64,000 nucleotides of DNA from Eledone cirrhosa. Its lineage: Eukaryota. This document shows positions 1 to 64,000 of the stretch, one piece after another. Positions within the stretch are counted from its first letter, which is position 1, and the number at the start of each line of letters is the position of its first letter. The DNA is taken from the NCBI GenBank assembly GCA_964016885.1, contig OZ024763.1, positions 8,122,001 through 8,186,000 of the forward strand, written 5' to 3'. Under the pieces are notes generated by a model, which ran no database searches, was not told the DNA's origin, and saw only the letters and a list, made by a program, of their open reading frames with translations. Made by a program: the position numbers and the translations under genes.

Positions 1-205
1 CGTGTCTGTGGAATGCTCAGCCACTCGCAGACTGTTCCGTTTATCGGATCAACTGGAACACTCGTCGTCGTAACCGACGGAGTACCTGCCATGTCATATA
101 GTCGTACTGCAGTTATTACGAGGCAGTAAGTACAGCGATATGCTTATAACTGTATATATATATATATATATACACATATATATATACATACATACATACA
201 CACAC

Positions 206-237
<32 letters not shown>

Positions 238-1011
238 ACAGTATTCGACAGTTCACATACCCAGTCGATTTAGATCATATACACACACACACAGATACAC
301 AGACACATATATACTTAGTTAATATAGATCATATAGTGAGAGAGAGACACACACATATATATATATATACGCAATTAGATGTATAAAAGTGCCCCATATA
401 ATAAATGTACAGTAAACATTCATACACCCAGTAAATATATATATATATCCAGTTAATATTTCGTAAGGATATATATAAATTGCCATTAAATATATAGAGC
501 ACCAGCTTTGTCACATCAATGTGTGTGTGTGTGCGTGTGCGTGTGCGTGTGCGTGTGTGTGAATGAAGGGTGTATATTTCAGTTTCCGTAGATCAGGTAT
601 ATAATAATAAATAATAATAATAATAAAATTACTGTGTACACTGCTCAGGTGCACTATATACTGTTAATAATTCAAGGTATCGTTAGGATATATATAAATT
701 CCCATCAAATATATAGAGCACCGTTAGGTTTGTCACACACACACACGTGTGTATATGAATGGCTGTATGGATGGATGGAAGGATGTATATTTCAATATTT
801 ACTGATGTATATTTCAGTTTCCGTAGGTTAGATATATATATATATATAGTTTAATACCTACCAAGTAAAAGCATATATAAATATATATACATAGTTAATA
901 TACGACCCTCCCCAAGTATAACATATATATAAAGACACAGAGGCGAAAACCAACCAAACAGTGAGTGTGTTCTGGCAATATTATTACACAAATATGACCC
1001 TTCCCAAGTAT

Positions 1012-1050
<39 letters not shown>

Positions 1051-1336
1051 AAAATGTTCAAGACCCCGACGGCAGAGCTCAAGCCGTTTCGACGGCTATT
1101 CTGGACTAGAAATAGTCAGGGTTTTAACTCTTTTCCTATTACCCACTCTACTACTCCAAGTATTGAGTACTCTGGTGCGTTATGGTCCACCTGGTTCCTT
1201 ACCACACTTCCTTCGTTATATATATGTGTGTGTGTGCCCCGGGTTCAATCAGAGGTACCACAGTAAGGTACTCAATACATTAGTAGAGTGTAAACACCAT
1301 GTTTAATTTAGAACAAAAGAAATCATCAGGAAAGCC

Positions 1337-1386
1337 GCTTCCTGATGATTTCTTTCGGATGAAACAAGTTCTAGTCCTGTAGAAGC
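1337..1386 (+). ncRNA. Type I hammerhead ribozyme-like motif (family A, copy 1)
   Basis: GCTTC-CTGATGA-T[TTC tttc GGA]T-GAAA-CA...TG-TA^-GAAGC. Stem I GCTTC/GAAGC, intact CUGAUGA and GAAA, GUA triplet. Confidence 0.65.
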
Positions 1387-1663
1387 CATTTCTATATTAA
1401 ATCTGATATATATATATATATAGTGTTCCCAAAAAATGTATACACACTTCAGCATTCTAATAAATATTGCCTGTACAGGTGATCAAAGTGTGTAAACATT
1501 TTTAGGGACACCCTGTATATCTATCTATATATATACCCAAATAAAGAAAGATATATATATATATACACACACACACAATATATATATATATATATATATA
1601 GTTAGTTTATACATATATAATACATAGCTAATTAATATATATATAAATATATATATATATATA

Positions 1664-1763
1664 CAGCGTGTTCCCAAAAAATGTATACATACTTAAACAG
1701 CATTCTAATAAATATTGCCTGTACAGGTGATCAAAGTGTATACACAATTTTTGGGACACCCTG
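1664..1763. mobile_element. Tc1/mariner-type MITE (about 100 bp)
   Basis: TA|CAG(G/C)GTGTTCCCAAAAAATGTATAC ... TTTTGGGACACCCTG. Further copies near 1420-1517, 26412-26511, 26812-26908, 28590-28687, 30315-30408 and 32607-32680. Confidence 0.75.
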
Positions 1764-1903
1764 TGTATATACACACACATATATATATATATATATAAAT
1801 ACGTAGCTAGCTAATTTTTATATATATATGTAGATCGTTAATATATAGATATATATACACACACATATATACACATATATATATATATACATATTACGTA
1901 CCT

Positions 1904-1953
<50 letters not shown>

Positions 1954-2397
1954 TATATGTGTGTGTGTGTGCGATGAACAAAGAGGGAAAGAGGAGTCTG
2001 CTGTCCTCGTGTAAAATATTTCTATAATTCAGTAAAGACAGATTCTTTATAAAGTAGTAAATACATTTCTAGCGGTGGATAATATAACGATGCTGGTGGT
2101 TGAAGAATGGACTTTAGAGAGCAAAATATTAGACAATCGTAGATAAAAATATATAAAAGGCGGTATAAAGATGAGGTCTTACCTTAGATAATAATCTGGG
2201 GTATCAGAAATGTCGGGTATCTGGTTAAATATTGAGATTTTATAAAGAAACAGAGATAAAGGAGAGCAATTAAGAGGCTGTGAACAATGGCGCTGACTAA
2301 TGCTTCTGAAGAGATGTATGCTGGCTTCTGATTGGTTGAGCGAAACTATAACAGCGAATTTCATTGATCCGTTCCATTGATCTTGTACATTTCAATA

Positions 2398-3155
2398 GAA
2401 GGGAGGGTACTTTCGGTTTTAAGACGAAACTATCACTGCTGCTAGAATCATTTAATTTTTTATTGTGGATTTGGATCCTACTATGAGTGAAGGTAGGCTA
2501 GGTTTCTGATCAATGCGCTCTCGTCGTGACCTTCCAGAATTGATAACAAGAAACTAAGTAGAAGGGGGGGGGGGGGTACTTTCGGTTTTAAGACAAAACC
2601 ATCACCACTGCTATCATTTTTTCGTTTTTTTATTGTGGTTTTGGTCCTACCATAGGTGGAGTCGGTTTCTGATCAAAGCGCTCCAGTCGTGACAATCCCG
2701 TCTTTTCAGAATCGATAACACAGACAGCGATACCGAGCAGTAATAGCAGCAATATGGTTTCGTCCATCACTGCTGCTATTATTTTTTTTTTTTTTTCTCG
2801 TTGTTTTTGTCCTCCTGCTAATCGTGATGGATGGGGTTCGGTTTCTGATCAATGCGCTCCAGTCGTGACCTTCCAGAATCGATAACACGAGACCGCGATA
2901 CTGAGTTGAAGGGAGAGTACTTTCAGTTTTAAGACGAAACCATCACCTCTGCTAATCCTCTTTAAATTTTTTTTTTTTTGTGAGTTTTGCGCTCCAGTCG
3001 TGACCATCCAATCTTACCAGAATCGATGACATGAGACTGCAATACCAAGTTGAAGGGAGGGTACTTTCAGTGTTAAGACCAACCCCATCACTGCTTGCTA
3101 TCATTTAAAAAAAAAATTGTTGTGGTTTTTGGTCCTCCCATTAATCGTGATGGGT
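2398..3155. repeat. Degenerate tandem repeat, about 150-180 bp, 4-5 copies
   Basis: Recurring GAAGGGAGGGTACTTTC.GTTTTAAGACGAAAC and GCGCTCCAGTCGTGACC blocks. Confidence 0.7.
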
Positions 3156-3170
3156 GGTATATATATATAT

Positions 3171-3353
3171 ATAGGAAAATGTTTAACCCCGACGGCAGAG
3201 CTCAAGCCGTTTCGACGGCTATTTCTGGACTGTTTCTGGCATCCAGAAATAGCCGTCGGGGTTAAACATTTTCCTATTACCCACTCTACTACCGTAAGTA
3301 TTGAGTACTCTGATGCGTTATGGTCCACCTGGTTCCTTACCGCACCTCCTTCG

Positions 3354-3358
<5 letters not shown>
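3171..3358. repeat. Fold-back repeat family B in (TA)n tracts
   Basis: AGGAAAATGTTTAACCCCGACGGC...GCCGTCGGGGTTAAACATTTTCCT plus a shared tail. Copies at 1047-1220, 41185-41315, 57640-57845 and 62841-62950. Confidence 0.75.
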
Positions 3359-3392
<34 letters not shown>

Positions 3393-3547
3393 TGAGTGAG
3401 TGTGAAAGACCAAAGGTCTTTATTGAAAGTCGATCTTAAGTAGGAGCAATAACATTAAGAAAGACATGAACGACTCCACAACACTTACTTTTAAACATTT
3501 TGAAAGTAGGTTTATAAGTATGAATTTCCATAAGGTTTTCGTAGTTG

Positions 3548-3620
3548 TCTCTGTAGCCTAGTGGTAAGTATGAGAGATAGTGGAGATCCTGGCCTTGGGT
3601 TCAATCCTGGTCAAGGGGTA
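3548..3620 (+). pseudogene. Degenerate tRNA-like sequence or SINE head
   Basis: A-box-like TAGCCTAGTGG, B-box-like GGTTCAATCC, T-run shortly downstream. No clean cloverleaf. Confidence 0.4.
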
Positions 3621-3723
3621 CATGTAACCTTTTTTTTCAGTTTTTATTTTACAACACAGAAAAAAACTGGAATCCTACTTCATACCAGGATCACCACTGT
3701 CTATGGTTACTCCATATATATAT

Positions 3724-4047
3724 ATCATCATTTTACGTCTGCTTTTCCCTGCTTGCAAGGGTGGGATGGGAACTGATGCTGGCTTGATTTCTACAGCTGG
3801 ATGCCCTTCCTAACACCAACCTCATTTACAGTGAGTGCTGGGTGCTTTTTTGCCATGGCACCTTCACGACCACTTTGCAGTGGAATGATAGGGACCCCAG
3901 TCCCTATCATCTCATTTCTACAGCTGAGTAAACTGGAGCAATGTGAAATAAAGTGTCTTGCTCAAGGAAACAACACATCACCCGGTCTGAGAATTGAACT
4001 CACAACCTTTCGATAGCAAGCCCAATGCTCTAACCACTAAGCCATGT
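3724..4047 (-). mobile_element. tRNA/CORE-like SINE copy
   Basis: Reverse complement of the 46756-47095 element. Confidence 0.8.
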
Positions 4048-4317
4048 ATAGATGTTTACAATTGATTCAGAGCACTCGACAAGTTTCTGGAGTAAGTATT
4101 CAATGATATTAAATAAATGGAAACTATATTTATAAAACCATATTTATTCTATTATATGTATTTCAAGGGTAAAACATATATATAATATACAGTATATATA
4201 TATATAACTTGTGGTTACTAGCGGCGACGCTGCTCTGAGCACTCGATGCCGTTATGGGGTCGGTCTCCTGTTGGGTTGTACTCCAAGTTTAAGATGGGAC
4301 CACCCATGTAAACTCGC

Positions 4318-4402
4318 ATGTCTGAAGAAGTATCGATTAAAGAGTCAGGATCCGATCGCCAGATCAAATCCGAGCTGATCGATATCGAAACAGTTGTAAT
4401 AT
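4318..4402 (+). ncRNA. Minimal hammerhead-like motif followed by AATAAA
   Basis: ATGT-CTGAAGA-AG[TATCGATTA...TGATCGATA]TC-GAAAC-AGTT-GTA^ATAT, with AATAAA at 4405-4410. Confidence 0.42.
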
Positions 4403-6860
4403 TCAATAAACTTTCATAACAAGCTGTAAATCTAACTTCCTATTCTCTCTCTCTCTCCAATACCCTTTCTATATCAATTAGGACATCGATTGTTAAATTT
4501 AATTTGTTATGTTTTTTACACGTCTTTTTAAATGTATGTAAACTCCCCCCTTTGTATTTGTCCCAATCTATATCAATTAGTACCAAACTCTCCCCCCCCC
4601 CTCTCTAGATCTACTACACAGAATCTTACTGCAAAAAAAAAAAAAAAAAAAAAAAAATTTCGATAAATTACCTATTTCCGGGCCCAAGTAAGGGGCCTTA
4701 TTTATCTTAAATCAGGCACTGTATACAGTTTATTTAAAAACTGGCTAGCCCCACTAATTGTATGTAGTAAACGATAGTGATATTGTTATATTTGGGGAGG
4801 GTCAAGTTGTCCTAACATTGCCAGAAAAATCTAGTAAAACTCATTCACTCTTTGTTTGGTTTTAGCTTCAATATATTTTTATAATAATGAAATTATTGTA
4901 TAGTGCTCAGGTGCACTACAACTCATCAAAGGTGCATGTATAGTACATAGAATAATGTACAAATGTCAGGAAAGTGAAGAGTGTTGAGTCATGATATACA
5001 TGTGTGCGTGTGTGTATGAAGAGGGAGGGGTATTAGGTATAGTGTTGGCGAATCTCAGGAAGCATGGATGTTTTAAAGGATGCAATGATTTAGCTGTCAA
5101 TGTTTATCATTGATTGACAAATAATTAAATTATGCTCCAAAGCTCAACTTAACACTGAGAAATTAGTTATATTGATAAACCCCCTCCAAATTCTTGATTA
5201 TTTTCAAAATAATAGGCAGTACCTTTCATTAGAATTCCAACAGGAGAGAGAGAGAAAATAGAAAAATGAAATAGAAATTTTAAAAATATTTTGTCGTGAA
5301 GTGATTTTTGAAGGGAGGTAACTCATGTTTGATTTAATTAACTGCTACTGATTTAAGCACAAGGCCAGCAATTTTGGGATGAAGAAGGGTAAAATCGATG
5401 TTACTGGCACTTTATTTTATCGAGCCCGTAAAGATGAAAGGCAAAGTTGACTTCCGTGGGATTTGAACTCAGAACGTAAAGGGATGTAACTCTGTGCCAC
5501 AGAGTATGTTGACTGACGCTCTACCGCTAAATAATGTGTGTATATAAATATATATACACACACACACACATATAATCAATCATGCAGCCAAATGGTTTGT
5601 GAATCAAACCTCTCAACCAATCGGCTATACTGCATTCAACACGAAAACCATACGTACCAGTAATATACTGTCTTCGCTCCTCTCTTCCATACAAACCAGT
5701 GTCCACAAGTCAAAATTGAGACATAATACCATTCTCTTGGTCAGTGCTGGATTTAGAACAAACGAGGTTCTGTCATAATTAAGTTATGATGCCCGAAACA
5801 TTTAAAAAACTCATCGTAAACATTTTTGTTGGCAGGAAAATGTTCACCCCCCGACACAATGGTAAATGTGACGCTGCTCTTCGTGGATATAAACACTGGA
5901 CCTGCAGCCATGTAAATAACGGTGGTGGGTGGGGTAAATACTGAAATACCGTGAGATTTAAGTAAATTATATTTTACAGTCTGTGGCCTCCAAGATGTTG
6001 AGGGTGAGCTGAGCTGACAATGAAATATTTGTCATCGTTTGGTGACTCCTTTTACAAAGATAACAAGTGATGTTCTATCTCCTTAGTAATTCCGTAAATG
6101 TCTTGGGTTGGCGCAAACATTTCTAGAGACGGCAACACCAGCATTCCGTATGGTAGTGTGTAATCAGGGCCTGATTTAATGGGGGTAAGTTGCCTCGGGA
6201 CCCCTGCAGTGGGGGCCGTAGAAATTTATTTGTGCCCTCAGCTGGGCTTTTTAGTTTTAGGATGGTTACAATTTTTTAGTTTAACACCTGCATGTCTACC
6301 TTTTCAACTCCAATTACTTGCACCAAACTAACTTTGATATGTAAAATTGGGGTCTTCAGAGGTTGCTGTGCATTCTGTTTCAACATAAAAAACTTTGCAA
6401 AACAAATATAACAACAAAGTTTGAATATATATATATGTTTTTAATGACTATTTACAAATATATTTACAACTGGTTACACACCGTTTTTTCATGGCACAAT
6501 GAGTATCAACAGATGACGTCCCTGAGAAGTGAATGATATCGCCAAGATGGTAACACACAGTCAGACCAAACCACACACACACTCACAAACAACATGACTT
6601 GTCAGTGCAGCACACAAACACATCCAAATAAACGTTCAAATCTAGGGGGTTCCATAGACTTCACTGAAACCCTACACATTTTTTTTTGTCCTTTTCTATT
6701 AAAAATAATAAAAGGAGAGGGGCAGGGCATAGGTGGAAGAAATTATTTAAAATAATAATTAACAGGGATAAGGGTCCATGGAGCAACCTTGGAGGAATCC
6801 AGCAAGGTAGCTAGGCAGAGTGTCTGTGGGGTGGTGTAGTAATGTTGTCAGTGGACCATA

Positions 6861-6990
6861 ACATATTGAGTGGGCCACCACCATACCAGACACAGTATAT
6901 ACCAACATATTGAGTGGGTCACCACCATACCAGACACAGTATATACCAACATATTGAGTGGGTCACCACCATACCAGATATAGTATATAA
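6861..6990. repeat. 44-bp tandem repeat x3 in the presumptive cyclin L 3' UTR
   Basis: ACATATTGAGTGGGTCACCACCATACCAGACACAGTATATACCA near 6861, 6905 and 6949. Confidence 0.85.
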
Positions 6991-7458
6991 AGTCACAACT
7001 CCTCCCATTTGCATTCATAATATTCTTATTTGATTATTTGATATTTCAAGTCCTGAACAAGACTAGATATGTCAGATGCAGTTCCTTGCACCGTTTGTCG
7101 TTTTAAAATCAGTTAGGGAGGGGACGGACTGGTGCCCGCGCCCAATTATGGAGTCTCTACGACTGATGGGAGCTAGGGAGGAGGAGGAAGCTATCCTCAA
7201 ACCAAACACCTGGCCCAAATACTTAACACAACAGCATGGACCATGCTAAAGGCACCCCGAGGTGCCAGGAAGTTGTCTTCAACCGGGCAAGTATATAATA
7301 CAATCTGTGGGTTTCACCTGCTCTGATCATGTCAACTATGTGATGGCAAGCAAGGAGGGAGATATGAGGGGTGGGGGTAGGTTGAGGATGGGGTGGGGTG
7401 TATATATAGCTTGGTGTACAAAAAAATCACATTCTGCTTTGACAAGCCAAGTGGAGAT

Positions 7459-7804
7459 TTACCGCTTGTACTTGTCATACCTCTCGTAGGAAGGGCTTCG
7501 GTGGTTTCTATGTTTCTTGTACTGCTTGTTGTCGGGGCTGTGATTATAATGATACTGGTCCCTCTCTCGATAGTATTTCTTGTGACCAGGACGTCGGTGT
7601 TCCGGCGACTGACTAAACGACCGACTGCGGCTTCTCGAGTGTGACCGCCGCTTGTTACGCTTGTGTGTGTGCTTCTCTTTCTGGACGTAGCAACGCTCAG
7701 GAGAGTACTTGTCCTTGCTACGATATTTACGTGGTGGGGTTCGATATCTTTTGTTCTTATTAGCGGGAGATCGACTGTGGCTGTGGCTGAATGACCTCTC
7801 AGAT
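7459..7804 (-). CDS. CCNL1: Cyclin L last coding exon (RS domain)
   Basis: tatttccag|A SERSFSHSHSRSP...RRSHSRSRSRSFSQSPEHRR...YDKYKR*. Arg/Ser-rich C-terminus characteristic of cyclin L. Confidence 0.92.
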
Positions 7805-8019
7805 CTGGAAATAAACATATATATAAAATAAAGGAAACAAGCACAATTTAAAATATTTTGGTTGTAAATTCAAATTTAACCCTTTAGCATTTACAGTACT
7901 CCATATTTACTATTTTGTTTTTGTGGTGATGGCTTTACCTCAAATTATGTTCTAAACACCCCAGAGAAAGTTAGTTTCTTTTACTAGAAATATGTAATGA
8001 ATGAGTTAACTGAACTTAA

Positions 8020-8793
8020 CCCTTTAGCATTTAAACTGGACATGTCCAGCCAGAATCCACTCACCTCTTACCGACTGTAACTGGCCATTCATACTTATAT
8101 TAAAGGTATTGTACTTAAAATAAATAATATTAAAATCTCAGATTCAATATTATGTGAGGTAAAGCCTTTACTGTGAAAATACAATAGTATATATAGAGTA
8201 ATGTAAATGTTATGTGTGATATTATGTAAGATAAAGCCTTTACTGTGAAAATACAATAGTATATATAGAGTAATGTAAATGTTATGTGAGATATTATGCA
8301 AGATAAAGCCTTTACTGTGAAAATACAATAGTATATATAGAGTAATGTAAATGGTATGTGAGATATTATGCAAGATAAAGCCTTTACTGTGAAAATACAA
8401 TAGTATATATAGAGTAATGTAAATGGTATGTGAGATATTATGCAAGATAAAGCCTTTACTGTGAAAATACAATAGTATATATAGAGTAATGTAAATGGTA
8501 TGTGAGATATTATGCAAGATAAAGCCTTTACTGTGAAAATACAATAGTATATATAGAGTAATGTAAATGTTATGTGAGATATTATGCAAGATAAAGCCTT
8601 TACTGTGAAAATACAATAGTATATATAGAGTAATGTAAATGTTATGTGAGGTATTATGTGAGGTAAAGCCTTGACTGTGAAAATACAATAGTATATATAG
8701 AGTAATGTAAATGTTATGTGAGGTATTATGTGAGGTAAAGCCTTGACTGTGAAAATACAATAGTATATATAGAGTAATGTAAATGGTAAAGGG
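8020..8793. mobile_element. piggyBac-like MITE with internal 72-bp tandem array
   Basis: TTAA|CCCTTTAGCATTTA ... TAAATGGTAAAGGG|TTAA. About 9 internal 72-bp units. Shorter relatives near 9597-9835, 11720-11850, 14200-14322, 20268-20474 and 21028-21226. Confidence 0.8.
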
Positions 8794-8828
8794 TTAAACA
8801 ACAACAACAGCAGCAACAAACAACTCAC

Positions 8829-8924
8829 CTTGATCTACTCTTAGAGTTGGAGTCTGACAGACTTTTGTCACTTCGAGAAAGACTCCGCCTCCTCTTGTTG
8901 ATATGATTATGTGGTGCTGGGTCA
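8829..8924 (-). CDS. CCNL1: Cyclin L coding exon 10
   Basis: ttcttgcag|T DPAPHNHINKRRRSLSRSDKSLSDSNSKSRS AG|gtgag, 96 nt, start of the RS-rich region. Confidence 0.85.
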
Positions 8925-9342
8925 CTGCAAGAAAACAAAACGAGACTTTTAATGAAGTCAATATATAACCCCTTTAATACCATCCCCAACAAAACTGGTG
9001 CTGGTTCTATGAAACAAAACTACCCATTTTATAGGACCCCTATTTAAATATTGCGAAGGTGCCTGGCCTAGTGGTTAGAGTTGCTATCACAATGAAACTG
9101 CCTTTAGTTCTATGATACAAAAGACATTTTAACTCATTACCATATATTTACTATTGAATTTTCTTGGTAAAGGCATTATGTCACAGCACAAACACTTTAC
9201 AGAGTGGACTGGGTGTATTTAGAGACACCAATACTACCACTAAACTGGAGGTAGGTGTGGACATATGATAATATAGAGAAATTACTGTAATTAAGACACA
9301 CAGACAGACGACAGTAAAATCAAATACAAGTGGTCAACTTAC

Positions 9343-9436
9343 TCTGAACTATGGTCAGATGGAATACGTTCATCTTTACTCTTGGCCTTAGTTGGAGCTG
9401 AAGAGGTAACTGGACTAGAAGTCAACTTGGGGGAGG
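9343..9436 (-). CDS. CCNL1: Cyclin L coding exon 9
   Basis: ttggtttcag|(A)SPKLTSSPVTSSAPTKAKSKDERIPSDHSS GA|gtaagt, 94 nt. Phases fit both neighbours. Confidence 0.82.
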
Positions 9437-10106
9437 CTGAAACCAAAATAGAAACCTTTCTTTACTAACGTAACAGATTGTTGTTAGGGAGGATATCTAT
9501 ATTAATACTTGTGATATACAAAACGTCATTTAAGTTTTTTTTTTTTATTATTCATCTAAAAATATTCCATGGCAATTTTATGCAAGAGCTTGGGTTAACC
9601 CTTTAGCATTTAAACTGGCAACTCATACTGATGTTAAGGTATTATTCTCAAAATAAATAATATCAAAATCTCATAAATTCGATATTATGTGAGGTAAAGT
9701 GTTTAACATGAAACTACAACAGTATATATAGAGTAATATAAACGTTAAAGTGTTAACATCTCATACAGATGGTTTGAACAGAAAAAGGTAGAGAATTCTA
9801 GCCAGATATGGCCAGTTTAAATGCTAAAGGGTTAAAGTAATCCAAATACAGTATTTCACTAGGAACAGTCAAGAAAAGACAGTAGTTTCCATTTACTGAA
9901 CTTTATGTAAAAAGCTCAGCTGAACCTGAGGCTATGGTAAGACAGACTCACCCAATGTGCCAAGCAAAGGGATCGAACACAGAACCTCATAATTATTTAG
10001 ACAATACATGGGTACTACTACTACTACACTGAAGCACTAAACCATGCAGTTCCACTTATGGGACTATATGACACAATAAGAGAGGTGTAAAGTCTGAGTT
10101 ACTTAC

Positions 10107-10230
10107 CAGGACGTGAAACTGTGGAGTTTGGGGTACCATTTCCAGACTTCTGGTTCTTTGCCTTTAGTTTTGCCTCAACCTGGATACGTCTGTGTTCAGC
10201 AACTATTCTTTCTAATTCATCACAGTTAGC
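10107..10230 (-). CDS. CCNL1: Cyclin L coding exon 8
   Basis: ctcttgacag|ANCDELERIVAEHRRIQVEAKLKAKNQKSGNGTPNSTVSRP G|gtaagt, 124 nt. The EAKLKAK..NGTP motif is typical of cyclin L. Confidence 0.9.
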
Positions 10231-10556
10231 CTGTCAAGAGAGACGAGTGGAGTTAGATAAGTAGAGTGAGAGTGAGACAGATGAGAGGAGTTAGAATGAG
10301 AGGTAGACAGACTTAATGGAGTGATAAGTAAAGGTAGACAGATGAGTGGAGAGTGAGAGGTAGTCCAATGAGTTAAAGAAAATGGAAGGTAGACAAAGAG
10401 AGGAGTGAAGTGAGAATGGAAGGTAAACAAGAATAATGAAGAATGAGAGTGAGGTGGGGGAGATGAGTGGATCAGATAGTAAACCAAGTCCAGTTAATAG
10501 TTCAACCATCAACAAGACAACACAATATCATCAATACCAACAACACCACAACTCAC

Positions 10557-10661
10557 CTTCTTTCTAGCATAGAGCCTCAATATTGTCAAACTGACATCTT
10601 TTATCTGTTCTTCAGTGACATCAAACAACCAAAACCAATGAGGACTGTTTGGTAAAGGAAT
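10557..10661 (-). CDS. CCNL1: Cyclin L coding exon 7
   Basis: tatttgtag|[35 protein letters not shown]|gtgag, 105 nt. Confidence 0.93.
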
Positions 10662-10917
10662 CTACAAATAAACAACATATTTTATAAATTATATGTTAAC
10701 ACTTTTCAAACTAAACTCTCCCTGATTCTATCATCGCTAAAACTGACATTTTCAAACGTTTATATTTAACCCTTTAGTATTTAGATGTGGAGAGATGGGC
10801 TCCACTAGGTTTTCAAAAATGCCCTAGAAATGCAATCAAATTAACCCTAATGCGTCACTGGCATTTTATCGACCCAACCCCGTTAGTATCAAAGGTAATA
10901 ATAAATACAATTCTCAC

Positions 10918-11017
10918 CTGAAGTTGTCGAGCTGCGAGATAAATACAGGCACAAGCAATCGTCTCTGGATGATAACATACAAATACATTTGTTCTAAAAC
11001 TGTCGTTCATGTAATTC
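10918..11017 (-). CDS. CCNL1: Cyclin L coding exon 6
   Basis: cttccacag|[34 protein letters not shown]|gtgag, 100 nt, second cyclin fold. Confidence 0.95.
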
Positions 11018-13455
11018 CTGTGGAAGAAGAAACAATATAGATATATGAATTATTATTATCTCGGGGGGGAAAGAGAGGTACAGAAGTTTCTAGAAGTCAT
11101 TCAAATATATTTGGATGACACAACAGAGACAAACATACATCAACATCATCGTCCTTACCTATCCTTTCAAGCTAATAAACCCTGAAACTTCCACAGACCA
11201 ACAGCTTCAGAAATACACCAATACCAAAACTACATGTTTTTTGTTTTGCTGCTCATGTTGTTGTTGTTTAGCCACAGGTTGACCCTGACTCAGATCATGC
11301 AAACCTCTATGATCAAAGACAATTCCAGCTGCCATGACCATCCCAACATTTTAAACACCTTTGTTACCATATATTTCCCGCGAAAGACACTGCCTATAAT
11401 TTTTTCAAGTCATTTTGTAAACAATCAAGAATTTGGGAGGAGATTTTAACAATGTAACTAACTTTCATCTTAGTAATCTGGTGTCTGGAACATAACTTAA
11501 CCCTTTCATCACCATTTTGCTAATGGAATACACCATTTCAATAATTGATTGATGAAAAACATTAAGGGACTTACGAAAATCATTAATTATTTTATTATTA
11601 AGATAGTAAACTTAAAAGATTTTAATTTAAATGAGAGCCCTTTAAAATCGGTGTTTTTTGTTCAATAAAACCAGAACTGATTTAGCTAGGTACGTATCAA
11701 AATAACCAACAAAAGTTCTTAACCCTTTAGTATTTAAACCGGTCATATCCGGCCAGAATTCTCTCACCTCTTTCTGTTCAAACAGGCAACTCACACTGAT
11801 GTTAAGGTGTTGTTCTCAAAATCTCAGATTCGATATTATGTGAGATAATGGAGATACACCAACCATATTTAGTGGTGCCTGTGTGATATGATGACTACTC
11901 TTGACCAATTGCTACAACTTGGTCACTGCTGCTGTTGACCAGGTCACTGTGTATAGGAGGGAGATATATACCAGCTAAAGACACAGTCATAACTTAGGAA
12001 ACCACAACTTAGATTTAGTTTAGCAAACAGTATTAGAATAGTTCAAGTTCAGAGAGACATATAAATATAACAGTTTTTCTGATTACAGCTTACATACAAG
12101 AGTGAAATGTCAACTCATCCAGCCCACTTTCAAGGGGAGGGAAAGGGGGACCACGTATAAATGGGTGTGGTTGATAACAGGACCTCCTTAGGACTGCCAA
12201 AATTGGGCAAACAGTTACAGTAAAAAAAATTTGCATCAAGTATATATATATATATATAAAAGAAACTCAAGCAGTCCAAAAGCAGAATAATAAAGAAAAA
12301 AAATGTTTTTGTTTTTTTAAAAATTAAATAAAAGAGGAAGACATCAGTTAAATAAAGGTTTGATACAGATACTGACTCCATTTGTCCAGGTGTCAGAAAT
12401 CCGGAAAAATCCAGATGACCAGGGTTTTTTAAAATTTGTCATGCCAGTGATAGAAACTTGGCCCTATGCACGGCGATGTTTGTGGGATCGCTGGCTTAGG
12501 ATGACCCCTGCTTCATCGAGCAAGAGCTGGTAGAAACCTGGCAAATCCAAACAACGAGAATCCCAAGCTTGCCCTGGATAAATGGTTTCGGTATTGGTAT
12601 AAACAATGAGGAATGTTGCAGCATTTTCAGTTATGGATTATTAATTTTGTTTGTTTTTTTTAAAACTGGTTTTAAAGGATTTTGTAAATTTAATTTTTTT
12701 TGTTAAAGAATTTTCCAAACTATATTTTCAAAGAATGTCATGGTATTTCTTCTCAAAAATATTAAAAGTTATATCTTCTTAAAGAATTTCAAAAATGATT
12801 TCTCAAAGGGTGTCATAAATGTCTTTTCAAGTATATATATAAATATATATAATATAATATAATATAATATAATATATATATATATATATATATTATATAA
12901 GCAAAAATTTACATTTTTTTAAAATATATATATAATAAAAAAAAAAAATACAAGAATGAAAAGAAACAAACAGAAAGAAAAAGACGGTATACAGGACTGA
13001 ATGAGTTAACAAAATGCCATAAAATCAGAAAAAAAGCCCTGAATCACTGCCTGAATGAAAAACTGGACGGAGAGCAGGAACTGGTGGGATCCATCAAACG
13101 TTGTTCTGGTGTGACAGGTCAGCAGGGTTGTAGGAAGAGGAAGACTGGTGTATCAGGACACTTCCTGATATGACACTGTTTCAGGCAGTAGCAGTAGTAG
13201 TAGTAGCAGTGGTCGCTGGCTTAGGATGTCACACAAGCAAGTTCTACCCATTTCAGCTGGGCAGGTAAAAAAGAAAATCAATATTAATAAGCAATCAGTG
13301 TCTGACAGGTAAGGGGGAGAGGGGGACATTATTTCAGTTATTTCTAGAAAACACCAAATTAACCCTGAACTTGAAATATTAATACATCCCACAACTAGCA
13401 AGACATCACCATATATATATATATATATATCTATATATATATATATATATAGATA

Positions 13456-13498
<43 letters not shown>

Positions 13499-14530
13499 AA
13501 AAAAAAGTTGACAAAAGAAGTCAGGTTTACACTGTTTGAGCTGTTAGAAATAGCAGCCAAATCTCCCTCAAATTACACTCTACCAGGATAGGATACATAC
13601 GATAATGTACTCCTAGACACAGTATGCCTGAAAAATAAAATGGGTTTGTCGTGGCTGGACTGCCTCTGATCCACTCGATCAAAGCCAACCTAGAGCTAAA
13701 CAACAACAATAACAACAAAACTTGGTCTTCATGCTTTACACACAATCATGTCTACAGAAACCTTAACACCCACACATCTCCTTTTCAGTTAGGGGCCGCT
13801 ACTACAAGTGCCTAAAGAGGGTCACTCAGCCAAATCTCACTCAAAACACCCCTCACAAGGTAAAAGAAAAAAAGGAACAGGCCATTAACCCTTTACATTA
13901 CTGTATATTTACTATTATAGGCAGTGAATTCAGTCTTTACAAGGTTGGATAGAATCGTTTATGGTATTCATGCTGAGTTCAAATCCCACCAAGGTCAAAT
14001 TTGCCTTTCACCCTATCAAGGTCGATAAAAAAAGTACCAGTCTACTACTGGTGTCGATTCTTCCTCTCTCTCACTTTCTATCTTTCTCAGTAATCAGGCG
14101 AGGAGAGAGCTGGGCTCCGCTAGGCTTAAAATACCCAAGAAATGCTGTATGTCAATACAGCCCCCCTACGACTCCATCACTAGTTACGGGACCATACCAT
14201 ATCATATATACTATTATATTTCCACAGTAATATCGAATCTATGAGATTTTGATACATATTTTGAAAACAATACATAAGTATGAGCGGCCAGTTACAGCCG
14301 GTTTATTATGCTAGAGGGTTAACCCATCAACCTCACTCATGCACAATTCCTGATTCACCAACAGTCCCCTTTTCCGTCAACCATATTAACTTGTCGGTCA
14401 TTTCCTCAATCAACAACAGAAGCAGCAGGACCACAATATGCTGATGTTAATATTAATACTAATGTTATTAGAACTAAGTAATGTTGACATTAAATGCCTG
14501 TTTATATGAAGCAAGACCAAAGATACTCAC

Positions 14531-14595
14531 CATGCACACTGAACCAGCTTCTGATTCCTTTCACATTCTAATACTTGCAGATACATAACAATCAT
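14531..14595 (-). CDS. CCNL1: Cyclin L coding exon 5
   Basis: ctatttcag|MIVMYLQVLECERNQKLVQCA(W)|gtgagt, 65 nt. Confidence 0.95.
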
Positions 14596-14706
14596 CTGAA
14601 ATAGAGAAGACAACAACAACATTGTTAACATCACTGGCTGATTTATAGCAACTAAAACATTTCTTAACCATATATACATGTTTAACACTACATTATATAG
14701 CAATAT

Positions 14707-14895
14707 TGGCGGTGGATTGGCAGTATCAGGAGAGGTCGGACGCCATGCTTTCCAGCATAGTTACGTCCCTTTACGATTTGAGTTCAAATCCCGCCGAGGT
14801 TGACTTTGCCTTTCATCCTTACGGGGTCGATAAAATAAAGTACCAGTAATGCATTGGGTAATTGCTGGCCTTGTGCCTAAAGTAGAAACAATTAT
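14707..14895 (+). mobile_element. SINE with Meta-domain-like core
   Basis: GAGTTCAAATCC B-box then GCCTTTCATCCTT..GGGGTCGATAAAATAAAGTACCAG. Copies near 5355-5530(-), 13970-14050, 40080-40230, 48565-48720, 58940-59040 and 60730-60880. Confidence 0.7.
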
Positions 14896-14958
14896 ATAGC
14901 AATATTATCAGCCTTATGTGTGTGTGCATATATATATACACACACACACATATATAAA

Positions 14959-15298
14959 AGGGTAAAGACCCCGCTTTAGTCATGAATGACCATGTGATTT
15001 GCACCTAGAAAGTTTCCCTCCGAGGTACAAGTCTAGGCAAGGTTGTTTGTGGAAGACCAGTAGTCACCTATACATACCAATCTCCCCCACCTCCACACCA
15101 CCGATGTCCAAGAGAAAGGCAATGGCCGATACAGCCTGGCACCAGTGACATCACAACTCATTTCTACAGCTCAGTGAACTGGAGCAACGTGAAATAAAAT
15201 GTCTTGCTCAAGGACAATGCAAAGCTCGGTTTGAGAATCAAACTCACAACCCCACGATTGCAAGCTCGACACTCTAACCACTAAGCCATGTGCCTTCA
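14959..15298 (-). mobile_element. tRNA/CORE-like SINE, second subfamily (different tail)
   Basis: Same head as the family above but a different tail. Copies at 21940-22278 and about 19620-19850. Confidence 0.72.
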
Positions 15299-15557
15299 TA
15301 TATATATATATACATACACACAAAGAAAAAAAACCAAGGAGCATATCTTTCTCACCAGCCACCCCCTGGGCAATGCAATTTCACGTATAAGGGTGTGATT
15401 CTATGTATATATATATATGGTAATAATAAATGTGAAGACTAAAATGCAAAGAGGGCTCAATAAGGATTGTATAAATATAAACTATATATATAAACCTGTA
15501 GAGCAAATATTTCTATATATCAAATTAAAATAACAGACAGGAAGCAGGGTAATGTAC

Positions 15558-15678
15558 CTTGTGTGGATATTTGAAATGAACACAAAAGCCCAACTCTTTG
15601 AGAACCCTCCGTTCAGCTTTGATTACTTGGTTCTTCAAGTTAATATAGTTCTGGTCAAGCACCATGGGGTGGATTGTC
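15558..15678 (-). CDS. CCNL1: Cyclin L coding exon 4
   Basis: atttgcag|[41 protein letters not shown]|gtacat, 121 nt. Confidence 0.95.
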
Positions 15679-16483
15679 CTGCAAATACAATGATTACCAT
15701 TCTGCGGATATCTGTCTAACATACTAAACAACAAACAAACCAATACTGCTGCTTGCATAACATCTCAAAACAATATATAGAAATATAGATACATCTCTAA
15801 ATATATATACACATATATATATATATATATATATACACCTCTAAATATATATATACTCATATATATATATATGAAGAACTTTGGAGCCGCAGGAACCAGT
15901 AGTATGACATTTAACTGATAAAGCAAGGGTTGCAGAGGTTGATTGAATTGAGAGAGAGAGAGTGAGAGAGAGAGTGGGAGAGAGAGAGAGTGAGAGAGAG
16001 AGTGAGAGAGAGAGAGATCAGATGAAAGAGAGATGAGATGAGAGAGAGAGTGGCAAGGAGGGAAGGAAGGAACAAGAGCAGCATTTGTTCTGCCATTAAA
16101 CAGAAAACATGGAAGGGATACTTTCACAAATGGTATATCGTAGTCCTGAACAAGAATGTTTTAATCATCATGGAGAAGTGTTGTAATGTAAAGATTTGCA
16201 CAGACAACCAAGCTGTATGAAGAAGCTTCACCAAATGTTACAAATTTTTCGTTATAAATACCGTCCATGACAAAATAAAAAAACCCATTAATTTCAAACT
16301 AATTTCAACAGGAACACTAACAAAGCAAGGATTTCTTCGTGTTGAGAAATACAAAAAAAAGAGAAATATTAAATGTGACAAAACAGAGATTGAAACAACC
16401 GTAAAATATTACAAGATGTTCTATAGAATAGCTAATTATTTAATACTACAACTCGATATAAAGGATATTTCACTGAGTGTATG

Positions 16484-16515
<32 letters not shown>

Positions 16516-19500
16516 ATATATGATGAGAAAAAATCTGTTACAGACATCACACTGGTTGAATCCACTTGAAGAGCACAGCCAATGTTCAAACAGGGTTATT
16601 CTTCCATCCTGAATTCTCTCAACCCCTCATAAAACAATAAGGCCTCCATTTCTCTTGTTATATATAGAACACAGGGAAAAGAAGACCTGAAGAAATGCAA
16701 TGCCAATGGTAATTGTTACCAAAAAGAAAAACAAAAAAGTAACAAACATTTAAAAGAATTATTTCACCATTATATGTCGATACCAGAGGATTCTCAGACA
16801 AAATTTAGACCAAAATTATTTTAAAGAAAAGTAAATAATAAAAAGAAATAATGAGTGATGTTACGATAGAATTAGAACCATCTTGAACAAGTCAAGGAGC
16901 AAAATATTGTTGTTTAGATTTAGAAGAAAATCAGAAAAAAATTTTTCAACTCACCCTGGAAGAAGATTGTGAATGTTTTGCGAATGTCTGCCAAATTCAC
17001 TGGTAATTGTATAACTCCAGCCAGGTCCTAGAGAACTTTTTTTAGTATGAGATGGAACAGTGCTCGATTGAAATACGGGAGACTGGTTCTGTTTGGTTTA
17101 CAAATTTACAGACTCTTGCTATCAAAAATGAAAAGCAACTCCTCCACATAGCTAGAATCAAGTGTCCAACTAAATGAATTGACAATACTTCCAACAAAGG
17201 TGACCAAGTTTCAATTATAAAAATTCTTGCTAATAAACAACAGGTAAACTAAACGTGAAATATATTTTTAAAATAAATAAAGTGATTTATGTGTAACTGA
17301 AGTGGAAATATTGATTAAAATTAAATGGAACATATAACTGGAACTAACCAATATTTATGAAATGGAGAATTATATCTTATTTAATACATTAAGCAATCTA
17401 TATTCCTTAACAGTACCCCAAACATGGATTAGATATGAGATCATTATACAAAACAGTATCTACCTCCACAGCACCCCAAACAGGGATTAATTAATACTAT
17501 ATAAAACAATCTAAACTTCTCAGTAACCTAAACATGGATTATTAATATTACATTGGACAATCTATATTCCTGACAAGGCTGGTTCCCCGAATTTACAAGT
17601 ACAGCTCATTATTATTATTGGCAGCTGATTGGACTGGAGGAGCAATGAGAAGAAATATCTTGCTCAAGGAAACAAGCCGCCGGAAACCAAACTCAAGATC
17701 TGACAACTTTCAAAGAGCCCTAACAACTACACACCATATCCACACCTGCTGCAATAAGCTATGCACAACTTTATGCTTGGTTGCTACATGTATCTAACAT
17801 TTCTTCTTCAACACCTTCCTATGGTACCTCCTGTTTCTACAGAGCTTGCTGTTGGCCCGACTCAGTACCCAGCGTTTTTTTTTTATTTACAAGCCTAGAT
17901 GAACAATGATTGTTTTCATAAATAGCACAAATTGCTCTGCAAGTGACCAAGCATTCTACACACAGTATGTGATGAGGTCGGGCCCCTTGAGTTGCAGAAC
18001 TTCTATGCTATACTACAAGTATGTGTGTAAAAACAACAAGCATCACCTAGGTAACATTGCTTACAAAACTAAATGAACAATGATTGTTATACACACACAT
18101 ATATATATATAATACATATGGCACATATTGTACTGGAAAATTTAGACAACTAGAATTTTTTCAACACACAGAAGCGCATGTGTACATGTGTATGTGCATA
18201 TGCATACATTTATATATGAGTATATAAATATAAATGCGCGAACAGACACATACATCCACAAAAACACTCACAGCATAGCAAATGGAACACTAGTCACTGT
18301 TTTGCTATAGTTTTTTCACCACCCCCTTCCTTCCTTTTACACATACATTCACATGAATACACAAACACATTGTGTGATGGACGAACAAATGGAAGTCACT
18401 CAAATTTATATATATATAAAGACAGCCAATATTTTATATTTGCCACAAACACATTCTATAATCAACTATCAGAGGTTCAAATGACATGTCTAACACAATA
18501 TAGTAACATCAGTTCAATCAACTATCATCATACACTATATTACTAAATTACAGCAGATTCATGATTACTGTTGCGATGAACTACCCCACCCCATCTCTCT
18601 CACACACTAACAGTATATTACAGTGGTGTACTCCTATCATAGTTCTACTAATTTATCAACCAACCTACCAACAGTGGGCTACCCCTATCAGTTCTACTAA
18701 TTTATCAACCAACCTACTAACACTGCAGTGTTGGAGTACTCCTCTCACAGGATATAGTACATGTACTCCAAAGGTTCTCTACAGCTCACTTCTTTAAAGG
18801 TTTCACAGGTCTATAAGAAAGTAAAAACCACCCATGGTAAAGTTAAATCTTCCAACACAACCTACCTACTTACCCCCACCCGCATCATATTCCCTTCCAT
18901 CTACTGACCTTTAAAAATTCGGAATATCCAAGGTGTTCTTTCTCCAGCACAAGAGAGCAACTGGGAAGGTTCTTGGTTACAGCCACCTCTCTTCAAACTA
19001 GAAATAGATAAGGGAGAGAGAGAGACCCCCACCCCAAACTAAAAGACAAGGTTTTAGTCAGAATATACCCCTCATGTTACATAATCATAATATGAACAAT
19101 GTACCATCCATACCAACCCAATATATATATAGAAAGCTTGCCCAACTAAGGGTCAGGAGGACCCTGCAGTTGTGTCCTCCTGACCCTTAGTTGTCATGTC
19201 AAAAGACATGACAACCTCCCTAGTGTTGGTGATAAGAAGGGCATCCAGCTGTAGAAAGCTTGCCAAACAAAAGGTTGGGCGGACCCTTCAGTTGTATCAA
19301 TGACTAGTGCTGGTGCCACAATAAGAATGCACTTAGTCGAGCATGGGAACGTATGTGAGATGTGGGGCCCCAGCCAATCTGAAAGATCAGTAGCCCTTAT
19401 TGATTATTGACTCAGTGTATGAAGGCCTGTCCAACCCTTGTTAGCAAAAAAAAAAAAACCCGACATTAAATGATGATATATACACACATATATAACCATT

Positions 19501-22500
19501 AAATTATTAAAGGCTCTACATAGTAACACCAGGAAGGACATTTATATGACGATAAAAACATTGACACAAAAAGGACCCTATGGTTGGTGACTATCAAAAT
19601 TAATAAAACATCTCCAGTCAGGTCTTACTCAGAGTTGTTTGTGGAAGACCACCAGTCTCCCCTCTCCATATTACCGATGTTGCTCAAGGGCCAATACAGC
19701 TTGGCACCAGTGACGTCACAACTCATTTCTACAGCTGAATAAACTGGAGCAACGTGAAATAAAGTGTCTTGCTGAAGGACACAACACATCACCCGGTCTG
19801 AGAATCGAACTCACAACCTCACGATTTTAAGCTCGACACCACTAAGCCCTTCACACACAAACTTTAGAAACAGGAAAGTGGGTGTTTGGTGTAACAGGGG
19901 AAAGATATGACTCACTCCAAGATAGAAAACTTACCTTTATGGTGGCCAATTGAAAACTACATTTCACCATAGCACAATTCCTTCCACAATCAGGCTCTGG
20001 ACATACACACAACTTTATAAGATGTGTTAATAATGAAACTACCTCATTACTAAGTAGTCAGAAGGGAAACCCCTGATTGTTGCCAATATGTGTTGCTTAG
20101 CTTTCCAGCAATGTCCTGCAAAATAAATGCCCCTTTCTCTAACAACTGCAGAAAGATTTGTCATACAATCTTTGTTAGATTAGATGTGTCATTGGCAGGG
20201 CAAAGGCACCTCTGTGTACATCTATTGACTTGAGTGACCATAGAGGCTATTAAGCTTATGAAAGACTTAACCCTTCAGCATTTACACTGGCCATACCCAG
20301 CCAAAATTATCTCACCTTTTTATGTTTAAACCAGCCACTCATACTGATGTTAAGGTATTGTTCTAAAAATAAATAATACCAAAATCTCATAGATTCAATA
20401 TTATGTGAGATTAAGTCTTTACCGTGAAAATACAATAGTCTATATAGAGAGGGATGTAAATGCTAACGGGTTAATATCACTCCAGGTATAAAGTATTTAG
20501 TTAAAATCAAATAGCATCTAATGTATTATACACACCAGCAATCCTCTAATAAAGACTAACTTATCACATATATTGACCACAATATACAGTAGAAACCACC
20601 TACCATTTGATGTAGTAGAGTAAAAGATGAAATACTTTAGACCAGGGAACTACCAGTATATATTAATATACAATAAAGACTAGGTGAAGTACATTATAGA
20701 CCCAACTACCACAGATACTGTAAATCCTTAGACAAAAGATAACACCTCACAGGTAAACAAGCTTCACAACACCAACAAAATATTCATTTGGGGAGGAGAA
20801 AAATTGTTGACATTTTAATCAAATTCTTCATCACACCAAATTTGATTACAGTATTATTTTAAGTAGACAAATCATTAATCCTTAGTGAACTGTTAACATG
20901 GGATCGCATCCTTTACAAAAGATGTATTTAACATAATGAGTTCCACAGGAGGACTACATTATTTTTAAATGCCTGTCCCTAGATTCAGAGACTCACCAGA
21001 CCAGAGCTTATCCAGATTTCACAGGCTTTACCCATTAGCATTTAAACCGGCCGTATGCAGCCAGAATTCTCTCATTTCTTTCTGTTAAACCGGCCACTCA
21101 TACTGATGTTCAGGTATTATTCTCAAAATAACATCAAAATCTCATAGATTCAATATTATGTGAGGGAAAGCCTTTACCATGAAAATATAATAGTAAACAT
21201 AGAGGGATGTAATTATTAAAGGGCTAAGCAACAATGAGAGCATGCCCCTTCATAGAGCTGAAATGCATAGCTTCACTTTATATATGTGGTAACCCGTTGG
21301 TTACAACACAGTTCCAGTTGATACGGAACAGTCTGCTCGTGGAAATTAACATGTAAGTGGCTGAGCATTTCACAAACACACGTCCCCATAACCTAGTTCT
21401 CAGGGTGATTCAACGTGACAAAGAACATGACAAGGCTGGCCTTTCGAATTACAAGTACAACTCAATTTTGCCAACTGAGTGGACTGGAGCAACATAAAAT
21501 AAAGTGTCTTGCTTAAGGACACAGCATACCACCAGGAATCAAACTCACGACCTTACAATTGCAAGCCAAATACTCTGGCTACATGCCTTTATATATAAAT
21601 TATATTTATATATACATAATATTTGATATAATATAACAGTTGTTATATATAAGACCTTTAATAAAATCTACACATAAGATGTCTTTTTTCTGATAATATA
21701 CACATATACAGCTGTACAAAGATACACTCACATACATTTATACACACTGAATCAGTCTTCCTTTGACTTAATTATAGCACCAGCATCTGGCATACCTACA
21801 TGCACACATAATATATATATATCAAACATTTTAATGACACCAGCTTAATTAAAGCATTGAGTGGGAAAGCGACAAAGGAATTTTGGTCCTATCAGATGAC
21901 ATCATTTCAGTATTTTCATTATTATATATATGCATACATAGGTTAAAGACCCCCTTCGGTCACGAATGACCATGGGATTTTCTCCTAGAAAGTTCTTCTC
22001 TGATGTACAAGTCTGGGTAGGTTGTTTGTGAAAGACCAGCAATCACCCATGTATACCAGTCTCATCTCTCCACGCCACCGATGTTATCCAAAGGAAAGAC
22101 AACGGCCGATACAGCCTGGCACCAGTGATGTCACAACTCATTTCTACAGCTGAGTGAACTGGCACAATGTGAAATAAAGTGTCTTGCTCAAGGACACAAT
22201 GCAAAGCCTGGCCCAAGAATCAAACTTACCTCATGCTTGTAAGTCCAACGACCTAACCAATAAGCCATGCGCCTTCACATGCCAACAAACACACCTACAT
22301 ACATGCACATCATTACCAGTCTACATCCATCTTTCTTGGCATATACCTCCACATGTTGCGTTCCTTCGTCGTCATCTCCTCTGTGAGTTTCAACAATTTG
22401 AGATCAGCTCTCAACCACCCCCGCCCAATATACCGACACACACCCAAACACACATCTTTATAATTCACTCTGCTTCTGTAAGATAAACGACCAAATGATG

Positions 22501-22640
22501 TGAGCAATTTCCAGAGAAATCTTCCAAAAGACATAATTCCTTTCCGTCCAACATAATTCCAACCGAAGCTGCTTCTGTTTACACGTCTTGGTGAACACTT
22601 TACAAATACACTTCAACTTTTAAAGATAATTCTTTAGGAT

Positions 22641-22682
<42 letters not shown>

Positions 22683-23156
22683 CAAATAACAAAAAGTTGC
22701 AGACAAAATTAAAACAAATTTTGTGATTTAAAATCTAAAAAAATTAATTTAAAATAAAAATAAATGTTTTAAATTAACATTTTCAGTTAAAAAATGCCAT
22801 TAACAGAATTAAAATGATCAGATCAAAAATAAAAATAAATTTATCAAAACTTAAAGTCCTATATTTTAGTAATTGTTTCAATAGATAGAATTTAAATATA
22901 TATTTTAAAATTTATTTTTTAAAATTCCAAATTATATTTTTAAAGTAAATTAAACATCATTACAAATTAAATTAAATTAAATTGTCTGCAATATTTATTT
23001 TAAATTAATCTAAAAAAAAAAAAATAGAGAGAGAGAGAATGTGTGAAAGTGTCAGCTTCCCTTGTTTCTGTGTGACGAATAACCATAGCAACGATACTTA
23101 TCAGTTAAATGCATAAAAAATGCTCAAACTCAGTTTTAAAAAAAAAATAAAGGAAC

Positions 23157-23222
<66 letters not shown>

Positions 23223-25334
23223 GAAATTTTTCCATCACAATATTTTTTTTTTTTCGATTTTTTTTTTCTGAGTTCTGCTGATAGTGCAGATATACAAACC
23301 ATGGCGTCTAGGATGTGGTTCACGAGCCAGGTGAACCGAGTGGAGGAGAGGAGGTGTCTAACCCCATGACCACACAGGATCAGCCAGGTAACATCGCTGA
23401 CACTCCATTTTACAGCTGTGCAATGCAGCAAAAAAGAAAATCCAATCAGTAAGGGTCAAGTGTTACCAACGGTAACATCATCATAAATAGATCAGCATCT
23501 TCTAATTAAGCAAATTAAAATAAATACTAAGAATTCTCTCTAACATTTGGTAATGTGGGGATAAGGGAGTGTGGGGAATGTCAACCCCAGTAGTTAACTG
23601 GTACTGTAAGTCAGCCCCAGGCATGATGAAACATCTACTTAAGTAAATAAAATAAATACTAAGAATTCTTTCTAACATTTGGCAGAAGGACGTTGAAGTC
23701 AACTACACCAACCCCAGCACATAACTGGTATTTTATTAACTTCCTTGGCATGATGTAAAGTGAAACTGACCTGAGCAGGATTTGTATATAAGCAGAAAGT
23801 CATAACTAAACAACACTAAGTATTTTGTTCGACGCTCTACCGATACTGCCAACTGATCCCCCTAACTAAACTAAATCAATGTTTTCTAATTTAGGTACAA
23901 GGGGGAAGTCTAGTACACTGGCACCAGTATATGACCGGTACTTTACTTTATTCATTAAGGATGAAAGGCAAAGCTGTCCTCGACAGGAACTCAGAATACA
24001 AAGGGCCATAACTAAACGCCACAAAGTCTTCTGTCCAACATTAACAATTCTACCAACCCATCGACCTTATAGACTAATAACATTTACTGAAATAATGCTA
24101 TCTGATTTAGGCACAAGGCCAACAATTTCTGGGGCTGGGGAAACTTAATTAGATCAACCCCCAGTACATTACTGGTACTTTATTTTATCAACCTCGTAAG
24201 GATGAAAGACAAAGCTAACCTCAACATGATGTGAACAGAGAACGTAAAAGGCTATAAACTTTATGCTACAAAGCATGTTGCCAGATGCTTTGAGAGGGCA
24301 CTGAAGTTGTCTTAAGGATATGAAAACCTCCTTAGGGGCTGGTAATAGGAAAGGCTATCCAACTGTAAAAACTAGAACATTAAGAGAGATATGCCCCCCC
24401 CCCCCCCTCCAGTCTATCTGTGATCGACTCATGACCTAACCAAGCTACCAACCCACCCATGCCAGCATGGAGAACGAACAATAAATAATAATAATGATGA
24501 TGATATATATATTTTAAATATATATACACACATACATATATATACTGACCATAACTGAGTTAAAACACTCAATTTAACACCAATGAATCACAAATACTGA
24601 AAATAAATTCTTGGGAGGAGGGAAAAGAGAATGGCAACAAAAAATGGAAACCTAAGACAAAAGTTCCTAAATTTTGAGACGATAGCAGCAGCAGCAATGG
24701 TAATAGCAAACAACAATAATAATAATCCTATTGAAACGTTGTTCCATACTAATACTTAATATCTTAAGTATCAACACCCCTCTCTATAGCAAACCAGCTT
24801 AGTTAGAACTGTAAAAAAAAAACCCCAAAGCCCTTAATTTGAATCTAGATAATAACCCCTGGGTTGCCAATGTGAAAATAGTTTGTGTGTGTGTGTTAAA
24901 CAGTTCTGAGTGGGAGTTGGCCCCCAATTATGAAATCTATTCCAAAGTTCTGTGTATATCCAGATTAAACTAGGCATGCTCTACCCTTGTGCGTCATAAG
25001 AGGCAACAAAATGGGTTGGTTGGCGCCAAGAAGGGTATCTAGCTACAGAGAATTAGGTAAAGGTCCCATGATAATAGTCTAAAAATGCTTGTGACATGAT
25101 ATAAAAGGCACCCAGTCCAACTCGGGCAAGTGTGGAAAATAGATATTAAGTGACGGAGATGATGACACACATACATAGCTAACCGCTAGAAGTGGGAATG
25201 TTAGCAGGCCCAATTAAGAAACCTAAGTGCCTTACAAGAAAGAGCAGACAAACTGCTCTCCTAACATCTTATTTATTCTTTACTGTAAAAAAGTGATTAC
25301 TTCTAGAAACCTCTAGTTGCTACTCGATAAAGTG

Positions 25335-25620
25335 CGTAGCTCCGAGATCAGAAAGTCACTCCAGGTAGAGCGACTACTTCTTTGAATTGAGATCACAGCT
25401 CTGATACTATGGACATGTGGTTAGAATACCTCAGGAAAGAATCACTGGACAGACTTTACGGGCAAAACCAACTGGCAGGAGTAGACCTTGAGCAAGATGG
25501 TTGGATAACATCCATGAGCTTGGATGATCTCACTTGGGGGGATCCAGCCGGATCAGTTGCTTCTGACAGGACCTGCTGGAAGGAGTGTTTGAGGACTGCC
25601 TCTCCACGACCCTGGGCGAA
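25335..25620 (+). mobile_element. RTE-like LINE 3' fragment
   Basis: Frameshifted ..SQL*YYGHVVRIPQERI..KPTGRSRP..RWLD pattern. Relatives at 40430-40680(-) and in the 63082-63644 array. Confidence 0.6.
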
Positions 25621-25985
25621 GTAGTTTTTGGGATTGTATATGCTTGATATCTTTTATTTTCCGAAAAGATACAGATAGAGAGAGAGTAAATGAGCCTCTA
25701 CAGACCTGCTTCCGTCTAAAAAGGGAAAGACACATTAAATAATGTAGTCCTAGATATGCTAGTCATAACTGGAATGCCTTCTTTTACTGGATCAGGGCTG
25801 ACCTGGAGCTAAATATATTAGCTTCTGCATCCCACTTATGATGACCAAAATTTGGTAGTGGTAGTGGTGTTGGTGGGGACAGGGGAGATCTTACTTGGCA
25901 AGACTCTTATCAATGGAACAATTGCATGATAATAATAATAATAATAATAAATAAAGAATAATATAATAATAAAAACAATACTTAC

Positions 25986-26094
25986 TTTCCACTTCGTAAC
26001 TGCTTTATGTGGTGGAAAACATTTATCGTATCTCTAATCCTTCGAGGACACTCCTCTATTTGGACGCCAGGTTCATACAAGCCATTGCTACTAC
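25986..26094 (-). CDS. CCNL1: Cyclin L coding exon 3 (apparent 1-nt deletion)
   Basis: ttacag|VVAMACMNLASK, then in a shifted frame IEECPRRIRDTINVFHHIKQLRSG(K)|gtaag. The exon is 109 nt where 110 is needed to keep phase with exon 4. Confidence 0.9.
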
Positions 26095-27020
26095 CTGTAA
26101 CAACATAGCAATCACGACTGATTTAGGGATGAAAGCATACAACACTTCCTACAACTACTTCACTGAGGTAACACTCTTTTTTGGGGGAGTTTTGTTGGGG
26201 GTTTTTTGGAGGGGAAGCATTTAAAGGAAAACAAATCCCTGATTTATTACAACAACAATCATTTCTACGTTATAGACACAAGGACACCAATTTATATTGA
26301 CCTCAGTACTTGACAGCCACCTTATTTTATCATGTCTCCAGAAGGATGAAAGACTAAGTTGACACAGCGGAAATTTGAAACCAAAAAAGCAAACCATTTG
26401 GATTATATATACAGGGTGTCCCCCAAAAATGTATACACATGCCAACAGTATTCTAATAAATAATGCATGTACAGGTAATCAAAGTGTGTATACATATTTT
26501 GGGGACACTCTATTTTCCTCTTCCCCTCTTCTTACAATAACAACTCTTCCAGAAATTTCCAATATGGCTAAGTTGTAAGCATATTTAACCCTTTAAGGTT
26601 TCCAATTTAAATTAAAATCTTCCAACATAATTTTATATAAGAACCTCACATTAAGTAAATCCCTTGAAATAGACTGTATTTCATAAGGGTTAATGCAGGG
26701 AGAATTAAGAAAGAATGGCCAAGTTAACCTTGACAAGAATAGGAATAAATACCAAAAGGCATTTCATCCCATATTCTATCTATAATGCTAAGTCCCTATC
26801 CTTATGATAGACAGGGTGTCCTCAAAAAATACACACACATTCAATTGCATGTAAGGCATTATTTAATAGAATGCTGTTGGAGTGTATACATTTTTGGGGG
26901 GCACCCTGTATATATTATTAATTATATAAAAACTTTGGGTAGCAGCAGAGGAAATAAGTTGAAATACTGAAACTGCAGGAGGTAGACTAAATATTACATA
27001 TGTATGCATGTGAGTGAGTG

Positions 27021-27052
<32 letters not shown>

Positions 27053-27388
27053 TATGAGTCACATACCAAACTCTGACAGTGATAAATCTATCAGCAGCAG
27101 AAGGGAAGTGGGTAGGTGAGGTGAATACTCCAAAAATAACCACATACCCAGCCAATCCCAACGGATTCAGAGAAGATATTACATAAAATACACATCACAC
27201 AAGATACAGCAACCAGTTTGTGTGGATGTGGGAAGGGCCCAGCTGAGAGGGGTATCAGCTAAATTCAAACATTCACTGAAATCCGATGAGAAACATAGGC
27301 TAAGAATAATACTATATTTTAACTTCAAAACCACCAACCATTATTTTTACAAATGACATTAAGTACCAATGTTATAACCTTATACACA

Positions 27389-27420
<32 letters not shown>

Positions 27421-30400
27421 ATTAGGTATAAATCGAAGTTGTAGCTGCCATATAGCAGGTAAAATTCGAGTTGTTTGAGGCAATCACAAAGCACTTATTG
27501 GAGCGAGAAGTTAATATATTATCGTCCAGAGCAAACAACAGTTAAAAAGTGACACCAGGAAAAACAAACGAAGGCAGTGGCCATATATATACGACGACGA
27601 TAGCTACAGAAAGGTTATATATATATAGACAACACCCCAGACCCCATTGGCTTAACAAGTGGGATGGAGTTCGTCAAATCGGACAGAGGAAGCAATGTTT
27701 CTATTGGTCTTTCCAATTGCTAATACTATCTATCGGTTGCAAATCCAGGAAGGAGGAGCAACGTGAAATAAAGTGCCTTGCTGAAAGACGCAATGCATCA
27801 CCTGGCCTGGGAACCAAACTCACGATTGTGAATCCCATCCTCCAACCACTCACCTTCACAACTATATATATACTCCTCTGCAAGATCGGAACGTCAGCAG
27901 CCCTGCGAGGTGGGGTGGCGTTGTCTCATTGTTCATGAAAATGCTTTTGCGATCTTGTCTGCAGGGCACAGCCGTGCCTTAAGCCCAGAACCCATCTTCC
28001 TTTCGCCTGTAACCCCAGGGTCCTTGCTTTTCCTCTCATTTATGGCTTTCATAGTCCTTTCCTCTTCTTTCCCTACTCCTTCCCCATTTGTGTAACACTT
28101 CTGGGAGTTAAACAGACAAAAGAATTCTTGATTATTTTCAAAACCCACTCGAAAATTGTGTGGTGTCTTTTCATGAGTAACATAGAAACAAAAATGTCTT
28201 TTGTTTCATTTTCCCCGTCAACTGATAATGGTCTTGGCCCCAAGGTTTCCTGGATATAGAAATCTAAGCTACTGCACTTTGTAAAGTCACGGACAGAACC
28301 AGGTCATTGACATTAAAATCTAAAATAGTACAGCCAAGACCATCCCAATCATATAGAGAAGGTCAGAGAGAGAATATACAAGCTGTCAATATAATTTGTT
28401 CACTATACAATTGGAAAAAAGAATAGCTCGTATTTTTACCACACATCAACACCAACTAGAAACATGGCCCCAGCTTTTATTTATATATATATAGGTTCAC
28501 TTGTATCATTGTAAAACAACACCTCCTTCTATTCTTGTGACCCTAGAGTGCTTGCCTTTCCATCTCTTTTTAAAAATATTAATAAAATAAAAGGTATCCC
28601 CCAAAAATATAAACACTTCAGCAGCATTATATAAATATTGCTTGTACAGGTAATCAAATTGTGTATACATTTTTTGGGACACCCTGTATGTTTAAATATT
28701 AGACATCTCATTCGAAATTAAAACTAAATGCGACAACAACAATGTGATGGAGAGATAGACTGATTCTAACACGGAACGAAACTCCCATCATCGGCCATTA
28801 TTAAACATAAGGTTATAAGTGGAGGACGGTTTTTTTACAGATAGAAGAGGGACACAGCATTTGAAGAGATACATAAGTAACACTGTTATATATATATATA
28901 AACACAATCTTTAGCGATCTCTCTTCGGAGTTTGGTCTTCGTAATTATTATTACTACACAACATTATTTAACGTCCATTTTTCACAGGACCCACTACATA
29001 TATCCCGACAAGGATCTTCAACGTCTCTACCTATTAATTACAAGTACGGCACAAGAAAAGGGTATGGGGGGGGGGGCGTTTTAAAAGAAACCGTCTAAAA
29101 CAGACTTAAAAACCAACGACAATAATATATATACACTATGACAATAAAATATATCTAAATCAACATTCCTTGAACGACCTAAAATATATTTAAACACAGA
29201 CACACACATATATTGTTGAGTGCTTTATATCAGTTATAAAAATATTTTGCTTGTTGTATCCCAACAAATTAAATATAACCTCTACATATATATATATTCA
29301 CTCACATATGTCCATGAGAAGTAAGAGGAGGAGGAAAAGGAATAAAGAAGGAGCAATGGCCGCCTCCCGCACCACCAGAAAAGTCTGTTAAAACATGACA
29401 AAAATATTCGTAGATTTAAATAAAATATTCCAGGTCATTACGACAGATTTAGAAACAATTTAGTTTTTTTCACAACAAATATTAACTAAATATTACCATT
29501 TTTAAAACTAAATCGTAATTAAGAAATCCGAACACAAAATAGAAATATTTCAATTAGGATAATTCAAAATTTTTTCGAACAAGAAACGGAGTAAGGTGCT
29601 CGACCTACTAGAAATAGCAGTCACATTCCCCCTCCTCAGACAAGCTGTCTTAATTAACTGAACGATATATTAGATAATGTATCCATAATTAATTATATAA
29701 TTAAGAAAATATTCGTAGATTTAAATAAACTATTTCAGGTTATTACGACAGATGTGGAAACAATCTGATTTTCTCCAAATATTAACTAATTTACCATTTT
29801 TTAAACTACTTAAAACTAAATCGTAATTAAGAAATCCTCACACAAAATAAAAAATATTTTAATTAGGGTAATTCAATTTTTTTTCGTACGAGAAACACGA
29901 ACTAACGAAGGAGCAACTAAGGTGCTCGCTCGACCTACTAGAAATAGCAGTCAAATTTCCCTCCTCATATAAACCATCTTAAATAACTGAACGAAACAAT
30001 AGACAATGTAGTAATAATTTATATACAAATAAAGAAAGTTGTTCAACGATTAAAATATTTCTGATCCAATATATGCTCGATCAGGGCCCCCAAAACCCCA
30101 CTAGGAACCCAGATTACGAATAATTTCTTCATCAGTTATAATTAAAACCTGTAGATGAAGGGCACCGTGGTTAACATTCCTAAACATATTATATAAATAT
30201 ATCATGTGTATATTATATAATATTATGAAAGAATTATATAAGTTGTGGAGAATATGTTTATTAAACCAGTCTTTTTTAAAATCGTGATTAAACCTGAATT
30301 CATATTATATTATATAGTGTCCCCCCAAAATGTATACACAATTTGATCTGTACAGGCAATATTTATTAGAATACTGAAGTATATATACATTTTTGAGGGA

Positions 30401-30500
30401 ACACCCTGTATATATAATCATATATATAAACACAAAATTATAAAAAAAAAGAAAGAGAAACGAGAGAGAGGTGAAAAAAGAGAAATATTTTCACACTAAC

Positions 30501-30575
30501 CTCCATGTTGTGTTTCACAAAAGACTTGGAATAATAAAACCTCTGGAATAACACCTGTCCTGTCGCCATTGCAAC
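30501..30575 (-). CDS. CCNL1: Cyclin L coding exon 2
   Basis: ttccaccag|[25 protein letters not shown]|gttagt, 75 nt, a classic cyclin L motif. Confidence 0.95.
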
Positions 30576-31335
30576 CTGGTGGAAGAGAGAGGGGACAACT
30601 TGTTAGTGGTGATGGTCATGGTTGGTACATATAAGGGGATATATGGTTATATATATATCTTTACTAACACAAGACCAACAGTTTGTAGAGAGGAGAGAAG
30701 TAATGGGTTTATTTTTAAGGGCTGTCTCACCACCATCTCATTATATGGTAACTGTAGAGCAGTGGTTACTAAAGAGGGTTCTATGGAACCCAAGGGTTTC
30801 GTGAAAAAAAGGTAGAGGAGTATATTTATATTACGACCATATAACAGAACAGTATTAGACTTTGGGGTCCCCACAAAAGTTTCAGAACCAAAAATGGGTT
30901 CCGAGTATGAAATAGTTCGGGAAACTATCGTAGAGCAACTTGATCTGGGGTTAGATTTTATTAAAGTGGTGATGGTCATGGTTGGTAGATATAAGGACAT
31001 TTAAGGTATATATATCTTTCCTAACACTGGTACAAGACCAGCCAGAAAATTGTGGGAAGTAAGAAGAAAGTCATGGTATTTGTTAAAGGAATATCTATAT
31101 AGATCACTCCACCATCTCAATCTGGGCTTATATTTTATTAAAGTGGTGATGGTCATGGTTGGTAAATACAGGGGTATATAGTTATATATATATATCATTC
31201 TAACACTGGCACAAGACCAACAAGGAATCTCTATACATAGATCACACCACCATCTCAATATATGGCAATCTAGGCTTATATTTTATTAAAGTGGTGATGG
31301 TCAAAACTGGTAGATATAGGGGTATATCATCACCA

Positions 31336-31660
31336 TTCATTCATCATTTTACATCTGCTTTTCCCTGCTTGCAAGGGTGGGATGGGAACTGACACTGGCT
31401 TGATTTCTACAGCTGGATGCCCTTCCTAACACCAACCTCATTTACAGTGAGTGCTGGGTGCTTTTTTGCCGTGGCACCTCCACGACCACTTTGCAGTGGA
31501 ATGATAGGGACCCCAGTCCCTATCATCTCATTTCTACAGCTGAGTAAACTGGAGCAATGTGAAATAAAGTGTCTTGCTCAAGGAAACACCCGGTCTGAGA
31601 ACTGAACTCACAACCTTTCGATTGCAATCCCAATGCTCTAACCACTAAGCCATGTGCCTC
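31336..31660 (-). mobile_element. tRNA/CORE-like SINE copy
   Basis: Nearly identical to 3724-4047. Confidence 0.8.
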
Positions 31661-32207
31661 CTATATGGTTATATATATCCCTTATCTAACATTAGTACAA
31701 GACTAGCAAGGAATATATATATAGATCACAGCACCATCTTATATGGTAACTGTAGAGTATCTCTGATCTGGGGTTATATTAGGTGATGGTCATGGTTGGT
31801 ATATATAGTTATATATATATCACCCCACCATCTCATAATATGGTAACTGTAGAGTAACTCTGATCTGGGGTGAGATTTAATTAGCCAAAGGAGAAAGGGG
31901 AAAAACAACATTAATTTACCGTAATTAGTTCTTTTCTAAATGTGATTTGTAAATATCTAACGTCATTAAAGAGGGGAACATTTGTTAATTACATAAAATA
32001 ATTAAAGCTGGTAGTTAGGTACTCTGGGGTCCCAAATAATAGAGGGGAAGTGCTGGACATTTGCTTAAATTATTATGGGGGGGGGGGGCAATTATTCGAG
32101 ATCTGGGAGTATGTAATGTTTTTGTGGGACGGAATCTGAAGTAGAATTTGTGGCAAGAAAGAGGGCCGTAGCAACACACACACATATGAAAAGAATATTT
32201 CTCTAAA

Positions 32208-32270
32208 GAGAACGGGGGTTTGAACCAGGGACTTTTAGATCTTCAGTCTAACGATATCCCAGCTGAGCTA
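32208..32270 (-). pseudogene. tRNA-Phe(GAA) pseudogene
   Basis: Minus strand TAGCTCAGCTGGGATATCGTTAGACTGAAGATCTAAAAGTCCCTGGTTCAAACCCCCG closely follows eukaryotic tRNA-Phe D, anticodon and T arms. Acceptor stem lost. Confidence 0.8.
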
Positions 32271-32677
32271 CATATATATGTGTGTGTGTGTGTGTGTGTA
32301 ACCGGGAGTGGGGTTAGACACACCAGATATGGAGAAGAGGAGTTAGAAACACCTGATGAGGCATCCGATCCAGAGAGGGAGAAGGAAAGAGAGAGATCTG
32401 ATCTGATTTAGGACAGACAAAAGAATAATATATATATATATATATATATCTCCCTCAAGGATATATATATGAGAGAAAAACATTAGATCTCACGTGGAGA
32501 GACATTTAAAAGTGATCTGAATAAAGTGTGAGATAATAACAAAAAGAGAGAGAGAGAGAGAGACTGTAGTGTGTGAACCAGGAAATATATGACTAATACA
32601 TATATACAGAGGGTGTTCCAAAAAATGTATACACTTCAACAGCATTCTAATCGAAGTGTGTACATTTCGGGACACCT

Positions 32678-32741
<64 letters not shown>

Positions 32742-32979
32742 GGAGTGGAATGGAACAGACATAAATTCAACCATTTCCTCATTCTATGGATCACTAAGTT
32801 CGTATTATTAAAATTCGAACCCAGCTCGCCAGAATGGACACTTAACATACCCAGGGGTTTCCATATTAAACCCTTTTCTCTGTACTCAACCTATCTTTAT
32901 TCACATATAAAATATATCTATCTCAACTTCCACACTTCTCCACCTTATAACTTCCATCTCTTTGTTACTGTTTAATAGA

Positions 32980-34495
32980 CACACACCACCACATGTGTAG
33001 GACTATATCTACACACCACCACATGTGTGTAGGACTATCTCTACACACCACCACATGTGTAAGACTATATCTACACACCACCATGTGTAGGCCCATGTCT
33101 ACACAGCACACACACATATGTAAGACTATACCTCTACACACACATACATGTAGGACTATACCTCTACATACCACACATACATGTAGGCCTATACCTCTAC
33201 ATACCACACATAAATGTAGGCCTATACCTCTACATACCACACACATACATGTAGGACTATACCTCTACACCACATACATGTAGGACTATACCTCTACACC
33301 ACGCACATACATGTAGGACTATACCTCTACATACCACATATACATGTAGGACTATACCTCTACATAGCACACATACATGTAGGACTATACCTCTACATAC
33401 CACACATACATGTAGGCCTATACCTCTACATACCACATACATGTAGGCCTATACCTCTACACACATACATGTAGGACTATACCTCTACATAGCACACATA
33501 CATGTAGGACTATACCTCTACATACCACACATACATGTAGGACTATACCTCTACATACCACATACATGTAGGCCTATACCTCTACATACCACACATACAT
33601 GTAGGACTATACCTCTACACCACATACATGTAGGCCTATACCTCTACACCACACATACATGTAGGACTATACCTCTACACCACACATACATGTAGGACTA
33701 TACCTCTACACACACATACATGTAGGCCTATACCTCTACATAGCACACATACATGTAGGACTATACCTCTACATACCACATACATGTATGACTATACCTC
33801 TACATACCACATACATGTAGGACTATACCTCTACATACCACATACATGTAGGCCTATACCTCTACATACCACACATACATGTAGGACTATACCTCTACAC
33901 CACACATACATGTAGGACTATATCTCTACATACCACACATACATGTAGGACTATACCTCTACACCACACATACATGTAGGACTATACTTCTACATACCAC
34001 ACATACATGTAGGCCTATACCTCTACATACCACACATACATGTAGGACTATACCTCTACACCACACATACATGTAGGACTATACCTCTACACACCACATA
34101 CATGTAGGACTATACCTCTACATACCACATACATGTAGGCCTATACCTCTACATACCACATACATGTAGGCCTATACCTTTACATACCACATACATGTAG
34201 GCCTATACCTTTACATACCACATACATGTAGGCCTATACCTCTACATCACACACATACATGTAGGACTATACCTTTACACCACACATACATGTAGGACTA
34301 TACCTCTACATACCACATACATGTAGGCCTATACCTCTACATACCACATACATGTAGGCCTATACCTCTACATACCACATACATGTAGGCCTATACCTCT
34401 ACATACCACACATACATGTAGGACTATACCTCTACACCACACACACATGTAGGACTATATCTCTACACATCACATACACATGTAGGCCTGTCTCT
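32980..34495. repeat. About 26-30-bp minisatellite (cyclin L intron 1)
   Basis: CACATACATGTAGG(A/C)CTATACCTCTACA(TAC) repeated roughly 50 times. Confidence 0.95.
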
Positions 34496-34539
34496 CTACT
34501 TTTCAGTTTCACACACAATGTGAGAGATCATTTATGAAA

Positions 34540-34639
34540 CATGGAATAAATGATGAAACAGTATGTTAAAGTTGATACATCAGAGACATGGATCAAGATA
34601 TTGACTTAAATAGACTAAAAAGGTGCAATCAAGACAAGC

Positions 34640-34674
<35 letters not shown>

Positions 34675-34880
34675 CCATGTGTGTGAGAAATTATTTAAGA
34701 CAATGTGAAGGAAAGACATTAAAATAAATCTAGAAAGTGCTAGTGTGTTAAAGATGAGACATAGATATGTTTTTATATATAAATCAAGGTAACAGATTGA
34801 TTAAATATACAAGAAATTAGCAATCAAAATAGAGACATGAGAGAAAAATTTACATCATGTGTGTGATTCTTTATGGAGAG

Positions 34881-34923
<43 letters not shown>

Positions 34924-35650
34924 GGAAATTATTTATGAAACATGGAATAAGTGATGGAAAGATCGAGTATGTTAAAGTTGAGATATATATATATATATAT
35001 TTAGATATAAATCAAGATAAAAGAGTGAATAAATAGACAAGAAAAATGAACAATCAAGACAGACATGAGAGGAAAATTTACATCATGTGAGAGATGGTTT
35101 GAGACAGGAATATGTGATGGAAATACAGGAAAATATTTATGAAAGACGATAAAATAAATCTAGAAAGATCGTGTATATTAAAGAAGAGACATCTAGATAT
35201 GTTTTTATATATAAATCAAGGTAATAAATTCAGTAAATAGACAAGAAAAAATGGAATCAAGACATGAGAGATGAGAGGAAACATATCATGTGTGTGTGAA
35301 GGAGTATTTATGGAGAGGAATATGTGATGGAAAGGCGGTAAAATAAATCTAGAAAGATCATCTATGTTAAAGAAGAGAAATCTTGATATATTTTTATATA
35401 TCAATCAAGATCATAGATTCAGTAAATATACAAGAAAAAGTGGAATCAAGACATGAGAGGAAATATATAATCATGTGTGTGTGAAGGAGTATTTATGGAG
35501 GAATATGTGATGGAAATACGGTAAAATAAATCTAGAAAGATCGTGTATGTTAAAGAAGAGACATCTAGAGATATTTTTATATATAAATCAAGGTAATAAA
35601 TTAAATAAATAGACAAGAAAATGGGCAATCAAGACAGGAAAGATGAGAGA
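34540..35650. repeat. Degenerate tandem repeat of about 185 bp
   Basis: AATAAATCTAGAAAGATCGTGTATGTTAAAGAAGAGACATCTAGA blocks recur about 5 times. Confidence 0.7.
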
Positions 35651-35673
35651 AAAATGTTTGAGAGAGAAAAATC

Positions 35674-35683
35674 CAAAATGGCG
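35674..35683 (+). promoter_or_regulatory. YY1-type motif just inside cyclin L intron 1
   Basis: CAAAATGGCG matches AANATGGCG, about 12 nt into intron 1, in otherwise CpG-poor DNA. Confidence 0.4.
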
Positions 35684-35695
35684 TCGGCCACCTAC

Positions 35696-35905
35696 CTGAG
35701 GTAACTTCAACAAGATACCAGCAGTCTGAATCATTTCACAGCCGATTATACGTAAATCTATTTCTACTTCATAAGCTAAACCATCTTGCATTGATGGAGT
35801 TGGTGACAATCTTTCTGGTGGTAATAATATATTTTCTAAAGTAATCACTACTTTGCTAAAAGTACGATGAGAAGAAGAAGACTCGACCTGTTTGTTCTCC
35901 GACAT
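35696..35905 (-). CDS. CCNL1: Cyclin L (CCNL1/CCNL2 orthologue), coding exon 1
   Basis: ATG at 35905. MSENKQ...LENILLPPERLSPTPSMQDGLAYEVEIDLRIIGCEMIQTAGILLKLPQ matches the cyclin L N-terminal cyclin box. Donor CAG|gtagg, 210 nt, phase 0. Confidence 0.95.
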
Positions 35906-37935
35906 TTTGACTAGGAGCTTACAGTGTCGTCTCTTTCTGGAATTACTTACTCACTCTTACTCTTTCTACACTTACTCATGATTCTATTACTCTTTCTAGT
36001 GCTACTGACACTATTACTCATTCACTCACTTTCTGACATTTACTCTTTCACTCACTTACTCTCCCACTCCCTTGCTTATTCACTTAATCTCCCTCTTACT
36101 CATTCACTCACTTATTCTCCCCTCCCTTGTTTATTCACTTAACCTCCCTCTTATTCTCCCCCACCCTTGCTTACGTAGTTAATCTTTCTCTCTCCCTCCC
36201 TTGCTTATTTAGTTAATCTTTCTATCCCTCCCTTCGTTTTACTAACTCTTACTTTTCCTCTTCCTCTCACTTAATCACACCCTTACTGACGCTCTAACTT
36301 TTTCACTCATTTATCCTCTGTTACTGACTCTTATTCTTTCACCCCTCCCTTGCTTATTGACCTAATCTCCCTTTTACTCTTTCGTGTTACTGACTCTTAC
36401 ACTTTCACTTAATTACTCTCTGCCCCTCTCTTGCTTATATACTTAATTTCTCTCTTACTGATTCTTACACTTTCACTCACTACTCTCTCTCTCTCTCCTC
36501 CCTTACTAACTCTCAAGCCTCTTTCTATACTCTCAATACAACTTATAACAATTTAATATATTCCTCCGCCGTTTTTAATATATACAATTATAATGTAACA
36601 TTCATTTGTTCAACATTCTTTCTCTCGCCCCCCCCCCCACATAAATATATATGCGTTATATGAAACAATTGTCTTACTGGCGTATATTAAAAAAATGTCT
36701 CCAGGTTAAATTACTTTATGGTATCGGACTGAAACATTCATTCAATTTGTTTAATTTACAATTCATTGCAAAAAAAAAAAACAGACGTTTAGGTAACATT
36801 TTTATTTCGTTATTGTTTTTGTTTATATAATATTTAAAAGATCGGACAGGGAGAAAAAAATAATGGGATTTTTTTTCTCACTGCGGAGGAAAAACGTAAT
36901 TAAGAAGAGATGTGTGACCATGTGGCTGATGAGTGAAAGAAAGAGAAAGGAGGAGGGGAAAGACTGAAGTAGTAGTAATAGTGGTAGTAATCGTAGTAGT
37001 AGTTGTAGTGAGAGGGAAATGAACATTTATAGAAAGACTAATGAAGTAGATATAGTGGTAGTGTGAGTGAAAAGAAGGGGAGGTGAGAAAAATACCGGAA
37101 GTAGTAGTGGTCGTAGTAACAGTGTTGGTAGTGTGAGGTGGAAAAGAAGGGGAGGAGAAAACGTAGAAAGATTGAAGAGGTAGTAGCTATAGTAGAGGTG
37201 GTGATGTGAGGGAAAAGAAACATTTATAGAAAGACTAAAGAGGTAGCAGCTATAGTAGTGGTGTGAGGGAAAAGAAGATGAGGTAATGATAGCAACGGAA
37301 GTAGTAGTAATTGTAGTGGTAGTAGCTATAGTAGTGTGAGGGAAAAAGAAAGGGAGATAAGGAACAGAAAAAGTAGTAGTAGTGGTGGTGGTAGTAGCTG
37401 CGAGGGGGGGGGGGGGGGATATAAGGGGAGGTAAGGCAAGGAACAAAACGGAAAATGTAGTAGTGGAGATAGTAGCTATAATGGTGGTGTGAGGGGGAAA
37501 TAAGGGGAGGTAATGCAGGGAAAGGAAGATTGATAATGATATTAGTAGTAGAAGAATGGTGAAAGATTTGAATTACAAACAATAATTGTGATGCTGCTTG
37601 CTCTGGTCTAACTAACATGGTGTGTGTGTGTGAGCCTGTCACTGCCACGTTGCTTATTCCACACAGTTCGGCTACAGCTTAGCCAAAATTCCATGTCTAG
37701 CAACAACAACTACTTACTGACAGAATAAAAAAAAACTACCAGCACAGTACTCGCCTTATTGTCTCTTCATAATAACTGTAGCTGCTCCTCTTAACGAAAC
37801 TTTATATATATATATATACATATATATATACATGATAAATTTGTACACACATTGATATATGTATATATCTAGATATATATATTAACTGGCTACATAAATT
37901 TATATACATATATTGATATATATATATATATATAT

Positions 37936-37990
37936 TGATGATTTCTAAAGAATGAAACAGTTCTAGTCCTGTAGAATCTCATCTATATTA
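37936..37990 (+). repeat. 5'-truncated family A hammerhead copy within (TA)n
   Basis: TGATGA-T[TTC taaa GAA]T-GAAACAGttctagtcCTGTAGAATCTC. C3 and the 5' arm of stem I are replaced by microsatellite. Confidence 0.6.
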
Positions 37991-38695
37991 TATATTTATA
38001 TATTGATATATATATATATATATATATATTAATATATATATATATCAATATATGTATTGATATATATATACATATATATATATATTAACTGGGTGCACAT
38101 ATAATATATATATATATATATATAAATTATTATTTACATATATATGTATATCTATTATATGTGTATGTGAATTAAAATAATATATATTGACCGGGTACAT
38201 ATACATATATCTCTCTATGTATATATATGGTTGTGTACTGTATGTATATGTACCCACTTAATATACCTGCTTAGAAACCGTTCTCGCGATATATAACAAC
38301 ACAAAACAACCACCACAACTTCGACCGGGACAATCACAAACACACACAGCAACATCTAACTAATATCTGTGTCGTCATCGCTGTCTCATACACGCACACA
38401 CACCCATATATATATACATAGACACCCATATATATATTATACACACACACACCCTAAATGTATATATATATATAAATCTGTGAAATCATACACAAACGCT
38501 AACATGTTGCTAACTAAACTACATGGCATTATAATGACTAAGAAAGCTCTAGTGTACCTAACAACCAGAGATAACAACAACCACCCCCACCACAACATTA
38601 AAGACCACACTGACCAGAGCACAACAGCCCTTCAAGGCTGGTCGTGGTGGTGGCCGTCGGGGTCGGGTTTTTCGGCTCACAGGACCAACAGTAGT

Positions 38696-38952
38696 ATGAC
38701 AACGAGCATGTTGTTGGTCCTCGTTCTGGTGACCAGTTGGTGCTTGTCCAGCTGCCAGGTTACAGCCAAATCTTTCAACGTGGACACTGTAGACAACCTA
38801 GCCGTGCCCGACCACTTGGAAGGTGTGAAAATGGAACAAGACGGTCATTTAAACCAGAGATTCCGACAAGAGGTTTTTATGGGAGATCTGGAAGATTTGG
38901 ACGAGATGTCTTACGAAGATCGTCGAGCAAAACTTGATGAAGTTTTCAAGAA
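38696..38952 (+). CDS. SDF4: 45 kDa calcium-binding protein Cab45 (SDF4), first coding exon
   Basis: Signal-peptide-like [20 protein letters not shown] followed by [26 protein letters not shown], the Cab45 N-terminal signature. Donor AA|gtatgt. Start codon uncertain (another in-frame ATG at 38504). Confidence 0.9.
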
Positions 38953-39129
38953 GTATGTTGTTGTTATTTTTATTGTTCTTATTGTTGTTTTAACTCCCAT
39001 GACAGAGTTTGACCATCCAATGTTATATTATCTAAATATATTCTGGGCTTTAGTAACCCATAATGACAGGGCTCCCAAACTTTCGGGTAGTTTTTTGGTT
39101 TTGTTTTGTTGTATCGAGACCCCTCTAGC

Positions 39130-39430
39130 CAGGGCCGGATTTAATGGAGGGTAATTGCCTAGGGTCCCCTCTGCAGTGGGAGGGGGGGGCACCAGCGACG
39201 GCCGTAGCAATTTATTTATGCCCTCATCGGGCTTTTTAGTTTTAGGATAGGTTAGAATTTTTAAATTTAACACCTGTATGTATAATTTTCAATTTCAATT
39301 ACTTGCACCAAGCTAACTTTGATATGTAAAATGGCAGGGGGGGGGGGGGGCTATTTATTCTAATTTTTTGTGTATGAGGGGCTTCCCCCAAACCTGAATT
39401 GCCCCCCCCCCCGGTCTAAATCCAGCCCTG
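39130..39430. mobile_element. hAT-like MITE
   Basis: Termini CAGGGCCGGATTTA / TAAATCCAGCCCTG. Related partial copy at about 6166-6380. No clear TSD. Confidence 0.55.
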
Positions 39431-39512
39431 GTTTGGGGTAGAGGGATGCCACTGGTTATATAGTGGTGTAGGTGATAGTACTGTGGTAGTAGTGTTTCAT
39501 CATTGGTGGTGA

Positions 39513-39543
<31 letters not shown>

Positions 39544-40787
39544 TTTTGTAGTTATGATGATCAGCATAAAGACCTAAAAATTACCAAGTAAATGTAGAGA
39601 TCGGAAGGGGTTTGCTGTGTATTCTAATTTTTGGTATATGAAGGACCGCCGGCTCCCCAAAAACCTGAAGTGCCCCGCGCTCCCCCAAAGTCTAAAAAAA
39701 ATCTAACCCTGGTCGCTAGTACTTCAACCTTTCACCCCCACTATAGCATAGGGTAAAGAAAAGTTAGAAGAAAGAAACTGCTGAGCCCGTAGGCATTAAT
39801 CTTGGTCAGGATTATGAAATTATGTATAATACTGCCCTACAGATGTTCTTGTATATACAGTGGCGGATCTATTATGAAAGTAATGAGGGTTAAGCTTCTC
39901 TAATCCCGAGATGGTCCTAGTAAGAACTGCTTCTAATGTAGATCCGTTGTTGCTTTTTTGCGAAAGAGTTTTTTTTTTAACAGTTAAAGCTTCAGGGCTC
40001 CAGGGAACCCTCCACAAAAATATAAATCGTCATCTTTGTGTATATGTATACGTAGGGCTACATTGTATAGTAGTTTGTATGGCAGTATCGGTAGAGCGCC
40101 ATGTTTTGCAGCATCGAGTTACAGCCCTTTACGGGCGTCGATGAAATAAAGTACCAGTAATGCACTGATGTCGATGTAATCGACTTTCCCCGCCTCCAAA
40201 ATTGTTGGCCTTCTGCCTAAATCATAAACCATTGTTAGTAGCTGTTGTTGTCCAGTTCCAGTCGACCCTCAATCGTGTCGACCCCCCCCCCCCTTAATAT
40301 ATATCCGCATCTGTGTGTGTGTATGTAGGGCTACATTGTATAGTAGTAGCTTGTATCTAATTGTTTAGTTCTGGTCATCCTTCATCTAGATATATACTCG
40401 AAGGTGTTCCAACTGTATCTTCTTCTTCGTCCACTTATTCCTGAGAGGGTCGCGGGGGGCAGAATCCTCAAACACTCCTCCCAGCGGGTCCTGTCAGAAG
40501 CTGCCGTCTCCAACTGATCTGGCTAGATCCCCCAAACGTGACCAACTACCTTGCTCGGGGCCTACGCCTGAGTCTCTTGCCAGTTAGCTTTGCCTGTAAA
40601 ATCTGTCCAGAGATTCTTTCCTGAGACATTCTAACAGATGTCTATAGTATCAGAGCTGTGATCTCTCTATTACGGGATCAGAAAGTCAGCAGGCTGCCCA
40701 AGGAAGAAGCCCCGTGTGGCTTTTGTAATAGGGTGAAAGCAGAAATTCTTTGCTTAAACTTTAATCTTATTATTATATGTATTTATA

Positions 40788-40837
<50 letters not shown>

Positions 40838-40993
40838 CAACACTCATCTCTTTCCATTTCTCCGAGGGTTATTAACCCCACTATCAGGCTAAATAATTTC
40901 TTTAATTTCCTTAGTCAAAATACGGCGATAGCTTCTATTTATAATTTCAAACTCGTTCGATGTTTCGAAAATATTCTTACTGTATATATATAC

Positions 40994-41065
<72 letters not shown>

Positions 41066-41148
41066 TAATGTATTTAGTGGTGGGCTTTTATATGTTTTGA
41101 AACCATATGGTTCAGACGGAGATGCACCTTCGTTTGAACCATATTCTA

Positions 41149-41187
<39 letters not shown>

Positions 41188-41704
41188 CGGAAGAAATGTG
41201 GCAAGGAACTAGGTGGACCATAACGCACCAAAGTACTCAATACTTAGGGCAGTAGAGTGGGTAATAGGAACGAGTAGGACCCGACGGCTGAGCTCAAGCC
41301 GTTTCTAGCCGTCGAATTAGCACTCAATAGTTGTGGGAGGGAGTGTAAGTTTTATTTTCTAAGTAGAAAATTGATATTTATGGTCAAAGATCCTGTTTGG
41401 TCACTGATGCGTGTATTCAAAGGGTGCGTTCAGGTGAGTACTGCATATCTCTTTACAAATCTAAGTAATGCATGGACAGAACCTGTGAGAAAGTCGTGTT
41501 GAAGTTGTTGTTGTTGCTGTTATTGTTAATATTAGTTTTTACTTTGTTATCAGTTGTACATAAACCATATTATGTCAGCTAGATTTTATAAGTTATACAA
41601 TGAGGGAACTATGACAAAAACCCTGAGAGGGTCGTGGGGGCAGAGTCCTCTAACACTCCTTCCAGCGGGTCCTGTCAGAAGCAACCGTCTCCAACTGATC
41701 TGGA

Positions 41705-41930
41705 GGACGGTGAGGGAGACTCGTTGGAAGAGCAACCATTCCAGCTTATGAGGCTCACACCTGTGGGTAGCCAGCTCAGCGCTTATGGTTGTGAGAAGTG
41801 CGGTGGCCCTAGGGCCAAGGACACCAGAAGTCTCCACTGCTACAGGTAGCCAACTCTGTGGTGATGGCGGTAAGTAGGAAGGTAGCCCTAGGGGGCCAAG
41901 GACACCAGGAGTCTCCACTGGTGTCTCAGA
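41705..41930 (-). mobile_element. CRE-like RLE fragment, second copy
   Basis: PVAVETSGVLGPRATALLTTISAELATHRCEPHKLEWLLFQRVSL, highly similar to 59170-59443. Confidence 0.65.
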
Positions 41931-42342
41931 ATTGACAGAATTCACAGAAATATTTATGAATTTGAAAAAAAGGTTGAGTAGGTTGGTGCACCCCCTCCAA
42001 CACACACCTCCCAACCCCCTGCTCGTCTTTTCTTTTATCTTCCTCTGCCCTAACTCTGTTCCATTTAGACAACACCATCTTTCAACCACGTCAACATTTG
42101 CAGCATCAGCAGTTTGAAGAATTCCTAACTCATCATTAAACCTCTCACTGCTTCTCTTAGAGGAAATAAAAGAATTTAAGAATAAAATTAAAAAATTAAA
42201 AACTGGAGCAAGACAAATGTCTGTTAAGACTCCAGTTAGGATATATATAAAATTTGAGTTAGAAGTACATTTAACTGATTTTAGTCTTGTATATACATTA
42301 GAAGTGTGTATATATATATATATATATATGTCGGTGTGTGTG

Positions 42343-42375
<33 letters not shown>

Positions 42376-42408
42376 CTATGTTAATGTATACATATATATA
42401 ACTGTGTC

Positions 42409-42449
<41 letters not shown>

Positions 42450-42710
42450 CTATGCTAATATATACATATATATGACTGTGTCTCTGTGTGTGTCTATATA
42501 TATATACATATGTGTGTGTGTGTGTCTATGTTAATGTATACATATATGTGATTGTGTCTGTGTATGTGTGTCTAAATATATATATATATATATGTATGTG
42601 ATTGTGTCTGTGTGTGTGTCTGTGTGTGTGTGTCTATACATATATATGAAAAAAGTATGTCTGTGTGTTGTATCTATACATGTATATATATATATATGTA
42701 TATGTATATA

Positions 42711-42768
<58 letters not shown>

Positions 42769-42878
42769 TGTGTGTCTATATATATATGTGTGTCTGTGTG
42801 TCTATATATATATATATATATATGTGTGTGTCTATATATATATATGTCTGTGTGTCTATATATATATATATGTGTGTC

Positions 42879-42913
<35 letters not shown>

Positions 42914-42940
42914 GTCTGTGTGTTTATATATATATATGTC

Positions 42941-42984
<44 letters not shown>

Positions 42985-44024
42985 TGTGTGTGTTTATATA
43001 TATATATGTCTGTGTGTCTATACATATATGTGAATGTGTGTGTTTCTTTATATATATATATGTGGGTGGGTGTACTTGACTATATAATACAAATCCACGG
43101 TTTCTATACATGTATGCCACTGTGGGTATATAAAGGTATTCACCCATAGAAACCAAGCCAAAAACAGTTCTATATAAGCAAGGCACGATCCCTTTATCTA
43201 ACTTGTCTCACAATGGGACAACTCGTCTAACCCAAGCTAGCGTTGAAAATAGATGTTAAACAATGATGACATCTATACATAATATAAAAGAGAGATGTTT
43301 GTAGGTTGGTTCCTTTGTGCACCACACAAAAACAAAAACTGGCAATAGAAAGTAAGTACAGCAGTGGAATAAAGGTATACCTGGGAGAGGTTTATTGATA
43401 CTAATTTTATAACATCAAAGAAGAGAAACATTCCAGGTATGGCTAACCAACTTGATTGCTATTTCTAGCAGATTGAGAATCAACCATAAGGGAATCTCTG
43501 TGAAGGCACAAGGCTTAGTGGTTAGAGCATTGGGCTTACAATCGAAAGGTTGTGAGTTCAATTCTCGGACCAGGTGATGTGTTGTTTCCTTGAGCAAGAC
43601 ACTTTATTTCACGTTGCTCCAGTTTACTCAGCTGTAGAAATGAGATGATAGGACTGGGGTCCATATCTCTAAATTACCCAAGACACCTCCAACGAGATAT
43701 ATCTTGGAGGAGGCCAGCTAAACCTGCATAGGTGTGAGCTGTCAGTGGTGATCGTGTTTCACGGCAATTGTCTCTGATTTGAACACTGGTTTATACACAC
43801 TCACACACACATTTATACCTGTAAACCAAACAACGCATCTGATACAGACGTTTTCTCTTCAACCTGTCTTCTCTTATCTGTTTACCCAGGCAAAGCTGGG
43901 TACCTCAGCTAGTATATATATATCTGAAACGTTAAGACCCTCTTCCTGCTATTTCAAGTGTTAACCTAATATATTCCTTCCATATACTGTGCCGATTGTG
44001 TTATTTCTGTTTACCTTTTACATG

Positions 44025-44092
<68 letters not shown>

Positions 44093-44523
44093 GATTGGTG
44101 CTCTGAAATAGCGATGTATACATGAATGTATGTATAGTATATTTGGCAATATACCGTATGTTTAATTCAAAACATTTAGAAGACCTTACGCTATCAATTT
44201 TAAAGTAGTGACTATGTCACTTACTTATTTTCGGCGAAAGAAGGGAGAGAGGTTGTCAGTCTGTTTCATGCTGGTTGGCGTTCATCATACATATATGTAT
44301 ATATATATATATATATTAGCTGAGGTAGCCAGCTTTGCCCATGTAAACAGATAAATATATATATATGGTCAGTAAGGAGACAAACAGAAGATTAATGGTA
44401 CCAGTCTCATTGGTTTCAGAGAGGGCTTTGTGAAGGCTATCGGCACGGCCCCTCTACTTACATTTGTTTTCTTTATTTGCTAGGTCTATAGAGAATACCA
44501 ATATCTTTGGTCTTGTGTTCCAG

Positions 44524-44660
44524 GGCTGATTCCGATGATGACGAGTACCTTGACTTGGAGGAATTGGAGCTCTGGATACAGAAAAAACTCGAGGAACATT
44601 TAGAAGACGCTACCAATGAAACTGACAGCATGTTTGCCTATCTGGATTCCAATAGAAATG
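44524..44660 (+). CDS. SDF4: Cab45 coding exon 2 (EF-hands)
   Basis: gtgttccag|G ADSDDDEYLDLEELELWIQKKLEEHLEDATNETDSMFAYLDSNRN G|gtaag, 137 nt. Confidence 0.93.
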
Positions 44661-44917
44661 GTAAGGAATATTTCTCTTGATTTATAGGCCTTCAAATGAG
44701 GGCTTTGTAGGTTTGGTTCTTGGATAAGGTAGCTCATTGTGTTCTCTATATGTTTACATACTCACACACACACAAACACAAACACACACAAACATATATA
44801 TATATGATAATAATAAGTAGGGAATCATATACATATTTAATTTTACATTACATATGTTTCATTGCCGATCAGCTCGAGGAACGATCGATTATGTGTGTAT
44901 ATATATATATATATATA

Positions 44918-45165
44918 TCTTTTGTGAATCAGGTATTTCGTGCTAATCTCCTGTTCTTGGATTGTAAAAGCGTATCCTTCAGAGTGGGAGCCAATATAGC
45001 GGTTGTTGGTCCAAGATAGACTACTTTCCTTATCTATATTACTCTCACTCTGCAGCTTCCTGGCAACATATCCATGCATGATTTTTTGCTGATAGGCATG
45101 CAGTTTTTCATCCATGGATTCACTGCGATACTGCTGAGCGACATCCCTGGGTGTGAGTTTTTGAT
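44918..45165 (-). mobile_element. R4/Dong-like non-LTR retrotransposon fragment
   Basis: KIMHGYV...NIDKESSLSW...SEGYAFTIQEQEISTKY is the pattern preceding the zinc knuckle in RLE LINEs. Flanked by microsatellites. Confidence 0.55.
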
Positions 45166-45178
45166 TATCACACAGGGA

Positions 45179-45209
<31 letters not shown>

Positions 45210-45727
45210 TGTATGGTAGGGTCGTTGGCGACTAACTGGCAACCCCACCAAGGTTTCTTGGTGAGGAGGGTGACTTTGGACATCCTGCAGGACTAAAAAC
45301 AAAACCTGTCAAAGGGAAAAGGAGCTCTTAAGAGTCAATGGCCATCCAAAATCACCGGGAGAGATGACCCCTTAGCCTTTGTCAAGGCAGAATTCTAGGA
45401 GAAGGAAAACTCTGAAGGAAAACTCTGATATAACACCTGCAACCCTGATGGTATCCAATGATGTTGACTTGTTCTTCTTTTTGGTAAATATCATCTTGGT
45501 TAAGAGAGTGGGACTGGCTTTGTGCAGTGCCTTTGCTCACTATAAAAGCTTCACGGCACAGGCATTGCTTTATATCTGGAGATCTCTCTGCACTTGTCAT
45601 CACATGGTACCATGGGCCCAGCACTGTGTGTCAATAATTGTCACAAGTGTAGTGCTTGTACCAGAGTTTTCAAATCGCTGGCTGGACTATACATATACAC
45701 ACATATACATATATATCTATATATGTA

Positions 45728-45785
<58 letters not shown>

Positions 45786-45813
45786 CACACATACATATAT
45801 ATCTATATATGTA

Positions 45814-45888
<75 letters not shown>

Positions 45889-46228
45889 GTGGTTGGTGTT
45901 AGGAAGGGCATCCAACTGTAGAAAACCCGCCAGACAGTCCTATGCGAGCAAGACAACCACTCTTGCCTCAAGTGGGAAAACCCCCGTCCAAACCCATGCA
46001 AGCGTGGAACACGGACGCTAAACCTGATGATGATGATGATACATACATATATAGCTATATATGTATATTTATTTATATATATATATATATACATATACAC
46101 ACATATACATATATATCTATATATGTATATTTATATATACATATATATATACACACACATATACACACATACACACATACATATATATATATACACACAC
46201 ACACATATATACACTCACACACACACAC

Positions 46229-46273
<45 letters not shown>

Positions 46274-46301
46274 CACACACATATATATTGTTACTCTGCA
46301 G

Positions 46302-46448
46302 GTTTTATTGAATGGGAGGAATATTTCCGGAAGTTTCTAAATGCCCGGGACTACAGCAGATCCATGGTTGATAATTACGTGAAGAAACTTGGTGGTCTAG
46401 ACTTCAACGAGACAGTTCTGGAGTACATACCACTGAAAAGGGCTGAAG
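46302..46448 (+). CDS. SDF4: Cab45 coding exon 3
   Basis: actctgcag|(G)FIEWEEYFRKFLNARDYSRSMVDNYVKKLGGLDFNETVLEYIPLKRAE G|gtgagg, 147 nt. Completes the DSNRNGFIEWEE EF-hand. Confidence 0.9.
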
Positions 46449-46755
46449 GTGAGGGGTTGTTGCCTTATTTACAATTTGTCCCCCATCCCCTCATTATACT
46501 GTCTTATCTGTCTCTTTGTCTTTCCCTCTATCTATTTATCTCTCTTTCGACTAATTTTTAAATTGCATTTGTGATAATATTTCACACGTTTTTATTGTAT
46601 TTGTCCCCTTCTTTTGTGCACCTGTGGCTAATAAAGAAACATATCTATGTATTTCTCTTTCTATCTACCAATCTACAGTGTACAAGTCATGATATAATGT
46701 GTGTGTATGGAGGTGGGACATCAGGTGTAGTGTTGGCAAATTTCAGGAAACATGG

Positions 46756-47095
46756 AGGCACATGGCTTAGTGGTTAGAGCATTGGCCTTTTGCAATCGAA
46801 AGGTTGTGAGTTCAATTCTCAGACCGGGTGATCTGTTGTTTCCTTGAGCAAGACACTTTATTTCACATTGCTCCAGTTTACTCAGCTGTAGAAATGAGAT
46901 GATAGGGACTGGGGTCCATATCATTCCACTGCAAAGTGGTTGTGGAGGTGCCATGGAAAAAAAAAAGCACCCAGCACTCACTGTAAATGAGGTTGGTGTT
47001 AGGAAGGGCATCCAGCTGTAGAAATCAAGCCAGAATCAGTTCCCGTCCCACCCTTGCAAGCAGGGAAAAAGCGGACGTAAAATGAAATGATGATG
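46756..47095 (+). mobile_element. tRNA-headed CORE-like SINE inserted in a CR1 fragment
   Basis: A/B boxes (TGGCTTAGTGG, GAGTTCAATTC), CCTTGAGCAAGACACTT CORE-like block, (GAT)n tail, flanked by ATGGAGG. Near-identical copies at 3724-4047(-), 31336-31660(-) and 43503-43662(+, truncated). Confidence 0.8.
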
Positions 47096-47520
47096 ATGGA
47101 GGTTTTAAAGGATGCAGTCTCCCGACAGCTAACAACTGATGCAGGTAGTTTGTTCCATGGAGGTTTTAAAGGAAACAGTGTCCCGACAGCTAATAACTGA
47201 TGCAGGTAGTTTGTTCCATGGAGGTTTTAAAGGATGCAGTATCCCGACAGCTAACAACTGATGCAGGTAGTTTGTTCCATGGAGGTTTTAAAAGATGCAG
47301 TGTCTCGACAGCTAACAACTGATGCAGGTAGTTTGTTCCATGGAGGTTTTAAAGGATGCAGTGTCCCAACAGCTAACAACTGATGCAGGTAGTTTGTTCC
47401 ATGGAGGTTTTAAAAGATGCAGTGTCTCGACAGCTAACAACTGATGCAGGGAGTTTGTTCCATGGAGGTTTTAAAGGATGCAGTGTCCCAACAGCTAACA
47501 ACTGATGCAGGGAGTTTGTT
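47096..47520. repeat. 61-bp tandem repeat x7 (CR1-derived)
   Basis: ATGGAGGTTTTAAAGGATGCAGTGTCCCGACAGCTAACAACTGATGCAGGTAGTTTGTTCC. Confidence 0.9.
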
Positions 47521-47662
47521 TCATACTTCAACAACTCTGAACGTGAAAAAATGTTTCCGAAAGTGATGGGAGCTGTGCTGTTTTCTGACTTTGTAGGCAT
47601 GTCCATGTGTGTTAATACCAGTAATTATAGAAGGCCTATTCTTATTGTTTCTATTTTCTCAG

Positions 47663-47821
47663 ACAGAGCCGTCCTGTTGAGGTACCAGAACCGTTGGTTC
47701 GACGCCGACGAAGAGACTCAGGATAATAAACTGACGAAGCAGGAATTCCTCAAGTTCCGACATCCAGAACATCGGGATGACTCCATGCAAGAAATGGCAG
47801 AGAGCATCCTCAATAGCCTTG
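47663..47821 (+). CDS. SDF4: Cab45 coding exon 4
   Basis: ttttctcag|(D)RAVLLRYQNRWFDADEETQDNKLTKQEFLKFRHPEHRDDSMQEMAESILNSL G|gtaacg, 159 nt, CREC-family FxHPE motif. Confidence 0.93.
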
Positions 47822-47872
47822 GTAACGATCTCCTCCCTCAATAGCCTTCGTAACTAACTCCTTGTCCCTTAA

Positions 47873-48538
47873 ACCTTTAGCATTTACACCACCCATAGCC
47901 GGCCAGAATTCTCTCACCTATTTCTGCTCAAACCAGCTGCTCATACTGATGTTAAGGTATTGTTCTCAAAATAAATAATATCAAAATCTCATAGATTCGA
48001 TATTATGTGAGGTAAAGCCTTTACCATGAAAATACAATAGTATATATAGAGTAATGTGAATGTTATGTGAGGTAAAGCCTTTACCATGAAAGTACAATAG
48101 TATATATAGAGTAATGTGAATGTTATGTGAGATATTATGTGAGGTAAAGCCTTTACCATGAAAATACAATAGTATATATAGAGTAATGTGAATGTTATGT
48201 GAGGTAAAGCCTTTACCATGAAAGTACAATAGTATATATAGAGTAATGTGAATGTTATGTGAGATATTATGTGAGGTAAAGCCTTTACCATGAAAATACA
48301 ATAGTATATATAGAGTAATGTAAATGTTATGTGAGGTAAAGCCTTTACTGTGAAAATACAATAGTATATATAGAGTAATGTAAATGTTATGTGAGATATT
48401 ATGTGAGGTAAAGCCTTTACCGTGAAAATACAATAGTATATATAGAGTAATGTAAATGTTATGTGAGATATTATGTGAGGTAAAGTCTTTACTGTGAAAA
48501 TACAATAGTATATATAGAGTAATCTTGATGGTAAAGGG
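47873..48538. mobile_element. piggyBac-like MITE with internal 60/72-bp array (SDF4 intron)
   Basis: TTAA|ACCTTTAGCATTTA ... ATGGTAAAGGG|TTAA. Same family as 8020-8793. Confidence 0.78.
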
Positions 48539-48751
48539 TTAATAGCCCTGGTAACTATTTCCTCCTTTACATTCTGAGTTCAAATCCCATCGAGGTAGAC
48601 TTTGCCTTTCATCCTTCTGGGGGTCAATAAAATGAAGTACCAGTCACGCACTAGGGTCAATTTAATCGACTTTCCCCCTCCCATAAAATTGCTGGCCTTG
48701 TGCCTATATAAGAAACTATTGTTGTTGTTATTGTTGCTGTTTGTGTTTCAG

Positions 48752-48924
48752 ATAAGAACAAAAACGATCTGTTGACTGCAGATGAGTTTATTGCCTTACC
48801 GCCGGGAATTGTGTCTGAAACTGAGTCCAAAGATGACCATCAATGGCAGGAGGAACGGAAATATGAGTTTGAGAATTTCATTGATTCCAACAAAGACGGT
48901 GTTGTCAATGTTGTAGAATTAAAG
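48752..48924 (+). CDS. SDF4: Cab45 coding exon 5
   Basis: gtgtttcag|(D)KNKNDLLTADEFIALPPG...WQEERKYEFENFIDSNKDGVVNVVELK|gtaagc, 173 nt, two EF-hand loops. Confidence 0.93.
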
Positions 48925-49535
48925 GTAAGCACAGCGGTGACCCCTGCTTTTGTTCTTGAGTCCCTGAGTTGGTCCTGGTCTGCTCTGACAGACATATGAT
49001 AAAATCCATTCCAACCATGGCCATCCTGTTGTCTTTTGATGGATTACTGGATATCTGACTTCTTCTTTGCCTTCTTCTTCTCCCACTTATTCCTGAGAGG
49101 GTGGGTGGGGTGGGGGGGGGGGACAGAGACAAAAGACTCCTTCCAGTGGGTCCTGTCAGAAGCAACCTAGTTATACAGATGTTATTCCTTTGCATACAAA
49201 CTTAAGCCTACAGTCAGTAGGCACCTCTTCACCCAATATACACCCCAACCCACACACCCTACTTCATCCTGCCACTTCCCTCCACTGTAATGTGGTCGTG
49301 TAGGAGACACGGTATAAAGGCTCCCAGTCCACACTGTAAATGTGGTTGGTGTTAGGAAGGGCATCCAGATACAGTCCTATATGAGCGAGACATGGTTTCC
49401 AGACCAATCTCGCCTCAAGTGGGACAAAAACCGTCCAACCCATGCTAGCGTGGAGGATGGTCATTAAACGATGATGATGATGATGATGATGATATTAACT
49501 ATTCTTTCTTTCTTTTTTTCTCTCCCCCCTCCCAG

Positions 49536-49712
49536 CACTATCTTAACCCTCGCAACCCAGTGCAGATAAAGAATGAGGCTCTGGCCATTCTGGAGATGAT
49601 AGACGACAACTACGACAAAAGACTGTCCAAGGCAGAAGTGCTGCATCACGAAACAGAGTTTATCTCCAGCAAAATGGTAGAAATTGCTCGGAACTTCCAT
49701 GATGAGTTTTAA
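49536..49712 (+). CDS. SDF4: Cab45 last coding exon
   Basis: cctcccag|HYLNPRNPVQIKNEALAILEMIDDNYDKRLSKAEVLHHETEFISSKMVEIARNFHDEF*. Ends in a CREC-type HDEF. Confidence 0.95.
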   Translation, partial: HYLNPRNPVQIKNEALAILEMIDDNYDKRLSKAEVLHHETEFISSKMVEIARNFHDEF

Positions 49713-49845
49713 GGAACCGCCTGTCTCTTTTTACAACTTTCCACTAAAATCTACGACATATCTGACTCTGCAAAATATTCGCTTTCAAGACAAGATTTTA
49801 AATCTGTGTATATATGTTTAAATACATGCATTTATTTATATATAT

Positions 49846-49894
<49 letters not shown>

Positions 49895-49958
49895 GAAGAG
49901 ATTATCTCTTCTACATATAAATAGCTCCTTTAATGTTGAGCACTTTAAATTATAACTG

Positions 49959-49994
<36 letters not shown>

Positions 49995-50041
49995 ATAATA
50001 ATTACAAAAGCCGAAATCCGAAGAGGGCTCGATAAGGATTG

Positions 50042-50101
<60 letters not shown>

Positions 50102-50432
50102 TATATATAAACCCGTAGAGCAAATATTTATTAGTACAGATTAAAGTTTAAGCAAAGAATTACTGCTTTCACCCTTAATGGGATCTTCTGAAACTCAGAA
50201 GATCCCATAATAAGGTGAAAGCAGTGATTCTTTGCTTAAATCTGTACTAATAATAAATATATATATACATATGTATATATATATATACATAGAATTATAC
50301 ATAACGTGTATGTGTGTCTGTATACGACTGCAGGAAAAATGGACATACCACAATGATGAGGATATATGCACAGTGCATATGCATACACACACTCACATTC
50401 TCATATATATATACATACATACATATATATAT

Positions 50433-50468
<36 letters not shown>

Positions 50469-51148
50469 TTCTCACACATATACATATATACACACACACA
50501 CACATTCTCACACATATATACATATATACATACATACATATATATATACATACACACACATTCTCACATATATACACACACACACATTCTCACACATATA
50601 TACATATATACATACATATATATATATATATACACACACATACACATTCTCACATATATACATATATACACACATACACACACACATTCTCACACATATA
50701 TACATATATACATACATATATATATATATATATACACTCACACACACATTCTCACACATATATACATATATACACACACACACATGTACAACATTTTACA
50801 GTATTGTTATTTTCATACTTATGTACAATCTATTCAATGAATCCACCCTGCAAGGACTGTTGACAGCAACAACAATATTATCACTATTATTGTTATTATT
50901 ATTATTTTTAGAATTATATGCTAAAAAAAATTATAAAATTTGTCAAAATTTATAAAATTGATATACTTTTTTTTTTCTTTTCTTTAAATCTTTCCATAAA
51001 ATAATTTGTTTGACTTCCAATCCTGCTAAAGATATTTGGGTCACTTAGAATTACTGGTATGTGTGTATAATTAGTATCTTTGTGGCTGGTTTTTGACTCT
51101 TTTCCTACTTTCAGGCATTAGATTGTGGCCATGCTGGAGCACTTGCCT

Positions 51149-51183
<35 letters not shown>

Positions 51184-51361
51184 CCCATCGATCATATCAA
51201 CATCATCATCAACATTTAACGTCTACTTTTCCACGCTGGCATAGGTTAGACAAGTTGTCCTGTTGTGAGCAATGACATGGTCAGGTGACCATGTCTTGTT
51301 CATGCAGAACTGATTTGGGGTTAGTTTCTACAGCTGGATGTCCTTCCTAGCACCAGCCTCA

Positions 51362-51925
51362 TTTACAGTGAGTACTGGGTGCTTTTTGTCGTGACACCTA
51401 CATGACCACTTTACAGTGAGTACTGGGTGCTTTTTGTCGTGTCACCTACATGACCACTTTACAGTGAGTACTGGGTACTTTTTGTTGTGTCACCTACATG
51501 ACCACTTTACAGTGAGTACTGGGTGCTTTTTGTCGTGTCACCTACATGACCACTTTACAGTGAGTATTGGGTACTTTTTGTCATGTCACCTACATGACCA
51601 CTTTACAGTGAGTATTGGGTACTTTTTGCAATGTCACCTACATGACCACTTTACAGTGAGTATTGGGTACTTTTTGCAATGTCACCTACATGACCACTTT
51701 ACAGTGAGTATTGGGTACTTTTTGCAATGTCACCTACATGACCACTTTACAGTGAGTACTGGGTACTTTTTGTCGTGTCACCTACATGACCACTTTACAG
51801 TGAGTACTGGGTACTTTTTTGTCGTGTCACCTACATGACCACTTTACAGTGAGTATTGGGTACTTTTTGTCATGTCACCTACATGACCACTTTACAGTGA
51901 GGACTGGGTACTTTTTGTCTTGACA
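51362..51925. repeat. 48-bp tandem repeat, about 12 copies (SINE-derived)
   Basis: CACTTTACAGTGAGTA(C/T)TGGGTACTTTTTGTCGTGTCACCTACATGAC continues directly from a SINE body. Confidence 0.9.
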
Positions 51926-52650
51926 CACTAAGTTTCAGGATATAAATGACCACTAAGTTTCAGGATATAAAACAGACAATGGGGGAGCGAGGCCAGAACC
52001 AGTTTTAGGCAGTTTGAGGCAGTTTAGTATCTAAAAGGTTAAGAAACTGAAAAAAACAATCTGTTGAGAGTGAGTTGTGATGATGATGTGTGTTGTGATG
52101 ATGTCTATTGTCAATCAAAACAGTCAGATGACACGTGGTCTGTGTCTTCCTCTACTCTCTCAGTAACAATGGTTACAGTTCCTTTATATGGTCATTTCCT
52201 GAGCTGGAAAGAAGGCCAAGACTGCTGCTTGGGAAACTTGCAACAACATCCTGTTATGTCAGAAAATATTTATGGAGAATTGTCTATCTTGTATCTGTAT
52301 ATATATATATATATATATAATGTATGTATGTGAGACAGAGAGAAAGAGAAGTATCTCTCTCCATATATGTGTGTGTGTGTGAAAGAGAAGTACCCCACCC
52401 CTCTCTATAATATATATATGTAGGTGCCATGGAAAAAAAGCACCCAGCACTCACTGTAAATGAGGTTGGTGTTAGGAAGGGCATCCAGCTGTAGAAATCA
52501 AGTCCGAATCAGTTCCTGTATGAGCAAGACATGGTCAGCCGACTGGACACTGCTCACAACAGGACAACCCGTCTAACCCATGCTAGCATGGAAGAACGGA
52601 CGTAAAACGATGATGATGATATATATATATATATATTTAATATAGAAAAG

Positions 52651-52697
52651 CTTCTACAATACTAGAACTGTTTCATTCGGGAGAAATCATCAGGAAG
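52651..52697 (-). ncRNA. Type I hammerhead ribozyme-like motif (family A, copy 3)
   Basis: Minus strand CTTC-CTGATGA-T[TTC tccc GAA]T-GAAACAG ttctagta TTGTA^GAAG. Confidence 0.62.
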
Positions 52698-52833
52698 GTG
52701 ACTGTCCAAGTAATCTATATTAAATATTTATACTCTATGTATTGAGTCCCTTACTTACTGTGGTTACCCCCCCCCCCCCCGATGAACCCGGGGATAAATT
52801 TATATATATATATATATGTGTTTAGAAGTAGCC

Positions 52834-55685
<2,852 letters not shown>

Positions 55686-55703
55686 AATAGTTTTAATATA
55701 GAT

Positions 55704-55756
55704 GAGATTCTACAGGACTAGCACTGTTTCATTCATTAGAAATCATCAGGAATCCC
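55704..55756 (-). ncRNA. Type I hammerhead ribozyme-like motif (family A, copy 4, best formed)
   Basis: Minus strand GGGATTC-CTGATGA-T[TTC taat GAA]T-GAAACAG tgctagtc CTGTA^GAATCTC. 7-bp stem I, 4-bp stem III. Confidence 0.68.

Positions 55757-64000: not shown

Follow-up and report, generated by a model that had tools for sequence, protein, structure and literature searches.

Dispersed hammerhead motifs in the genome of Eledone cirrhosa as probable ends of a young Penelope-like element

The hammerhead-like motifs scattered over a 64,000-nt stretch of the Eledone cirrhosa genome (hereafter the window; contig C24, positions 8122001-8186000, within a 3.0-Gb genome) are almost certainly the ends, or pseudo-LTRs (pLTRs), of a Penelope-like element (PLE). 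The element itself is a very young autonomous PLE with many intact open reading frames (ORFs). Its short insertions are likely made when the reverse transcriptase (RT) copies an uncut RNA whose start is likely base 1 of the hammerhead, a joint mechanism to which we assign a probability of roughly 0.65 on the basis of copy boundaries. The element class is already known, and the worth of the present family is its base-sharp ends. The origin of inverted pLTRs and tails in PLEs and the role of the hammerhead are named as open questions in the cited parts of two papers (PMC8557442, PMC11167929), and a young family with many intact ORFs and tens of thousands of base-sharp copies makes inversion and tail formation testable. 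The directly testable predictions are the RNA start (-6), two RT starts (+22 and +91 past the predicted cleavage site) and the rule of one short and one long arm.

Results and discussion

Hammerhead copies in the window

A reading of the window made from the sequence alone had listed five hammerhead-like motifs, and all five were recovered. Those at 1337-1386 (+), 55704-55756 (-) and 52651-52697 (-) are complete according to a generic type I descriptor, which gave a mean of 0.14 and a maximum of 2 hits in 100 block shuffles of the window compared with the 3 real ones. The motif at 55756-55800 (+), which had also been counted as complete, lacks most of the 5' strand of stem I. A sixth arm, internally deleted, at about 1238-1336 (-) was absent from that list.

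The motifs belong to arms that mostly lie head to head. In an insertion of the young subfamily, the long arm (55755..55885, +) begins 1 nt before C3 of the hammerhead, includes the tail, ends at +91 past the predicted cleavage site and is followed by (TA)n, and the short inverted arm (55689..55754, -) carries a complete hammerhead with GAUUC/GAAUC in stem I and ends at +22 in (TA)n. The corresponding insertion of an older subfamily (GCUUC/GAAGC; locus L001) has a short arm at 1337..1402 (+), with a complete core, a 1-nt insertion in stem III and an end in (TA)n, and a long inverted arm at 1238..1336 (-) composed of the 5' half of the hammerhead, an internal deletion and then the tail. A short arm of the subfamily with loop UCCC (52635..52712, -), which has a complete core and about 20 nt of upstream pLTR, adjoins a long arm truncated 3' of the hammerhead (52713..52792, +; tail only). 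A solo short arm (37936..37990, +), correctly described before as truncated, starts at U4 inside (TA)n, so that C3 and the 5' strand of stem I are missing. The flanking tail noted earlier is present, but it lies 3' of the hammerhead on the oppositely oriented arm and had been given as its reverse complement; in the full-length element this 'tail' is the 5' leader downstream of the hammerhead. No hammerhead family of Rfam was matched in the window or on one full-length copy, and the window holds no ORF fragment of the parent element's family.

Genome-wide abundance and ribozyme fold

An exact 34-nt core pattern, searched genome-wide, gave 20,008 matches (11,049 and 8,959 on the two strands) against 0 for the reversed control, the strand excess coming mostly from one tandem array. 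All parts of the type I core are present (C3 U4 G5 A6 N G8 A9, G12 A13 A14, A15.1-U16.1 and H17), together with three stems of 6 bp (stem I), 3 bp plus a U-U (stem II) and 4 bp (stem III). We collected 327 distinct arms with an anchor pattern that tolerated 7 substitutions and left loop II unconstrained. The core is nearly invariant across them, and loop II, whose free variation had already been pointed out, is the sole highly variable part. The expectation that the core is better conserved than the loops held for loop II, which is far more variable, but not for the 8-nt loop III, which is as conserved as the core. Positions 10.1-11.1 are not canonically paired (U-U, in 319 and 326 of the 327 arms), in agreement with the earlier description. 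The U-U pair was ruled out as a novelty, because it is the same in Hydra-clade hammerheads and other natural hammerheads: U10.1-U11.1 is known from natural hammerheads (PMC3088659, in the section cited), and in the cited part of the supplement of Craig et al. many Hydra-clade hammerheads share a ctgatgat...tgaa core with U-U (PMC8557442).

Covariation between copies is real in stem I and found nowhere else. Among the 194 of 327 arms with intact flanks, the pair -4/+4 of stem I is A:U in 157 and C:G in 17, the cross-combinations occurring 1 and 0 times. In an 18-row alignment, the rows of which are related, 93.6% of the cells pair and both-side changes are confined to stem I; stem II shows zero variation and stem III one-sided changes only. 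The covariation in stem I is a single event at the subfamily level, not many.

The monomer is marginal in the hammerhead fold (-5.3 kcal/mol), and monomer folding is no better than that of shuffles, with z-scores near 0. A self-duplex of stem/loop III reaches -12.8 kcal/mol versus -1.4 kcal/mol for the hairpin, which agrees with the dimer model described for PLE hammerheads in the cited part of PMC4209133. Core and stems support the assignment of the motifs to type I hammerhead ribozymes, with catalysis as a prediction.

The parent element and its protein

An ORF search of the genome returned 89,191 candidates, 103 of which were scored, at 96-100% identity. Among these 103 we examined all 13 copies with an open frame of 758/759 aa, plus three others. 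The hammerhead stands 40 nt before the open frame in 13/13 of the former, so that the linkage to a Penelope RT/GIY-YIG ORF elsewhere in the genome that the sequence-only reading had envisaged is found in every full-length copy; in the three others it stands 57 nt before the frame in one and is absent in two. A second forward hammerhead follows 4.5-6.3 kb downstream in 11 of the 13 copies. Translation from the ATG, which stands 137 nt downstream of the predicted cleavage site, gives proteins of 713-714 aa that are 96-99.7% identical in the 13 copies. The full-length unit accordingly reads TATA box, hammerhead, 137-nt leader, 713-aa RT/GIY-YIG ORF, 3' region, and a second TATA box with hammerhead. 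The earlier identification as a type I hammerhead in a PLE pseudo-LTR stands, since the motif is directly upstream of intact RT/GIY-YIG ORFs, whereas the non-autonomous family or retrozyme proposed along with it does not.

The 3' region is 1.7-3.4 kb long (examples are L114:2971-4678 and L157:5511-8158, with mixed (TA)n/(TG)n), and 51-69% of it is TA/TG repeat in 7/7 copies measured, compared with 10% for the window. Because it holds kilobases of (TA/TG) repeat, the element likely spreads its own target. Starting at non-inverted copies and moving upstream, we reached locus L114, which contains an inverted pLTR, a 5'-truncated ORF, the repeat-rich 3' region, a hammerhead, a partial tandem pLTR and the tail. 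The anatomy of EN+ PLEs is found here with pLTRs, partial tandems, an inverted 5'-truncated copy, a tail and a hammerhead in the pLTR. At L114 and L157, each long insertion brings 1-2 kb of its own target repeat.

The protein is a single ORF with YRDD and IVY...YIG motifs, that is, a telomerase-like RT followed by a C-terminal GIY-YIG domain. Its predicted structure has a pLDDT of 93, and the top seven fold matches are telomerase RTs. In the Pfam and PDB sequence searches the RT was not recognised, and Pfam reported GIY-YIG below the cut-off only. A PLE ORF in L113 was considered as the parent and rejected, because it belongs to another family and lies inside the 3' region. Beside or inside copies at L087, L090, L093, L107, L108 and L113 we also saw RTE-type LINE ORFs, integrase ORFs and several further PLE families, among them related Hydra-like ORFs.

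Relation to the Hydra clade

Judged by sequence motifs rather than by an RT tree, the element appears to fit the Hydra clade of C-terminal EN+ PLEs. In the cited part of Craig et al. 2021 (PMC8557442), this clade is defined by RWK, DKT, a CxCX5C linker, CxxC and CxH around E and N, and no CCHH. The protein has RWR, DKT, CNCLNKETC (the CxCX5C linker), CDLC (CxxC) and CMH (CxH), and CCHH is absent. Among the 120 homologues listed, RW[K/R] is found in 115, DKT in 103, CxCx4-6C in 115 and the C-terminal CxH in 111, and CxxC between GIY and YIG in 0. A single short ORF and a preference for (TA)n, with 3' ends adjoining TA repeats in most sampled arms, are further likenesses to the clade as it is described there, as are the type I hammerhead with a U-U beside the core, the inverted truncated copy and the tail.

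Several features set it apart. Two strings from the present hammerhead are absent from the supplement of Craig et al. as far as it was covered, and the hammerhead is distinct from all of those listed there, Hydra-1_Obim included. Unlike typical Hydra elements in the same source, the family has an 8-nt loop III, a tail of ~70 nt, where 30-40 nt is typical, and ~20,000 motifs together with intact young ORFs. Described Hydra elements are generally <3 kb, which is a descriptive trait, whereas the unit here measures 4.5-6.3 kb owing to its repeat-filled 3' region. By these comparisons we regard it as a new family within a known element class (hammerhead-bearing PLE), and by its hammerhead it is not Hydra-1_Obim; the family may already be catalogued, e.g. 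in Repbase or Dfam.

The 5' edge of the copies

The first 100 pattern matches on contig C1 gave 98 arms, 64 of them of the young subfamily. While 21 of these 64 continue upstream through the TATA box TATAAATA, 42 of the 43 that remain have their start 0-8 nt upstream of C3, with a peak at 5-6, and 34 of the 43 have an inverted partner. Over the whole genome, the start is exactly -6 in 2,065 arms (the preceding base being other than C) and -9 in 98, 64 of which belong to one array, and 5,106 arms pass -10. Stem I begins at position -6, 30 nt downstream of the TATA box. This spacing is kept at 29-30 nt in four subfamilies whose spacers differ; one copy that continues upstream (L067) is an exception with shorter spacing.

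An RNA starting at -6 would account for this edge, but the edge is also where stem I pairing ends, a position that hairpin-induced termination predicts as well. The same element could then produce its short copies by a structural stop, at which the finished cDNA 3' end folds back via stem I, comes off the RNA and then primes itself or is joined to a partner. Such a stop fits the observation that the edge is the end of stem I in each subfamily; moreover, the junction L222 is purely a stem I fold-back, several others carry 2-3 extra matching bases, and self-priming has been proposed for inverted junctions of rotifer Penelope elements (PMC3846280, in the passage cited). It leaves the fixed TATA spacing unexplained, however, and most partners are whole independent arms with a 3' end of their own, while the 5,106 arms mentioned above read through the edge. 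The base preceding the edge bears on the question as well. By hand tally, G stands in place of the element's C in 79 of the first 100 matches listed for the young subfamily and in 71 of the first 100 for the UCCC subfamily, and a structural stop predicts A or T before GGCTTC in the latter subfamily. We therefore consider a structural stop unlikely.

Untemplated G has been attributed to copying of the cap in L1 and SVA (PMC4859970, in the part cited). In the young subfamily the partner arm or a stem I fold-back could supply the extra G in most of 20 junctions; in the UCCC subfamily, 5 of 23 loci inspected have a G that is templated by nothing nearby. The extra G is thus ambiguous and only suggestive as a trace of cap copying.

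Few insertions start at the predicted cleavage site. We counted 78 arms starting there versus 54 at a control position, a bare enrichment without a clear pile-up in a count that misses copies with junction base A, as in (TA)n. A tail-anchored set of 65 arms was read by eye, as the automatic walk of the 5' extent cannot be relied on where indels or different subfamilies are involved; starts inside the hammerhead were seen there in about 8 of some 52 young arms. The scarcity of starts at the cleavage site suggests that the templates are mostly uncleaved. In the model of Cervera and de la Pena, by comparison, tandem transcripts would be cut by the hammerhead into monomers, which would then form circles; partial tandems would result from priming inside the circle, and short copies would be abortive. 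A religated junction would appear uncleaved in DNA, and the model is in line with the covariation in stem I and with the conservation of core and loop III across subfamilies while loop II drifts. But most short arms stop at the 5' edge of stem I, a place where a circle would have no end, and in the cited part of PMC11167929 hammerhead mutants of the Anolis element PAc still insert in vitro. We regard a circular template as improbable.

The 3' ends and the pairing of arms

Two classes of 3' ends, near +15/+22 and near +91 past the predicted cleavage site, were found in the 64 young arms, 39 of which end at +13 to +22 and 18 at +88 to +94. The inverted pairs combine them unequally: 58 of 63 are long+short, 5 are short+short and 0 are long+long, in a set that takes in tail-anchored loci, which would favour long arms. 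In contigs of four public runs, which represent at most two samples and possibly the assembly's own, loose ends were found at the same three places.

One could suppose that the ~190-bp palindrome is a separate non-autonomous master, similar to a retrozyme or a MITE, that is copied as a unit, and many near-identical copies with one junction are indeed among the top matches to the window copy. That junction was part of the query, however. In an unbiased list, 14 of the 16 pairs listed have cores separated by a variable gap of 4 to 17 nt, the junction letters differ, and either arm can be the long one. A single palindromic master is largely refuted by this diversity of junctions, and we consider it highly improbable. 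Since gaps and letters differ from copy to copy, palindromes and short copies form anew from the autonomous element at each insertion.

Proposed mechanism

In the mechanism that we favour, RNA polymerase II would start at stem I, ~30 nt downstream of the TATA box, and the protein would nick both strands of a (TA)n target. Two cDNAs would be primed at two internal sites, on opposite strands, and each would run off the 5' end of the RNA after ~67 or 136 nt. Joined end to end by microhomology, they would give the head-to-head pairs of a short and a long arm, and longer copies would come from the downstream pLTR of a read-through RNA. The hammerhead would cut rarely, only as a dimer or with the help of the protein, and cut RNA would seldom be the template. 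The spread of starts over 0-8 nt speaks against this mechanism.

The two classes of 3' ends and the short+long pairing agree with in vitro results on PAc, a Poseidon element of Anolis (Frangieh et al. 2024, PMC11167929), which in the cited sections nicks both strands of AT-rich DNA, has two internal RT starts that define the tail, and uses uncleaved RNA. PAc further resembles the present element in the hammerhead at the pLTR-ORF junction, the two 3' ends downstream of it, the AT-rich targets and insertions that span the uncleaved site. The two differ in clade, and the PAc ORF starts inside the hammerhead, whereas here the ATG lies well beyond the cleavage site. Neither a 5' run-off at stem I nor a short+long pairing of inverted arms is described in those sections of the PAc study.

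A more specific version is tentative and, in our estimate, slightly less probable than its negation. Capped PLE transcripts would start at hammerhead base 1, a protein dimer would prime two cDNAs resembling strong-stop products on both strands of a (TA)n break, these would run off at the cap and join head to head, and one such insertion would have seeded a 377-kb array. If true, this version would account for why the pLTR is inverted, why only one side has a tail and why animal genomes hold so many solo hammerheads; the hammerhead would be a 5'-end switch able to decap its own mRNA. In the open literature searched, no paper was found to combine Penelope, hammerhead, TATA and transcription start site, and 'strong-stop' is absent from the papers on Penelope-like elements or hammerheads that were listed.

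Tandem arrays of the hammerhead

The element also gave rise to a very large hammerhead satellite. On contig C28, from about 30,496,750 to 30,873,650, a ~377-kb array consists of 78-bp units, each a bare hammerhead with a short linker (L281, L283-L287). Each of four internal 9.9-kb samples was fully dense, with 124-127 units, and the ends were captured in two further samples; if continuous, the array has about 4,800 units. It starts with a normal inverted long PLE arm and derives from one head-to-head PLE insertion. Under the capped-start version above, it would be a retrozyme-like satellite that still bears the scar of its birth from a PLE. Joints going back by 77/78 nt are present in public contig sets.

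The units average 92.5% identity, and the core is intact in 386 of 514. We detected no selection on the core in this array (core versus loops, p=0.21). Although the array resembles a rolling-circle product, as a circular template would predict, its core is conserved no better than its loops, which makes expansion at the DNA level the simpler reading.

Non-LTR retrozymes (Cervera and de la Pena 2020, PMC7229834; Li et al. 2026, bioRxiv 10.64898/2026.07.22.740005; both for the parts cited) likewise have type I hammerheads, and the C28 array is likewise made of tandem hammerhead units, here derived from a PLE pLTR. The retrozyme form, with tandem complete hammerheads and no ORF, was matched in form only by this array, as the window copies, unlike retrozymes, are dispersed, inverted and tied to an ORF-bearing element rather than tandem. 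The cited part of Li et al. reports units of 51-972 bp and 300 units in the largest array. The 78-bp unit falls within that range, whereas the number of units, if the array is continuous, is far above that maximum, and the core shows no sign of selection. We found no paper combining hammerhead, satellite DNA, tandem and octopus, and a recent Octopus repeat annotation does not mention 'ribozyme' or 'hammerhead'. A second kind of array was seen on contig C1 at 83.68 Mb (L288), with tandem pLTR units of ~1.07-1.11 kb, a hammerhead in each and 8 units in 9.9 kb.

Neighbouring sequence in the window

A second dispersed element lies in TA tracts of the window at ~1050-1220 (-) and near 3297, 41234 and 57688, and often adjoins hammerhead copies. 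It has an internal palindrome and a short motif in common with the tail, and similar sequence flanks the other PLE ORF in L113. The solo copy at 37936 is located between two sets of exon-like frames, 35588-35950 (-) and 7459-7869 (-) on one side and 38360-39154 (+) and 47506-47844 (+) on the other; Pfam gave no match on these frames. The minus-strand frames, with their RS-rich end, may be cyclin-L-like, and the plus-strand frames may encode a secreted EF-hand calcium-binding protein. A U6 snRNA copy at 59626-59729 (-) scores 86 bits in Rfam, above the gathering score. Its 5' hairpin is damaged and a clean U-tail is missing; it is probably a pseudogene or retrocopy. Between two of the hammerhead insertions, at 52800-55650, extends a ~2.9-kb degenerate (TA)n minisatellite with a period of 21-29 bp and a short inverted repeat at its flanks.
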